Positions 1 to 64,000 of a stretch of DNA of 64,000 nucleotides are shown here, one piece after another. A program made the position numbers and the translations under genes. Source of the DNA: Phyllosticta citribraziliensis (lineage: Eukaryota); NCBI RefSeq assembly GCF_038025025.1, contig NW_027117346.1:248001-312000 (forward strand), read 5' to 3'. Positions within the stretch are counted from its first letter, which is position 1. Every line of letters starts with the position of its first letter. The notes below the pieces were generated by a model that had not been told where the DNA came from, did no database searches, and worked only from the letters and a program-made list of their open reading frames with translations.

Positions 1-242
1 TCCAGTTTATAACTCAACTTAAGGAGAACGAGTCGCAAAACATCGAAAAGTGGACTCTCGAGAAACTCCTGACCGAGCAGGCAATCACTGAGCTTAGTGC
101 TAGCTGCGACAAGTTCAAGGGCGAATGTCAACGCGCATGGAATGAAGTCGAGATATGGAAGAAGGCCTGCCAGAACGCCGGCATAGTGCCCGAAGAGTAT
201 CAAAACCAAGGCGAGAAGGCGGATCAGAATGGCGATAGTTGA
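1..242 (+). CDS. CBF1: 3' end (partial) of a Cbf1-like bHLH-zipper transcription factor
   Basis: The frame from nt 3 reads QFITQLKENESQNIEKWTLEKLLTEQAITELSASCDKFK..., with TGA at 240-242. IEKWTLEKLLTEQAI is the characteristic post-bHLH segment of fungal Cbf1. It is absent from the ORF track because there is no start codon in the window. Confidence 0.82.
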   Translation, partial: QFITQLKENESQNIEKWTLEKLLTEQAITELSASCDKFKGECQRAWNEVEIWKKACQNAGIVPEEYQNQGEKADQNGDS

Positions 243-826
243 GGAGCGCGAGCACCTTCACATTCAGGAACGAACGCCAATTCCAGCGAGACACGAGCAG
301 CAGCAAGCACAGCTGTGGCAGTGTCTGCTCAAGCAGCCTTCGACGCTAGGACGATGTCATGAACGATTCACGACTGGTTTTTCAGCTTGCTTGCTTGATT
401 TGATTTCATCTTCTTCGCAGGCCCTTCTTCACAGGCGCGATTGGCCAACACAGCACCTTCACACCCATCCTCTCCCTCTTCCTCTTGCGATCCACGGCTC
501 GGAAACAGGGAGTCGTAGTGATGGACAGTGGGTCAGAGCGACGAATGGGTGGTAATTCGGGAGTTCGACTCGACTCGATCGAGTCACTTTCTCCCCTCTT
601 TTCCTCCAATCCACGGTTTGGGTGTTTGACGGACGGGAGGCGGACACTTTCATTGCATGACACGAGAGGACTTTTTCTTCCGCCCTTTTCTTTCTCTCTC
701 TCTCTCTCTCTCTCAACCTTGCGGATTCAACCCAAGTGTGTGGCGGATACCTGTATGCTTCCTTCCTACATCCTCTCGTGGTGGTGGGCGAGTTTTTTTC
801 CGCTGAGCTCTTACTTAGTGCATCTT

Positions 827-877
827 CTCTGCTCTGCGCTGCTCTGCTCTGCGCTGCTCTGCTCTGCTCTGCTCTGC
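827..877. repeat. Imperfect (CTCTG)n pentanucleotide microsatellite, one of several SSRs in the Cbf1/Far11 convergent gap
   Basis: Direct reading. Nearby SSRs: (CT)n ~693-714, (GCC)n ~1141-1158, (TAGG)n ~1229-1252. Confidence 0.9.
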
Positions 878-2231
878 TTTAGTTTTGGCATTCCCCCAAT
901 TCGAATTGAATCGAGTGAGTCTGTGATACTTGCCCTTATTTTCTGCACGCGTGGTCAGTCGTGTGCTTGGACTATGTTTATGCGGTGCCCCGGCCTTGGC
1001 CCTGCCCCTGCTGGCCACATGACGACGAAACCGAAACCGTTGGTGACCTGCCTTGCCTACGGTATTTTGAGAGCGGATAGGTCACGGCCGCACCCGGACC
1101 GTGCCTAGTCTTTCTCCTCCCCAAGCTTTTTTCGCATCGTCGCCGCCGCCGCCGCCGCCCCCGTGGTGTCGCTACCTAGTGTGCATGCATGGATCCCTGA
1201 CGACACCCTCTTTTTCGCAAACGTGGCAAGGTAGGTAGGTAGGTAGGTAGGTACATGTACATGTCCCTCGCCCAGCTGCCGCTGCAGCTGCAGACGGCTT
1301 GCCTTGACCTTTGCCTTTGCCTGTGGGTCTGGTCATCGCGTAGAAAGCAGCGAGCAGCGAGCAGCGAGCGTCACTTGCCCTGTATCAATACTGGCACAGT
1401 GCCCAGCATCCATCCCCATTCCTCCGCCCTCAAACACCCCATGCCGTATGCTATGCTACATGTCGGCGCGGGCAACCTCGGTCTTTCGCTCAATTCACTA
1501 AGTGTTCAGCAGGGTAGGTAGCGCTGTGTCTCTGCTCTGCCGTCTGTCTGGTCGTGCGCGACGCATTCGCTGGGAGAAGAGAAGATGAGAGAGGAATGGA
1601 GGGAAGAGCGGGAGAAAAAGAGTGGTCAAGGTGAAGAAGAAAGGGGCATGGGAACGGGTACCCAGGGCAGGCTTTGTACTCGGACTCGGACTCGGAGACT
1701 TCCTGCGTCCAGCGTAAACGTTGGGTTCTTCCCCAACACCACATCGCGACTGCATAGAGGCCGTTACTTCAGCGCTTGTTGCGCTGCAAATGGAGGTCTC
1801 ACCATCGCCAGTGATGCGGTGGTGCGGGCGAGATGCATGACAGAAGAATTTACATGCTGCGCTGTAATAGGAGGATGTGGATGTGTGCAGCAGCTCCCGT
1901 GATTCAGTGGAAAGATGAAGATAGGACGACGAGAATGGCGTGCAATTTGATTTGAAAAGGAAGGGCCAAAGGAATGGTCGAGAGGTCTCTGTCATTTGGA
2001 CATACACATACAGACGCAGACTTCATGTCGACAGGAAAAATTACGCGCGGCAGCTACACGAAGCCACGCAACACACACAGCCAAACCTCCAGCTACCATA
2101 ATCCGAATGACCGACCGACAGACCTATGTGATGTTCCAACGCGAAGATGCGACGCCATTTCGCCTGCCCGTCCGTACCTACACCCGCATTACACACAGCA
2201 GACAAAAACACCGAAGAAAGCCTCGACATGA

Positions 2232-5200
2232 TCAATAGCCCTGCTGCCACTGCTGCGGTCCCGGCGGCGGTCCCTCGTTCGGGCCCCCCGGCCCAGCGAG
2301 GCCCTGAGCCTCCCACTCCGCAGCGACGTCGCCCAGCATGGCGGCCTCCTCAGCGGCGGCCTGCGCAGCCGCCGCCTGCGCCTGCATCTCGCCCCAGCCG
2401 AGGCGCTCGAGCTCGCGGCGGAAGAAGTCCTGCTCGCGCGCGAGGACGCCCGGCTCGGCGCCGAGGCGCTCCGGGTAGCGCTTGAGGTTGAACCAGTGCG
2501 TGAGGGCGCGCAGGGCCTGTTCGAGCGGCACGCTCTCGTCGACGTCGGCGTCGACGTCGGAGCCCGCCAGCCAGTCGTCGCGCAGCTCGGGCCGGCAGTG
2601 CAGGTACACGGCCGTGATGACGCGCATGTTGGCCTGCCGCCACTTGCGCCCGCAGTACGGCACCTGGTTCTTGAACAGCTTGAGCGTGTACAGCCGCAGT
2701 TGCGGTTGCGGGATCTTGAGGCTTTTGCGCAGGTATTGGCTCGACTTGTACTGGACCAGCATCAAGTTGCGGTGCGCCTTGTTCTTGCAAATCTTCTGCA
2801 TGATGCGCAGCAGGTTGATGTTGCTGAAGAAGTTGCGCCATGAGAAGGACGTGATCGGTTCTGTTGGCAGGTTGGTTACTGGGATACCGAGCTCGTCGAC
2901 TTCTGGAAGATGGTTACCGTTGCCGTCGGTTGCGATTGAGGGTCCAGGCTCTCCCGTTGCAATCGATGGGTCTTCTGTGATGGAGTCCAGGAGGCTGTCG
3001 GCTGATGGTTGACGTCGGATCGGAGGTGGGACAGCCTCATCAGGGTCGTGTTGCTCGTCTGATTCGGCTCCGCCATGTGCCTCTGCATCTCTGAGACCTT
3101 CTCGGGAATGCGTGCGACAAAAGTAGAAGAAACTGTACCTAATTAGTGACATGAGGGCTTTGATGTGGCGCCTTGCTTACTTGAGGTCTTCCCTGTCGCA
3201 TTTGTAATTGATTGCCTTCTCAATCTCTTGCAACTGAAGTAGCTTGAGTGTAAGTGGGATGTAGTTTGAGTCCACCAGCAACTGCGTCAGATACTCCATC
3301 TTCAAAATGTCTGCCACAAAGTCAGCACTCTTCAATTAAACCAGAAGCGATCGATGCTTACGAGACACTTTGAACCACTTGAGCAAAAGGATCAGGATGC
3401 CAGAGGCAGCCTTGTCTTGAATCTCTTCTGTCCTCATCCTGTCCAAGTCCTCGAGGGGGATTCTCGACATGTCAGGAATCATGAATCCGGGACTTCCGTC
3501 TCCTGGCCCTCCATTCTGGCCAACTTCCATGCCAACAGCAGTTGGACTGTTGCTCTGAAGTGCCAGAGTCGCAAGATGGGACAAAAAGGTCCGAAGCAGA
3601 ACAATGACCAACGATTGAAGGTGTGGAAGCACGGCCGACTAGTCAATGTTAGTAAGCATCGTCTGCAACAGGAAAGATACACCAACATAGAACCTGTCTA
3701 TACGATCCAGCTTCATCGAAACCAGATCTTGCTGTTTGTTCCTTTCCTCGGGTGCTTTTCCATCCTCGAGTTTGATGGCATTCAGTTTCCTGTCCAGCTC
3801 GAAAGGTTCCACGTCAACATCCTCTGGACCAACCCAACCGCGCTCGTATTTCATGAAAAGGACGCGTTCTTCCCATAGTTGCTTCATCGCACGTGTCGCC
3901 CTCATTCTTTTGGCAAACAGTTCTGCGGCTTCAGAGATCGAGGTTGGGATGTCGCTCCCTTCCCACTTCCGCCCAACAAGCATGTCTTGAAGGTCGGTGG
4001 AGCCCTTTCCGCCAAGGTTGTTGCTCGACTCGTCGAGCGGAGGATAGAGAAAGGGGAAAAGCTGATTAGTCTGGTAGTTTTGCTTCTTGCCGCCTTTGCC
4101 TCCCGGCCCGGCTGGCGAAGGTGGCGGAGATGGAGCAGGTGTTGCTATGTGAACTGGTTGATGGAGAATAGAAGTGCCATTTATATTACCCACACCTGGT
4201 CCAGAAGAGCCTGCTTCCGAAGCCTTGCTTTGGTGGTTTTTCAAGGGAGGAAGAATGGAGTTGTTTTCGGGCTCCAAAGGGAAGAGAGGGGGCGGAGGGT
4301 TGTAGGCCGGGTACTTGGAACTGATTTCTTGCCGAAAGAGATGATAATCCAGCGGAGATGCCGTGATTATTGGTTGGCCTCGATTGTCGGCAGTCTCTTG
4401 CAAGGGATCTTGAAAGGACTTCTTCAGCTCGTCGAGCTCTTGCAGCCCACCAAAGTTGATCAAGATGGATTTCCAAGTCAAGAGAAGCACCTGATTGTGT
4501 TAGTCATCAATTATGCCAACGCATTTACTTTCTTACCTTGTGCTGTGGGGGCCCAATGGAGTCGTCCCATCGCAAGCTTGTTATGACCTCGATGAGGAAG
4601 ACAGCCAAATCTGGCTGGAGCTCAGCTGTGAGGCAAGTCAGTCAAGAGTTCCCATCATTCCATCATTCTCACTTACATAGCTCCTGCTTGAGGGAATTGT
4701 GGCCGTCCATTCGCGCCACTTCGTGGAGGACGTACATCAATGTAAGGGAACACCACAGCTCCCGGCGATCGGCTTCTCTTTCGTCGTGGGGAGTAATTTC
4801 TTGCTCGACAACATCCATGGTACTTCACCAAGTCAGTGAATCTGGGCCACGAGATTGGGCAAGCAGAAAACTCACAACTCGCGCACAACGGCAGAACGAG
4901 CAATGTCGAAGATGGGTTGTATACCACGGCACTCATGTATTATCTCAACGCCATTGCGAATCCAGTCAATTTGCACCTCTGACTTGATATAGTTGAAGGA
5001 TTGCTCGGCATCATTAGCTGGGGGAGCGAATTCTTCCTCGTCCTGCATATTTGAAAGTCCTGCAGTCTCATGCCAACAGCCTAGGGCAATGTATACCAAG
5101 GCCTCAAGGCTCCGCAGATGGGCATCTCTGTCCGAGCGGGAGAGATTTCCCACCAGCTTCCTCACGAGTTGTTCTCTAGATGCCGGCTCGGCTTTGCACC

Positions 5201-5777
5201 AGTCCATCTCACCCTGTTCGTATGCCGCCAGGTTTGAAAGTGTGCCATCGCGAAGAGCGACCCATTCCTCGACAAACGAGGACAGCGACTTGAGCAACAT
5301 GGCCTGCTCCTCCAGGCCGTATGAAAACCATTCCTCAATCTCTTGGGCAAAAGAGGATGAGTCGTCGTACTCGAAGGCATAGGGGGTCGGCTCGACCTTG
5401 GGCATATCAGTGACGAGCTTTTTGAGCTGCAACAGCGACAGCGAGTCTGTCGGCTGGTGACCCGGCTCGTAGGGTGGTGCCGGTGGCGCGGGAGGCGGCA
5501 AGCGCTGGGGAGCTGGAGCAGACTTGTCACGCCGAAGGCCAGGTCTCGCCGGCAGCGTGGCGCCATCGGTTGGAACTGGAGGGTGGCCTGCCTGTTCAAT
5601 GGCCTCAATGACTTGTTGCTCGGCGGTATCGAGTGGAGGCTTCACGCCCTCTTCGTCCGCGCCAATATTCCTGACCGGATCCGAAGGCAAGGCCATCATT
5701 TCAGCCTCGTCCACGCCCACGGGTACCTGAGGGACAGCCTCAGAAGGGTCCGCACGTTCGGAAGGTTGTTGGTCCAT
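2232..5777 (-). CDS. FAR11: STRIPAK component Far11/STRIP1 (HAM-2/PRO22 family), multi-exon
   Basis: ORFs 4872-5777, 3639-4490, 3336-3632 and 2232-3152 are separated by GT..AG introns. Motifs: TDSLSLLQLKKLV, FAQEIEEWFSY, PLDYHLFRQEISSKYPAYNPP, LLKWFKVS, LVQYKSS, WRQANMRVITAVYLHCRPELRDDWL. Confidence 0.93.
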
Positions 5778-7741
5778 GGTGACACGGCTACGGGGCGGCG
5801 AAACAGAGATAGGGTGGCAGCGGTGCAGGAGTCGGATTCGCGACAGCTGGCATCGTCAGGCGGGCGTGGTTAACGGAGCATGGCGCGGCGCTGAGGCATT
5901 GGGTCGAGGTGTTGTTTGGGTGTTGTTGAACGTAGGACAGCTCGCCAGCATGGATCCGATGCGATTGCGGGGACCGGAAGTGCAAACGCCAAAGTCGTGG
6001 CCGCTCGACCGAACATTGTCCACGCGGCCGTCGGTCTGCTGCTGTGCCCGTCAAGACATCTGCACTCTTTTGCCCTCCACCATCTTTGTCCTCGACTTTC
6101 TCAATCCGGACTCGAGTTGCCCGGCTGCTGCTAGCCACTGACGATCTCGCATGACTCGGCTCGGTTTTGGCGTCCTCACCTGCCCCTCGCGCAGGGCAAC
6201 CCAACGTTTCTCCAACCTGACCTCTACTTCTTCCACCGCCCCAGTCTCCCCTTCTGCCGGCTTGTACTTGATGATCCAAAAGGTCGCGGTCGAATGGCAG
6301 TATACGGTAGCACACGCGTGCCCCCTTCTCGGCCTTCGTCATCCACGTCGTGCCACACTGCCACAAGCAACCGAATCCTCTGTTTATGATGCGCCACTCA
6401 ATACTTTGCAGCTTTTTGTTGCTCGGCCAAGTCAGTGGAGAATCTGACGTGCAGATGCCAGCAGTTAACCTGTGGTTCAAGTATCTTTATTTTCTGTTGC
6501 ACCGCCCCCGATACTTGGGGCCACGGTCGCTTGGCACCAGGCCGGTGAGTTGGTACATGTCAGCTCTCCCCATAATTCAGCATGTTTTTTTCCGTCGTGT
6601 GGAGTCATTCTATTGGCGCTTCTAGTCACGTTACCAGTCTTTTTCGGAAACCGGGCCTCTAGCTCAATTTTCCTTTTCGTCCGTTTTTCCTACTCTGCCT
6701 GGTGGCCCCCTTCCACCCATCAAATTAGGGTTGCGCATCGGATGCGGGAATACTCCATCAGGACGGACAGGATTGCCGCTGGCGCTTCACCCCCAGAGTC
6801 GGCCCATCCGCTTTCCCCTAACAGATGCCTGCTCCGCTCAGCCTTGCCGGATGGGCAAGCGCATCATGCCGCGCACCAATCCGCCTCGAGCAAGCTTACC
6901 GCACTGCACCGCAGATGTGCATAGCACTTTAACAGATCTCTTGGGTCCAACTCGCACCCCCGCGTGCTCTTCAAGGCACATGGCTCAAGCTCTGAACCAT
7001 AGAGCTCGCCGAGCTTCAGCCTCGCCGTCACTCGTCCCACGTCATTGGGTTCTGCCATCAGTTGACTGCCGCAATCAGCCAACAACTCGGCTCACACGTT
7101 GCAGTGGCAATTATCACACCATTCATTATTACTGAGACCTGTCAAGCATTCAAGTAAGCTAACCTTTCCCTTTTGAGTGGGGAGCCGTGCTTGGGTAAGC
7201 GTTTGTTGCTATTCCGTGTAGCAGCAATCATTTCCTGGGGCCCAAAATCCTCCCATTCTCAGTGGAGCCAGTCCAGAATAATCGTCTTGGCGGTCCTGCG
7301 GGAAGGAATCGCAAGCACCGTCACTGCCACATGGCTCTGCTGTGCTCGATGCCGGGGTAAAATCCCTTGAAAGAGCCTCTGCTTTGCGAGCTGATCAATT
7401 GCTTCTGAATTTTCCAAGCCAAGAAGCCTCTTGCAGCCTGCTGCTATGGTCCACAATGGCTCAAAACACCTTTCACTTGGCGCCCCCATGATCTATTTTC
7501 GTGGGTTGAATCTCCTATCACGAGTTAAGGTTAGGTAGGAAGCTCGTCAGCGGTGCATGCGCAGCGTGCATAGACACCCGCTTCTTCAGAAGGTAGGATG
7601 TCAGCGCAAGGGGGACTTTCCCTTTTCAAGCTGCCATCATGACATACCAAGTTTCTCAGTCTAGACTCTTGTTGTGCTCAAAAAGGCTGTCCCTCCCACC
7701 CTTCCTTGTCCATACCCACTGCTCAGTTACTCAACGTCAAC

Positions 7742-8844
7742 ATGTTTCCCACTTTCACCAGGTCCGGCGTGGCAGCACTCATTTGCTTCTCTCTTGTTTC
7801 TGCTGTGCCTCTCGAGAAGCGTGCTCCCAGTGGACCTGTTATCTCCTCCAACTTCCCGGACCCTTCAATCGTGAAAGTGGGAAACACCTGGTACAGCTTT
7901 GGTACAAATCTTGGAGACGACACCGCTCCACACGTCCAAATTGCCACGAGCTCCGACTTTAAGACGTGGTCTTTGACTGGGGAAGATGCTCTACCAACCA
8001 TTCCTGCTTGGGTAGCATTTTCCAAACCATCCATCTGGGCTCCTGATGTCATTCAGAACGACAATGGCAAATTTGTCATGTACTTTAGCGCGGCTCGGCT
8101 CGAAAATCCCGATCGTCACTGCGTTGGTGTAGCGACCTCAGAAAACATCATGGGACCTTATACTGCTCAATCCACTGCCTGGGTGTGTCACAACAGTGAA
8201 GGCGGGGCAATTGATGCCTCCAGCTTCCTTGACTCGGACGGATCGCGCTATGTCACTTATAAGATTGATGTGAGCCACATCTTCTCTCTTCCTGGGCCTC
8301 TGATACTGACAACGAGATAGGGAAACTCTCAAGGCAACGGCGGCGCATGCAACAATGACGTTGCGCCTCGAAAATCGACGCCGATTATGCTGCAAAAGGT
8401 CGATTCAAACGGCATTGACAAGATTGGTTCCGCTTATCAGATCCTAACCAACGATGTTCCTGACGTAGACGGCCCCGACGTTGAAGCGCCTTCGATCGCT
8501 AAATTCGCTGATGGTCGCTACGTTTTGTTCTTTTCTTCGAATTGCTTCACCACCATCAATTACAATGTCAACTACGCAACTGCTTCGAGTAAGTTGGACT
8601 CGAGGAATTCGACATTCAAAGTCATCTGGATCGCTAACGATCGATAGGTGTCAGTGGTCCCTATACTCGGGCGTCAACCCCTCTCTTCACCTCTAGCTCC
8701 ACCGGTCTTTGGTCCCCAGGCGGCGCGAGCATCGCGCCTGACGGTCAGCACCTGATATTCCACGCGTACATCGAGGCGGGATCGACCATCCGTGCGGTCT
8801 ACACGGCTCAATTGTCCTGGAACGACAACGTTGCCTCCGCCTGA
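7742..8844 (+). CDS. Secreted glycoside hydrolase family 43 protein (arabinanase/xylosidase-like), 3 exons
   Basis: ATG 7742, signal peptide and LEKR Kex2 site. GH43 motifs FPDPS, WAPDV, GGAIDAS and DVEAP. Introns 8270-8320 and 8589-8647; TGA at 8842-8844. Confidence 0.9.
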
Positions 8845-11800
8845 GCGGGGAAGAAGAGGGATAGTAGCGTCAACTATGGGCGCCAAATCCCCGCCCGAGG
8901 CTATCTGCTGACTTGATCCTCGAGCGTTTGCGGTGTGCTGCACTAGCTGCGGTAAAGCAGCAGTGTTGCGCGACTTTGCATCGAGTGCGGTCTAGTGTCG
9001 TGCCTGCAGAATTTCCTTGGCATCCACACCATCCGTCATACGGATCATCGTTGTCCCTTTTCTCGCATTTACACTCAGCATTTCCGATTTGGCACTGGAA
9101 CAGCATCCATCATGCAATTGCTACAGGTCATTGTCTTGACCTCCAGGTGTTTACAGCCGGCTTCATATACCCTACATTGTTCCATCGACGTCCTGTTCAT
9201 TCGAGAGTTCCTTTGCTACTTTTCTTCGATCGGTGTTTGGATGAGGCTTACACTAGGAGCCCCTTGGGTACGAGTTTTTGATGAATACTTGTACAGCTCC
9301 AGCCGGCAAAACATGTACAATACGAGCTGGAACCCCGGCATTTGTCTCGGCGCACAGCGCAGTGTTGCATTTTCAGTTATCTATCTGCGAAAGGTCAAGC
9401 TTTGGGATTAATCGATTGATTTTAGTTGAACCAAGCATTTCTTCCTGTCTGGCCATTGGTTTTCAAGGGTCGATGTGGGGAAGATGCATGGCAGATGATA
9501 TGAGATGGTTGGTCAATTTTCGAAAGGGATGTGACCGTCTCGCCAGTCTCTGCTGCACTGCAGCTTTGCTGTCCATATTGGCGCATATGCCGACTAATCT
9601 CTAAGCACACGATGACTTCGCCGAGAAGTCGTGAACCCTTTTCTAGCAAGATGACGAACACGCTGACATCAAACCACAGCAAACCTCTCGGAAAATCGGA
9701 GTCGACTCTGAAGGGTCGGTACACAATTCGGAAGAGGACTTTTCGTCGTCGTGTTTGGCCGGAAAGGTACATGACGATGCAGCATCTTGGTAAGTGCATT
9801 GCTGGCCGAAAAGACTCTTGTAACCCTTGTGTAACCTGTTCAGGGGGTAGCTGGATGCGCGCCAACGCTCCTCGGCCCCTCCCTTCTACCGTACCGGCCG
9901 GGAGCGCCCATCCTTCCCGCCCGCCACCCACCGGCGCCTCAACCCAACCCTCTTCCTCCAAGCCGATATCTCCACGTCCCGCCCTGCCGCTCACAACATC
10001 GAAGGATCGGGCTCGATTAAATCCGACGGCGGCAGCTTATCCTGCATATGTGGGCCGATGCGGTGCATGCTCGCTCGGGAAGAGATGAAGGTTAGTCGAC
10101 ACGCGCGTTTGCATCAGTTTGTCAGGCTCAGACCTGTCGCTCTCCCTCGAGCTTCGCTGATGGCTTCCACCAGCTCGCAAAGGACCGAGGCCAGGTCGGA
10201 TTTTAGTCCGAGGAAACGACAAGGAGCCCGATTAGCGTGAGGGCTAGAATCCTGCCATACGCCATAGCGGTTCTTTCCCGTTGCGCTACTGTAGCGTTGA
10301 CCAAAGGTCGGACGGACGGGAAGATCGATCACCACTGATGAATGAGAATGGACCGGTGAAGGTTCGAAACGTTTCCTTTCGCTCTCATCGTCCCGTTTCA
10401 ATGCAGCGTAGGGAGCTTTTTTGGAGCGGAGCCTTGGCTGTTCTCTTGGTCTCTTGACCATTTTCTATGCCGCTATTCCTCCTTGCCAAGCGCCTGCCAA
10501 GTAGGGAGCTGCGATACTCGTGCAACACACGTCGCCAGCCACGTCAAGCATCGTCATCGTCAGCCTCAACAACAACCTGAGCTTGGCCTTCATCTCCTTA
10601 ATTTGAAGAAGCTTTCTTTCTGGTTGGTGTTCAGCCGAGGAGTTCATCAATGTTGCATTCGCTTTTGAGACAAGAAGATACAAGGGCGCCTCCAGCCTGA
10701 GGAAACGAAGACGTCTGCTGTAACCCTTTTAGTGAATTTCTTCCGATGATTTCAATGTTTCCAACCACAGCTGACGCAACGACAAATCGAGTCAGCCAAA
10801 TGAAAGTCAAATGCTTGCCAGGCGCAAACTCCAGGAACCGGCATCTTCTGTAGCCACCAGCGTCTTGGAACCTTGAGACTTGGAAATCCCTTCCGCTACT
10901 GCTCCTCCATCACCTTACCATGCAGCCAACCTTGTTTGATCTCCTGTTGCAAACTAACCACCGCCATAATCAAAAGCTCAACGCTGATGGCAGGGACGGG
11001 GCGTCCCGCCAGCCTCGGTTCAGGCTTGTCCACCCAATACGGGCTTCCCCAGCACAGCTCGACGCCACAAAGCAGACGTGTCTTACAAGAGCACCACTAT
11101 ACGCCTCTGCTGTATCCTGTGTATGGATCGGTATGCTCGAGCGCAGTACAGACACACACGGGTTGCACCAAACGCCAAATTGATCGATTCTGTGTGCGAT
11201 GAGTCTGGCCTGGACCAGGGCTTGACAAGGCGAAGTGAGGTGAAGAGCAATTGCAAACAAAGACAGAAATAGAGTGAATCAGGAACGGCTGTAAAAATAA
11301 GTCGACAACCACCTCAGCCTGTGAACCTGCATCTTTTCTCTACAATCAGGCACTTCCGCCACACACGTCACTTCAGCACCGCCGATACACCATGGGCGTT
11401 GAGCAGGCGCACTGCACAGCGGGCGGCCGGGCGGGCGGTCCGCTGCCTTCGTCCCTGTCCGCTCACTTGCATGTATGCACGTATCCGCTTGTCAAAAAGA
11501 TTGCTTTGTCGCCGCATTGACACACTGACACTGACACTGCGCGCGCTCCATCTTACTTGCAGCAGTCAGTCGCCGTGTGCGCCGGGAGCGGAACGCACAG
11601 CGCGGAGCGGGAGGGAGGGAGGGAAGCATGTCCTGCATATCCCATGCGAGAGGAAGGTTGGCTGGTGGGCTAGCCTGCTGCACGAATGACTTCGGCACTT
11701 GCCTTGCCATCTGTCTCTCTTGTCAACGAAGCATCTGGACGGCTGGTCGGCCGGGCCAGAAAGGGGAAGGTTGCTTGCCAAGTGCTGCGGCGCGTTTTTC

Positions 11801-12410
11801 GTAAGTTTTGATCTGCCAGAGCAATCATGCAGGGCATGGCTGGCGTTCTGCTACTCATTTTCCGCTCCAGGAACTGCTGGAGCTCCGTTCAAAAGGCCTC
11901 AGCTGCGAGGCTGTGTCGCAAAAGTCGTGACACACATAATCCTGAGGTTCTGCGAACCAAGGCCCGAATGCTCCCTATCAATGCTCTCTCAGACTCCTGA
12001 ATGCTCCCGCGCACGCACTTTGGCTTTGTTTGGCTTGGAAACTCCCTATCAGATGTATTTTGGGGCATATGAATGCTCGTCAATCTTCTGCGGCGACTCT
12101 TCCTCGCCCTTCCGGTCGTTGTCGTCAATTTCGCCCCCTCTTCGTCGATCTCTTCTTCCTCGTCGTTCTGCTTCTCATCTGCCTGGCTCATCTCACCATC
12201 GAAATATTTGAGAAGACTGGCGGTCTGGCCAACGCGAAGACGAGGGCTTCTCAGCAGCTGGTTGTTAAGAGCTGGGACGGGCGCGCGCCTAAACGAGGAC
12301 AAGGGGAAAGGCAATGCCGTTAGACGAAGAGGAGACTGAGATTGAAGCCGGGGCCAAGGAGGATCTCCCACTCGCCCTTTGACGAGAAATTCCCAACAAT
12401 TGCATCCATC

Positions 12411-13061
12411 ATGTCCGTGATGAGGGAGCACCACGAAGGTGCATCACTGCAGCAGCTCCTGACATTGATTCCGGAAGAGACCCATTGGGTCTGGCACATG
12501 CTCCCTCTTTTTGAAAAGCATCGCAATCAAGAAGTCTACGCGTTCATGGGTGAGCAAATCATATTTCACTACTATTTGTAAAGCTACTGACCGTACCACA
12601 CAGGCACATGCCGAAAGCTTGACCAAAACCAAGACTTTCTGACCGTCCCCCACGCAGAACGGGGCCTGACGCTGCAGCTCCTGTAAGCTGTCCAAGAGAT
12701 TTCCGACTGCCCGATCATTCTTTTCGACATGCGCGTCATGTGTAGGACATATCGCGACAAGAAGAAACCAGAGGCGCCCACTTCGCAGTACTCGGACAAA
12801 CGAGCGCCATTGTTTGAGAAATGCGGTGCGATTGGAGATGTGGGTCGCTTTGGAGCACTTCGGCACCAGGTACACAGGACATCCTCTCCCCCGACTGCGA
12901 AATGCTAGCTAACCACTTTGCAGAAAAAAGGTAATTTTCTCGTATGTGAACTTTGCACAAACGATCCTCGCCTGGTGGCACCCGCTGACGCAGCTGGCGG
13001 CGGCCTTCATTATACTGAGGCTGCTCCTCTTGCACCACAGGGTGTCCATACGTCCATTTGA
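12411..13061 (+). CDS. Putative 4-exon orphan gene (~159 aa), or a recent pseudogene
   Basis: ATG 12411 in CATC context. Candidate introns 12550-12603 (GTGAGC..CTGAC..CAG), 12683-12745 (GTAAGC..TAG, weak branch point) and 12870-12923 (GTACAC..CTAAC..CAG) join into one 480-nt open frame ending at TGA 13059-13061. No recognisable domain. Confidence 0.45.
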
Positions 13062-13204
13062 GGCTCTGGAGCGAGTTGCTTGACGTGGCGCGCAGTCTTG
13101 CCAGAAGGCGGCAGAGTAAGCGAAGGTTCACCAAAGCGGTTCATCCATGGCGCGGCGTGTGGAAGGTGAGGTGTAGACGATAGGGCGACGAGGCGCGCGA
13201 CAAG

Positions 13205-13863
13205 TTGAGGTGCGGCGGCGATGAGGTGACGTCACTGGCAATGACGAGGTGCGCGACGGCGAGCCGAGGTGACTGGTGGACTCAACACCAAGCAAGATAC
13301 CGGATTAGGCAAGGCGCGGCACCTACTGTCAGTATAAGAGAACCTCCTGTCAGAATTAGAAAAACCCCTGTCAGGGAAGTGGTCGCCCCCGGAATTGGCA
13401 ATGCCCCGGCCATTACTCATCAAGTCGACCCCATGGATGCTTCCAAGGGATCCCACAGACCCACAACGCGCTGCATCTCGGATGGGTGATCACCACAGGC
13501 GGCATCAACAGCCCAGCCCAAGCAGACCCCATGGGGACCAACTGCACAATTTTCTCCAAGAAGATCGCGGAGTTCTTCTCGAAGGCAATGTCAGATCCAA
13601 GTGTGAGCCCAACACCAGAAGCCGTGTACGATCAGATCGCTACCTATGTCGCAAAGCACAGCAAGTACACCATTCCTCCTCGAGGGTTCAGCAGTCAAGG
13701 CTTGGTAGACAGAATGAAAACGACTGCAAGCAGCTGTACTACGAGTTGATGCTGCTCGAGGGTGACGAGGACGATGTCAAAGCCGCCAAGCTTCTCAAAC
13801 GCAAGGCGCCAGGCGCAGAAAAAGCACAGAGACAGGTGGAGAAAAAGGACATGGCATGCCCAT
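13205..13863 (+). pseudogene. Probable frameshifted gene remnant
   Basis: Protein-like text switches frame: ...GLVDRMKTTA (frame of ORF 13486) continues naturally as KQLYYELMLLEGDEDDVKAAKLLKRK (frame of ORF 13395) if one base is added near 13727. A second switch is likely near 13486. Confidence 0.35.
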
Positions 13864-16023
13864 GAATGCTCCTCATCATCACGCCCACCCGGACATAAAT
13901 GCTCCTTGTGATCGCCGCGCTTGGGTGTTGAATGCTCCTTGTTGGTGTTCAGTTGGATGGACCAGATTGATTCCTCGGGGCTTCTGTGAATGGAAGAGAA
14001 GCGAGACTCGAGACAATGAGCAGCTGGAGCTCTGAGGGTGTGTACTTCTCCTTGGACCCTCAGCCACTACCGTGTGGGTTTTGAGACAATTACGCCTGTA
14101 GAAGCTGTGGGCGTGGCAGGCAAACATGTGCGGCCGCTCAGATCACTTCTCTCGCAAACAGCAACCAGAACCGTCAACGACTCCTCAGAAGATTCTAGTC
14201 CTTTCGAGTAGGTGCCAGATGCATGAGAGACCTGCGGAGATCCAGAAAATGCCCGCTGGCGGTGTTGCCTCCCGCTTTCGGCTGCCGGCTCACCAGCAGG
14301 CGGTGACTCTGCGTGAGAGCTTCCACGCATCAACAGGCGCTCCCTCTTCGCTGAAAGGGCCGATTCTTCTCGCTTAGTAGGCGCAGGCGCTTCGATATAA
14401 CGCCATTCCGACAACAGGCGCATCAATATTACGCTTTTCGGACAACAGGCGCTGCACCACATTGTTCGGCTAGGAAGCTCGGTCCACATGCTCAAGTACT
14501 TAAACCCGCTTCTCTGCCCCAAACTTCCCTTTCCTCTTTTCATACTTACCTAGTGAGGTGAGGGCTGAGTTCAAGATTCGGTCCCACTGCCTGGCTGCCC
14601 TGCATTGCACTTCGCGGTGGCGGCCTGGCAGGGTTCGCCTTCGGGGTTCCCCTTGCGCAATTTTTGATGTCTCTGCTTTTTTCATTGACGCTTTTCGCCT
14701 TGCGCGGGACGTTGAGGAAGATTGGGTGTGCGATTCTGGGTTCCTTTTTTTGTGGTGGCTTTGGTGGCGGTCAAGTTTGTTGACGTTGTTGTTGTCTTCT
14801 GTGTTGGGGTCCGCCTGCGCTGCGCGCTTGAATCGGTAGATGGGCACCGTTGAGCGCCAGCATGGTTGATCCCTTGATTTGTTTCGCAGTATCCACGCCT
14901 GTGTTCTGGCAAGCGATGAGAGGGACCCTATTGAAAGGTTTGTGCCAATCAATTTGACCACTGCTCTGAATGTGCCGACACTGTCGTGCAGGCCTACGCT
15001 TCAGCTTCACTGCGCCTGATCGCGACGACGGAAACGCTGCCTCTTGACTCCAGTCTTACGATCCCGTTCCTTGAGGTTCTTGAATCTGTTGCTCGACTCA
15101 AGGTCCGGCCAAAACTCTGATCTGGAGGCTGACCCGAGCTGGATGTGCGACCCACCCGACGACCACAACCACACACCGCCCGCGAACGGGACGACGCATG
15201 TGAGGAGAGGATGCACTGAATAAGACGATGCAGGAGCTTTAATCTCGGAACCTCTGGCAGAAACGCTCTACTTGGCTTTGGATTTGCTGGAGCTTCAATG
15301 GCGAATGTCTGAGGCTCGGAGGCACGTCAAGGATCCGTGATGAAGGTCGTCGCTCACAAAAAAAAAAGCGCGGCGGGTGACAGGGAGCGTTCGTACGCAT
15401 CACCACACATTTCTCAGGTACCAGCAGCACTCACGCTATCTTCCAAGCTGTGTTTAGAGCTACAGTTTCAGTAACTTCTTTGTCCGACGACGAATGCTTA
15501 CTCACCTACTGCCTTCTGTGAAGAGCACCAGATCATGCCGGCAAAGCACAAACCTTTCCTGGCGACCTGAGAACGGAGCAGAGATTCAACGGCGCGACGA
15601 TGAAGCCAGACTGGAGAGGAATCGGAAACATCAGTGCGGGCTTGACGCGGGAAAGAAAACGCGACTGCGTAGGGCCAGACTGAGCAGGAGGGTAGAGTAG
15701 GCACGGCAGGCGCAGACCAACTCAGCGCTCCAAGTCCTACTTCGTTCGCAACTCGAAGTCTAACACCCGAACAGCCCACTGCTGCTTCAAATTCGCTTCA
15801 AGACCACTGACAACCGCCATCATTTTATCCAACCTCTCCGCCTGCATCTTACCTCGGAGTCAGTCGCGGTAACTGACTTGATTCACCACCGCTCGTCTCA
15901 ATCATATCTAAGCTTACTTGAGCCTCATCAGTCTCCAGATTTCCGCCCGTCATTCCATTACCTAGCCACCACTGGCCTTGTCATCCTCTCACCAACCGTT
16001 TCCTTCCACGGCCGCACCACATC

Positions 16024-16827
16024 ATGCTTCCAACACACGCCGAACCCATTAATCTTGACAAGAACGAGCACGAAAACATGGCAGCCACCAGAGATTCTCC
16101 GGGCGAAGCGCCTGATCCAGGAACCAAAGCGAATGCTGGCGAAGTCAAGGCAATGTCCGTTTCAGTGATGGCAATTGCACAGGAAGAGGAAGGCGCCACG
16201 AACAGCGAAGCGGACGGAGATACCAAAGACGAGGACGAACAGGAAACGGACAACGAAGAAGGCGAGGATGATGGCGAGCAGGATACAGACTGTGACGAGG
16301 GCGGCGACAAGGACGACAACGACAACGACGACGAGCAGGTACCAAGTAACTCAGCCACCGCGAGAGACGCCGCAAAGAAAGCCAGAAAGCGGGCCTGGTA
16401 TTTGAGGAATCGCGAAAAGTTAAAATTGCGAGACGTTGTTGCCAGAGAAAAGGAATACAAAGAGGTGCAGCAGCTGTGCGCCGCGCTGGCCGTCAAGCGC
16501 AACAAGCCGACCAACTCGACTGACGATCAGGAGACGATATGGCTCCGGTGCCCTATCTGCGGAACGAGTAAAACCAGTGAGAGGGCGCTGGTTATGCATC
16601 AGAGGAAAGAATATGTCGGTGAGAAGAGTTCGCAGAAGAGGAAAGACGCAAGAGCCGAAGCAGGGATGTGGGTAGACTATGAAGCAGAACAGGAGAAAGA
16701 CGAGGAGGCGGAACAGGAGAAATACGACGAAGCGGGCCAGGAGAAATACGACGAAGCAGAGCTGTGGAAAGACAAGGAAGCGAAACCGGAGAAAGACGAG
16801 GAAGCGGAACTGGAGAAAGAGCAGTGA
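16024..16827 (+). CDS. Intronless acidic/basic low-complexity protein with a degenerate C2H2 finger and a C-terminal 8-aa repeat
   Basis: 267-aa ATG ORF with a D/E-rich tract, a basic AKKARKRAWYLRNREK segment, C-x2-C-x12-H-x4-Y, and six EAEQEK(D/Y)(E/D)-type repeats. Confidence 0.65.
   Translation: MLPTHAEPINLDKNEHENMAATRDSPGEAPDPGTKANAGEVKAMSVSVMAIAQEEEGATNSEADGDTKDEDEQETDNEEGEDDGEQDTDCDEGGDKDDNDNDDEQVPSNSATARDAAKKARKRAWYLRNREKLKLRDVVAREKEYKEVQQLCAALAVKRNKPTNSTDDQETIWLRCPICGTSKTSERALVMHQRKEYVGEKSSQKRKDARAEAGMWVDYEAEQEKDEEAEQEKYDEAGQEKYDEAELWKDKEAKPEKDEEAELEKEQ
16681..16824 (+). repeat. Coding minisatellite, 24-bp unit x6
   Basis: Units such as gaagcagaacaggagaaagacgag / gaggcggaacaggagaaatacgac / gaagcgggccaggagaaatacgac, all in phase. 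Confidence 0.9.
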
Positions 16828-18577
16828 TCAGCCAGCGTCGAGTCCAGACATTTCATCCGAGGCGACTTGACAGCGTCGTGTTTAATCGACAACGTCGAGG
16901 AAGCAAAGCTCGAGAGCGAGCAGCGGTCTCCATGAGCGATAAGTCAGCATATCCCACCAACAGGGCATCAGCCGAGCGGCGTATACTTCGTTTTTTCTTT
17001 CTTTCGATACAGGGCGGGCATCGTTTTCAAAGCAGGATGGAACGGATGAAGCAGCGAGGAGCGTCTAGTCTAGAGGGTGGCAATCGTTAGCCGAACAAAA
17101 GCAATAGAACGAAGCATTCACTTACTGAAGGCACCACAGCCAGCCAGCCCATCAAGAAAGAATCTTGCTCCCACCACCAGCGCAGCAGCTGAACACCGTC
17201 TTTTCCTTCACACAATCAAGTCACACACCCCAACATCAATGCATCCACACAAAGAACAAAAGCCAAGTAGAAAAAAGCTCCTATCCTATTACTCCACCAA
17301 TCCTATCTACGCCATCCACGGCGGCACTCACTGTCTTGCCTCCCATTCTTTCCCTCCCTATCCCGCGCCCTCTTCAAAAGCCAGGATGAAGAAAGGAAGA
17401 CAGAAACGACAGAGCAGCGCGGCAATTTTTACCCCGGCACAGACAGACAGACAGACAGACGGTTCGAGCGACTGGCTGAGTGACTGGCTGACTGGCCAAG
17501 CAAGCAAGCAGAGCAAGAAGGGGAATCAACAACGTATGTAACCAACTGATCACCAACCAACCAAACAAGAACCGCGGCGACGACAGCGACAGCAACACCG
17601 GACGGACGCGTCCACACACTCAATTTGATGACGGCGGAGAATTGGAAAACGTATGAATGGGAAGAAGCTAGCTAATGGAAGAAAGTGGGAAAAGGCAGAG
17701 CCGGTGGGCCGAAGAGCAATGCGATGCGACAAGACACGCCACGACAGGAGACCAGACGTCCGAGACAAAACAACCGCCATGAAGTTCCGTCCGGCGCCTG
17801 TACCACGCGTGCCCTGCTCTGCTCTGCTCAGCTCAGCTCGCCCAGCCAGCGCGACCCAACTCGACTCAGCGCCACATCCCAGAGTCTATTTAGTGTGATT
17901 CGAACGCCCCGGTACGCCAAATGAACAGACAGGCGAAGAACGGGGTGCGTACGAATTTGGATAATAAGAGAGACAGAAGCAAGCGAATAGAGAATGAACA
18001 AGACAGAGACCACCGCCACCGGCAACGACATGGCAAGAGCAGGCAGGACGCGCTGCTCGACGATGACTGCAGTTCCGACATTTGCAGCCGCCGTCTGCAG
18101 CGAAGAGTTGCCTTGCATTGCCTTGTCGAGCGGAGCACATTACGCCCCGCCGTCCGCCTGCTGGAAGAGAATTGAGATAGGAGCAAAGAAGCGACGAAGA
18201 CACGCGACTCGGGGATATGGAAAGAGCGCCAAACAAAAGCAGAAACAATATGGAGACGCGATGGAAAAGAATTCGTGTGTAGTCATTTTGAAAAAGCAGA
18301 AAGCAATCGCGTATGTTCCGACGACGCCTTTTCCCTTTCTTTGCTCATAGCCAGATAGCTTGGACCAGAGGCCAGTATCCAAACGGCACAGCGATGGGGA
18401 ATAAATACGGGGGCACTGGACATAAAAGATCGTGAAAAGAGAATGCTTGCGGCGAGGGGGTGAACATTAGGGCGACCAAGTTTAGTACGGTACAAGACAG
18501 TGTGAATACATCCGTTGGTACTTTGGTCTTGGGAGTGTCGGGTAGAAATATGGGGAATCTGTACAGCGAGGCAACTC

Positions 18578-21500
18578 TCATGGTACCTCTACTATACGTT
18601 GATTAGTGGTGGGGGGAATGGGGCCAAGACCTTCGCTCGGGGCCACTTGTGGGCGACCTTTGAGAGCAGATACGACGACCGAAGTGGCAGCGAATAGTTG
18701 GTCGAGGTGGCTGTGCAACATAATGGCCAGGACGATGAGGAGCAGAGGAATCTGACTAGTGTTAGTTCCATTACCACACCAAAGCACTGTTCAACTTACC
18801 CAGACGAAAAATAGGTTCCTGTCGCTCCGCATCTGCTTCATCTTGTGTGCGTGCGCGCGCCTGACGCGCTTCTGCTGCTTCTTTGTCAAGGTCTTCTTGC
18901 CAAATTCAACCTTGGGTACCGAGTTGCCAGTCGAGCTCTCTTCCGACTCTTGAGCCCCTTCTAATTCAGCCTCGCATGCCTGGTCGAGCAAGTGGTCTGC
19001 CGCGGCTTGGGCAGCTGATCTCTTCTTGATGTCCAAGTCCCTGGTCTTGTTTTCGGGGTATATCTCGTCATAGGCAGGAGGAGATGATGAAGAGGAAAAG
19101 AGGTCGCGCCACTTGGATTCTGTCCAAGGACGAGCCGTCTCATCGCTAGTCGAGGAGGAAGATGAGCGAGGAGGGTTGCGGTGGGGTACCAAGGAGCTTA
19201 TCCGTTGCATCATCGGGTGGCCCTGGTATCCCGGTATGTTGGGGAACTGGGGCAAGGCTGGGAGTTGCAATTGAGGCATGTTCCAGTGCATGTTTTGCTG
19301 CAGGTTGTGGAACTGGGCACTCAGATTCTGTCGCCAGGTGTGCGCTGGGGTCGACACGTCTGACTGGTCCTGGAGCGCAGACACGGGTACCATGTTCTTT
19401 GCGCTTCCTCTGCGTGAAGCGGTCCAGGCAACAGCAGCCTCTTCGGCTGACTCCTCCGAGTCTTCGCCCTCGTCCTCGTGATCAGCATCGACTGCCGAGA
19501 AATCGCTCATGTGGCTTGGGCTTGCCGACTCCCACAGAGAACGAGTCGAGGCTATGCTGCTAGCTCTACTGCGCAAGCTCAACGAGGCAGACCCAGCACT
19601 TCGCGTCCTTCGGTGTAGCTTTACTCGCGCAAGAGCATCTCTGACGTCTCCGGTCTTGGCAAAGTCCTCGGCAAGATAGCCTTGCAGCGTGCGCAGCGTT
19701 GGATCCGCTCCTCTCAAAATCAGACGACGCACAATATGCCCGTGTCCGTGCATGGCAGCCATCATCAATGGCGTGTATCCGCCAACGTCCCTCGCGTCTG
19801 GATGGGCTCCCCTTGCCAAAAGGCCAGCGACGACCCGACCGTAGCCGAGACAGGAAGCCAACGAGAGCATGGTAGCGCCCGATTTGTTCTTGAGGTTGAA
19901 ATTTGGCACGTGGGGGCTGTCGTCCATGTCGACGAGATTTAGGATTCCCAAAACGAGCTCCTCGGTATCCACGGAGGGCAGGCTAGCCCGTCCACCTTCT
20001 AACACGCTATTCCAGCCAGGGTAGAATCGTTTGATGTATGAGCGCGCAAAATTGAGAACATCGTCGTCCTTAAGCTGCCCAGTCTCCTTTTGATTCATGA
20101 GGTGTATGCAGAGCTCGAACATCCGTAATGCATCGTCGTCCAAATACTTAAACGTGGCTGGAGGACCAGACAACGCAGCTGTGTTGAATCCTGGTTGACC
20201 ATTGATTCGGATAGTGACCGAAACGGTGCCGGCGCAGGCTGCGGGGGGAAGAAGACACACGAGAAGTTGGCTGTTCCAGAACGTCGTAGTCGTTGCAATC
20301 TGGTCTCCAAAGAGGATATCCATGCTTTTCGTGAAGCCGGAACCCAAGATCGACACCTCGATGCCACCAGCTTTGGAGTATTGGTTGGGCACGAGCTTGA
20401 AGATGTGAGGAGGATCGGCGCGAGCTTGCGCTGGCATGTTGACCGCATTATTGATTAGACCATTCATGGTAGCTTGCGGGAATGTCCCAATCGACTGTCG
20501 TCCTAAAGATGGGCTGGGAGCTCGACTATGATTCACAGAAGTCGGGACGGAAGAGTAAAACTGGTACTGCGCATTGTCCATGCTTCCTGCGCGGTTTGGA
20601 GTAATCGGACAAGTACTTCCGGGTGTGGGCGGGTTCGAGGGGAAGGGGTTCTGAGCAGGCAACGGCTGTACGCCGTAGAGTGCATCGTTGGGCGATACGA
20701 AAGGCGTATTCTGAGAAGCAGCAGCTGGCGACATGGCCCCTAGACCAGACAGGTCTCCGCCCGCGGTCGGACTATTCTGATCGTGAACTCGTGTCATAGC
20801 CAAGTCCCTTGGGAGCTTGTGCGAGTGCGTCGAGGAGCTAGATTTTCTCTTCTTGTTTGGACCATGTTGCGTGGCGACCGGAGACGTCTGTCTAGAAGCA
20901 TGTCGAGGCGTCAATGTAGAAGACGAACCCTGCGATGCGCCGCCGCTCTGGCCGAACTGAGGGCTGGTCATCCACGAGTTGGTGGAAAGACTTGTCAGGT
21001 CATTGGTGGAGTGGTAAGCTCGGCGTGGCGGAGCCGTCGGCATATCAGACGGCGGAAGGACTGACCCATTGATGTTGAATTGGCTGGCCGAATCAAACTG
21101 CAACGGACCGGCAGAAGGACCGCTGTTTGTCTTGTGGTCGTCCGTGATGAGAATTGGACATGTAATGGCCTGGGCTAGGACGTGGTCTTGATGATCTTTG
21201 ATTGTGAAGATTACCCTGGGAGAAAAGTTAGACCTGAACCCTTCTTCGAAACGGCCGACTTACTGGAATCCACTCTTTTCTTGTTGGTGGCGGCAATAGC
21301 AAGCAATGCGCATTGGAACTTCGATTTGTTTTGCACCGGGCGGAAAGCGATGATTGTTCAAGTGCTCAACCTTGGAGGTGGCTGGCGCTGTCCATTCCTT
21401 GTACTCCTTGTCATTGAACACAATGACGCGGTCATACTCGTACTTTTGCCATGTTGCCTCGTCTTCCACCTTCTTGACTCTTTTGCGAGCTGCTCTTTTT

Positions 21501-22805
21501 CGTTCTCGTTGAACGCAGTTGTTGCAGATGCGAATAGGTCCCCCGTTGAGCGGCTTTTCAGGGTCATCGGGATTATCCTCGGACTCGTAAGTGTTCGAGT
21601 TATTCAGCTTGCCAGTCATGACGTCGTTGGAATCGAAGCTCGCTGCGCGGTCAAGAGCTCGCTCCAATAAGTCTGGTTTCTCCATGGCGCTGGCGCACAC
21701 CAGGTAGGTATGCAACTCCAGAGTATTGGGGTCTTTTTCTCTGTGCTTTGCCAAGAGTTTTGGTTTTGAAATGGAGTTGACCGGAAGATGCAATCTGGTG
21801 ATGTTGTCCGGAAAAGGGACCATTGTCATCCTGATGTTGATTTGGGTTTCGACTCTTGACTTGTTTCCATCCTGGTGAATATACAACGCGTTTGGATACC
21901 GTTTGCACAGAGACGATTTTGGGGGTGACAAGACGCCATGCCATGCCGCGTTTTGCGTGGCCGCGGTGTTGTTGGCGTTGAATGGTGCAAAATTGCCGGG
22001 CGAAGCACCTTGGCTGCCGCTGATTCCAGACATTGGCGAGGCGTCTCTGGAGCCAAGCAGGAATTGTGCTTCTGTGGTAGGCTGGACCTGGTGCGTCGAT
22101 TAGCATATTTTTTTTCTATTTATGCGGGTCAACACTTACTTGGCCGACATTTCGAGCGGAGGCGCCGTTTGCCAAGTTCATGTCAGTAGGTGCAATGGTC
22201 GTGTTGGGAGCACGCTGCTCGTTGCCAATAGGGCTTGCCACGTAATGTGCAAAGCTTGAATCAGCCATGCTACGGCTAACCATGTCGACGTCGTCCAAGC
22301 CAGCAGATTCTTCAATCTCAGTCTTGACCCAAGGGAAATCCAAATGAGGCGAGCTGATGGAGGCTCCTTGTGACTCATCCCTCGGCCAATTGGTTGTACT
22401 CGAGCGCTCAAAGTCGAAGAAGCTGGTTGGGGCTGGCGAAGAGTCGGACGACGTCAGCTTGCGCTTTCGCCTTCGCGAAGTCTCCGAGGCCGAATCCTGG
22501 CTGGAGCTTTCCGGCGAAGAGGAAGATATGGTTGATCGGGATTGCAGGGTCGCATGTGTCTGGGAGAGGGCGGGGGTCTGGTCGCGTTGAGACGGAAGAG
22601 GCTTTGCAGGCGAGTGGTAGCCGTGGGGGTTTGCCAGAGTGGCAGCGCCCGGGACAGGCGAGGATACAAAGGCGTCATTGTTGAGATAATCGCCAAAATC
22701 GAGGGCGGCGGCGGCGGCGTCGGTCATGGCGGTTGATTCGAACATGTTTTCGTCGCAGTTCCAATCCATGTCGGCGCCCATGATGTGAACGTTGTCGGAC
22801 GACAT
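18578..22805 (-). CDS. MGA2: Spt23/Mga2-type membrane-tethered transcription factor (IPT/TIG domain, ankyrin repeats, C-terminal TM), multi-exon
   Basis: Motifs KSRVETQINI, LHLPVNSISKPKLL, ICNNCVQRERKRAARK, RIACYCRHQQEK; IPT segment GGIEVSILGSGF..ATTTTFWNSQLLVCLLPP; ankyrin GGYTPLMMAAMHGH; RSDRNLFFVW|IPLLLIVLAIML TM split by the last intron. ATG at 22805, stop at 18578. Confidence 0.92.
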
Positions 22806-23172
22806 GGTGAAGAGGGCTTGGAGCCGGAGGACGGGTTCGGCGGCGGGAGCGAGGGTTGGCGGTTTTGTCAAGGGAGAGCGGCGTCGTTCAAAAATGCGCA
22901 AATCCTGGGGCTCGAGTTGTAATTGATCGTCGGAGCGGCGGTCGAGGTCTAGGGACTCGAGGGGGGTCAGGGAACACAGAGGCGGGTCCTTGGTCGCACA
23001 CTACGGGAGCATGGCTTGTCGAGGTCGGAGAGGGTTAGAATTGAGAGCAAAGGCGGGAGTGCGAGCGGTGGAGGGGACGAGTGGAGCGTGTCGGTGGTGG
23101 AGTGGAGTGGAGTTTAGTTTGGTTTGGCGCCTGGCGTCGTCGTCGTGTCCCGTGGTGCCGTCCCGCACCAGA

Positions 23173-23213
23173 GCAGGGCAGGGCAGGGCAGGGCAGGGCA
23201 GGGCAGGGCAGGG
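23173..23213. repeat. (GGGCA)n pentamer tract, G-quadruplex-capable, upstream of MGA2
   Basis: About 8 consecutive GGG runs with 2-nt loops. A (GCG)n tract follows at ~23431-23463. Confidence 0.85.
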
Positions 23214-23430
23214 TAGGCGGCAGGGCAAGCGGCGGCAGGCGGCAGCGAAACGAAACGAAACGAAGCCGATGCCAGAGTTGAATTAAAATGCGTGCGAGGT
23301 GGGTGGGTCGGAGGTTGGATGCAGATGGTTTGGCCGACGGCGTAGGTCGGTAAGGTAGGTAGGGTACTCACAGCAAACTGGATCTGGCTGCACTGGCTGG
23401 CTGAGCGTGGGTGCGGTGCAGCGACGGGGT

Positions 23431-23463
<33 letters not shown>

Positions 23464-26184
23464 TATTGTATGTATGCGTGGGTGTACTGTACTGTACTGT
23501 AACTGTAACAGTTAGTCAGCGCCGGAGTCGGAGTTGGGGTCGCGGAGAGGGCAAGGCGCAGCCCATCTTACCTGAGGTGAAGGCTCGGCGAAAGCTGTCC
23601 AGTCAAGTGCATTGCAGTGGGAAAACGACAAGCATTGGGGATTCAACGCAGCTTTAAAGGCGTGTGGCAAGGCTCCTGTGGGCGAAACTGTGGTCATTCA
23701 CGTCCTGTGCTCGACAACAGCCATGGTACATTACGACGTCCATCTCTGGACAGCGGACGACTCAACTGACAAAGCCATGGTCGTCTTCTGTTCTCCCAGA
23801 TTACCAACCCCAAAGTCGACCTCCCCTCTCCCTCGCGCTGCACCAAGACCTGTACAAGGACCAGGACCAGGACCAGGACATGCATGAGCATCCACCACGG
23901 ACGCGAGATAGGAATGGCGGCACCAAGTCCACTCATCGAGCCCGTGCAAGCTCCCGCCTTGGCCTGCTCTCGCCCTTGATGCAGAACCACCTCTTCTCCG
24001 GCCTGTCCGGCTCCAAATGCCAACCTATCATCCGTCCCTCATTCCGTCAACCCTGCTCTGCATTTTTTTTCAGGCCTACGTACCTTACCCTGCCAGGAAC
24101 TGCGGTGCCATTGTCCAAGTCGACTCGTCCTGGCGTCTGCTGCCGTGGGACCACTGCTGCTGTACCGCCAAGTCTCCATTGTATCTACTCCTACGCTGCC
24201 CATCTGTACCGGCTGCTGACGATGCCGCACGTCAGTCATCATCCGTCATGCATCCATCGCTATCAGCTCCCTGCACCTCCGCACATTGGCATTCCGTAAC
24301 TTTGTTTGTTTTGTCCTGTTTGTTGATGTCCTGCCTGTTGCAAAGCTTCTGCGGCAAGGCTTCGCATTCTCGCACCACCGCCTCTAATCAACCTCGACCG
24401 CACCGCGGGGAGCCAATGGCACCACGCGGCCGCCGCCGTCTGTCGATTGCCTCGTCAATTGTCCCCACAATGGCCGCCCCTTGAATTCTTTTTTTGCTCT
24501 GTACAATAGATCGCCTCCCAAAAACAGACATTCCAGGATTCATATTTCTAGCTTTTCATGTCCGCTCAAGCACGGCACCATCCCTGATCTTCGGCCAGGT
24601 ATCAGTCCGACTTGCTTTTTTTCGCCGCCTCAAGATTGCCAGACATCGCTGATCGTACGCCACGATGCCACTTTCGGTTCTGGGGCAGCATTCTGCACCA
24701 CCAATACGGCAAAGATTTCAAAAGCCGTCCAGCACCACGATGCGAATCTCCATCTGCACCGGCAAGTCCCACAGTCTACATGAATAGGTGGCGCGTTGAT
24801 GTTCAAGGCCGTCGGCCAGCGTCCATGACCGGTCCCAAAAAGCAGCCCCAGAATGTGTATTAGACCCTTTCTAAGCTTGGGGCGTCCCTGCGGAGTCGTG
24901 CTAGCGCATCACCTCGGCCTCCGTCGATTGCTCCATCTATATGGTGGACGTTGTCTCTGGGCTGCAGAGCACCCATGAAACGCGAGCGAGTACGAGTGGT
25001 GAGAAGTAGAGGTGTGGAGCTGTCTCACGTCACTCGAATCCAAGTTCCCTGTCTGGCCTGTTGGTACCCTCGACCGTCTCGCGCTCCTTGCGCCAACTTT
25101 TTTCCTGTTCGCTCGCCGACCTGGGCGTTGTGCCGGCTTCGCATTCAAGAGCTGACTAGCAGCGGGCGGCGTCATAATAGCTTTGTCGCTGAACAAGCTC
25201 TCGTCCGTCCCGGTCCGCTCCCCTACCGTTGTCCGTCAGAGTCTGTTCCGCCACTTGGCGCCCCGGAGGCCAAGGGCTCCGAGCGGCCGTTCCCAAGGCA
25301 CAGACCACGAGATTGGGGAGCGCACCGCAGCGAGGGTCGCCAACGTCGCCGCCTCTGTACCACTCCAAAATCATGGCACGCGCGCCGTGCCTGCAACGTC
25401 CTGTCTACCGTCTTTGGATCTTCCCGCAGTCTAGCCGCCGCAACCTGCTGCTCCCACACCTAGCGCCCGCAATGATGCTTTTTGCTCGTCTTCGTCATTT
25501 GCAATTGACTTTGGACGCGCCATCGCAGGGGCTCAAACACGCAACCAAGCTTTCATGCACCCTCCGCGCACAGCCAAAGAAGTCGATCCCAGCCGCACGT
25601 GGCTGGGCGAAAAAGCAATGGAACTGCTTCAAACGACTTGCTCGTCTACTCGTGGCGGCTGTCAGCCTTGTCAGGAACCATGACGCCGCATGCTTCAGCA
25701 TCTCCAGCCGTGCAGTGCGACCGTTTGATCCAAAGCATACAAAGCAAAAGTTCCTTGACGCGCTGTTGACAGGGACGGGGGCGTCCAATGATTCGAAAAA
25801 GAAGCATAGCCCCTGTCTCAACCACCAACCAAATTCGGAGCAACATGAACGTGTGTACCTGCAGAAGTGCTCACTGCCCAGGGCACTGGTCCAAAGGGTC
25901 AGATCTCTACCAGACCACACCAATTTTCGCTACTCGGGTCGTCCAACCTAAAAGTGACTTCGATTTGACCAGGTAGAATTTCTCTTCATCGCTGGCACTA
26001 GGTATCACGTGTACTTCCTTATCTATGTGTCCATTACACTCGCATCCATTTGAAATCGACGAACGAGTTGTTGACTCTCAACGCGTGTGCTTCTGTGGGG
26101 GGAAGAGGTATAAAAAGGCGTCTCATCACCACTTCCAAGTTGATATTTCCCCTCATTCGAAGTTCTCGTGTCCCCCCCACCCCA

Positions 26185-26215
<31 letters not shown>

Positions 26216-27120
26216 TAATGCCCCCTTCCCTTTCGATTTAAAAGAAACGGCCCAACTTGTCTGTATCCATGACTTACATATGCACAGGAGTCACCTATCG
26301 AGGTACCGCGCGGCATTTGCCGCCGCCACCTGCAAAAAACACTTGACGAGGACGTCTCAACAAGCGGACCAGCTTCTTGAGTCGGACTAGGCTCATCATA
26401 CCAGAGAAGAGAGCCTCAAACGAGCGACCAGCTGTCTGAGGGCCATCATCCTTGTCTGAGCACGACTATGGCAGACGCCTGTTGGCTGACACTTGATCTG
26501 GGAGAGCGGCACCACGTCAAGAATCGTCCTTGACTGACCATGGCCAAGGCATGACAGACACCTGCCGAAGGATGTGATGCAGCGGCATCTCCTCGCCCGG
26601 AGGGAGGGCGAGAGGGATGGGGTCCTGCAACTCCCCCAACATCTCCCCCCGTGTGCCGTCTTCTTGCTCTGATTTGCGCGTCTCAGACGCAACACTTCCG
26701 CGGGCCGGTACGGTCTGACATGCTCTATGGAATATCGAAATAACGCACAGCGCAGGACGAGGGCGGAGATGTCGGCTGGTCTGACCGGCCCACTCACTTT
26801 CAGAGTAGGTACCGCGAGTCCTCCCCCAACAACAGCGCTTTCGCGGCCGGTGGTTCATTCGTCTATCAGCCATGGTAGGCGATGGGGCTGTGCCTCAACA
26901 GCACCCATGAACGGTAAGTGGTCGACACAGGAAACTGCAGCAGTATCAGTATCAGTACCAGTACCAATACCAACAGCAGTGGGAGGCTTAGCCAACCAGC
27001 CAGTCAACCACCTAACGCTGTCACCGCCTCACTGCTCGCTCAGACGCCCTCGCGACGTCCCAATGACACGCGCAGACTCTCTCCGTCACTCGCTTATTCA
27101 CGCGCGCTGAGACCTTCCTA

Positions 27121-27154
<34 letters not shown>

Positions 27155-27269
27155 GTCTCCCGTCTCCCGTCTCCCGTCTCCCGTCTCCCGTCTCCCGTCT
27201 CCCGTCTCCCGTCTCCCGTCTCCCGTCTCCCGTCTCCCGTCTCCCGTCTCCCGTCTCCTGTCTCCTGTT

Positions 27270-27344
<75 letters not shown>
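27121..27344. repeat. Heptamer tandem array (TCTCCYG)x32
   Basis: (TCTCCTG)x4, then (TCTCCCG)x15, then (TCTCCTG)x13 with one TTTCCTG variant. Confidence 0.95.
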
Positions 27345-27347
<3 letters not shown>

Positions 27348-27703
27348 TGTCTCCTTTTTCTTGCCTTCCTGCCTTCCGTTCCGCTCCTCGACCAAACCAT
27401 GTCTCCCACCTGCCTGCCTACCTACCTAGCCAGGCGCCCCTCGAGTCAGCAGCAGCGCAGCACACAGCATAGCGTGCGGCAAGCGAGGCACGCGCGCACG
27501 CCGTTCGTCTATCAATGGATGTATGGATGGGGCAAGGAGGCGATTGCGCTCCGGAGCGATCGGCGTTTGCCCCTTGGAGAAAGTAGGCCGGCGAGGAGGT
27601 TGGATTTAACTTTTGCGCTGCGTTGCGCTGCTGTACGTTACTTTGCTTTGTGTTGTGCTGTGGGGTAGGTGGGTAGGGAGGTAGGGAGGTAGGGAGGTAG
27701 TAA

Positions 27704-27705
<2 letters not shown>

Positions 27706-27750
<45 letters not shown>
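27706..27750. repeat. (GA)n dinucleotide microsatellite
   Basis: Direct reading, about 22 units. Confidence 0.95.
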
Positions 27751-27753
<3 letters not shown>

Positions 27754-30002
27754 GAGAGGAGGCGACGACGCTGTTGCTTGTGGAGATCAGCTGCCTGCCT
27801 GCTTGCCTGCTTGTCGGCTGTCTGCCGCCGATGTCTGCCTCCCCGCGCCTCCTGCTGCTGTGAGGAGGGAGGTCCCGGCTTCGTTTGGCTTGCGTCGCAA
27901 TGTCTGGTTGATACCTTAGTAGGTTGAATTCATGTCACAGCAGTCAGCCAGGCAGCTAGAATGAGCGGTGGTGATGTTGACGACGGTGTTCTGCGCAATG
28001 GGGAAACCTGGAGCTGGTATAGGTACATGTAGTCTAGTTATCATTTTGCTTCTTACTGTCCACACGTTTTTTGCCGTGGTTTTCTGTAGTACATTTGCTG
28101 TTAGCTTTTTCTGCCATCTTTTCTGGTCTTTTGCCGCGAAGAGACTTTCTCTTGTGTCTTCTATGCCTCCTACCCTACTATTCTATACTTCTCTCTCTCT
28201 CTCTCTCTCTCTCCCTCTCACGATTCAACTACGCGTCAACCGCCATCTTCCCTCCTTTCCTTTCCTTTCCTTTCTCTCTCCGCGCGACGGTTTCAACCAA
28301 CCAAAGAAGCCTAAAGCACATCCCACACGCGCGTGGTTTTGGTACGCCATGACTTTGTTTCCTTTGACTGTTTGCGTACGGCTAAACCACTCCTCCTCCG
28401 TCCCCTTTAAATCCCTTTTATCTTTTGGCTGGCTGGCCGACTGGCCGACTGGCTGGCTAACCAACTGGCTAGCTAGAACCTTAAGCATTCGTTCCTCACG
28501 CTCAAGCTACATTGAGCCAGTGAGTCGCCAGCAAGCGAGCAAGCGAGGGACTGAATAAACCACACCACCACCATGTCATCACTTCATCAACTCTAGTCGC
28601 GTGGATGACAATAGAAATGAAGACTCAAGGGTAAAAGGGAAAGTGGCAAAGGAAATGCGGCCGCATTTGTCACTATTCGACAACCATCACACACTAGAGC
28701 ACCAGAGCACCAGAGTAGAGTACAGTAATAGAGTGTAAGTAGTGCCATTTCCAACGCAGCCATCGCATGATGCTCACATGTTATGCTTGCGTGCATTGTA
28801 CGTACAATACGCACACATTCGCCACTCGCCATTCACAATTCGCCGGACAGGCGCGCCGCCATGCCACGCCACGCCCATATATCTGCTCCAGCATCCGCGC
28901 ACGTCAAGCCGTCAAGCAGATGGACAAACAAGGACGAGAAACAGCCAGCACCACCACCACCACCACACACGACGACGACAGACAGGCGCGCCGCATGATC
29001 AAAGGTAGTCTCCATTTCCATTTCCATTTCCATTTCCATTTCCATTGCATTGACAGCATCAGCGAGGCTATGTCAAGTCAGGCGGCGACGCTACGCCTTA
29101 GCTAAATGCGGGGGAGTGTCTGGTGAGGGTGTTGTGAGGAGGTGGAAGAGGGGTGAAAGAGAGGGAGGGGGAGGGGGAGGGAGGGGGTATCGTAGAGAGC
29201 AATCAAAAAGTCAAGAGTCAAAACGTGAGAAGAAGGAGAAGGAGAAAAGGGACTGAAGAAGAGAGGAAGGGAAGAAGCGCAAAAGAGCAAAAGAGGCCGT
29301 TCCGACTGCGCCTTGTCCACGAGCAGGCAGGTCGCAGGTTTGATTTCGCTGGTTGGTGGATTGATTGGTCGCCGATGATAGAAGAGTGCCATCCGCCCGT
29401 CGGCTGCCGCGCGCGAGAAATGGATGCTCGTGGTGGTCAAGACGACGACGTATCGATCGACGCCGAAACGACCTGGTGTACCCCGGTCTGCTTTTCCTCT
29501 GCTGTCCGTCGAGGATTCGTGATCGCGGTCGCGGTGCTTCTCGACGAGTGAAAGCAGAAAAGCTCCAAGAGCGTCGTCCCCCAGTCGTTCAATCCGTCGA
29601 CGTGACGATGAGCGTGTGGAAAGGAGAGAAAGAGAGGGGAAAAGCCCATGTAACAAAAGAGGAAGAAAAGAAGGACGAGACCAAGAGTCGTCCCTCCACG
29701 CAAAAACAAAAAGAGACCCGCCCGCTATGATGGATGATGATGATGGTGTGTGGTATCGAAGAAGGGGGAGAGACGATGATTCGTTTCGTAGCAGCAGTGA
29801 CTCATTTCCCGATCATGAGTGGTTGTAGTAGTAGTACCGTTGCAGCCAACTTGACTAATGCCCCGTCATGTAGTAGAAGCCCACCAACCGAAAGAAAAAA
29901 AAAAAAAAACGCCCAAGTTTGTGGTGTAGTTTTTCCCTGTCCTTCCCAATTCTTCCTCCTTCTTTTTCTTCTTCTTCTTCTTCGTCGTCATATTCGTCAT
30001 CA

Positions 30003-32397
30003 TCACATGTGCAGCTTGAGCTGCAGCTTGTAGTCAACGCCTTCTCGCTTCATCCATTCGTCAAGGAAAACGAGACCCATGCGCACGGCCTGGACGGGCG
30101 TCGTCTCGACGCCGAGCGGCAAGAAATACGGCCCTTCCAGATTGCCCGGCGACAGCTGTTCCCACTTGCTCATGTCGGGCACGGTGGCTCCGCTGTCCGA
30201 ATCGCCCTGCCTGGTGCGGCCGTCCCAGGTCCTGGGAAAGTGGTCGATGAGGTCGTCGATGGACAGTTTTCCGCGCGACTCGCCGAGCATGGTGCCCAGG
30301 AACTTGACATTTTCGCTCATGACTGCCAGTGCCTTGTCTGCGCTCATTTGTATGGTGGAGCCGGGTGCGCCAAAGCTGGAGCCTTGGCTGTCCTTGTCTT
30401 TCTCTCCCTCGTGGCCCGTCTGCGATACCGACTGTTGTGCCACGACAGTCGCGACACGGTGCGATATGATGGCCCCGAGCTGCAGTCGTAGACCCTCCAA
30501 GACCGGGAAGGACTGGCAGCCGGATTTGAAGTAGCGGAAAAGGGGAAGCATGGTGCGCCAGTTTTCGTTGGTATTTGGATGGTTGAGGAGATGGACGCGG
30601 TAATCTTGGCAAAAATATGCCGCCATGTAAGTGAGGATACACTCAATGCTCATTACAGCTGCGCGCTTGCGGTCCTTCAAAGGGGGCGCCTGCTTTCCAA
30701 CAGGCTGGGATAACGCCTGGGTTTCGTGCTTGATTCGCCGACCAAGCTCGTTCAACTTCTTCGAATGCGTTCCCCAAACTTGCGCCTCATTGGCCTTGCC
30801 GTTGACGGACATGATTGATCCCTTGATATCACTCGGCGTGCTTGCTGCCTGGCCTGGAGTGACTACGATTCCGTTGCTCTCATTCGATACGGAGCGTATC
30901 ATACCGGCAGCTTTGAGCTCTTTTCGTGGCGTCAAGTACTGATTCTTTTGCGTGCTGGACTTTTGCGAAAAAGACGGAGACTGCTGAGAGTGAGCAATCG
31001 GCGTTCGCGGCTTCTTGTCCAGGTCCAAGTTTGACGGTGCTCTCGGACGCTTGGGTGGCCGTGCCTCGAGATGGCCATCGTCGGTACCTCTGGGCCTCTT
31101 CTCGGCGACTTGTTCAAGAGTCTTGCGAGTCATCTCTTTGGGGAGAGTCTCCTTTGGCTTGACATGTTCTGTCTTGCGCGGCTTTTCATACTCGGACTCG
31201 TCGTGTTCCTTGGGGCGATTCTTGCGGTTGGGAGGAAGCCGCAGATATCGCTCCACATCCTGCCTACGCTTTCTTCCATATCTCAGCGCGACAACGAGCT
31301 GGCGTCGCTTCTCCTCAGGGTGTGTGGACTTGGCAGCATCGTTTGCCAAATGGTTCTTGGAGCTTTTGGCAGAAGGCTGGGCATCTCCTGCCGGATGTCC
31401 GTTCTTGCCTCTGACAGGAGACACTTGAGGAGGGCGGCCTGACTTGTGGTCTTGAGATGGATTTGTGCCATTTTCCTTTTGTCGGTTGTTACGACGTTCC
31501 TCCACAGCGCGCTTCGACAATTCGGCTTCGATTTCGTCGGGAAGAGTTGGTGAAAGCAGGGGAGGTAAACCTTGGGGCTGAGGGGACAGGATTGGTGAGA
31601 GAAGACGGGGTAGACCATGGGGGGTGGACTCGGAGTTGTTGATGGGTTCGGTGGAGGGCTTGTCGATTGAGGAGTCGGAGGCTCGATGCTTCTTTACTGC
31701 GGGCGGTGACTCGGCTCTGCTGGGTGAGCTCGATTGCTTCGCGTCGACGTCATCTCGCGGTCTGTCAAAACTTTGTAAGTATTCAAGCGTACAGGATTGC
31801 TATTGCTGTCGCATACCGTTTTTGACCCTTTTCAGACGTGCCCTCGGTTGGCGGGGGCTTCTCTGGTAGAGAATGGACCTCGCGAAGCCGTGAATCCTCT
31901 CTCTTGGTCTTTTCCTCCCCGCCTGAAGGTTTGCCCAGCAAACCGCTCGCCCTTTGGCTTTTGTAAGCCGCCAAGGATATCTTCTTTTTGGGCACGTTGT
32001 TCCGCACCGGAGTGCTTGCACTGCTCGGGGTAATCTTGTCCTTCATGGCTGCCCGTCTATCTCTTTCCTCGTCCACTTCTGTCCGGCACACAAAACAGCT
32101 GTCTGAAGGGTCGCGCAGTATGAAGCTCATGTACTGTAGGCGCTCTTCGCCTGGGTCGAAGGGTGTGTTTCTGCACCAGCTGGCGGCCTGCTCTGCGGAC
32201 CAATGGTGGTAACGCGGTTCCGCACAGGGGACCGTGACAATGTAGGGCGCGTCCGGGATGTTGTTGCGAATGCGATCAAAGGCGTCGTCTAGCTTGCGCA
32301 ATTCGTCGGCATCCTCGGCGCTCAAAGATGGCTGCGACTGTGAATCAGGCTTTGCCGTAGCAGATGTTGGAGGCGGAGAGGTATCGGACGTGGACAT
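30003..32397 (-). CDS. Conserved Pezizomycotina nuclear-type protein, probably with an Ebp1 (ELL-binding protein) C-terminal domain; 2 exons
   Basis: ATG 32397 (MSTSDTS). Intron 31762-31816 (GTATGC..CAG) joins ORF 31783-32541 to the frame of ORF 30003-31520. Motifs EERLQYMSF, KKKISLAAYK, LPPLLSPTLP, ALRYGRKRRQDVERYLRL, GPYFLPLGVETTPVQAVRMGLVFLDEW. The gene itself is well supported; the domain name is recalled, not verified. Confidence 0.75.
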
Positions 32398-33281
32398 TGC
32401 TAGGTCAAGCCGGTGTCGGTAATGCGTGTGCGGTGGGTAGGACGACGATGGTAGGATGGAGCAGAGGACGGGTTGAAGAGATTCCGCAATGCAGTCTTGG
32501 TTTGCGCAACGACAGGTGGGTTTGCGATTGTGCCGATTCACCTTGTGAATTCACACGGTGCACTCCACTCCTCCGCTGACTCGGTCATGGGCAGGAGCCG
32601 GCCGTCATGCTGCCATGAGCAGTCGCGCGGAGGGTCGCGAGGAAAGGATCGGGACGTTGGGGCAGCGAGCGGAAGATGCGAGAGGTCCCAGATGGGTTGG
32701 CGAATGGCGATGTTTGAGGGGCAGTTGGTGTTTGGGTAGGTCGCAAGGTACTCGGCGGGCCATGACAGCCGTCAGGCCCCAGGGTCTCGTGGTCTTGGCA
32801 CCAACCGCTGGGCTTCCGCTCTGCACTGCACCACGACTTGACGGCGGTTTGCCATTTCACATTGCACTTTTTGGGATACATTCATCTTGATGGAAATTTT
32901 GCATCCGTGGAATTTGAAGTCATGGTGGCCTTGGCCCTCGGCGAGCGCGTCGCGATGGCACGCAATGAGCCCAGACGTGTCACTTGCCCGTCAGTATGAA
33001 AATGACGGTATTGCTTTCGCCCGGCCTGACCTGAGCTACCTTTTCTACTGTTGGTCGTCAAGAGCAGTGCTTTGCCGCTGAAACGTGCAACGGCAACTGC
33101 CGGCGGATCAATTCCACCGGCAGCTTTCGGTTAACAAATGCAGCCAATCCCGTCGCCAACATTACCGCTTTTTCTTGACAATTTGGGACCTTTTAGACTC
33201 TGGGTTGTCTCTCTAAGCATACGAGAATCCAAGGCAAGACCAGTCTTTTTCAACCGCATCTTAGGCTCGAAACCTAGACGC

Positions 33282-34604
33282 TCAGAGCTCATCGTCCGTC
33301 GTATCATCCTCGACCTCGGCTGTTGACCGTAGCTGCTTTCCTGACTTGCCTTGATCGTTTTTGCGAGCAAAAGGCAACTCCCGTCGTGGCGGCGGTGAGT
33401 GAAGTGAGTCAGGCTTGCGCTGCTCTGGTGAATTCCCGTTCCCCGCTACAGTTTCGGTAGCCTTTTTCTTCGATGCTTCTCCGGGCTTCGCTGCGCCAGG
33501 CACACATGCATCCTCGCTCATGTTGCCGTCTTGCTCATCCTCGGTCTCGTCCTGGTCAGACTCTTGGGGAGTCAACTCTGGCTCGCTTGTCTCGTCATCG
33601 TCGTCGACAGGCTTTGGCTTCCGGGGTTCAAAGGTCGAGTCCGACTCGGATTCAGCGCCGTTGCTGGCTTGACGTTTGTTTGGCCGGGATGGACCCGCCC
33701 TCCTCCTACCCCGCGTCGACTGCCTTGCGCCTTCAACGGCAGCGGCTACGCCTCCAGTTAGCGCCATCTACCTACGAGTCGATGCCAGGCGCTGCTTACC
33801 TGCAACTGGATCCACTTTTGCGCCGGCCAACAGCCGCTGCTGATCTCTTATCTTTAGCTTCTTTGCGTTGAGGAGCTGCTCGAATTTGGCGAGCAAGGCC
33901 GTCTCGTGATTCTGTTTGGCCTGGACAAGGTCTTGGAGCTGTGCCTCGAATCTACGGCATTTCTCTTGCAGCTCCTCGTACCTGGTTTGGAGGTCTCCGA
34001 GTTCCGCATGCTCACGGTCCGCCTCGTCGCGGGCGGCCACTGTCCAGTCGAAAAGGCTAATTTCCTCGTCGTTGTTCTCGGGGAGGTGGATGGCACCGAT
34101 GCGTTGCTAGGGGCAGGGAAGTCAGTGCTAACAAAATGTAAACATTGACGTCAACCACGTACGGTTATACCGCCAATGTTTTTGCGCAAGGTGAGGGTCA
34201 GGCGGCGATCGGAGACGGCAGAGAGGATCTCGATGTCATTTGAGGAGGCCGTGGCGCCATGGTTCGAAGCGTCGACGGGCCTTTTCAATAACTGGCGCGT
34301 CAAGATTGCCTCCCACTCGGCATCGCTTCCCTTGTAGGCCGGGCGGAGCTGAAGGTCTTTGACCTTTTTGTGGCGGACTGGAGAGTTGGCGGAGCGGATG
34401 GTTAGTTTGAAACAGACGCCGACGCGGGCATGGGTGAAGTGGAAACGCACTGGAGGTCGGGTAGACATTTTCACCCTCGGTAGCGACCAGCTTGAGGTCC
34501 AGGGGGTGCGGGCCGGTGGCTTGAACTGAGACCAGGACGTAGGGTTGGTTGGATTGGGCGTCCACGTCGGTTCTCCGGACGCGCAATATGGTGGGAGGAG
34601 TCAT
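33282..34604 (-). CDS. XRCC4: XRCC4/Lif1-like non-homologous end-joining factor, multi-exon
   Basis: Head domain LDLKLVATEGENVY..LTLTLRKNIGGITV; coiled coil HETALLAKFEQLLNAKKLKIRDQQRLL; acidic disordered tail ending TTDDEL. GT..CTAAC..AG introns lie between the ORF pieces. Confidence 0.8.
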
Positions 34605-35627
34605 GGTGGTGTGCGGGATAAATTGTAGAATCAAGCGAAAAGCCAGAGGCGAAAGTTTTGTAGCGGTGCGGTAGGTGGAATCCGGATGGCGGTTGTGTGC
34701 TTGTGCCTGTGCCTGTGCCTGGCCGGCGCGGTAGCGGCAGCGGTAGCGGTAGCGGTAGCGGTGGAAGCCTAAAAAGCGACAAGGCAGGCGCGAGCATCAA
34801 GGTCCAGGAAGGAAGAACAATGGAAAGTCAGGCTCCAGGTGAGGTCGTGGAGTCGAGTCGGCGGGCCGATGGTGAGCAGTGCGCGCGGCCTGGCGGAGAC
34901 GGAGAGGATCAACCGCGGGAAGCACAGGGATGGCCATGGGGATCATGCGGTGATGGATCATGATCGAGTCGAGTGGAGGCCGGTGCGGTGTTTATTCTGC
35001 CCTTCCATCACTCAGCTCAGCTGGAGAAGCAATGTACACTACAGTAAGCGATCCACCATCAGCGACAGCACCAGACAGAGGACAGACACAGACACAGGCA
35101 CAGGCACAGGCACAGGCACCCCAGCTCGGGGAATGGCTGGAGTAGAGCCAAAAGACGGCGCACGAGCACTGTTTGGGCATGTGGAACCCTGTCTGTCCAT
35201 GTCCATGCCCATGTCCCTGTCCCTGTCGTGTTGTTTTCGCGTCGCCCTCCTCTCCAGTCTGTCTCGCTCGCTCGCCCTTCCACTCTTGCCCTCCACTGCC
35301 TCTGCCCTCTTGTCGCCATGTGAGGCCCATCCGATCACCCCAATGTCGACTCGTCTTCAAAATAGCTCGCCAACCGTCTGCATCCCTACACCATCTCACG
35401 CCCGCCGCTCTGTGCCATCGTGATTGCCAGCCAGCTCAGCCTGGTGGCCGCGCTACCGGCCACACAACCTCCGGACCCCCCCCCCCCCAGCCTCTCGCCC
35501 GCGGCCGCCAACCTGACCCAACCCGACTCCAGCTCCCGCCCACCAGTCGCCCTTCAACCCCCCAGCTCCCGCGTCTCGTTTGCCCTCGCTCACAAAGATT
35601 CCACACCAACCCACCTTGGGCGCCGCC

Positions 35628-38264
35628 ATGGCTCCCACCCCGATTGAGAATTGGGACGACGACGGCGACTTCCAAGGCGACCTCTTCACCCACTCTGTCG
35701 CAAGCTCGGCGGCCCATACCGCCTTCTCGCTATCTTCGCGCGCCCCCTCGCTGCGCTCCGAGTCAGTCAACGACGAGGATGACTGGCAGGTTCTGATTAA
35801 GCCCAACGACGACGCTTCCACGCGAAATGCTATTTCCCAGGCAAAACAGGCTGGAATCCCTCTCCCAAACTCAACCCCGTCCTCGGCCCTTCTCGGTGGA
35901 ACCATCAAGCGTTTGGGAAAGACTCCATCCCGGCAAAAGATCACCGACGAGGATTGGGGCCATGACATTGAGCTTCCCGGTCCCAGTTCGGATGCTCTTA
36001 AACTAAAGACTCCTCAACCTCCTCCCTTCACTCCCACACACGACGACGATGACTTTGACGACTGGGCCGAGGGCTCTCTAGGCATTCGCTTTGCCGGCAC
36101 TCGTCGGGACCAGCGCACCCGAGGCTCCTCAGCATCCGCCGCCATGAGCCCCAGCTTGGGCAGCTGCATGACCCTCGAGAGCGAAGATGACGACCTCGGA
36201 GGCCTCGTGCTTCCCACCGACCCCATCGACTTCAACGCCATCTTGCTGAAGCGTCACCAAGAAGACCCTGACGACGACCAGACCCCTCAGCCTGATCCAC
36301 GTCCACTCCAAGACCCGCCGACAGACGCTGGGCACCTACAGTCGGAAACTTCAGCATCGCCAGCTCCAACCCCAAGCGAACAGAGCGAAGCTCAACCATC
36401 TTCGGACGCTTTCGGTCCCCCCTTGAATGCTCAGCTCGACTTGCAGCCCACTCTCCAACCCGAACCGCCCGTCGAACCGCAAAAACAACCCCCCGTCTCT
36501 TCCGGAGGTGCTGAAGACGACGACGACTTCTTTGCCGACGTCGACCTTGACACGCTTGATGCCAACAGGCACACTGTCAACCGTCATGTCCGAGTGCAGC
36601 CAAAGAAGCCACAGACAAGCTCCAATCGGAACTCGGGGACGGCCATCACCTTTACAGACAAGAATGCTCCATCGTCACGCATACCAAGACCTCTTCCGGC
36701 CATCTCCTCCCGCTCGAGGCTTGATCCTGTATACGAATCCGGGGCTCCTCAGCCCCATCGCAACGGCCGTGCCGGGCCGCCTTCAGCGAGCAACCACCTT
36801 CTCCGGTCCAAGAGGTCAGCTCCGGTGCTCCGCAGCGAATACAGATCCAGCAGATCCTCGGCTCCCTTCCTGAATGCTGGAACCTCCAACAAACACTCTC
36901 AGCCCTCGACCAAACCCACACCCAGCCACCTCCGCAGAGAGTCCGACCCTCGATCACATTCACCCACGCCACGCGTACACTCGCGTCTGAGTCGAGGCCC
37001 GGATACACCTAGGAGAGGCGGGAACAGAAAAGACATTGCACCGGCGTCACTTGTACAGGAAGCGACATCAAAACGCAAATGTACCAAGCCGCAACGTAAA
37101 CGCAACTTTGGTGATGGCACCGAGCTTGATTTGTTCGATGACTTGCCCACGTCTTTCCAAAAGGAAATCGGCTTCCTCAAGCAGCCTTCTCAGCGCCCTC
37201 CAAACAAACTGCTTCGTCAAGTCAGTCAAAGCAAGCTTCCGCAGCCTCCCGAGCGAATGCACACTCCTCAGCCGCCTCCGACCCCAAGCAGAGCAGTTAA
37301 GCGAGAGAGTCTCCCAAGCTTCGCTCGCGATACCGCAGCGAGCCGGATTGCCAGGGAGCAGCGCCTGGGTGGGCCTCGTTCTCGTCATGATGGCCCGCTG
37401 GCGCCAGTGAGCAGCAACTGGAAGACGCAGATGGCTGCTGCTCGAACTCCACAGACCAGCCCCCAGGCCAACCGCAAAAGAGGCACGGGCCAGAAACCAA
37501 ACCTGATCAAGCATACCAATGAATCCGTTTCAAGAAGTGAGTTGGTTCCATCTGATTCGAGATCTCCACTAATCCTGAACCTTGCAGCTGAGAAGGGCAT
37601 GACCTATAATCCGGCCCTCAAGCGTTGGGAAGGCAACGACAGCGCCTTGGCTCTTTTCTCTGCGACAATGGAGACGAGCAACCAACGCCATGTCTCCAGC
37701 CATGCGCACTCGGTCTCCCAGCCACAAATCGCCCTCCACAGGCACAACAACTCGATACCCTCGCTTCCAACCCCCACATCTCTAGCTGCAAAGACTGGCT
37801 CCCCTCCTCGCCCGGCTCTTATTGCTCCAGTTGGAGGGCCCCGCGGAGTACAGGTCGAGCGAGGCATGGTCTTTGACCCTCGTCGGATGTGTTGGCTCAA
37901 GCTCGATGCGCGAGCCAGCGGTCCCTTTTCACCAACTCCATCCATTGGCGACGACGACGATCCTTTTGCCGATATCGACGATTTGAAAGAAGACAGGGTC
38001 GAAATTGCTGGTGGACTAGTGGCTGGCCTTGGCGGCCCTGGCTCTGCCTCGACTACCATGGGCAACGTTCCCTTCGAAGAGTTTGACCTTGGGCCAGGCG
38101 TCATTCGTCGTGAGCGCGAAGAAGAGGGCAGGTGGCGCCAACATGTCGAGAAGTGGGTCGGCGCAGAAAGGGACTTTCTGAATGACGACTGGCGATGGGA
38201 GATTCGAAGCATGTCGGCATCGGCATCGGCCAGCTCCTTTGCTGAGACGGTAGGACCTAGATAG
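35628..38264 (+). CDS. BYR4: Byr4/Bfa1 cytokinesis (SIN/MEN) GAP scaffold
   Basis: ATG 35628 (MAPTPIENWDDDGDF). Motifs SSALLGGTIKRLG, FGDGTELDLFDDLPTS, KGMTYNPALKRWEGN, GMVFDPRRMCWLK. Probable 51-nt intron at 37537-37587. Confidence 0.88.
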   Translation: MAPTPIENWDDDGDFQGDLFTHSVASSAAHTAFSLSSRAPSLRSESVNDEDDWQVLIKPNDDASTRNAISQAKQAGIPLPNSTPSSALLGGTIKRLGKTPSRQKITDEDWGHDIELPGPSSDALKLKTPQPPPFTPTHDDDDFDDWAEGSLGIRFAGTRRDQRTRGSSASAAMSPSLGSCMTLESEDDDLGGLVLPTDPIDFNAILLKRHQEDPDDDQTPQPDPRPLQDPPTDAGHLQSETSASPAPTPSEQSEAQPSSDAFGPPLNAQLDLQPTLQPEPPVEPQKQPPVSSGGAEDDDDFFADVDLDTLDANRHTVNRHVRVQPKKPQTSSNRNSGTAITFTDKNAPSSRIPRPLPAISSRSRLDPVYESGAPQPHRNGRAGPPSASNHLLRSKRSAPVLRSEYRSSRSSAPFLNAGTSNKHSQPSTKPTPSHLRRESDPRSHSPTPRVHSRLSRGPDTPRRGGNRKDIAPASLVQEATSKRKCTKPQRKRNFGDGTELDLFDDLPTSFQKEIGFLKQPSQRPPNKLLRQVSQSKLPQPPERMHTPQPPPTPSRAVKRESLPSFARDTAASRIAREQRLGGPRSRHDGPLAPVSSNWKTQMAAARTPQTSPQANRKRGTGQKPNLIKHTNESVSRSELVPSDSRSPLILNLAAEKGMTYNPALKRWEGNDSALALFSATMETSNQRHVSSHAHSVSQPQIALHRHNNSIPSLPTPTSLAAKTGSPPRPALIAPVGGPRGVQVERGMVFDPRRMCWLKLDARASGPFSPTPSIGDDDDPFADIDDLKEDRVEIAGGLVAGLGGPGSASTTMGNVPFEEFDLGPGVIRREREEEGRWRQHVEKWVGAERDFLNDDWRWEIRSMSASASASSFAETVGPR

Positions 38265-41200
38265 GGTCTCGTTGTTCTGACGTCTCAGTGGCTGCTCTAT
38301 CCTCTATGGCACTGAGGAAGACTTAATGTGCCTGCCCCGTTTTCATGATTCTTGCATTCAAAATTCCTTCACCGCACCTTTTATACCTTTCAAGTCATCG
38401 TTTGGAGGACCGGCTTCAGGCAGTTTATACCCAGGAATACAGCCATGGGGTCCGCCAGCGTGCCAGGTAACTACCAGGTTGCAGCCACGCTTCGGCAGGA
38501 CACTGCATGGCTCCTTTTCCTTTTCCTTTTCCCTTTTTTCTTTTCAATGGTGTTGGATCACCAAAACACAAAACTAGCAAGCACATTCACGGCCTATCTA
38601 CCACACCACCTGCAGCCCTCGATGGAGAGGTGCGGGATCACGACGACTCTACGACATGAGCGCGGTCTCTGCTGAGACGCGCGCCACATACATACAATAC
38701 CCTCAAGTCACGGTCGCTTTGCCTGGAACGATCGCTTGGATACCACCAGACTGCATAAATCGAAAGAGAGAAGACTTCACGAGGTTACGGATTATTTGAC
38801 GACGGATTGGGGGGCGTCTGCCACGGCGGCGTCCAAAAAAGCACTCGGAAAAGAGTGGACTATGATGACGACGGACGGTAAGGAGGGACTGCGATTGGGC
38901 ACGGCACGGCTTTTGGAATCGCTTTTTCCTCTTTTGTTCTGCAACTGGGGTTTTCTTCTTCTCTTTGCTCGTCGCTCTTACCTGTGCATTCTAGCTCGGC
39001 CCTGTTTTTGTTTCTCTTCCAGTCCTGCTGCGACTGCTAATGATTGATTGCTTGGGTGGGCTGGCACTATACCAAGAAAGAAGACGAAGAAGAAGAAAGA
39101 CGGAGGAAAGGAATTTGGAAGTTTGGTCTTTTCTCTCTCTTTTTGACCCGCAAAGGTCTTGTCACGGCTGGTTGGAACGGCTGGATATGCTGCTGGGGAT
39201 GGCGGCGATGTGTTTGCAACGCCTCCTCTCGGCTCCCCCCCTTATGATGATGACACGGTTATGACGGGATTTGTCTCTTTTATGGCCTCTCTCACCTCTT
39301 GCTCTTGTCGTCGCTTTTGCGATTGGTCTTTCGCTTTCCTTCGCGTCTGTTCTTGCTGCCTGCCTCTGTCTGCCAAATGGACGGGAAGTCTTTCGAGCCG
39401 GGGTTCACAAGTTCCAAGGTGCAGCTGTTCGGTAGCTGTCCCGGGCCTTCCCTTTTTGCGCGGCCTGATGGATTCTCGGAGCAGTTTTCGCGATTAACGT
39501 CGAATTTGGCTCCAGGGCTTTCTCTCCTGTCTCCGTCATCGCCGTCACCAAAGCCTCTCGCACAACACGAGAGTGGACAAGCCGCGACAGTCCAAAGCAC
39601 TTTGACGTCTGGCGCTGAGGGCTCTCACCATTCCACGACTCGTCTTGACCACCAGTCGAGCCTGTCTCGAAGGGCGGCTGTCACGGCGGCGGCGGCAGCA
39701 GCAGCAACGACGACGATACGACGCACGGCACGCTCAAATCCATATACAAGATAGGATAGGATAGAAAAAGTAGTTAGCACCTGAGCCTAGACCGACAGGG
39801 CTTGAGCACATACTCCCTCGTACGTACGTACGCTGCTCGCCCTGCTGTGCTCTGCTCTGCTCGCCGGCTCGCTGGCTCAGAGTAAATCTATGACCGTATT
39901 CTATCTATCTATGTTCTTGTTTATTTGCCTGCGCTACGGCTGTTTGCAAACGAAATTACAGAGTGACTTTTGCGGTGGCTGGGAGGTGTCTGCCGTGATT
40001 GCTTTGTGCAGGTCATGGAGGTAGGTAGGTAGGAAGGTAAGGTAGGTGGTTAGGCGCGCTGCAGGGCAGCTGGTGAGGAGGGCGGGAGGCACGCTTGCAT
40101 ATGTCTATGTATGTGTGCGCGTATCCGTCTACTGTACCCGCAGCTATTGAGCACTACACCATACTACACCATACTCCTCCCTCCTCCCTCTTCCTCTCTC
40201 TTTCCCAAGCACCACCCCATGCCCTCACCACTTCGCTTCGCTGCCCACCCAGCAAAAACGGTAGACTGCCGACGCGACAAACGCGCCAGTATGCACGGAA
40301 CTAAGATACCTACCGAGCATACTACCTACCATATCCTACCTACGGTGCTTGTAGGCAAGATACTGGTCAACGCGCCGAGCAAACGCGTCTGCCTACCAGG
40401 CAAGAGACCGGGAGGTAAGGGAGGGGGGGGTTTGGTAGCGTAAGCCACGCACGCACGCACGCACGCGTCTGGCGCCACGCTGCCAGCCAGCCAGCCAGCC
40501 AGCCTTCCAGCCGCCCGTCCGTCCGTCCGCCTGCCGCTGCCACGCGCGCGCGCGGTCCAGCCACGCGACACCTGCCTAGTTGGAGTCTGTGAGGAGTCGC
40601 GCGCGCGTTGATGGGGGAGGAGGGTCGGCGAGGAGCGTCGTCGTTCGTGGACGATGTGTTGGGATGGTTTGGGATGGTTTGGGGGTGGAGGTGGCTACCT
40701 GTAGCCGTGTGTCTAAGAATACCTACCTACCTATGTAAGTGCTTGGTTTCGAGGTACGCAGGCAGTGGGTGGGTGGGTAGGATGGTAGCATGGCGAAGAG
40801 CGTCGTGGACAAGCAGCGTCACGTACTCACATTCCCTCTCCTCTCTTCCCTTCCCCCTTCTCGTCTTTCCTCTTCCCTTCCTTTCTCTCCCTCACAATCA
40901 TCACTCAAGCCGCACGACAGCGCCCATCAGCAACGCCACGTCCGCCGCGCCACGCCACATCTGCCACGTCGGCCACGCGACACCTCAGCAATAGCCAGCC
41001 CAGCCCCGCCCAGGAACAAGGGTAGATGGGTTCCTGGAATGCGCGGCGGCGGCGGCGACGGAGGCAGCGCGCGTGCAGGGTTCCGCGTGCGCGCAGCTCA
41101 CGCGTCGTTCTTTGTTTACGTAGACGGCGGGCGGTGGTGGTGGACGGGCGGACGCGACGGGAGGCGTAAATTAGCTGAGCTGATTTAGGTCGTAGAGTAA

Positions 41201-44200
41201 AGACAACTAGGAACGTAGGTAGATAGGTTGATCGATGGGTGTGCGCTGGCTGGCGCGTGTGTTGGCTGGCGAGTTCATTTCTGGAGGTGTCGGAGGATGT
41301 TGTTTAATCTCTTTCTTTCTTTTCTTCTTTCTCTTTTCTTTTATGCGCTGCTTTTTCCCTGGTTCTTCTTGTGGGCTTTTTGTTCGACGGTGCCTCAAAG
41401 ATGCTTGCCATGCCATGGTCTTAGCAGACACCCTGTCAGAATCGTTCTTTTCCTTTTCTATTCTCCCTAGCAGCGACTCCATGACTTCCCCCCTCGCAAG
41501 AATCACCACAGCCCCTTAACAACTCAACCTCTCAGCGAACGTAGATATCATGCGCAACAGCTCCCACACGTGTGCAACGACATTTCGCGAAACGTTTCGG
41601 GTTGGTGGTGTGATGACAACGCATGCCCGCGGCATCAGTTGCTTCCGCGGGCAAGTTCCAGCTTCGAGTTCGAGTCATGGCCAACTTGTCATTCTGCCAT
41701 TTTCTTTCTTGCTCTAGACTCCAAGGGAGAAACGGGAGGGGCGTGATATGTGGTAGCGAGCGAGGCGTCGGAACCGGAGTTAGGTAGGTGGGTAAGGTTG
41801 AGTTGTTGGGCGTGTGGGCTATGCGGGTTTGCGTTGGCGAGGGAGGGAAGAGAGGGAGGTTGCGATGAGTTGGTGGTCAGTTTCGAAGCGCGTGGGTTTG
41901 GGAGAAAGATGAGTGTGTCGGTTTGGTCGTGGAGCCTGAAGTGGAGGGTGTGCTGGAGCAAAGTTCCTCTTCGAGTGTCTGTTCGATTGAGGAGTTTTGG
42001 AGACAGTATTGCTCGACATGAAGGAAAGGTGGCCAGGTGCGCCTGCGGAGAGGAGCGTAAAGATCGGGCCATGGAGATGGAGTCTCCTCATTTCTACCCT
42101 CTTCCCTCTCCTTTCTCTCCGTCTCGTGGGAAACGTCCGTCGACGAGTCGTCCTCAACCATCCTCAAACAAATAGTCTTCTCCCAGGCCCTCAACCCATC
42201 AATCTCCATCACATCATTCACATCCATCCATCCGCCTCGCACAAGGTAAACAAACCCACGCCACAGCAAAACACATCAAACCCGCCGCCAACGCAGAACC
42301 GCCCCCTCGCATCGACCAATCTTCAAACACGACATCTCTTCGCCGCAAACGCCCTTCAAAGGTTCCGCAGCAGAGCACAGCGCAGCGTGCGTCACGCAGC
42401 TCCTCCGCCGTCCTAGCCGTCCGACGAACTTTCGGTATGTGCTGATATCATACCACATGGCGCGGCTCCTCGGCCAGGTCTCCTGAGCGCCAGAGATAAG
42501 GCAAAGGCAAGGCGAGGGCGACGGCTGCGTTGCACGGACAAGATGAGACGTCAGTCGATGCGTCCACTGTCCTTGCTCTTTTTCGTTTCTGGTGCGCTGG
42601 CCTTTTTTCCTTTCTTTGTTGGGTTGTTTGAGTGAGAGGTGCGTCGGCTGCCTGCGCTCCTCCGTTTGCTCCCGACGAGGCAAGTACGGGCCGTGGTGTG
42701 ATAGACGCAGCGCGGGTCCTTTTTGTGGATCTGGTGGCCTGCTGTGGCGAGGGGGGTTTGGGAGGTGAGGCTGACTGCAGGTTTTGTTTGTTTGGTGCGT
42801 GGCCTTGCGCGGCGGTGGGTTTGGTTGGGATGAGATTGTTCGAAAAAGTCGCCGGACGCACTCGAGTTGACCCCTGATGGATTTTTGCTCGACACTTGAT
42901 CGTTTTCGCCGATTTTTTGGGCCATTTCTTTTCTCGCTCATCGCGCGCGACAAGGCTGGTCGCTGTCGTCGTTGAACTGACGTGTTGTCCAGCGTCCATC
43001 TGCTGCTTTCCTCGCGCTGTGCAGGTTTCCTCGAATTGATTTGCCCACTTCATCTGCCAAACCCAACGTCCAGAGTCTTCTGCGCATCCGGAAGAGCACT
43101 ATGCACAGATACACAGTCGACACCCATTCGGCAACTTCGAGACTCATGAAGTGGGCAAGGTACAGGGACGATAAAAGGCTTGGACAGTCTGTTGATTTCC
43201 CTGCGCACATTTGATGGCTTTGCTGATGGGAAAGCTTGCGTACTGTACTTTGCTTCCATTGTACCATGGAGCATCATCGGCGTGGAACGCAGGCTGTGTC
43301 ATCCCATTTTCTCCTACTCCTAAAAAGCTCTGTCAGTTGAGCATACGCTTTGAAGCATGAAGAACCGGAGATGTCGCTCTGCGCGCCATAGCGGCGGCCT
43401 TGTGGACTGTCGAAAAAAAGAAAGGAAAAAAAAAAAAAAAAGGAAGAAGAAAGGTTAACACGCACCTCGCCAACCACTACTCAGGTCAATAGCAACCAAC
43501 ACCGCTTCATTCAGATTCCCTCGTCGTAGCAGTAGCGAGGAACGTGGAAAGAAGGAAAGACGCCGCCGCCGGCACCGCTGGTTGCGGGGCCCCACACCCA
43601 CACGCTCTGACGCTTGCAACCATTACAGGCACCCCGCCATCTCTGTACACCCTCGTACCTCACACCCACCCTTGATCTAGTGACAGCAGGACGATTGGGG
43701 ATAGTGAGTGACGAGCGATGATGAGTGCGGTGTCGATCCGGGGGCGACTGTTGGAGAACCTTAGGCGGGGTGTGCCTGGTAGGTTTGGTTACATGTAGGT
43801 TGCCTGGTGGGGTGGGTATGACGTCATTGATGGAGGAGGACGGAGGACGGGGACGGATGTCGGGGATGGTGGGGTGGCCTTCCAAGGTTGTTTTATTGCG
43901 TGGGTGTGAGTATGATGATGGACGAATGGATGGATGAAGGATGGATAGCGCAAAGACTCAACAAGTCGCGAGGCATCATGGTGATGGTGTCCAACGCCCA
44001 TCCGCACGCCTGTAACCACCACCTCAGCCAGACCAACCAACCAACTAACCAAAGAGAAAACCCACACAGGTAGGTAAGGTACCTAGGTAGGCTCTATCCA
44101 TTCATCTATCTGTTCAACATCAAACAACCACTTTTCCATTCTTCACTCCGTCTATCACAGAAAACCATTTACTGCCCACGCAACCCAATCCAGCAACACC

Positions 44201-45523
44201 GCGTCCGTCTGTCTAGAAGTGCGAGAGAAAAAAAAAAAGAAAAAAAAAAAAAGCTGGCAGAGTAGGAGACATAGGCCGTCGTCGCATAGCAGCAGCACAG
44301 CAGGCGCAAGAAGCAAGGAAGAGAAGGGCAGACAGGAAAAGTGCCAATGCCGCCCACCACCACCACAACCATCATCACACGTGGTCCCACCCCGCTCTCA
44401 ATCAACCGCACCGCACTGCTGGAGCGCAGAGGTGCCGTGCGTGCGTGTGTCAAGGCAGCCAAGAAAGCACACCGCACCCACAAAGCGCGCGCTTGACAAA
44501 GGAAGGGAGGGCGCACACAGAGCTCATCCGGCAGTCCAACGACTCGACTTAGCGACTCCGTACAAACGAAGCCACCAACAGCAGAAAAGGGAAGAAAAGT
44601 GATGAGGATCTCATGATAGCATTTGCAGAGATGAAAAAAGGCAAGAAGCGGAGAGGCAGCGGTAGTAGCAGCAGCAGTAGCAATCAAAAACCCGCTCTAG
44701 AAAACAAGACAGCAAAAGAGACCGATCACCGAACCCCAAAGGAAAAACACGAAACGCCTTTCCCATATGCCGTCCCCCGCCTCCGTCCATGCAGCACACT
44801 CGATCCCCCCCGCCTCGCTCGCTCGGCCCCTTTCGTGGCTCGCCGTATGACTGTCTATCCAAGCTAATGTAGTGGCATCGTACACGGCTGCTAGGAAGAG
44901 CCGACCAAAGAAGAAGAGCGGAGTGGATGGACGGATCGATCGATCGATCAGAAAGGAAAAAAGAGATGGAAAGAGGAGAATGAAATCCGTATCCGGCTAC
45001 TCTGCACGAGAGCAACAGCCTTGTCGTGCCTATGTGTGTGTAGAGTCTATCAACGCCCCACCCCCCTGGTCATCCAGCTTCGTGTAAAAGAGACGCCGTG
45101 AAGAGAGCTTTTCTAAAGTGTCTGCGCCATTGGTAGTAGTAGTAGTAAAGCAAAGCAAAAAGGCACTCTAGGGAAAAGGTCTCGCCTTCTGTGGGCGAGA
45201 GAGAAGCGAGGGTAGAATGGAGAGGTCACACCAGTCCGCTGCCCTATGGAGGAGAGACGAAGATGGATGTGCGTGTGTGGAGAGTTGTATGCGCCAAAAG
45301 TCTATACACTGTGGTCTTGACGCCGAATCAGATGTGAATCGGAAATCTCTTCTGAAGTGGGGGCAGTGCAAAGAAACAACGAAAGGAAGACGCCGGCCCG
45401 ATGCAATTATGCGAGGAAAGAAGGTGGTGAATAAGGTGGTGGTGATACACGACAGGGTCGAATGGTAGTCAAAGGGATACGTGTCGGGGTAAAGGGCGCC
45501 AAAGTTGACTGGTGGAGAGGCGC

Positions 45524-48043
45524 TTAGAGCTGGCCAGGCTGGGGACGAGGCTTGTAGTCGGGGAGGTACTCGAACCACTGCTCCTCAGGCTTGTAACGGT
45601 AAGCCTTGAACTCGACGCCGTACGGCTTGGGCTCCAGCATGTACAACATGCCGAGCGGGCAGTCAATGTCGGCGACCTCGGTGCGGGCAAGGCCTAAAAA
45701 GTAGGCCAACAGGACGCGAGCGACGGAGCGGTGGGTGATGAGCAGGGCGTGGTCGGTCATACGTTCCAGTTCCACAATGACTGGGCGCAGGCGATTGATG
45801 ACGTCAAGGTAACCCTCACCGCCAGGGCCGGGGTAGCGGTATTGCAGCTTGTCCTGACGCCGAAGATCGAATTCCGCGGTGTACTTTTCCCGGATCTGAT
45901 CGTAGGTCATACCCTCCATGAGACCAGCATTGAGCTCGTCCAGCATGCGCATCTGCTTGAGGTCAAAGTCCTCCTCGTCAAAGTACTGGGCCGTCTGGAT
46001 TGCTCGCTTGAGCATGGACGTCCAGACGCAGCAGTTCTTGCGCGGGGGCTCTTCCTCGGCCATGAAGTAGGGGTTTGGCGGAGACATGTCGCCGGGCTGG
46101 GGTGGGAAATGAGCCGCCATGTTCTTTTCGCGCTGGCGAATTTCCCAAGCTTCGCGCTCGTATTTGATAAACTTGGTGACAGCCTCGGCGTAGCGCCGAC
46201 CGCTCTCGCTGAGGTCCGAATCGCCGCCAATCTTGCCTGCGACATTGTCCATGGATTCCCCGTGACGCGTGATCCAAATCATCCGGGGCGCAAGGTTAAA
46301 GTTGAGCAGGTAGTAGACGGCCTGCGCAGCGATGAAGCCCCTGATTTGGTGCGAAATGACCTTGCGCCCGACATCGATCATTTGGACGTAGGCCATGTTG
46401 TTCCGCTCCTCGTAGTCTCCCAGCGGCACGTACGCCTTTTCGTAAATGGCAACACGCTTCTTAAAGTCCTCCAAGGCGACGACTGGGTCCTTGTCCTTGT
46501 AGTCGGGGCCAGAGAGCTTGAGGCGCATGTTGGATTCCAAGAGACGCTCGTCCTTGCAGAGAGACTCGACAAAGAGGACGTTGAGTTCTACGCCGCACCT
46601 GTCGCGCACACGCCTCACGATAGCAGAGCGGCGCTCGAGGGTGCTATTGGTCGCATCCAAAATGGCAACAGTTCCGCTCGTGTTTCTGAGGTAGTCGATG
46701 GCGTCGTCCAGAGTCTCCATGGCGCATTGCTCGCGCAAGAGCGCCGCCTTGTAGTTGTTGGGGTCGAAGAAGCTTGCAGACTGGTCCATGACCTCGACGG
46801 TGGGCAACCGCTCGGGCGTCTTTTGTTGAGTGAGCTCCGGGAAGGCCTCCTTGAGGAATTTGCGATCTTCCTCATCCCGCTTCTTCTCCTCCTCAATCTC
46901 GTTTGTGGGGGGAGGTGGGGTGCCATTTTGTTGGGGCACCTCGTGGCCGTTGACCAGAATCTTGGCGGCCAAGTGGGGAGGATGCAGCTGTTGCTTTTGC
47001 TCAATGACGCCCTGGGGCGCGCCAGTGGAGATGCTTTCTCGTCGCACAGAGTCGGTAGGGCGCCTCTCGGCCTTGGGCGACGGCTCAGGGTTTGAAGTGC
47101 CGCCTCCGCCGGCGGCGATGCGGCGCCGCTCGCCAACGTTGAATATGCGAGCCTCGTGTTGCAACCAATTCAAGTACCTGGCCAGCTTCTTTGTGATGTA
47201 GCTCTTGCCACGGGCGGGCAAGCCGACCATGACGATGAGGAGCTTTGCGCCCAGGTCTCGCTGAGCAATGCGGCCATCGGGGGAGATTTTGGACTTTGTG
47301 AGGCCGGGGATGTCGAGGGTGGTAGGGCGGATGCGGGGCGTGGAGCTCCCAGAGTTGCTGCGTATGGGGGGACTGTCCATGTCTGTTAGCTGTGTGTGTC
47401 TGCAAAGGGCATGACTCTGGAAGCCCAGGTATTTGATGACAGTGCGGGCAGTCGGGCCGAAGGCGCAAAATGTGGGTTGCGCACAAGCCCAGGCACCGTG
47501 GAGTGACGTCTGTTGATGCAATTGTGCACAGGGAGCGGCGACTTACATGCGGGGGCTGTTGGGGGCAGTGGTGTTGGGGGTGTCGCTTGGAGGGATGCCG
47601 ACGCCGTCTTTGGCTTGGTTTTTGGCGTGGTGGTGGTGGTGATGGGTGGTCGGTGGCAGCTTCAGGTCTGCGTCGGACGAGTGGCCATCGAGGCCCGTGG
47701 CGGCGCGAGCGCGGGGAGGAATCGAGGGCGGAGGAGCTGGAGCTGGGGTTTGCGACGGTCGTACAGGGAAAGTTTGCTGTTGCTTTTGCACGAAGCCGTC
47801 GGAAGCGGGGAGTTGGGTGGAGGTGGTGGTATTATTCATAAGGGCGACCTTGGCAAAGTCGCTGAGCTGGGACTGGTGGCGCCTAGCAATAAGCGTGTCG
47901 AGCTGGAGGAGCTTGGAGGCGGCGGGGTGGAAGTCGTAGTCGTAGTCGTAGTCGTAGTCGCGGTGGGGAGGAGGAGTTGGAGTTGGAGACGGAGTGAGAG
48001 AGCCCATGGGGGCGTACGGATGGTCAGAGGTTATTAGCGGCAT
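45524..48043 (-). CDS. 6-phosphofructo-2-kinase / fructose-2,6-bisphosphatase family (Pfk26-like), 2 exons
   Basis: P-loop VMVGLPARGKSY, FNVGERRR, ILDATNST, histidine-phosphatase WITRHGES. Exon 1 runs from ATG 48043; intron 47373-47546 (GTAAGT..CTAAC..CAG) restores SPRIPPIRSNSG. Confidence 0.92.
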
Positions 48044-48552
48044 GGCCGGGGGATGTTGCAGTGCGTAGTGACGCAGCTTGGCAGGGAAGCCGTCGGTTAG
48101 GTTGGTCCTGTCGCTCAGCTCCTTGTCGACTACACCTTTTTTTTACACTTTGCGACGTCCGGCGACGGGTGGCGCGGGTTTTAAGGCGACTGGTAGCCAC
48201 AGTCCTTCCTTTTGTCGAGGCGAGACGAGACCGGGGCCGGTGTTGGGGACGTCGAGCGTGGTGGATTTATCTTCTGACTATAACATGAGAGACCCGCTGT
48301 ACCGTCTGGCTGACTTTTTGGATGAGGCTGCCACCGCACCGCTGGGAACACAGGAGCGACGCGACGACTCCATTCCTCGCTTTGCTGCCACGCCAACGCC
48401 GCGTGCAACAGAAGCCAGAGACGTCCATGACTTGGTGTCCAATCATTGACCCACGTCCTCAGCTCAACGCTTTGCCGTTGCGCCCTCCCTCGACAGCTCC
48501 GTCGGCCTTCGGGCGTCCTCATTCTACCTATTCCGTACACACGCACACCACA

Positions 48553-49026
48553 CTACGCTGATAGCTTCAAGGTCAGCACCAGCAGGGATGTGTATGCTGC
48601 TACACTAAGCGCCGTGAGCACCGACACGACGTTGCCCGACGTCCTGAATTTCTTGCGCTGCAGCCCGTCCTCGCCCACCTCGGCAAAGAATTGCTTGTTG
48701 CCGTGCTGCCGCCTCAGCAGGCTGGTAAACAGCACCGCCGCCCCGTACACGGCGAACAGGGCGCCGATCGAGTAGAATTCGGCTGTGAAGATCTTGAGCA
48801 CCACCAGCGCAAATGAAAACTGCCCCAGTGCCGTGCGAATGTAGGCCCCTTCAAACGTCCGCTGCGCTGCCCTGATCTCGACGAGCTCGTCTTGGGTGAG
48901 AATGACGGACCGCGCCCGGTGGAGGCGCAACCGGTACCTGTCGGCGGGATTTCGTCCCTGTCATGAATCCGTCCTGCTTCAGCTAGCTTCCTGGGGGCTT
49001 GATCCGGATAAGCACACCTCGAACAT
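48553..49026 (-). CDS. Small DUF202/YidH-like membrane protein
   Basis: ELVEIRAAQRTFEGAYIRTALGQFSFALVVLKIF followed by further hydrophobic helices. Probable micro-exon ATG TTC GAG at 49026, then a GTGTGC..CAG intron; the start is uncertain. Confidence 0.8.
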
Positions 49027-49848
49027 GATGATGATGATGTCTAAGCGTCGATGGCTGCTTCAGTGCGTTGCACTCAGGTCGATTCGTGTGCGTAGCTCCG
49101 ACGGTCACCGACCGATGCAATCAACGGCTCCCGACCCGCAGTCTCCTGCAGCTCGCTCGTCTCAAATCTCCCTTGACGGTTCCGTTGTCGTGCTACAGAG
49201 CCCGGCTGCACACGCGATGATGAAGAGAGGTGGGAAGATGTATGATGGTGAACATGTGGCTGACCTGGTTGTCAAGCCAAGGAATATGCAGGCCGAGACG
49301 TAGGTGCAGACAGCTCGGCAGCTTAGCTTCCTGGTACTGTAGCTAGCTACCTCAGCTTGCAGCATCGTGAATCAGACGGTTCGACAACCTTTTCTTAGAG
49401 TGCTGAACCCAAACGCGTATTTTCATCGATTCTCGTTCCCCTCTGACATGTGCCTGTCGTGTGGCGCATCGGGTGGGGCTGAAGCTCTTGTGGAGCAGCC
49501 GGCGTCGGTCAACTTCCTTCCCTTGAATGTTCCCAGCGCGTCGCGAACACGTCAACCCCACGAACAAAGATCTTTCCCCTGCTCGAGCTGAACGCGGCCT
49601 GTGGAATCTGCCAATTCTTTCACCGACTTCAAAGCTTGACTGCGCCAGCGCACCGACAAGATTCAAAGGCCCCACGCGAACAAGGGCGCTGCCAGACATT
49701 CACCATTATTTTACAGCGCCGACCTCCGCTGCTGCTGCGTTTCCTCCACCACCGCAAATACACGACCGCTGCAGCTGCTCTCCACTTTTGCGCCCTCGAA
49801 TACTCCTTCCTCGACGTCCTTTGGAATAAATTACGTCCAGCACGCGTC

Positions 49849-51132
49849 ATGGCTGCCGAAGACGTCAAGTCACAGCCCGCAACGAGCAACGCGTCGTCTG
49901 GGACGAAACGGAAAAGGGCAGGCGAGCACAAGTTTTATGCCGTCAAGAATGGACACAAGCCTGGCGTCTACAGCAACTACAACGATTGCCAAGCGCAGGT
50001 CAAGGGTTTCAAGAACGCAACTTGTACACCACCAAGCAGCCCCTCCTGCCTGCATCCGCTTACTCTTCAAATCTAGTCAAGGCATTTCCCACCGCTGCCG
50101 AGGCCCAAGCATTTGTCAGATCCGGCAGTGACTCGACTACCACAGACAAGACCGACGACTCCAAAGTAACAAAGTTCTACGCGGTCCAAAACGGTCGAGT
50201 GCCTGGCGTGTATACCGACTGGGCTTCTTGCCAAAAGCAGACTACCGGCTTCTACGGTGCCAAATTCAAGTCATTTGCAACACGTGCCGAGGCAGACACA
50301 TTTGCAAAGGGCGGTAGGCCAACTGGAGGAGCTGTCGGAAACGTCTCAGTCGACGCAGACTCGCCGGCCGACAGCGGTGACGCAGCTTCGAACAAAGAAC
50401 CAGCGGCAAAGAAACAAAGAAAGAGCAATACGCCAGCCGAGGCTACTGGAGATTGGGAGCCTGGTGACGGGCCATTGCCCGAGGACGCCGAGGACAATTT
50501 CGACTCGACTATTATACTAGACCCATCGGGCAAGGTCCAGTACAAGACGGAGGAGCAAAAGAATGCCAAGAAAAAGGTTCCCACTGGCGATTCCAAGGGC
50601 GGTTCACTCGTCATCTATACGGACGGTAGCTCCCTGGGCAACGGCAAGAAGGGCGCCTTTGCTGGCGTTGGTGTCTTCTTCGGTCCCTTGGATGAGAGGT
50701 AACGCGTGCCGATCCTTGCCTTTGCCGCACAGTGCTAATAAAGTCTAAAGAAACGTCTCCGCTCCGCTTGCTGGGCCCCGTCAAACCAATCAACGAGCAG
50801 AGCTTACAGCCATCCAGCGAGCTCTCAATATCGCCCCATTGACGCGCGACGTGGAAATCTGCACTGACAGCAAATACTCCATCGACTGTGTTACCAACTG
50901 GATAATCAGCTGGAAGAAGAAGGACTGGAAGACGTCTGCTGGGAAGCCCGTGGAGAACAGAGACTTGATCGAGGCCATCGATGGCCGCATGGAAGAGAGG
51001 AAGAAGCTCAACCGCATCACCAAGTACACGTGGGTCAAGGGCCATGCCGACAACCCGGGGAACAAAGCCGCCGATGAGTTGGCAGTCCAGGGCGCTAGGA
51101 AGGCCATGGCTGATGCCAAAGTCGAGGCCTAG
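49849..51132 (+). CDS. RNH1: Ribonuclease H1 with two N-terminal hybrid-binding (caulimovirus-like) domains; 3 exons
   Basis: KFYAVKNGHKPGVY and KFYAVQNGRVPGVYTDW; catalytic IYTDGSSLGNG, TNQRAEL, ICTDSKY, WVKGHADNPGNKAADELA. Confidence 0.95.
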
Positions 51133-52365
51133 GTCTTGCAAGCGTGGGACGAGAATTTGTCGCAGCTGCAGGAGCGGCGTGAATTGCTTGCATGCTGCAG
51201 GTGAAGTTCTTGGCAGGTGTCAAAGCCAACGCCAGCCGAAGCATGAAGAGCCATAAAACACGGCTCACGGCGTGGGTCAACGTCAGGGATAGACGCTTTG
51301 CCGGCTTCCCCAAAAGTGTTTTGCGGTCGAGTATCAGAAACCACCCACGAACCACCCACGAAACGCACTCTCTTTCGCCGTCTACTCGAGATACCAACCA
51401 GAAACAGAAACGACACGCCAAGTCGAGCACGAAAGCAAAAGAAAACGGAGACAGACCAAAACCAATCACCGCTCACCCATCCCCTCATCCATCCATCCAA
51501 TCCCCTCTCACGGTCTCAGTCCCTGTATCGCCACACCAAAACACCAAGAGAGAACCAAGCCAAAAAGAAAAACATCACGAGGAACGAATGACAAGATAGA
51601 AAAGGACACGACAGGAAAAGAAAAGAAATGAACATTTTTGCTCTCTACCTATTGCCTAGCTGCCAAGCTCCGCCTCGTGATTCTCCCAAGAGTGCTGAAG
51701 TCGAGACAAGAAAAACAAGCGTAAGGTGGTAGGTGGGTGGAGCGCTGCCTGAGCTGCGTCGAGATGATGCGTTTCTGGCCACCTACCTCTGCGGGCCAAG
51801 ACGTCAGGGCAGGCAAGTACCGTACGTGCACGTCGTTTTGGCCTCCTCCTGTCTTGTCACGGTCTTGCTTCGTTGCCTGTGGCTATGGTCGTGCCGGTCG
51901 GTCATCTCGGATGCCAGCCGTCTTATGAGTCGCCCCTAACGCTTGCCTCCTGAATCGATATGGGCGTGTATGTACACCTCTCCTCGCTCCCCGCTTCCCG
52001 CACCCCGTCACTATCCGTCCCCGTCCCCGTGATCGTCTGAGGTCAGAACAGAGATGAGCGATGCCTGCCTCTCTGCAGCCCGCCGTGTCCTACCGCCACC
52101 GCGCGCCGCCACCGGGCAGCAGGTGGCGGCCTTGTACAACAACATAGCATAGTACAGTGCATCGCCCTCCCCGCGTCTTACTGCCGGCCGCTCCGACAAC
52201 TCTGTTCTAACGGTTCCACGCAGATCAGCACGAGAGAGGAATCACGCGGCGGGCTGGCCGGCGTGGACGCGCTGGTGCAGCTCGACAACAGCGCGCCACC
52301 GTCCCGTCTCGCCTCGCCTCTCGTCGTCCCGTTTGGCTAGCTAGGGCGTTGCGGGAAAGGGGGGC

Positions 52366-53472
52366 CTACCCCTTGACGAAAGAGATGAAGCTGTACGCCG
52401 TCTTGTCCGTTGGGAGACCGTCCCACAACTCCACAGGCATTGATAACAAGAGAAGTACTGAGTCAGACTCCATCGAACTGACGACCCTGATTGAGACGTT
52501 GCGCAGGTCCGGTGGAAGGTTTGTCGTGAGCCACTTGGTGAACTGTTCAGAGTCTGGCAAAGACTTCTCTCCGACAAGGCTCACTGAGATCAGTACGCGG
52601 TACTCTGATTCCCCGAGATCCAGAATAGCCTTTTTCCGGTCTTCCACCGTCAAAGTCCTGTGATTACGAGAACGATCCTGCTTCCCGAGAACCACACTTT
52701 CCTTGTCCTTCTCCAAGAGGTGCACCGGGGTTCGCAGGAGACCGTTTTGTGAGCGAGCACGAGTCAGCTCGGCGAAAATTTGCGCAACTGATTTCGGGGC
52801 GCCGTTGAGATCTTCGAGTAGTCGAGCGAGGACATTGGTGAAACTGTTCTCCAGGCTATCGCTCGCAGTGTCTGAAGGGGTGAAACCAGCGGCTCCAAGA
52901 AGCTCTGGCCCGTTGTGATAGTCGGCTGCAATCGCACTGCAGCAATCAAAGATGTGGAGATATCGTCCCTTCCTGGACCTGGCGTTTGTGCCGAATTCGC
53001 TCCATTGCGCCCAGGGCTCGATGATATGATCATTTTCGTCAGTCTGTGCAGCCCAATAAAAATCTCGGTAATTATTGCTGACTGCTGCATGACCCGAATA
53101 GACAAAAATGAGTAACGAATCGTTTTGAGCGTATCGTTCGCAAAATTGAAGAAACTTGGCCTTCAGAAATTGCTCCGGAGAGTCGTTTTCCGCCGGAATT
53201 TGGATTGTTTTACACGTGAAATTGTAAACATTAGAAAAGACATTCATCATGTTGGCTTCTGCAGTGCGACATCCCATAGTGTCACTCTCCCACGTCACTC
53301 CCAAAACTGCAACACTTCCATAAGGCGTGGAGCGTGTGGGGAACACCCTCGCCATGGCCGCCTCGACGTCCTTTACGAACTCTTGTCTCGAGGCCAAGTG
53401 GCCTCTCCGAGTGTTTGCAGAGACTGGCTTCGTAGAGTGGCCATGCAAGATTTGATCCGGCGTGGCAGGCAT
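52366..53472 (-). CDS. Caspase/metacaspase-like (peptidase C14 / caspase-hemoglobinase fold) protein, copy 1, His/Cys dyad intact
   Basis: 368-aa ORF: VAVLGVTW, LLIFVYSGHA, LHIFDCC, ELLGAAG..SFT..L, plus a conserved ~90-aa C-terminal domain. A further 3' exon is possible (GTAGGC at the stop). Confidence 0.8.
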   Translation of the reverse strand: MPATPDQILHGHSTKPVSANTRRGHLASRQEFVKDVEAAMARVFPTRSTPYGSVAVLGVTWESDTMGCRTAEANMMNVFSNVYNFTCKTIQIPAENDSPEQFLKAKFLQFCERYAQNDSLLIFVYSGHAAVSNNYRDFYWAAQTDENDHIIEPWAQWSEFGTNARSRKGRYLHIFDCCSAIAADYHNGPELLGAAGFTPSDTASDSLENSFTNVLARLLEDLNGAPKSVAQIFAELTRARSQNGLLRTPVHLLEKDKESVVLGKQDRSRNHRTLTVEDRKKAILDLGESEYRVLISVSLVGEKSLPDSEQFTKWLTTNLPPDLRNVSIRVVSSMESDSVLLLLSMPVELWDGLPTDKTAYSFISFVKG

Positions 53473-54160
53473 GTTGGCGAATAGCTCTTCCTAAATAACA
53501 GTCAGTAAGTGGAATGCCAATCGAACGTTCGGGATACCAAAGATGCTTACGGACAGGATTCTTGATCAGCGAGGTCTTGATGAGTGAGCCGTTCAAGAGG
53601 TCTTGGGTGTCCCAGGTTGGAAAGCCGTTGGTTGGCAGAGTGGTGGAGGGAGTTGCTGAATTTATATCACGCCTGCCGAACTTGACAAACGGAACCATGG
53701 ATGGAAACAAAAGGCTACCAGCCAAACTTCTAGCAGGCGCAACAAGGATTTGTCCGACTACAGTACCCTATCATCGTTTGCCAGCCCAACAAATTCTGTC
53801 GTCGTGTTTCTCAGCGATTCCACTCTCCTTTTCGCTCCTCTCTTCGCCCATGATCTTCGTTCGTCCGTTTTACGACCAACAAGATATTGCCTGATTCTTC
53901 TAGCCTCCAGCCGACTCAAACCATCGTGAGATGAGGAAACAGCCTTCTGGGAATGCCGCTGATCTCGTTTGCTACACGGGTTGTCGACACCAATCTCGTC
54001 CGCTTTCTAGCAATCATTTCTCAGCAAGCCTAAGGTCCGGGAAGGTGTCGTCGGGATTTTCGTGGAATTGCGGACTACCTGCCACCAGTTCTATCATGGG
54101 TTTGGGTTGGGGTTGCGGCACACCGGCGGGCTGCAGACAGGTAGTGGGTAGTATGTAGCC

Positions 54161-55282
54161 TTACATACTATCCTTGACGAAAGAGACAAAGCTGTACGCT
54201 GTCTTGTCAGTCGGAAGACAATCCCAGACTTCCAGGGGCATCGTGAGAAGCAAGATGATGGAATCAGCCTCCTTGGCCGTGGCAAGTCGAATGGACAGGT
54301 ATCTCAAGTCCGGTGGGAGATTTGTCGTCAACCACTGCTTCCAGCTCTCAGCATCCGGAAGCGCCGTTGGGCCGGAGAGGTTTACCGAGATCATTACTTT
54401 GTGGTCAGACTGGTTCATGGTCTCAATGCCCTTGGCTCGGTCTCCATCCGTGAGATTCAGGTGCTTTTGCGTCCGTCTGGAGAGCCTACCGAGTACGATG
54501 CTGTCCATGCCCTGCTGAAGTAGGTGAACCGGGGTTCGCTGAAGACCGGTCTCGATACGGGAGCGTACCATGTCGCTGTAAATTTGGGAAATCGACCGTG
54601 GTTTTCCGTCGAGCTTTTCCAGTTGCCTTGCTAAGATGTTGGTGAAATTGAAGTTGTAACTGGATGACGATACCATGTCGAGGCGGTGGAATCCCGAAGC
54701 ACCGAAGAACTCCGGCCCATTATCAAACCCTGCTGCAATGGCGGCACAGCAATCGAAAAGGAAAAGGTAGCGACCGCCCTTCACAGGCTCAACAAGGCCT
54801 TGGATGGACCTCCACGAAATTTGTGGCCAGCCCAGCCCCCGGTATCCTAAGCGCTCGTCGGCTCGCCCACACCAGACCATGTCCGTGTAATCTGGACTGA
54901 TTGCCGCATGGCCAGAGTACACGAGTATCATGAGAGACTCGTCCGAGTCCCACTCCGCGCGGAATGTGAAGAGCTTCTCTTGCAGGACTCCGAGGCAGTG
55001 TGGGGCTGTGTCTGAAGGCAGGACGAGAGATTCGCAGTGGAAGCCGTACGTGCTGCGCAAAACTTGCAACAAGTTCTCCTCGGCGTCCTCGCACCCCGTC
55101 AAGTCATTGTCCCAGCGAACAGCTAGGACAGCAACTTTCTTGAAAGGCGTGCTATTGGCCGGGATAGCCTTGTTCACGGCTCTCTCAATGTCTTTCAGTA
55201 GCTCTGCTCCGCTGACATGGCCTCGCTCCTCGGTGTGCGCACTCGACTTCGTGGAATGGGTTTGCGAGCCTTGATAGGACAT
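54161..55282 (-). CDS. Caspase/metacaspase-like protein, copy 2, His/Cys dyad intact
   Basis: 373-aa ORF: VAVLAVRW, LMILVYSGHA, LFLFDCC; colinear with copy 1 (WLTTNLPPDLR, PTDKTAYSF). A further 3' exon is possible (GTATGT just before the stop). Confidence 0.8.
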   Translation of the reverse strand: MSYQGSQTHSTKSSAHTEERGHVSGAELLKDIERAVNKAIPANSTPFKKVAVLAVRWDNDLTGCEDAEENLLQVLRSTYGFHCESLVLPSDTAPHCLGVLQEKLFTFRAEWDSDESLMILVYSGHAAISPDYTDMVWCGRADERLGYRGLGWPQISWRSIQGLVEPVKGGRYLFLFDCCAAIAAGFDNGPEFFGASGFHRLDMVSSSSYNFNFTNILARQLEKLDGKPRSISQIYSDMVRSRIETGLQRTPVHLLQQGMDSIVLGRLSRRTQKHLNLTDGDRAKGIETMNQSDHKVMISVNLSGPTALPDAESWKQWLTTNLPPDLRYLSIRLATAKEADSIILLLTMPLEVWDCLPTDKTAYSFVSFVKDSM

Positions 55283-56265
55283 GCTGTATGCTCCTTGAAC
55301 ACTGGTCAGTCGCGGAATCCCAGGGACTTTAGTGAGTTAAAGACTTTTACGCGCGGTGGTCGTATTGGCAATATTTTGATCAGGAAATGGCGCTATTTCA
55401 ATCAAAAAGTAGTACTATTGCAATCCAGAATTCAAGTGAAGTAAAATGAGAAGACAAAATTCTCGAACCAGTTGAAAAATTCCAGAGCACAGTACCATGG
55501 ACTGCAAACAAAATCGGGAGCTCAACAGAATCTACTACCATGGTAGTCATCTAGCTTGAATGCTCCCCATTCGGTTCGGGTAAAGCTATGTATGACTCCA
55601 TCTTCGTCTTGTTCATTTGTTTCCGTGCTGAGCTTGTCGTCAAGTGGCATCAAAGCGCTAATCCGCGAGGTCTCCGTTCCATTGGCGTTCCTTTCGCGTG
55701 CGAATGCTCCTCTTGCCTACGCGCGCCGCTCCGTCCGTCCATGCCGCGCCATCGCACGTGTCACGCCCACCCAAACCCAACTTACCTTACCCAACGCAGG
55801 AACTTGTCGGCTGGGTGTTTTAGAGTGGTGCGGTGCCTGAGCCGGGTGTTTGAGCACGCGAGCGACCACGCGAGGGGGCGGGTCGGGTCGGGCAGAGGCA
55901 CGGCGGCGCGAGCGGGAGGGTTAGGGGTGTGGTCAGGGGTAGGGAGGGTGAGTGGAGAGGTTGACAGGGGTGGTGTGGTCGGTGAAGGACGCTAGTGCGT
56001 CGGCGGCCCTGGGCTAGGTCGTGGACTAGGTAGGTAGGTAGGGCGGGAGGTAGGAAGGTGAGGTAGGTGGGTTGCGTCCAGATTTAGAGTATGTGTACGT
56101 GGATGTCGTGATGGGATGAGGGGATGATGGCGCGAGAAGGACAGGCAAGTGGGTGAGTGGTAGCAGGTATGAGCGGCCATTTACCAGCGCAGGCCACTGT
56201 CACCCCCCAACACCACCCCAGGTGCGTGAAGAGGCCAGAGAGGCAGACGGCATCAGTCCCCATCC

Positions 56266-57729
56266 CTAACCCCCACATCCTCCCCCTCCTCTGCCAGGGA
56301 GGTATCCTCCTCTCACGCCACCTCTTCCACGCATCTCCCTCCAAAGCTTCAAGTTGCGCCTTCGCGCGGGCTCCACGCCCTCAAACAGAGGCATCTCGCG
56401 CTTCAAGCGGAAACTCCTGCGCGGCCGCGGCGCAGCGGCGATGCCCACTTGTTTGGCCCAGACAGACGGCTGGGGGCGGTGATCTTGCATGTGGGAGAGG
56501 AAAGTGTACATCCTTTTGCCATAGATTGGGAATTCCTGCCACAGCTCGAGCGGAATGGACGCGATGAGGAGAGCGGTGCCGTCATTGATGTCGTCGTCAG
56601 CGGCGGTGGGAAGCTGCACCGACTCAACGCGCACCGAGTGCGGTTGGTTGAGCGGCAAGTGTGCCGTCAGCCAATCTTGCCAGTCATTAACTCCATCGAT
56701 CCAGCGGTCGCAGGCGAGACGGATGGAGAAGAGGACGCGGAGACTCTGCCGGTCCATAGCGGCAAGCGCCTCTCTGCGGCTCTCAAGTGTGAGCGAATGC
56801 TTCTGCGGCTGGCGCGCGAGGAGGGTGCTCGGCACGAATTCTTTATCAAAAGACTCTCCTCGGACTTCGTGAACGGGGACGCCGCCGAGGCCCTTCTGGA
56901 CGCGTTTGTGGGTCACTTCGCCGTGGATCTGGACGACGGAGCGGACCTCTCCATTCAGGCCCTCGAGGTGGTCTGCGAGGCTGTAGATGTACTCGTGCGG
57001 CGGCGACAGATTGGGCGACGCATCGCCGTAGGAGCTTTTGGGGCAAGACAGGGACTCGGCCAAGACATACGATTCGCCCTCGTCGACCCAAAAGCAGTCG
57101 AAAATGCGGAGGACGCGCGGGTAGTTTTGCATCGCGCCAGAATAGAAGCCGCCGTACTCGGCGAGCCTGGTGCCGTCGAGCTCGAGACCCATACTTGCAC
57201 GTTGGCTGTCCCTCGTAGTGAGCGGGTTTAGCTGCCAAGAGTAACGGCCCCGATGCAAGGCCGTCCCCCTTTCTTTGAACGCGGCAAAAGACGAGTACCC
57301 GACGTACACGATGATGGACAGCGAGTCATCCTTCTTGCAACGGTCGTGAAACTCGATCAGCGCGTTCCTGAACACATTCATCGAGGCCAGCGGGTCTCCT
57401 TCGTTGACCGCGATGACGAGCGACTCGCACGCAAAGTTGTACGTGTCGCGGAAGACGCCGAGGAGCCTCTGTTCAGCCAATTTGGCGTCCGCATCGTCGT
57501 TCTCCCAGGTGATGCCCAGGACCGTGACGCGTTGCAAGGGCGGCTCGTGGATGGGCAGGGCGCGCTCGACGGCGATTTTGAAGTCTTTGGCAAACTCCCG
57601 CGCCGACTCGAGGCGGTGTCTTGAGGGAGAGTGCAGTGGGCGAGGGAATCGCCGAGCTGGATGGCCCAAACCGCCGCAGCGGCAGCGGGGCCTTCGCTCT
57701 GAGCGGTAGTCTTCGCACGCTATGCACAT
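56266..57729 (-). CDS. Divergent caspase-like paralog, copy 3, catalytic positions substituted (putative pseudo-protease)
   Basis: 487-aa ORF: VTVLGITW, VFRDTYNFACESL, LSIIVYVGYS, LRIFDCF, LRVLFSIRL..WQDWLTAHLP..IPLELW..YTFLS. Confidence 0.75.
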   Translation of the reverse strand: MCIACEDYRSERRPRCRCGGLGHPARRFPRPLHSPSRHRLESAREFAKDFKIAVERALPIHEPPLQRVTVLGITWENDDADAKLAEQRLLGVFRDTYNFACESLVIAVNEGDPLASMNVFRNALIEFHDRCKKDDSLSIIVYVGYSSFAAFKERGTALHRGRYSWQLNPLTTRDSQRASMGLELDGTRLAEYGGFYSGAMQNYPRVLRIFDCFWVDEGESYVLAESLSCPKSSYGDASPNLSPPHEYIYSLADHLEGLNGEVRSVVQIHGEVTHKRVQKGLGGVPVHEVRGESFDKEFVPSTLLARQPQKHSLTLESRREALAAMDRQSLRVLFSIRLACDRWIDGVNDWQDWLTAHLPLNQPHSVRVESVQLPTAADDDINDGTALLIASIPLELWQEFPIYGKRMYTFLSHMQDHRPQPSVWAKQVGIAAAPRPRRSFRLKREMPLFEGVEPARRRNLKLWREMRGRGGVRGGYLPGRGGGGCGG

Positions 57730-58861
57730 GTTGAGATTGTACTGTCTGCTGAATGCAGGCGGTTCTTCTTCAGGTTGATAGCTGAATGGAGCGAGTGCTT
57801 GTCCAGACGAAAGGAAACGGCGATTGTGAGAGAAGGAGAGGGTTTTAATAGATTTGGGTACTAGGGCAGCGGAGCGAACAGTTGAGAGAATATTACCGTT
57901 GACCTAACTCAGCAAGTTGAGGTGACTCACAATGGCCGTTGAGTGTTGACCTCCCTCTCTCCCTCTCTTCCAGTCTACTAGCAACAGCAACGGACCACAA
58001 CAGCTACATGCGTCATAATGCCACCTTGAAGCGGTGCACTGTCGACCCATGGTTCTGCTCGTCTACCGTCCCTCTAGGCGAAGCTCTTTGGAACATGCTA
58101 GACTGTTCGTAGAAACCAGTCATCAGTGCAGAGAGACAAGCGACGATTGACGCGCACGCAACCAGACACAAGCATTCTGGATGATGGCACATCCGCATCT
58201 CCCTACGACCAAGAGTCGCTGAGCCGGAGAGTTGCGATGAAAGTGGGACACCATTGACAGACAAAGCAAATCCTCAAACGCGTTTCTGGAAGACAGTGAT
58301 AGTGGTCAGGCAAAGAATAGCTTCCATGCCACGCCCCCGAGGCCAGGGGTCGTGCGCATGGCTGACACGTGGCCGCTGGGTGGGAGTGAGGTGTAAGGTG
58401 CTGGCTGCCAGATGCCAGGTGTTCAAAGGAGGGCTCGCTCGGACGGTTGGGCGCGCGTGCCAAGCAAGGAAGCAATCAGAGCGCGTGGCTACTGCCTATT
58501 GATTCACGGGGCTTGTGAAACTGGAGAAAAGAAAGTGTGAAAGGTGTGGGGCCGCTTGTGGGATGGAAGAAACGTACGCTCGCTGGGCGGAAGAAAGAGA
58601 AGAGAATCAGGCCGAGGTAAACAGCCACCCGACGGTTGAAGCTCGTTGCGTGTCGGACAAGCACATCGATCATGTCAATTGCTGCGGAGAATATGCAGAA
58701 GATGATCTCAAAAGGCCCGACCGAGCAGAGTGTTGGTTGAAGAGTAGGCACTGTTGGAACACATGATCTTATTGATACTCTTCTAGAACGTTATGTACGG
58801 CCATCATCGAGTGATGACTAGGAAAGGGACGCGCACCGTTAAATTCAAAGCCTCCAAATTT

Positions 58862-59296
58862 CTAGTGCTTGGTCTTCAAGACGTACTTGCCGTCCTTTGC
58901 ACCATGCTTCTCGTTTTCGACAATGGCAGCCATGACAAGCCGCATGGCCTCCGACTCAGGCTTGGAGTCGACATTGCCGGGCATGTCAATGGTCCACTTG
59001 CCTCCGTGTTTGCTCGATTCAGCGGGGGCGTCATCGGTGCTCTTGGATTTTGGCGTGTCCATGGGGTCCTGTGAAGATCAGCTCACAATTGACTAATTGG
59101 GTTGTTCGGTGCGGGAACGAGTGCCGGCAGATGAAGGCAAGTCGGCACACAGCTAGTGACTTACCGAGATGGCGGGCGCGGCCTTGCCCTTCTTGCCATG
59201 CGACGGGTGTGATGGGACTTCGGCAGTGAGGCGGCCTCCCTTGGAGGAAGCCATCATCTCCGAGGGATTCGGATCGTGAGACTGGGGAGGAGCCAT
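58862..59296 (-). CDS. Small hydrophilic orphan protein (112 aa), 2 exons
   Basis: ATG 59296 in CACC context. Exon 59165-59296, intron 59069-59164 (GTAAGT..GCTGAT..CAG) and exon 58862-59068 join in frame (..AAPAIS|DPMDTPK..). Confidence 0.6.
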
Positions 59297-59768
59297 GGTG
59301 CAGCAACGACGTCTTGGCTGATGTGTGTTTGGACGACGATAGATTTGACAGACAAGCGGTACTCGGTACTTTGACAAAGGGGCAGACTAGCATATAAGCA
59401 AGCACCGAGACCAAGAAGACCAAGAAGACTTCATTACGGGCAGTACCGCCAGGCACCTGCCGCAATCGGCAACTTGGACGTGTGGACTGATGGAATGCCA
59501 ACCCCCAGACGTCAGAGGTAGGCAATTGGTGACTTGGCGCAAGTGGTAAAGTGAAACATGGAGGCAAGTCCGCCAATCGTCAGCGAGTCATTGGCCTTTC
59601 GGCTGAGGTTGACAAGGCGTTCCGGCCAGCGAGGCAGCGCATTGTAGCATCGCAGCCGCGGGGTGCTTTGTTCGGGACCCTGAAAATGGCGCAGAAAAGA
59701 CAGGTTGGCAAGCAAAACAAACATGTGGTGAGTGAACACGCAGACGGTGTCTCTGTGGTTGTGCTGCA

Positions 59769-60258
59769 GCCAAGTCGAAGATGTCTCTCGGAGACTTGAA
59801 GACGTGTCGTTATTCTCCGGACATGGACAGGAATGGCGCAGAACTGTTCACAAAAAGCACCACCACGACAAATCAGCTCCAATCAGGTCTGGACGGCATG
59901 TGAAAAAAAAAAAAAAAAAGAAAAAAGAAACGGAGAAAAGAAAAGAAGCAGGAGGCCAAGCTACCTCGGCGGAGCGGTTGTGGCGGATCGACAGAAGGAG
60001 GAGCGGGATGTCTTGGCTCTTGGCGCGGTGAGGGAGGCGGTCGGGGGTAGGACCATCGTATCTGGTGGTAGCGCAGAGGGCCAAGAGCAATCAATCGACT
60101 GATTGGGAGTAGCAGCAATACAGCAGCGCCAATGCCGTCTGAGACGGCGCTCGAGCGACGAGTAGAGGCGGACCTGCTTGGCGATACGACGGACCTGCGC
60201 GGCCAAGAGGACACACGGCAGCGGCGGCGAGATTGCCGGCAGTCGTCACATGGCCAAG
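59769..60258. promoter_or_regulatory. Cluster of eight GCCAAG (PacC/Rim101 consensus GCCARG) sites upstream of PMA1
   Basis: Sites start at 59769, 59955, 60080, 60202 and 60253 (+), and at 60012, 60019 and 60177 (-). Confidence 0.6.
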
Positions 60259-61242
60259 GGCGAAGGATTCCAGTTCAGTTGTTGGGCGCACACGTGCAAG
60301 CGGCGGTGGATGATGAAACGACAGCGTTGAGGTGGTGTTTGACAGAGAGCAGAGCAGAGCAAGGGCAAGGGCAAGGGCGAGGGCGAGGGCGAGTTGAGGT
60401 TGAAGTTGGGTGTGGATAAGCTGCTGGTGGGTGCACTCTCGGTTGGCTGGGCTTGACCCACCCCCGCAGGCGAGAGAGGAGGCCTGGTTCTGGCTGGGTC
60501 GGTGGGCCCACCTCGACCCAATGCTACAGCGAGGACGTTGGCAGCGGCTCAACACCTCACAGCCGCGAGAAAGGAGGCGCCGGCACCGTTGGGTTTGGTC
60601 TCTCCAACTGCCGCATTGGGTTGCTGGGGATTTAACCGCTTAGTCAGACTCGGACGGTCAGATGCGAACTGCACTGCACTTCAGGCCCAGGGCCCCTGTC
60701 GCGTCGGGGGCCAGCTCCCACTGGAGGCGAGGCACATCCCCCGCAAAGCACTGACTGAACAGTACGGTACCCGGACTTAATGCTGTTGAGACGACTGTCC
60801 AGTTATCGCGCATCGTCCAAGCCCTTGGCACACAAGAGCATTATTCGGCGGGCGCCGTCTGCGTGCGGTGGTCCCCCCTGCAACTGCAACCTAGGTACGC
60901 TGGCCAGGAATGCCTCGCGGCTAAAGCTGGTGGTTTTGTTTTGTTTCGGCGGGTGTGCGTCCATTATTTTGAGCTGAGCGGCCCGACGGTCGGTCCAGCG
61001 TCGCACAGGCTGCAAACGATGATTTTCAAGCTTTTAAATCGTCTCACGCTCACTCTCCTTGCCGTACCGTACCGCACCGCTCGCTGATCGCGGGATCGCG
61101 CTCCTCAATCTGTGCATGTAGGTGTAGCCCTTATGCAACCAGCTGGGGGAGCAACAAAAGCCACAGAACCACCTAGAGATACCGTCCCGCTCCCTCCAAT
61201 TGAGCCCTTGTCGCCGTGTCGTGCGTGTCGTGCCACCTGCCT

Positions 61243-61249
61243 TATAAAA
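61243..61249 (+). promoter_or_regulatory. TATA box of PMA1
   Basis: TATAAAA followed by a pyrimidine-rich (CATCC)n tract, about 600 nt upstream of the ATG. Confidence 0.6.
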
Positions 61250-61844
61250 CCCGAGAGAGCCCTGCCCTGTCCGCGGGGGTGACGAGTGTTGCGTGGTTTT
61301 GATTGTCCGCCCTGGCTTTTCGCTCCCGTCTGCTCCATCCCATCCATCCCATCCATCCCATCCCATCCCAATCCCCCAACTGGATTCCTCCACCACGCTG
61401 CGCCATTGTTCGCCCATTGCCCGCCATTGTAGCTGAAAGGTACGTCGTGAATCCCTCATGCACCCACTCCAAGCACCCCTCAACAACGACACCCGAAGCC
61501 CGCGCAACGGCTGCCGGCCCGTGCGGCATGCTTGCCTGCTGAGGACGTGGAGCCGCGGTTGCTGCGTGGTTGCTGGCTTACCAGGTGGGAAAGCTTAAGG
61601 GCACGCTAGTGCCGATTGCGCTGGGTAACGGTACAAAACCCCAGGCTCTTCTCTTCTCGCGCATTGGACCCACCCTACCCTCGTCTCCCCTCCTCTCGTC
61701 TCCTCTCCCATTGCATTGCCCCCTCTCCTTCGCTTCGCTAGTCGCCGAAAAGTCGCCCTGCTACTGCGACGTGCGCTTACGCCCTCTAGCATTATCGCCT
61801 TGCGACCATCTTAGCGATTGCTTGTCCGCCCAAACGCCATCACC

Positions 61845-64000
61845 ATGGCGGACAACGAGCCCTACGCTGCTGAACAGCAGCAGCAGCAGCAGCACAACTC
61901 CGAGGGCCCCAACTTTGACGAGAAGCAGCAGTATGCCCAGCAGGAAAAGTCCACCAATCTCCCTGGCATCAAGCCCGGCGAGGACGACGAGGAAGACGAG
62001 GACATGGACGCCCTCATTGAGGAGCTCGAATCGCAAGACGCCAACATCGACGCCGAAGAGGAAGACACGCAACAGCCCGGTGGCGCTCGCCCAGTAGCCG
62101 AGGAGCTCCTCCAGACCAGCACCGTCCACGGTCTCACCACCGAAGAGGTGACGCAGCGTAGGAAGAAATTCGGCCTCAACCAGATGAAGGAGGAGAAGGA
62201 GAACCTCGTCCTCAAGTTTCTCATGTACTTTGTCGGCCCCATCCAGTTCGTCATGGAGGTGAGAAATTCTGTTGATCCTTGCGCCCCAAACATTGCGCTG
62301 TTGCTGATGTGGCTACCGCGCTAGGCCGCCGCTATTCTCGCCGCCGGTTTGCAGGATTGGGTCGATTTTGGCGTCATCTGCGCCCTGCTGCTGCTCAACG
62401 CGACTGTCGGTTTCGTTCAGGAATTCCAGGCCGGCTCCATTGTCGACGAACTGAAAAAGACGCTCGCGCTCAAGGCCACCGTGCTGCGCAATGGCACTCT
62501 GCAGGAAGTCGAAGCTCCCGAAGTCGTTCCTGGTGACATTCTGCAGCTCGAGGAGGTAAGCCAACCTTGTTTTTCTGCTCGTGTTGAGATTTCTCACCTC
62601 CCGCTTAGGGCACCATCATCCCTGCCGACGGCCGCATCGTAACCGACGATGCCTTTCTCCAGGTCGACCAGTCTGCCATTACCGGCGAGTCTCTTGCCGT
62701 GGACAAGCACAAGGGTGACACTTGCTACGCGTCGTCGGCCGTCAAGCGCGGCGAGGCCTTCATGGTCGTCGCCGCGACCGGTGACAGCACATTTGTCGGT
62801 CGCGCTGCTTCGCTCGTCGCGTCGGCTTCTTCGGGTACTGGCCACTTTACAGAGGTGCTCAACGGTATCGGCACGGTCCTCCTGATTTTGGTCATTCTCA
62901 CCCTGCTGGTTGTCTGGGTCTCGTCCTTTTACCGTTCCAACCCAATTGTCACCATCCTCGAATTTACCCTCGCCATCACCATCATCGGCGTGCCAGTCGG
63001 TCTGCCGGCCGTCGTCACCACCACCATGGCTGTCGGCGCTGCCTATTTGGCCAAGAAGCAAGCCATTGTTCAGAAGCTTTCGGCCATTGAATCGCTTGCT
63101 GGTGTCGAAATCCTCTGTTCCGACAAGACTGGTACTTTGACCAAGAACAAGCTTTCCCTGGCCGAGCCGTACACTGTTTCTGGAGTCGAGCCCGAAGATC
63201 TCATGCTCACGGCCTGTCTTGCTGCTTCTCGCAAGAAAAAGGGTATTGATGCCATTGACAAGGCGTTCCTGAAATCCCTCAGATTCTACCCTCGCGCCAA
63301 GTCGGTCTTGGCCAAGTACAAGGTTTTGGAGTTCCACCCATTCGATCCCGTCTCAAAGAAGGTTCAGGCCGTTGTCGAGTCTCCGCAGGGAGAGCGCATC
63401 GTCTGTGTCAAGGGTGCCCCGCTCTTCGTCTTGAAGACTGTTGAGGAAGATCACCCGATTCCCGATGCGGTCGACGAGGCCTACAAAAACAAGGTTGCGG
63501 AATTCGCTACCCGCGGTTTCCGTTCGCTCGGTGTTGCCCGTAAGCGCGGCGATAGCTCGTGGGAAATCCTGGGTATCATGCCTTGCTCTGACCCTCCTCG
63601 TCATGACACTGCGCGCACAATTAACGAAGCCAAGACTCTCGGTCTTTCCATCAAGATGTTGACGGGTGATGCCGTCGGTATCGCTCGTGAAACGTCTCGT
63701 CAATTGGGTCTCGGTACCAACGTCTACAACGCGGAGCGTCTTGGTCTTGGCGGCGGTGGTGAGATGCCTGGTTCCGAGGTCTACGACTTTGTCGAAGCCG
63801 CCGACGGATTCGCAGAAGTTTTCCCCCAGCACAAGTACAATGTCGTCGAAATTCTGCAGCAGCGTGGCTATCTGGTTGCCATGACTGGCGATGGTGTCAA
63901 CGATGCGCCTTCGCTGAAAAAGGCTGACACGGGTATCGCCGTCGAGGGCGCCTCTGACGCTGCGCGGTCTGCCGCTGATATCGTCTTCCTTGCTCCTGGT
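61845..64000 (+). CDS. PMA1: Plasma-membrane H+-ATPase (P3A-type), 3'-truncated by the window end
   Basis: ATG 61845; [43 protein letters not shown] (phospho-Asp), [25 protein letters not shown]. Introns at ~62259-62324 and ~62556-62609. Confidence 0.98.

What the first reader, a model, noticed from the sequence alone, without database searches (positions are those of the whole stretch)
49705..49851. RNase H1 has an in-frame, non-AUG (AUU) N-terminal extension that looks like a mitochondrial presequence
Seen: the frame upstream of ATG 49849 is open and has no ATG. ATT at 49705 sits in an optimal CACC context and would add 48 aa: (M)ILQRRPPLLLRFLHHRKYTTAAAALHFCALEYSFLDVLWNKLRPARV. The first ~30 residues are Arg/Leu-rich with no acidic residue and include R-K-Y|T, resembling the R-3 cleavage motif. 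Established: mammalian RNase H1 makes mitochondrial and nuclear isoforms from alternative starts, and yeast GRS1/ALA1 make mitochondrial isoforms from near-cognate codons. Inference: dual targeting of this fungal RNase H1 by leaky near-cognate initiation, which standard annotation would miss.
Basis: partly seen in the sequence, partly recalled or inferred. Interest (0 to 1): 0.7.

Follow-up and report, generated by a model that had tools for sequence, protein, structure and literature searches.

The report
Possible non-AUG mitochondrial start of RNase H1
A fungal RNase H1 gene has a long, AUG-free leader whose reading frame stays open and looks like a mitochondrial import signal, much as in baker's yeast, where the same enzyme is known to reach mitochondria from a non-AUG start, but translation of this leader is not yet shown.

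Summary
ATT 49705 (context CACC-ATT) is in frame with ATG 49849. The frame is open for 122 codons back to TGA 49480, with no in-frame ATG. The 48-codon extension is Arg/Leu-rich, and its first acidic residue is at position 32.

The gene is RNase H1 of Phyllosticta citribraziliensis (two hybrid-binding domains plus RNase H; both introns confirmed by RNA contigs).

For the interpretation:
- RNA assemblies from three organisms cover 49565-49803 or more, unspliced, so the ATT lies in transcribed sequence.
- One relative has no indel across the extension.
- In another relative, 4 of 5 substitutions in the extension are synonymous, against 3 of 9 further upstream (p about 0.06).
- In 15 of 15 lineage groups of Pezizomycotina RNase H1 loci, the frame upstream of the proximal ATG is open for at least 38 codons, mostly without an ATG.
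- Botryosphaeriaceae orthologs have a conserved presequence-like extension.

Against it:
- Openness plus presequence-like composition arises in 2.8% of shuffles.
- The extension is not detectably homologous to the Botryosphaeriaceae one.
- In 4 of 5 informative lineages the extension shows no codon-position constraint.
- No translation data exist.

S. cerevisiae Rnh1 is already known to make its mitochondrial form from an upstream ACG. Verdict: plausible (about 0.5), a new member of a known kind.

The parts
49522..49848 (+). Minimum extent of the unspliced 5' leader of the RNase H1 mRNA
   Evidence: low-depth RNA contigs cover 49522-49672 and 49653-49803 (X2) and 49565-49893 (X5). X1 and X3 contigs are collinear from 49017 to 50023. 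No joint lies in this stretch. The strand cannot be read from contigs.
49483..49848 (+). Open main-frame stretch upstream of ATG 49849 (122 codons, no in-frame ATG)
   Evidence: Open in 6.3% of dinucleotide shuffles and 1.7% of mononucleotide shuffles.
49705..49710 (+). Tandem near-cognate codons ATT ATT, each with A at -3; candidate start of the extension
   Evidence: No difference from organisms B and C is listed at 49700-49715; 11 differences of C are unlisted.
49705..49848 (+). Candidate 48-codon presequence-like extension
   Evidence: 5 R/K and 0 D/E in the first 25 residues, first acidic residue at 32, and an R-K-Y-T motif; 4 of 5 substitutions against organism B are synonymous (p = 0.06); codon log-odds 0.051 per codon, the best of the 3 frames, at the 12th percentile of true coding windows.
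49729..49737 (+). Three in-frame CTG codons (C at -3), alternative near-cognate starts
49527..49829 (+). Out-of-frame upstream ORF of 100 codons starting at the only ATG of the leader (poor context)
   Evidence: Its stop TGA 49827 is changed by T>C in organisms B and C. No Pfam family.
49849..50023 (+). Exon 1: annotated start (G at -3, G at +4), KRKR motif and the first part of hybrid-binding domain 1
   Evidence: Cauli_VI, E 5e-14; joint 50023 to 50077, GT..AG.
50024..50076 (+). Intron 1 (53 nt)
   Evidence: joint in X1 (GT..AG). X3 joins at 50020/50077 with 3 letters between.
50077..50698 (+). Exon 2: end of hybrid-binding domain 1, hybrid-binding domain 2, linker and start of the RNase H domain
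   Evidence: Cauli_VI, E 1.7e-20; RNase_H start; the spliced model is identical to P0001.
50699..50750 (+). Intron 2 (52 nt)
   Evidence: the joint is seen in all 4 runs (GT..AG, cut +2).
50751..51132 (+). Exon 3: RNase H catalytic domain and stop TAG
   Evidence: RNase_H, E 4e-28..

Best explanation
This is the RNase H1 gene of Phyllosticta citribraziliensis.

Proposed mechanism: the mRNA carries an unspliced leader of at least about 285-325 nt that is free of AUG (apart from one weak, cap-proximal, out-of-frame AUG) and keeps the main frame open. Most scanning ribosomes reach AUG 49849 (G at -3, G at +4) and make the nuclear form, whose N-terminus is acidic and carries a KRKR motif. A small fraction start at a near-cognate codon in the leader. 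The best candidate is the tandem AUU-AUU at 49705/49708 (A at -3). Starting there adds about 48 residues that act as a mitochondrial presequence, so one mRNA gives a nuclear and a low-abundance mitochondrial RNase H1, as in S. cerevisiae RNH1.

Shown: the gene model, transcription of the leader, the open frame, the codon context, and the presequence-like composition.

Inferred: initiation at AUU, import into mitochondria, and cleavage near R-K-Y|T.

Odds: about 0.5 that some non-AUG extended form is made from this frame, and about 0.3 that it starts at 49705/49708.
For: 1. The leader is in RNA and has no intron. All 4 runs are spliced at intron 2, and X1 and X3 also at intron 1, so they are RNA. 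X2's leader contigs have depth 3, like its CDS contigs (8-17) and unlike the neighbouring gene (108).

2. Frame 0 is open for 122 codons, against 6 and 69 in the other frames counted back from the ATG.

3. Against organism B:
- 4 of 5 substitutions in 49705-49848 are synonymous in frame 0, against 1 of 5 and 0 of 5 in the other frames;
- upstream of 49705, 3 of 9 are synonymous;
- in exon 1, 3 of the 3 substitutions evaluated are synonymous; a fourth exon-1 change, at 50021, shows only as letters between at the X3 joint, and I take it to be non-synonymous.

4. Organism C has 329 letters on 329 letters with 0 gaps across 49565-49893.

5. Relatives:
- Three Botryosphaeriaceae genera share a 58-residue in-frame extension upstream of their annotated ATG, with 33-41 of 58 residues identical and one 3-residue indel. 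It starts with a presequence-like MLLRLALRALPSRRT in the one ORF that has ATG there.
- In 15 of 15 lineage groups (14 from metagenome loci, plus this window), frame 0 is open for at least 38 codons upstream of the proximal ATG.
- Frame 0 is the longest of the three frames in 11 of 15 groups (p = 0.0018).
- Shuffles give a combined p of 2e-9.
- By my reading, 12 of the 15 groups have a member with no in-frame ATG more than 10 codons upstream.
- The frame-0 peptide is more basic and more amphipathic than the off-frame peptides in 14 of 15 groups.

6. Precedent: yeast Rnh1 gains a targeting signal only from an upstream near-cognate codon. It enters mitochondria only when extended by 21 codons from ACG (PMC6582344, passages and section 13; PMC11681198, passages). 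AUU near-cognate codons in good context are conserved and used in Pezizomycotina cpc-1 (PMC5487733, passages).
Against: 1. Chance is not excluded. Openness of 48 codons occurs in 35% of shuffles, and openness with the composition in 2.8%.

2. The synonymous excess rests on 5 substitutions: p = 0.06 alone, and Fisher p = 0.13 against the upstream part. Four of the five are shared by B and C, so they are not independent events.

3. An HMM of the Botryosphaeriaceae extension finds nothing in frame 0 of this leader.

4. In 4 of 5 informative lineage groups (L001/L030/L034, L014/L024/L039, L004/L005, L021/L025), variation in the extension is spread evenly over codon positions. For example it is 15, 12, 13 in the extension against 6, 7, 30 in the CDS, and dN/dS is about 0.5-1 or higher. 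The amino-acid sequence is therefore not visibly constrained there.

5. The one group with a clear coding signature (L041/L042/L072) probably has a 5' intron and, in L041, an exon-1 ATG. It does not prove non-AUG use.

6. AUU is a weak start codon (recalled), and +4 is A, not G.

7. No stabilising hairpin lies downstream: z = -1.5 locally, and the leader as a whole is less structured than shuffles.

8. The codon-usage score of the extension is intermediate.

9. Amphipathicity is modest: muH 0.26.

10. Insertions in organism B (9 letters, place unknown) and 11 differences in organism C were not listed.
Confidence: 0.5

Rival explanations
1. The stretch is a plain untranslated 5' leader. Its open frame and Arg/Leu/Pro-rich, acid-poor conceptual translation come from its C-rich, stop-poor composition. 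Only the form starting at AUG 49849 is made.
For: - All three frames are stop-poor here (0, 2 and 2 stops in 122 codons).
- Openness plus presequence-like composition arises in 2.8% of shuffles for one fixed position, before allowing for the many genes and start choices a reader scans.
- There is no detectable homology to the conserved Botryosphaeriaceae extension.
- There is no codon-position constraint in the extensions of 4 of 5 informative lineages.
- The codon score lies at the 12th percentile of coding windows.
Against: - Frame 0 is the open one in 11 of 15 lineage groups, and is open for at least 38 codons in 15 of 15. A never-translated leader should not show this.
- 4 of 5 substitutions are synonymous in frame 0 only.
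- The form starting at ATG 49849 has an acidic N-terminus with no presequence. The yeast and mammalian enzymes work in mitochondria.
Confidence: 0.36
2. An extended form is made, but from another near-cognate codon of the same frame: the CTG triplet at 49729-49737, or TTG 49636, ATC 49606, CTG 49588, or several of them at once.
For: - One search lists 14 in-frame near-cognate codons. TTG 49636 has A at -3.
- The CTG run gives an N-terminus (L-L-R-F-L...) that resembles the start of the Botryosphaeriaceae core.
- CUG is generally a stronger near-cognate codon than AUU (recalled).
Against: - The CTG codons have C at -3.
- Starts upstream of 49705 add D/E-containing sequence: the first acidic residue is at 9 from TTG 49636.
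- Substitutions upstream of 49705 look neutral: 3 synonymous against 6 non-synonymous.
Confidence: 0.15
3. The leader acts through the out-of-frame upstream ORF (ATG 49527, 100 codons, stop 20 nt before the main ATG). This ORF throttles RNase H1 translation, in the manner of the mammalian RNASEH1 upstream ORF.
For: The ATG and ORF exist. An X2 RNA contig begins at 49522, and the X1 and X3 contigs cover it.
Against: - The context is poor (T at -3, T at +4).
- It would lie about 5 nt from the 5' end of the shortest supported leader.
- Its stop codon is lost in organisms B and C (49827 T>C), so the ORF's architecture is not kept.
- It has no family match.
- It is not exclusive of the main explanation.
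Confidence: 0.07
4. The open frame is the 3' part of a coding exon that is spliced to an upstream exon carrying a normal ATG.
For: The related metagenome group L041/L042/L072 has a likely acceptor (ACTAAC..CAG) at the 5' edge of its coding extension, and L041 has an in-frame exon-1 ATG.
Against: In this window the X1 and X3 RNA contigs run collinear from 49017 to 50023 with no joint. The frame is closed by TGA 49480. The next gene is divergent and starts within about 530 nt. Contigs can drop rare isoforms.
Confidence: 0.03

Closest known systems
S. cerevisiae Rnh1 (RNase H1): mitochondrial echoform from an upstream non-AUG codon (PMC6582344; PMC11681198)
   Same: It is the same enzyme family in another ascomycete. 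The AUG-initiated form lacks a targeting signal. An in-frame, AUG-less leader encodes a presequence-like peptide, with a near-cognate start in the leader.
   Different: - Yeast uses ACG, 21 codons upstream; here the candidate is AUU-AUU, 48 codons upstream.
- The yeast case has localisation assays and ribosome density; here nothing beyond sequence and RNA contigs exists.
- I made no sequence comparison with the yeast leader (no yeast sequence was fetched).
Mammalian RNASEH1: two in-frame AUGs (mitochondrial and nuclear forms) tuned by an upstream ORF (mentioned in PMC11681198; details recalled)
   Same: One mRNA gives a presequence-bearing and a presequence-less RNase H1 through a choice of start codon. 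An upstream ORF is present in the leader.
   Different: There is no upstream in-frame AUG here. The upstream ORF is 100 codons long, in poor context, and its stop is not kept in close relatives.
Botryosphaeriaceae RNase H1 N-terminal extension (P0004, P0011, P0043)
   Same: It belongs to the same fungal order and lies at the same position, in frame and upstream of the annotated ATG. It has a basic, acid-free start.
   Different: - That extension is conserved at the protein level over 58 residues, and in one genus it starts with ATG.
- The Phyllosticta leader shows no detectable homology to it and has no ATG.
- No DNA of those orthologs could be read, so their codon at the first core position is unknown.
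Non-AUG N-terminal extensions in filamentous fungi: cpc-1 (PMC5487733) and peroxisomal 6-phosphogluconate dehydrogenase (PMC7214817, listing and abstract only)
   Same: These are in-frame leaders without stop codons, with conserved near-cognate codons (including AUU) in good context, in Pezizomycotina.
   Different: They involve other genes and other functions (bypass of an inhibitory upstream ORF; peroxisomal targeting). They also have experimental support.

Membership tests
Eukaryotic RNase H1 (type 1 RNase H with hybrid-binding domain) | N-terminal hybrid-binding domain (Pfam Cauli_VI) | tested here: met
   two copies, E 5e-14 (cut by intron 1) and E 1.7e-20.
Eukaryotic RNase H1 (type 1 RNase H with hybrid-binding domain) | C-terminal RNase H catalytic domain | tested here: met
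   PF00075, E 4e-28 on exon 3, plus its start on exon 2. The spliced model is identical to a database protein named RNase H domain-containing protein. I did not check the catalytic acidic residues column by column.
Non-AUG-initiated, N-terminally extended mitochondrial isoforms (as yeast Rnh1) | Main frame open, with no stop between the near-cognate codon and the AUG | tested here: met
   48 codons from ATT 49705; 122 codons open in all.
Non-AUG-initiated, N-terminally extended mitochondrial isoforms (as yeast Rnh1) | Near-cognate codon in a favourable context | tested here: met
   ATT 49705 and ATT 49708 both have A at -3; +4 is A and T, not G.
Non-AUG-initiated, N-terminally extended mitochondrial isoforms (as yeast Rnh1) | The candidate start lies within the mRNA | tested here: met
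   RNA contigs of 4 runs from 3 organisms cover it, unspliced. The strand and the exact 5' end are not determined.
Non-AUG-initiated, N-terminally extended mitochondrial isoforms (as yeast Rnh1) | The extension gains a mitochondrial targeting signal by predictors (MitoProt, TargetP, MitoFates) | not testable with these tools
   Only heuristics were possible; 5 R/K, 0 D/E, muH 0.26; this composition occurs in 8.8% of shuffles.
Non-AUG-initiated, N-terminally extended mitochondrial isoforms (as yeast Rnh1) | The frame and coding signature are kept in relatives | tested here: inconclusive
   - Organism C: no indel across 49565-49893.
- Organism B: 4 of 5 substitutions synonymous, p = 0.06.
- Unlisted insertions and differences remain.
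- Across other Pezizomycotina the frame is kept open, but a codon-position signature is seen in only 1 of 5 informative groups.
Non-AUG-initiated, N-terminally extended mitochondrial isoforms (as yeast Rnh1) | Ribosome occupancy or protein evidence upstream of the AUG, and mitochondrial localisation | not testable with these tools
   No Ribo-seq, proteomics or imaging is available. Only assembled contigs could be laid.
Two-AUG RNase H1 arrangement (mammalian type) | An upstream in-frame AUG that starts the presequence | tested here: not met
   no in-frame ATG between TGA 49480 and ATG 49849.

The most novel reading that the evidence does not exclude
An in-frame, presequence-like leader upstream of the annotated AUG may be an ancestral feature of RNase H1 across Ascomycota. 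On this reading:
- its start codon flips between AUG and near-cognate codons even among close relatives (an ATG-started ORF in the Lasiodiplodia-like P0011 against Leu at the same position in Neofusicoccum and Botryosphaeria; ATG in L041 but not in L042; AUU here; ACG in yeast);
- selection keeps the frame open and indel-free, and the composition basic;
- the amino-acid sequence itself drifts almost neutrally.
Probability: 0.4. Interest if true: 0.55.

Novelty: new member of a known kind. Interest (0 to 1): 0.4.

Why it matters
If real, standard annotation misses the mitochondrial form of a genome-maintenance enzyme in this fungus and probably in most Pezizomycotina. All 10 annotated orthologs whose sequences I read, bar one, start at the proximal ATG.

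It would extend the yeast Rnh1 case to filamentous fungi. It would also offer a natural series in which AUG and non-AUG starts replace each other, which is useful for studying how low-level dual targeting evolves.

If not real, it is a reminder that C-rich leaders translate into presequence-like peptides by composition alone.

Tried and rejected
- **Own genome:** none is held for this window, so no genome-wide base rate could be computed.
- **RNA runs:** no listed holder is on record as RNA. That the runs are RNA was inferred from the spliced joints.
- **Limits:** contigs give no strand, no transcription start site and no expression level. 61 differences and 6 indel rows were not shown, so organism C's own differences and the place of organism B's 9 inserted letters are unknown.
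- **Earlier findings:** The search of earlier findings on relatives gave nothing.
- **Homology to the Botryosphaeriaceae extension:** an HMM of that core against six frames of 49300-49875 gave no frame-0 hit; the best E-values, 0.4-0.5, were in other frames. The MAFFT alignment that paired QRR motifs is therefore not trusted.
- **Third homolog search:** a search with residues 1-62 of P0011 returned only P0011 itself.
- **Start-enhancing hairpin:** none is significant.
- **Pfam:** no family matched the extension or the upstream-ORF peptide.
- **Supplement of PMC6582344:** unreadable. The table with the yeast Rnh1 extension scores was not seen.
- **L041/L042/L072:** I first read this group as proof of a translated AUG-less extension. 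I rejected that after finding a likely 5' intron and an exon-1 ATG in L041. That intron is inferred from sequence only.
- **Literature:** four searches and the passages of PMC5487733 gave no report of a non-AUG RNase H1 extension in filamentous fungi. Subscription journals are not covered.
Full report
**What is there**

- ATT 49705 is preceded by CACC, followed by a second ATT, and lies 144 nt (48 codons) upstream of ATG 49849 in the same frame.
- That frame is open for 122 codons, back to TGA 49480, and holds no ATG.
- No ATG occurs in any frame from 49530 to 49848. The only ATG of the leader, at 49527, is out of frame and in poor context (T at -3, T at +4). It opens a 100-codon upstream ORF that ends at 49829.
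- The conceptual extension has 5 Arg/Lys and no Asp/Glu in its first 25 residues. Its first acidic residue is at 32, and an R-K-Y-T motif lies at residues 17-20.

**The gene**

- Pfam finds two RNase H1 hybrid-binding domains and an RNase H domain on the three exons.
- The model 49849..50023, 50077..50698, 50751..51132 gives 392 residues. These are identical to a database protein named for Phyllosticta citribraziliensis.
- Both introns are confirmed by spliced contigs: 50023>50077 GT..AG in X1, and 50696>50749 in all 4 runs laid.
- The main ATG has G at -3 and G at +4.
- The next gene upstream is divergent, on the minus strand. It has a weak DUF202 match (E 0.0011, below the Pfam cut-off).

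**Is the leader transcribed?**

No whole genome is held, and no run is on record as RNA. However, all four runs laid carry the spliced form, so they are RNA assemblies.
- In X2 (organism A), the neighbouring gene's contig (depth 108) ends at 49318.
- Two low-depth X2 contigs (depth 3) then cover 49522-49672 and 49653-49803. X2's RNase H1 coding contigs have depth 8-17.
- In X5 (organism C), one contig covers 49565-49893, running across the main ATG.
- In X1 (A) and X3 (B), one contig runs collinear from 49017 to beyond 51400 and merges the two divergent genes.
- No joint lies between 49017 and 50020.

So the ATT lies in transcribed, unspliced sequence, and the leader is at least about 285-325 nt long. 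Contigs cannot give the strand or the true 5' end.

**Chance**

In 5000 dinucleotide-preserving shuffles of 49483-49848:
- the last 48 codons stayed open in 35%;
- all 122 stayed open in 6.3%;
- the composition criterion (no D/E and at least 5 R/K in 30 residues) was met in 8.8%;
- openness and composition together occurred in 2.8%.

The other frames are stop-poor too.

**Close relatives**

Organism B (X3) differs at 31 listed places in 49017-50020, and all 31 are shown.

| Region | Synonymous in frame 0 | Non-synonymous |
|---|---|---|
| 49483-49704 | 3 | 6 |
| 49705-49848 (extension) | 4 | 1 (Ala to Thr) |
| Exon 1 | 3 | 1 |

The exon-1 non-synonymous change, at 50021, was not among the substitutions translated. 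It shows only as letters between at the X3 joint, and I take it to be non-synonymous.

- The same 5 extension changes are synonymous in only 1 and 0 cases in the other two frames.
- The excess has p = 0.06 under a transition-only neutral model, and Fisher p = 0.13 against the upstream part.
- Four of the five changes are shared with organism C, so the events are few.
- Organism C's contig lies on 49565-49893 with no gap, so there is no frameshift there. But 11 of its 19 differences were not listed.
- Organism B has 9 inserted letters somewhere in 49017-50020 that the table did not show. Listed indels cluster at 49025 and 49333-49343.
- No listed change touches 49700-49715.
- The stop of the upstream ORF is lost in both B and C (49827 T>C).

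**Intrinsic signals**

- The codon log-odds of the extension, trained on 20 long ORFs of the window, is 0.051 per codon. This is the best of the three frames. It sits at the 12th percentile of true coding windows and the 93rd percentile of off-frame windows.
- No significant hairpin follows the ATT (z = -1.5). The whole leader folds less well than shuffles.

**The same order: Botryosphaeriaceae**

- Of the 10 annotated orthologs whose sequences I read, 9 start at the proximal ATG. The 510-residue Neofusicoccum parvum model is the exception.
- That model and two ORFs called on assembly contigs (P0011, Lasiodiplodia-like; P0043, Botryosphaeria dothidea-like) carry an in-frame extension upstream of that ATG.
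- From one point on, the three are alike: 33-41 of 58 residues identical, with one 3-residue indel. Upstream of that point they are unrelated.
- The conserved part begins L-R-L-A-L-R-A-L-P-S-R-R, an acid-free, basic start.
- Only P0011 has Met at the first position of the conserved part. The other two have Leu there and reach an ATG only further upstream, in unconserved sequence.
- Their DNA could not be read, so the Leu codons are unknown.
- An HMM of this core finds nothing in frame 0 of the Phyllosticta leader. The two extensions are therefore not detectably homologous.

**Wider relatives**

A metagenome scan with the N-terminal alignment returned 80 loci. I took 44 of them (L001-L043 and L072) as fungal, by their match to the KRKR plus hybrid-binding region. 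I set the other 36 aside; they match residues 24-58 or less, and several are from gut assemblies.

The 44 collapse to 29 distinct sequences. In 3 of them (L015, L016, L020) there is no in-frame ATG before KRKR, and L012 runs off its contig, so I left those out. The remaining loci and this window fall into 15 groups, which I defined by visible similarity of the leader.

- Upstream of the proximal ATG, frame 0 is open for at least 38 codons in 15 of 15 groups.
- Frame 0 is the longest of the three frames in 11 of 15 groups (binomial p = 0.0018).
- Mononucleotide shuffles of the 600 nt upstream give a combined p of 2e-9 over the 15 representatives, and 1e-8 without this window.
- By my reading, 12 of the 15 groups have a member with no in-frame ATG more than 10 codons upstream.
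- The frame-0 peptide has more basic residues within its longest acid-free run in 14 of 15 groups, and a higher amphipathic moment in 14 of 15 with one tie. The run-length measure is partly confounded with the absence of stops.

**What tempers this**

Variation by codon position, among groups with two or more members, was as follows.

| Group | Extension | CDS beside it |
|---|---|---|
| L001/L030/L034 | spread evenly (15, 12, 13) | third-position excess (6, 7, 30) |
| L014/L024/L039 | spread evenly | third-position excess |
| L004/L005 | spread evenly | third-position excess |
| L021/L025 | spread evenly | too few differences to judge |
| L041/L042/L072 | clear coding pattern (7, 9, 33 over 75 codons; dN/dS 0.26-0.30) | third-position excess |
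| L022/L023 | too alike to inform | too alike to inform |

- In the first four groups dN/dS is about 0.5 to above 1. Those extensions are nevertheless free of indels where the DNA further upstream is full of them.
- The 5' edge of the L041/L042/L072 extension has a branch-point-like ACTAAC/ACTAAT followed by CAG. In L041 a 228-nt intron would join it to an exon-1 ATG that opens a presequence-like peptide. L042 has no ATG at that place. This intron is inferred from sequence only.

So relatives show that the region upstream of the annotated ATG is very probably read by ribosomes in many lineages. They also show that an ATG at its start is present in some species and absent in close kin. They do not prove non-AUG initiation.

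Each multi-member group does keep in-frame near-cognate codons with A at -3. For example, ATT at -39 is kept in all three of L001/L030/L034, at the 5' edge of their indel-free block. Such codons are common, though.

**What is known**

- Monteuuis et al. 2019 (PMC6582344; I read passages and section 13) list yeast Rnh1 among proteins that gain a targeting signal only as near-cognate-initiated extended forms. They note relatively abundant ribosome occupancy upstream of its AUG.
- A 2024 paper (PMC11681198; passages) shows that Rnh1 made from the AUG does not enter mitochondria. It does so when extended by 21 native codons starting at ACG.
- For Pezizomycotina, conserved AUU, CUG and ACG starts of an N-terminal extension are documented for cpc-1 (PMC5487733; passages).
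- Four searches found no report of this for RNase H1 of filamentous fungi.

**Verdict**

It gains a strong prior from the yeast ortholog and from the open frames in relatives. It remains unproven for this gene, and the choice of ATT 49705 as the start rests on context, composition and five substitutions.

I put about 0.5 on a non-AUG extended isoform from this frame, about 0.3 on 49705/49708 as its start, and about 0.36 on a plain untranslated leader. It is a new member of a known kind.

Noticed in passing
window 49017-49120 (minus strand) and 49025-49039: The divergent upstream gene has a weak DUF202 match (E 0.0011, below the cut-off). It has an intron ending at 49017: loose ends at that place appear in all 4 runs. 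It also has an (ATG)5 run, read as a His run on its own strand, where organism B lacks 9 letters.
   Followed up: partly
window 49318-49522: In X1 and X3, single RNA contigs bridge the whole intergenic region and merge the two divergent genes. In X2 there is a gap at 49319-49521. This suggests low-level overlapping or bidirectional transcription.
   Followed up: no
window 49827: The stop codon of the 100-codon upstream ORF is changed (T>C) in both related organisms. There the ORF would run on past the main ATG.
   Followed up: partly
P0002, P0003, P0004 (database orthologs): Gene models of relatives look faulty. The P. citriasiana model reads into intron 1. The P. capitalensis model lacks part of the RNase H domain. 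The N. parvum model (510 aa) starts at a far-upstream ATG in unconserved sequence.
   Followed up: no
L015, L016, L017, L020: These fungal RNase H1 loci have no in-frame ATG at all before the KRKR motif, within 37-86 open codons. Either an upstream exon or a non-AUG start serves even for the main form.
   Followed up: no
L041:1949-2233, L042, L072: There is a likely 5' intron (about 224-232 nt, with a branch-point-like ACTAAC/ACTAAT before CAG) ahead of a coding extension of about 84 codons. The exon-1 ATG is present in L041 only.
   Followed up: partly
window 51165: The X2 coding contig ends 33 nt after the stop codon. X1 and X3 run on beyond 51400, where organism B has many small deletions (51300-51383), as expected of a 3' UTR or intergenic stretch.
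   Followed up: no

Follow-up and report, generated by a model that had tools for sequence, protein, structure and literature searches.

A tandem expansion of a large ascomycete caspase-fold family in Phyllosticta, with a retained, predicted pseudo-protease

Introduction

Research on fungal cell death has centred on Yca1-type metacaspases and, recently, on gasdermin-cleaving proteases of the CHAT and S8 types. In metacaspases, an Asp-rich loop after the catalytic His forms the calcium site, and extra strands block dimerisation. In animals, inactive paralogs regulate active ones, as cFLIP does caspase-8. Type I metacaspases carry a Pro-rich N-terminal prodomain, according to the accessible part of PMC13304501, and the accessible part of PMC5372324 records two genes induced in Sclerotinia infection, one for a caspase-domain protease and one named “tyrosine phosphatase non-receptor”.

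Bacteria provide further described systems. One bacterial EACC1-associated caspase cuts EACC1 into a pore (Evans 2025, bioRxiv 10.1101/2025.11.14.688446); fungi are unmentioned in the accessible portion of that preprint. Another layout, CASPASE+TRADD-N(+variable), is represented by seven proteins in the available part of Kaur 2021 (PMC8195603), where the defining traits of TRADD-N are its RRM-like fold, its tiny-Ser motif in the turn between beta2 and beta3, and its seat between the constant and variable parts of proteins. The searched supplements of the same paper list no fungal TRADD-N.

The locus and its genes

The window, a stretch of 64,000 nucleotides from Phyllosticta citribraziliensis, contains three minus-strand open reading frames without internal stops that are colinear across a caspase region and a C-terminal domain. 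All three are annotated as proteins in public records, and they lie between the genes for RNase H1 (RNH1, upstream) and the plasma-membrane H+-ATPase (PMA1, downstream).

52366..53472, minus strand: copy 1, caspase-fold protease with C-terminal domain, 368 aa, His128/Cys178 intact; protein call in NCBI/UniRef
54161..55282, minus strand: copy 2, caspase-fold protease with C-terminal domain, 373 aa, His125/Cys179 intact
56266..57729, minus strand: copy 3, pseudo-protease, 487 aa, with Tyr145/Phe213 at the dyad positions
58862-59296, minus strand: small spliced gene between copy 3 and PMA1, without a Pfam match

The positions and the alignment bear out the first-pass annotation's description of three same-strand paralogs sharing a caspase-fold region and a C-terminal domain. 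Its placement of the triplet between RNH1 and PMA1 is right for both flanks and is corrected in one respect: the small spliced gene separates copy 3 from PMA1. In amino acids, copy 1 shares 47% identity with copy 2 and 29% with copy 3. At the DNA level only brief segments of copies 1 and 2 are alike (72-75%), so the duplications are old, and no RIP signature was found at the locus.

Among named organisms, the closest relatives belong to Phyllosticta; the source is a leaf-dwelling fungus. A P. citribraziliensis gene model from the same cluster joins copy 2 and copy 1 into a 779-aa protein, probably an annotation merge since a stop follows copy 2 in the window. Compared with one other annotation, copy 1 is identical and copy 2 differs at six residues, all within 256-307; at five of the six, the other allele has the P. 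citrichinensis residue. Copy 3 has records on two contigs. Selection, gene conversion and error are indistinguishable as sources of these differences from one comparison.

The catalytic dyad and the caspase fold

The first-pass annotation had read YSGHA and FDCC in copies 1 and 2, and YVGYS and FDCF in copy 3, and had taken the dyad to be the His of GH and the Cys of D-x-C. Both readings proved correct: the codons were located, and the His-Gly and D-x-C of copies 1 and 2 fall in sequence register with those of AtMC4 and Yca1. Copies 1 and 2 are predicted from sequence to be active proteases without tails. Copy 3 has Tyr145 and Phe213 in place of the dyad.

A structural search for the caspase fold, which that annotation had suggested as a check against Peptidase_C14/CHAT, did find it. 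Foldseek-type searches with the predicted structures of the copies returned the caspase fold, with MALT1 as the top Foldseek match, and by predicted fold the window proteins belong to clan CD, the caspase-hemoglobinase (C14-like) group. The results for whole models were taken up entirely by the caspase domain. Pfam gave a caspase match for none of the three window proteins, all of which stay below the PF00656 gathering threshold, and yielded one weak unrelated match (E 0.034); a single-sequence PDB search gave no match.

A large fungal family with variable tails

A six-sequence profile run against 1.84 billion representatives matched 2,257 clusters at E<=0.001, and family members were drawn from the best 150 of these. 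The Atlas assigns the family to Ascomycota, with top Atlas scores of 0.96 and PF00656 on 28-60% of members. Both His and Cys are present in 113 of the 126 rows with both catalytic columns filled, among 153 aligned proteins of which the other 27 are fragments or gapped. The only NCBIfam protease model to match, caspase_w_EACC1, does so at E<=0.01 in 57 of 107 members (best E 3.9e-12), and Pfam C14 (PF00656) matches 42 of the 107 at a looser E<=0.05. In prokaryotic genomes only two weak p20 matches were found, and none in plasmids. A search of the full-text literature, with subscription journals mostly outside its scope, found no description of this large and apparently uncharacterised fungal caspase-fold family.

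The constant unit of the family is a caspase domain followed by a small alpha/beta domain, with variable tails in other fungi. More than 150 aa extend beyond the C-terminal domain in 37 of the 134 members having that domain. Among 65 relatives picked mainly by length, Pfam identified fusions to a homeodomain (7, six of them with rhodanese), TPR (4), HET (2), ankyrin (2) and Tle1-like domains (2), and to PHD, C2 and aspartyl protease domains (1 each). At 18 metagenome loci, TPR (3), HET (3) and DUF7580 (1) occur inside or directly after the family frame, and C2H2/SH3 and fungal transcription-factor tails were also seen among the family frames scanned.

The metagenome loci were found by active-site patterns, and the best 80 of 224 confirmed loci were examined; 34 of the 80 are at least 10 kb long and several are redundant. 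Within the retrieved DNA, 79 of the 80 hold one module and one holds two. This exception (L035) comprises an active module, a stop-free repeat linker and a module with Cys replaced by Val, in one open frame. The module is likewise repeated in 3 of 146 protein matches, and two contigs each carry a pair of members (L064 and L073, L065 and L072) separated by about 14.7 kb. The triplet is a Phyllosticta-level expansion of a huge family rather than a free-standing protease/decoy module as in the first-pass annotation, and since nearly all other loci hold a single module within the retrieved DNA, a dead partner is not needed in general.

Neighbouring genes, sampled as 87 long frames at 18 loci, are mostly housekeeping; a NACHT gene, a HET gene and an ankyrin-plus-kinase pair occurred once each, and no dedicated effector recurs among them. 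These neighbours would suit the doubtful alternative that the family consists of ordinary regulatory proteases of development or stress, for example ones that free fused transcription-factor domains, with the triplet a product of birth-and-death turnover. The homeodomain, rhodanese, PHD, C2H2 and fungal transcription-factor fusions would fit such a role, as would the low allelic diversity in P. capitalensis, where alleles differ by only 1-5 residues, unlike typical het genes. However, the HET, TPR, ankyrin, Tle1-like and DUF7580 partners, together with the constant/variable layout, resemble the conflict systems of Kaur et al., and the paralogs diverge rapidly, with 29-47% identity within one locus.

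The C-terminal domain

The second constant element is best followed in copy 2.

54170..54448, minus strand: residues 279-371 of copy 2, the conserved C-terminal domain, whose likeness to TRADD-N is no more than a lead

Its predicted element order is a helix followed by beta-alpha-beta-beta-alpha-beta. Three residues are strongly conserved across the family, Ser341 (97/107), Pro349 (105/105) and Trp353 (102/106). Ser341 is placed in the beta2-beta3 turn, after a column that is mainly N, D, S or G, as in the tiny-Ser motif of TRADD-N. The Ser-to-Pro spacing (S-x7-P) usually matches, by eye, in the first 43 of the 128 published TRADD-N alignment rows. In a profile comparison with two Bacteroidota TRADD-N domains, these two sequences being the whole sample, Ser and Pro fall in register with a local E of 0.12, and the global score is not significant, as it was equalled by 38 of 100 shuffles.

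Further searches yielded little. PF20694 in Bacteroidota genomes gave 0/2, 0/401, 2/401 over the cut-off, 1/45 and 1/11; a two-row TRADD-N profile recovered only its own source in 401 genomes, and a protein search returned only its own query. Pfam TRADD-like_N had no match in the family, including 35 isolated C-terminal domains, and the C-terminal domain alone came back blank against the Atlas, the PDB (as a profile) and Pfam, from which neither novelty nor absence follows. The TRADD-N likeness is thus a lead, suggested by predicted topology and conserved residues.

Transcripts across the locus

Two runs from two studies, X1 and X2, contain splice joints in RNH1 and PMA1 and are presumed to be RNA. 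A 2,685-nt RNA-derived contig (55420-58104), which is neutral as to strand, spans copy 3 and its flanks. The 3' two-thirds of copy 1 is covered by contigs from both studies, and since their GT..AG joints lie on the plus strand, a spliced RNA antisense to copy 1 exists. Upstream of copies 1 and 2, putative 5'UTR introns can be recognised from sequence motifs.

52455..52506, plus strand: antisense intron over copy 1 (run X1; GT..AG, branch-like motif)
53038..53101, plus strand: second antisense intron, overlapping copy 1's catalytic His codon (run X2)
53491..53550, minus strand: putative 5'UTR intron upstream of copy 1, with canonical donor, branch and acceptor motifs, from sequence only
~55302-55350, minus strand: similar putative 5'UTR intron upstream of copy 2, from sequence motifs, its splicing absent from the RNA

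The antisense RNA is continuous with RNH1 in X1 and ends at 53214 in X2 and at ~53216 in X1, the latter judged from the length of the assembled contig. It may damp copy 1, or it may be ordinary read-through. A coding role was considered and rejected, as the part overlapping copy 1 has no Met-started frame of at least 50 codons. Contig depth cannot rank genes, so the low RNA cover of copy 2 and of the 5' part of copy 1 carries no evidential weight.

Copy 3 and the dead clade

A quick IQ-TREE maximum-likelihood run, on 62 hand-picked rows biased to the query's relatives, placed three dead copies in one clade (SH-aLRT 100) within a clade of all 13 Phyllosticta proteins (98), with copy 3 on a long branch. 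The P. capitalensis orthologue is 41% identical to copy 3 (104/254 over the caspase fold, 44/97 over the C-terminal domain) and retains both the Tyr and the Phe replacements; a second dead copy in that species has Tyr and Pro at the dyad positions. In each of 6 annotations, the orthologue's accession comes directly after those of two His-bearing paralogs; the second dead copy follows 5-7 accessions beyond the orthologue. This numbering, rather than DNA, suggests that His-bearing and dead copies adjoin in P. capitalensis as well. In P. citrichinensis, the copy 2 orthologue adjoins a model with the C-terminal part of copy 3. The His-bearing neighbours in P. capitalensis appear damaged: P0035 is truncated at 314 aa and P0011 reads D-C-P, yet the two dead copies persist. 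A damaged-looking paralog of P. citriasiana (P0084) is truncated and reads D-C-F. Such apparent damage to His-bearing paralogs in other species speaks against copy 3 being a simple decoy.

Three appendages set the dead clade apart.

57661..57729, minus strand: N-terminal Cys-rich motif CxxC...CxC...H; an MCxxC start occurs in 3/153 family proteins, all dead copies
56404..56421, minus strand: basic RRSxRL motif, residues 437-442, in 4/153 proteins (the three dead copies and P0122)
56269..56328, minus strand: RGG-rich tail, pLDDT below 50; at least two RGG in 4/153 proteins (the three dead copies and P0157)

Motifs of the Cys-rich, RRSxRL and RGG types can bind chromatin or RNA, and the Cys-rich motif is possibly a metal-binding knuckle. 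To judge from its sequence, copy 3 became a pseudo-enzyme long ago, was retained and has gained new motifs. The first-pass annotation's view of it as an intact pseudo-protease beside active-looking copies was upheld by the open frame, the dead clade and the replacements kept in P. capitalensis.

It is very improbable that copy 3 is a functionless relic yet to decay. The loss of both catalytic residues and the long branch would be expected of one, but its frame is open, identical substitutions are kept across species at 41% identity, the new motifs are conserved in three copies, and the gene has RNA cover.

A more serious, though still unlikely, alternative is that copy 3 left the protease pathway and is now an independent, neofunctionalised nuclear or RNA-binding scaffold, adjacent to the others only through tandem origin. 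The clade-specific CxxC, RRSxRL and RGG features would suit such a scaffold, as would the copy's own RNA contig and the contrast between dead copies, which remain intact and in P. capitalensis number two, and active paralogs, which are decaying in several species. Nevertheless, copy 3 retains the whole caspase fold and the C-terminal domain, adjacency is maintained across species, and a separate active-plus-dead fusion exists (L035). Being early-dead yet retained, and having gained new tails, copy 3 suggests a part in the control of copies 1 and 2.

A possible switch with a dead partner

The explanation we favour, tentatively and with somewhat less than even confidence, is that the triplet is a Phyllosticta-specific tandem expansion of ascomycete caspase-fold proteases in which copy 3 serves as a non-catalytic partner in a conflict or death switch. 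The family would serve conflict or regulated-death signalling as a switch that works by proteolysis. In other fungi its variable tails would act as sensors or effectors, and here copies 1 and 2 would be active proteases without tails. Copy 3 would heterodimerise with them through the caspase fold and use its Cys-rich, basic and RGG appendages to set their activity or their location, conceivably by nuclear or RNA-linked sensing; these appendages exceed the needs of a plain cFLIP-like decoy. Such a partnership, and a role in death or defence, are plausible. The data suit general signalling too, because homeodomain fusions (7/65) exceed those to HET and because C2H2/SH3 and transcription-factor tails occur.

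It is also conceivable, if rather improbable as a whole, that the family represents a second, large and undescribed caspase lineage of filamentous ascomycetes, distinct from Yca1 and CHAT, built from a caspase, a TRADD-N-like switch and a variable part and tuned by independent dead paralogs, with the Phyllosticta dead copy a nuclear or RNA-sensing regulator. Were this so, the family would mirror the bacterial caspase-TRADD-N and EACC1 conflict systems, its C-terminal domain would be the first of TRADD-N-like type in fungi, and the caspase-8/cFLIP pair would have a fungal counterpart. The locus, comprising two predicted enzymes without tails and one naturally dead candidate partner, is the smallest test set.

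Comparison with known systems

The first-pass annotation had set the triplet apart from the Yca1-type metacaspase, and the distinction stands. The family's profile match to Yca1 is weak (E 0.019). Unlike type I metacaspases, with their long Pro/Gln prodomain, copies 1 and 2 have ~40 residues before the fold. The family lacks the Asp-rich loop that follows the catalytic His, with at most 3 Asp in 89 of 91 compared to 6 in Yca1. In 78 of the 80 rows that could be measured, the distance from Cys to beta5 is 11-21 residues, a short linker relative to metacaspases. The family also has the extra C-terminal domain, unlike Yca1-type metacaspases. The short spacing and the top Foldseek match to MALT1 fit a compact, six-stranded, dimer-capable, paracaspase-like core. 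In contrast to MALT1 and to caspase-8/cFLIP, the fungal family has no death, DED or Ig domains.

Fungal CHAT proteases encoded beside gasdermins also belong to clan CD, often carry TPR and sit in death clusters, according to the accessible part of Clave 2022 (PMC8851545). Cyanobacterial pseudo-orthocaspases, in the available part of PMC6426788, likewise show a His-to-Tyr change in a retained dead caspase homolog; their Cys has become Ser, whereas that of the Phyllosticta dead copies has become Phe or Pro, and the tree gives the latter an independent origin inside Phyllosticta.

Bacterial EACC1-associated caspases (NF047832) share with the family a constant N-terminal caspase and variable C-terminal domains, as far as the accessible part of PMC7159879 describes them. 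Against the 140-bit cut-off of NF047832, copy 1 scores 14.5 bits, copies 2 and 3 give no match, and the best relative listed scores 44.6. No EACC1 partner gene was found in the window or among the 87 long frames of 18 loci, a screen that short spliced genes escape. The likeness to EACC1 caspases is one of model matches and domain layout. Finally, the bacterial CASPASE+TRADD-N proteins have the same domain order as the fungal family; the fungal C-terminal domain differs in having no Pfam TRADD-like_N match or significant profile similarity, but the predicted RRM-like strand order, the Ser turn, the S-x7-P spacing and the position of the junction are alike.

Transcription and variation at the triplet

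Copy 1 is overlain by a spliced antisense RNA (window 52366-53216, plus strand) that is present in two studies and, in one of them, is joined to the RNH1 contig. The catalytic His codon of copy 1 sits under one intron of this plus-strand RNA. A 40-nt stretch at window 52246-52285 is also matched, with long loose ends, by contigs from another locus in both RNA runs, which suggests that it is a short repeat or motif found elsewhere in the genome.

Two annotations of copy 2 differ at six amino acids, grouped within 52 residues (window 54362-54517, minus strand) around the junction between the caspase and C-terminal domains, whereas the same kind of comparison gave zero amino-acid differences for copy 1.

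Another gene lies between copy 3 and PMA1:

Window 58862-59296, minus strand: small two-exon gene, ~113 aa

Its splicing is visible in both RNA runs, and a Pfam search with its second exon returned no match.

Related architectures

A metagenome locus from other fungi, L035, carries a doubled form of the family:

L035:1606-5066: two caspase-plus-C-terminal-domain modules, single reading frame

The second module has Val in place of Cys, and the linker between modules contains imperfect repeats of ~20 aa each. In P. capitalensis, family members P0016 and P0031, both His/Cys-intact and with consecutive accessions, are a second tandem pair at another locus. A further subfamily (P0111, P0112, P0124, P0129, P0138 and P0139) unites caspase, homeodomain and rhodanese domains in a single chain, and could possibly represent a transcription factor set free by a protease.

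Finally, TRADD-N occurs in two multidomain proteins of Bacteroidota:

L094:1024-2214: TIR, TRADD-N and Mur ligase C-terminal domain
L093:1102-2331: EAD11, TRADD-N, receiver and LuxR HTH

Follow-up and report, generated by a model that had tools for sequence, protein, structure and literature searches.

The window analyzed here, i.e., the whole stretch of 64,000 nucleotides from Phyllosticta citribraziliensis (GCF_038025025.1 NW_027117346.1:248001–312000), contains three paralogous genes on the minus strand, c1, c2, and c3, which lie in tandem, head to tail, within 5.4 kb. Overall identity is 47% between c1 and c2, and 29% between c3 and either of them. A tblastn search of the 64-kb window with c1 and c3 found no fourth copy or fragment. 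The genes and the features of c3 are the following, with positions counted from the first letter of the window.

52366–53472, minus strand: c1, a paralog of 368 aa with an intact His128/Cys178 dyad
54161–55282, minus strand: c2, a paralog of 373 aa with an intact His125/Cys179 dyad
56266–57729, minus strand: c3, an intronless open reading frame of 487 codons plus the stop codon; a probable pseudo-protease of caspase fold
57670–57729, minus strand: N-terminal four-Cys motif MCxxC ... CxC of c3, specific for the c3 clade; low model confidence
56794–57591, minus strand: caspase-hemoglobinase fold domain of c3, approximately residues 47–312; AlphaFold core pLDDT mostly >85
57295–57297, minus strand: Tyr145 codon TAC of c3, at the catalytic His position, in IIVYVGYSSF
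57130–57282, minus strand: lineage-variable insertion of c3, residues 150–200, lying between the strands that lead to the His and the Cys positions; low model confidence
57094–57099, minus strand: Asp211-Cys212, retained in c3; Asp211 is at the S1 position, two residues before the nucleophile position
57091–57093, minus strand: Phe213 codon TTT of c3, at the catalytic Cys position, in RIFDCFWVD
56485–56787, minus strand: C-terminal alpha/beta domain of c3, approximately residues 315–415, common to the whole family; pLDDT 80–94
56269–56439, minus strand: C-terminal tail of c3, with a basic PRRSxRLK motif followed by an Arg/Gly-rich (RGG) stretch; pLDDT <50

The c3 frame runs from ATG to TAG without a stop codon or a frameshift, so that the 487 codons are open as originally noted, and an identical 487-aa protein is present in the ESM Atlas. 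The closest relative of c2 referred to below is P0003 of Phyllosticta citrichinensis, its ortholog with 83% identity. For c3, the relevant relatives are two proteins of Phyllosticta capitalensis, P0001 (494 aa) and P0010 (504 aa). The insertion of c3 (blocks 151–200) is modeled at pLDDT of about 50–55 and differs in length among c3, P0001, and P0010, while the C-terminal alpha/beta domain contains the conserved residues P359, P393, and W397.

In c1, the catalytic His128 is encoded by CAT (53089–53091) within LIFVYSGHAAV, and Cys178 by TGC (52939–52941) within IFDCCSAI; in c2, His125 is encoded by CAT (54908–54910) and Cys179 by TGT (54746–54748). Both copies carry VYSGH and FDCC. In-frame inspection of the codons agrees with the earlier claim that the two His codons correspond to Tyr in c3, and likewise the Cys codons of the D-x-C motif to Phe. 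The flanking hydrophobic strands, also said to be retained, are indeed kept: those preceding both substituted positions of c3 align with c1 and c2 without gaps. Such a pattern is more than chance. Both positions are aligned in 125 family sequences, and 112 of these keep both His and Cys; at least one dyad residue is missing from the other 13, and both are missing from six.

The family alignment of 99 rows shows how strongly the surrounding positions are constrained. The His column contains His in 83 and Tyr in seven of 94 non-gap rows, and the preceding Gly is present in 93 of the 94, including c3 (Gly144); a conserved Gly beside the catalytic His is described as important in clan CD (PMC4357240). 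The second Cys of the DCC motif is Cys in 89 of 98 non-gap rows, whereas the first-Cys column is variable (C79/S10/T7). The Asp two residues before the second Cys is found in 94 of 98 rows, and is kept in c3, P0001, and P0010. According to the same source (PMC4357240), Asp211 of TbMCA2 and Asp462 of MALT1 are S1 residues that help to form the acidic Arg/Lys pocket, while caspase-7 has Gln184 two residues before Cys186, instead of Asp.

In the family profile, based on the three copies and four Phyllosticta relatives (alignment A1), YsGHg of the family falls on YSGHG in metacaspase 4 of Arabidopsis (E 0.004) and in yeast Yca1 (E 0.05), and IlDCCyA falls on LFDSCHSG of Yca1, where the DSC cysteine is matched by the second of the two Cys residues in DCC. 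This sequence link to metacaspases is weak (E 0.004–0.05), yet it agrees with the result of the fold comparison given below. The cysteine thus aligned may be taken as the nucleophile because of the PDB titles 'Yca1 C276A' and 'TbMCA2 C213A', and because the S1 residue Asp211 of TbMCA2 lies two positions earlier. Since the second Cys is conserved, the first is variable, and the Yca1 alignment points to the second, the D-x-C reading is right. The refuting possibility that the first Cys of DCC is the nucleophile fails on the Yca1 alignment and on the column counts. Judging from these alignments, Cys212 of c3 corresponds to the first Cys in DCC, the non-essential one.

This bears on the notion that c3 could still be a hydrolase, using other residues, e.g., Cys212 as the nucleophile together with another base. 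All members of the clade (c3, P0001, and P0010) have Cys212, and Asp211 is kept, as such an enzyme would have it. However, the Cys212 column accommodates C, S, and T freely (79/10/7), so this residue is not the nucleophile, and the Yca1 alignment sets the nucleophile one residue after it; each of the three proteins has Tyr in place of the general-base His, and the sole other His common beyond the clade, His287, is a 60% consensus residue of the dyad-bearing members and hence no new base. Residual hydrolysis of this kind is hardly credible.

By direct comparison, the three copies belong to no Pfam family: none was assigned to c1, c2, or c3, there was no match to PF00656 at E≤1, and when the c1 sequence was compared directly with those of PDB chains, nothing was found (best E 1.5). 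Scored against 1.84 billion representative proteins, the family profile has 2138 matches at E≤1e-3, 677 at E≤1e-10, and 81 at E≤1e-30. A Pfam scan of 28 family members shows ten reaching the Peptidase_C14 gathering score (21.4 bits), five more listed below it, two reaching the Raptor_N gathering score, and seven without any family; elsewhere in the family, the same scan finds the caspase-like module fused to HET, ankyrin/TPR, and lipase domains. The clusters nearest to c1 and c3 in the ESM Atlas are Ascomycota clusters with PF00656 on 20–60% of members. The family is thus a large and mostly unannotated one of caspase-fold cysteine proteases (clan CD, distantly Peptidase_C14), and belongs seemingly to Ascomycota.

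The fold was assessed with AlphaFold models of c1 and c3 built on the 99-row alignment. The pLDDT is 91.4 for c1 and 74.4 for c3, with 202 residues of the latter at ≥90. The c1 model was aligned with 48,161 PDB representatives (VIA). The matches include Arabidopsis metacaspase 4 (AtMC4; Z 17.8), the caspase domain of MALT1 (17.6), GPI8 (17.4), legumain (17.4), caspases-3, -8, and -9 (16.8–17.2), and the protease-like domain of c-FLIP(L) (3h13_A; 15.0), all of them on residues ~46–273. For the c3 model, the corresponding values are 15.4 for caspase-3 (7xn4_A; rmsd 3.2, 195 residues aligned), 15.3 for caspase-6, and 15.2 for AtMC4 (6w8r_A), the matches covering residues ~47–312. Foldseek agrees with VIA: E-values for the c1 and c3 models are about 1e-6 to 1e-5, and the c3 model has 98 matches at E≤0.001, with TbMCA2 at the top (E 1.2e-6), followed by MALT1 and caspases. 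The caspase/metacaspase fold of c3 is thereby shown at the level of predicted models. As to the C-terminal domain, the alignments with C11 proteases extend over both domains, but with Z of only 9–10, and the list for the c1 model is filled by matches to the caspase domain. Metacaspases are characterized by a p10-like region with Ca-binding Asp residues and paracaspase by an Ig3 domain; in the models of c1 and c3, the C-terminal unit is of mixed alpha/beta type.

The fold and the profile comparison together back the label "catalytic", which had been attached to the two positions by inference when no copy matched Pfam. The C14 membership of c3 is transitive, via distant members, and by fold, while direct Pfam membership fails. 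In terms of features, c3 has the clan CD fold, the Gly beside the His position, and the acidic residue of D-x-C, and lies as a dead paralog beside copies with the active dyad; it has no match to PF00656, and the His–Cys dyad is absent.

Among the matches listed, P0001 is the closest to c3 (BLASTP E 6.8e-91), with 41% identity over 95% of c3 in BLASTP and 44% in the alignment. It carries VYLGYTS and FDCFW, i.e., the same Tyr/Phe combination. P0010, 33–35% identical to c3, carries VYLGYAS and FDCPW, i.e., Tyr/Pro. These two are the only c3-type relatives among the 152 proteins listed, which include the best 150 profile rows. The word-indexed searches with c3 and with the profile of its clade covered 8000 candidates each, a pool that the low-complexity RGG tail may have taken up, so that there may be more proteins of the c3 type. 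In a maximum likelihood tree of 99 family members, computed with the two dyad columns removed, c3 groups with P0001 at SH-aLRT 98 and P0010 joins at 98, forming one clade; the group containing c1, c2, and their Phyllosticta relatives branches as its sister (support 85).

Tyr is thus present in both P0001 and P0010, but Phe only in P0001, with Pro in its place in P0010. A strain-specific lesion is contradicted, as the nearest relatives do not keep His/Cys and the clade is supported. Because c3, P0001, and P0010 form one clade on the tree and all of them are without the dyad, the dyad was lost before the three diverged; as read from the tree, the loss is a single one, in their common ancestor, and is old and inherited. 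On a wider scale, the 99-row tree requires at least five His-to-Tyr changes and at least four double losses.

Other characters follow the same grouping. Of 154 family sequences, none but c3, P0001, and P0010 has the N-terminal MCxxC with its second Cys pair, and within the clade C2, C5, and C16 do not vary. At the other end, the PRRSxRLK motif followed by the RGG tail is likewise confined to these proteins (3/154 family sequences), and P436–K443 is invariant in them except for one position. The MCxxC start of c3 and its full length align with P0001, and the terminal motifs match to the ends. Since the terminal motifs are common to the clade, the 487-codon frame represents the real protein from the first residue to the last. 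P0001 and P0010 may be old paralogs of c3 rather than strict orthologs, because the two come from one species and are only 33–44% identical to c3, compared with 83% for the ortholog of c2.

Conservation was further considered by column. Nine columns are at least 90% conserved across the 99 rows, the dyad not among them, and c3 keeps all nine: L137, G144, D211, E225, L255, P285, P359, P393, and W397. The consensus set, defined as the columns conserved in at least 60% of 80 dyad-bearing rows, comprises 74 columns, of which 61 are kept by c1, 54 by c2, 54 by P0010, 51 by P0001, and 45 by c3. Eighteen columns have a consensus of at least 90% in the dyad-bearing rows; here, P0010 has lost the dyad only, and c3 and P0001 have lost four further columns, W186, A229, T248, and S385. 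These four are plausibly parts of a former substrate site, and their loss in c3 and P0001 could reflect relaxed constraint.

Branch lengths show that c3 evolves faster than c1 and c2. Measured from the node common with c1 and c2, the path is ~1.63 for c3, 1.15 for P0001, 1.13 for P0010, 0.57 for c1, and 0.65 for c2. The end branch of c3 measures 0.98 substitutions per column and that of P0001 0.50, a twofold difference. Among the paralogs, dS by NG86 is not computable for c1–c2 and c1–c3 (value −1), and is saturated for c2–c3 (2.0–2.6). The GC3 values are 0.58 for c1, 0.66 for c2, and 0.75 for c3 (0.78 in the core), the highest of the three, with a strong codon-position bias. Random point substitutions in c3 create a stop codon in 3.5% of cases; for a frame as long as this, the probability of remaining open is 5% after ~0.06 neutral substitutions per site, whereas the end branch of c3 amounts to 0.98 substitutions per column; after 0.01–0.02 neutral substitutions per site, the probability is 0.36–0.6.

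Part of these data could be read as decay, c3 having been inactivated recently, with the open frame as a leftover. The doubled end branch and the low number of consensus columns relative to P0001 and P0010 would be expected of a decaying gene, and a very recent inactivation would fit the survival estimates at 0.01–0.02 substitutions per site. However, the loss of the dyad is old and common to the intact proteins of 494 and 504 aa; 487 codons have neither a stop nor a frameshift, in the copy with the highest GC3; the terminal motifs match those of P0001 to the ends, and 202 residues are modeled with the highest confidence. Against decay also stands a contig, of unrecorded strand and from a run of unrecorded kind (X1), that spans the whole c3 frame. 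Decay is thus very unlikely. The original reading that c3 is retained rather than decaying is supported by the open frame, the highest GC3, the confident caspase-fold model, and the clade-specific terminal motifs; the protein would be kept for a putative non-catalytic function.

The X1 contig has 2685 nt and covers 55420–58104, and with it all of c3, without a joint. It differs from the window at one position, 56282 C>G, by which Gly483 of the c3 tail becomes Ala. In two runs of unrecorded kind, contigs elsewhere in the stretch have GT..AG joints, as in RNA; no run recorded as RNA was found to cover the stretch. The contig is weakly suggestive of an unspliced transcript over c3. The X1 contigs leave 53242–53448 and 54691–54897 uncovered, and gaps and depths in these contigs carry no weight as evidence.

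Taken together, c3 is most probably a dead pseudo-protease of caspase fold, inherited as such and residing beside paralogs with an active dyad; it would not cleave, and would still serve as a binding module. As such, it is a fungal pseudo-caspase, of a kind already known elsewhere, and may be compared with several described systems.

One of them is c-FLIP(L). Its gene, CFLAR, lies beside CASP8 and CASP10 at 2q33.1, having arisen by gene duplication, and the protein heterodimerizes with caspase-8, as described in PMC7586951. Similarly, c3 is a dead caspase-fold paralog near active paralogs, with the catalytic residues replaced and the fold kept, and its model matches chain 3h11_B of the caspase-8:c-FLIP(L) complex with Z 14.3. 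Unlike c-FLIP, it has neither death-effector domains nor any other Pfam domain, is fungal, and carries D-x-C rather than Q-A-C; heterodimerization is the defining mechanism of c-FLIP, whereas c3 is likened to it from sequence and model.

Others are TbMCA1 and TbMCA4, pseudo-metacaspases from Trypanosoma brucei, and the bacterial pseudo-orthocaspases (YS, YN), which have Tyr in place of His; the active TbMCA3 processes TbMCA4, and the bacterial proteins keep the acidic pocket, pseudo-variants arising repeatedly from active relatives (PMC6426788). With TbMCA4 and the pseudo-orthocaspases c3 shares the His-to-Tyr replacement, the C14B-type p20 fold, and the retained acidic pocket residue. In contrast to the YS type and TbMCA4, the nucleophile of c3 and its relatives is replaced by Phe or Pro, not by Ser or Asn, so c3 is not of the YS type; it also differs from the bacterial pseudo-orthocaspases in being eukaryotic and in having a C-terminal alpha/beta domain of its own, a four-Cys N-terminus, and an RGG tail.

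Raptor (Raptor_N) presents another case of a caspase fold in a non-proteolytic scaffold, and Raptor structures match the c1 model with Z 10–11.6; still, c3 has no Raptor_N match and no HEAT or WD40 repeats, and is a small protein that stands alone and is encoded within an array of paralogs.

The leading specific model of what c3 does, possible but held tentatively, is by analogy with these systems that of a partner, a decoy, or a processed substrate of the active paralogs. Active family members would cut after Arg or Lys, as suggested by D-x-C, which metacaspases and paracaspases have as well; c3 would no longer cleave, and would work as a binding module tied to its active paralogs, as cFLIP is to caspase-8, or TbMCA4 to TbMCA3. 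The Arg-rich tail of c3 may be a docking or pseudo-substrate element. This model leads because of the tandem array and the conserved Arg-rich tail.

The same termini admit another explanation, by which c3 is non-catalytic and independent of its paralogs: the fold would be a scaffold, and the four Cys residues with the RGG tail would make c3 a nucleic-acid-binding or condensate-forming protein. RGG boxes bind RNA. The restriction of the CxxC...CxC N-terminus and the RGG tail to the c3 clade favors such a role, as does the loss of W186 and the SFT motif in c3 and P0001, suggesting that maintenance of the old substrate site has ceased. Yet Asp211 at the S1 position, Gly144, Glu225, and the PxH motif are all kept in c3; the tail is partly not new, its RLK[RH]E.P resembling [RK]KEN[IL]P of the dyad-bearing P0003 and P0006–P0008; and c3 remains in tandem with paralogs that have an active dyad. 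Overall, an independent role, the main alternative to the partner model, is rather unlikely.

A more far-reaching version of the partner/decoy model, rather unlikely as it stands, treats the array as a self-contained protease–regulator module parallel to CASP8/CASP10/CFLAR, with c3 as a dedicated dead partner or decoy. Here, c1 and c2 would be Arg/Lys-specific proteases, the acidic S1 pocket of c3 would still bind basic peptides, and its PRRSxRLK/RGG tail would be a docking or cleavage element. If this were true, the array would belong to a fungal proteolytic pathway of the cell-death or immunity type, with a pseudo-caspase regulator that evolved independently; the type of pathway is suggested because the family module is fused to HET, ankyrin/TPR, and lipase domains.

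Dead caspase-fold paralogs are known as key regulators, e.g., c-FLIP, of cell death in humans, and TbMCA4, of virulence in trypanosomes. A limited open-access search found no paper on the present fungal caspase-like family, which is not proof of absence, and, within the same limits, no description of a dead paralog in this large family that mostly escapes Pfam. The dyad has been lost repeatedly in the family, as is also reported for the pseudo-orthocaspases of bacteria, and this suggests a general route by which caspase-fold enzymes become binding modules. The c3 locus, where copies with an active dyad and a dead copy stand side by side, offers a natural comparison, and may be used to learn about the substrates and the control of these caspase-like proteases of fungi.

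The array of three tandem minus-strand caspase-like paralogs, c1, c2, and c3, is flanked by ordinary housekeeping genes, and no obvious secondary-metabolite or mobile-element setting is seen among the neighbouring genes in the window:

45524–47521, minus strand, 6-phosphofructo-2-kinase/fructose-2,6-bisphosphatase
49636–51100, plus strand, RNase H1 carrying a pair of RNase H1-type domains at its N-terminus
62699–64000, plus strand, P-type ATPase

In the region 52000–53216 of the window, a 4043-nt contig of sequencing run X1 and a 753-nt contig of run X2 cover most of the c1 ORF. These contigs contain two joints:

52454/52507, skipping 52 nt
53037/53102, skipping 64 nt

Both skipped parts show GT..AG borders on the plus strand and CTGAC branch-like motifs; therefore, the contigs represent spliced RNA antisense to c1, the His codon of which lies inside the second skipped part. 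A possible origin of this RNA is the plus-strand RNase H1 gene upstream, of which it would form a long 3′ portion.

At the 3′ end of c2 (window positions about 54070–54170), the ORF terminates in ...FVKDSM*, where the DNA reads GAT A|GTATGT, a consensus fungal 5′ splice site, and P0003, the Phyllosticta citrichinensis ortholog (83% identity), runs on into a tail with a KENIP motif. Since a splice site stands at the ORF end and the ortholog has the longer tail, c2 is probably interrupted by a 3′ intron and completed by a short second exon, so that the 373-aa ORF would be only part of the protein. In c3, which lacks the His/Cys dyad, an X1 contig differs from the window by C>G at 56282 (plus strand), the sole mismatch over 2685 nt; it turns Gly483 of the RGG tail into Ala.

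In other fungi, the caspase-like module is joined to further domains (P0047, P0085, P0066, P0072, P0090, P0078, P0094, P0107, and P0134). The Pfam scan of 28 family members shows fusions with a homeodomain plus rhodanese in four proteins, HET and a Tle1-like lipase domain in two each, and ankyrin+TPR in one. The homeodomain–rhodanese–caspase architecture is unusual.

In A4, the 99-row alignment of the family, the catalytic His is most often replaced by Tyr, seen in 7 of the 11 rows having neither His nor a gap, and the tree of the same 99 rows implies at least five independent origins of the His-to-Tyr replacement. This recurrent Tyr resembles that of the YS and YN variants of bacterial pseudo-orthocaspases and of the Trypanosoma brucei pseudo-metacaspase TbMCA4.
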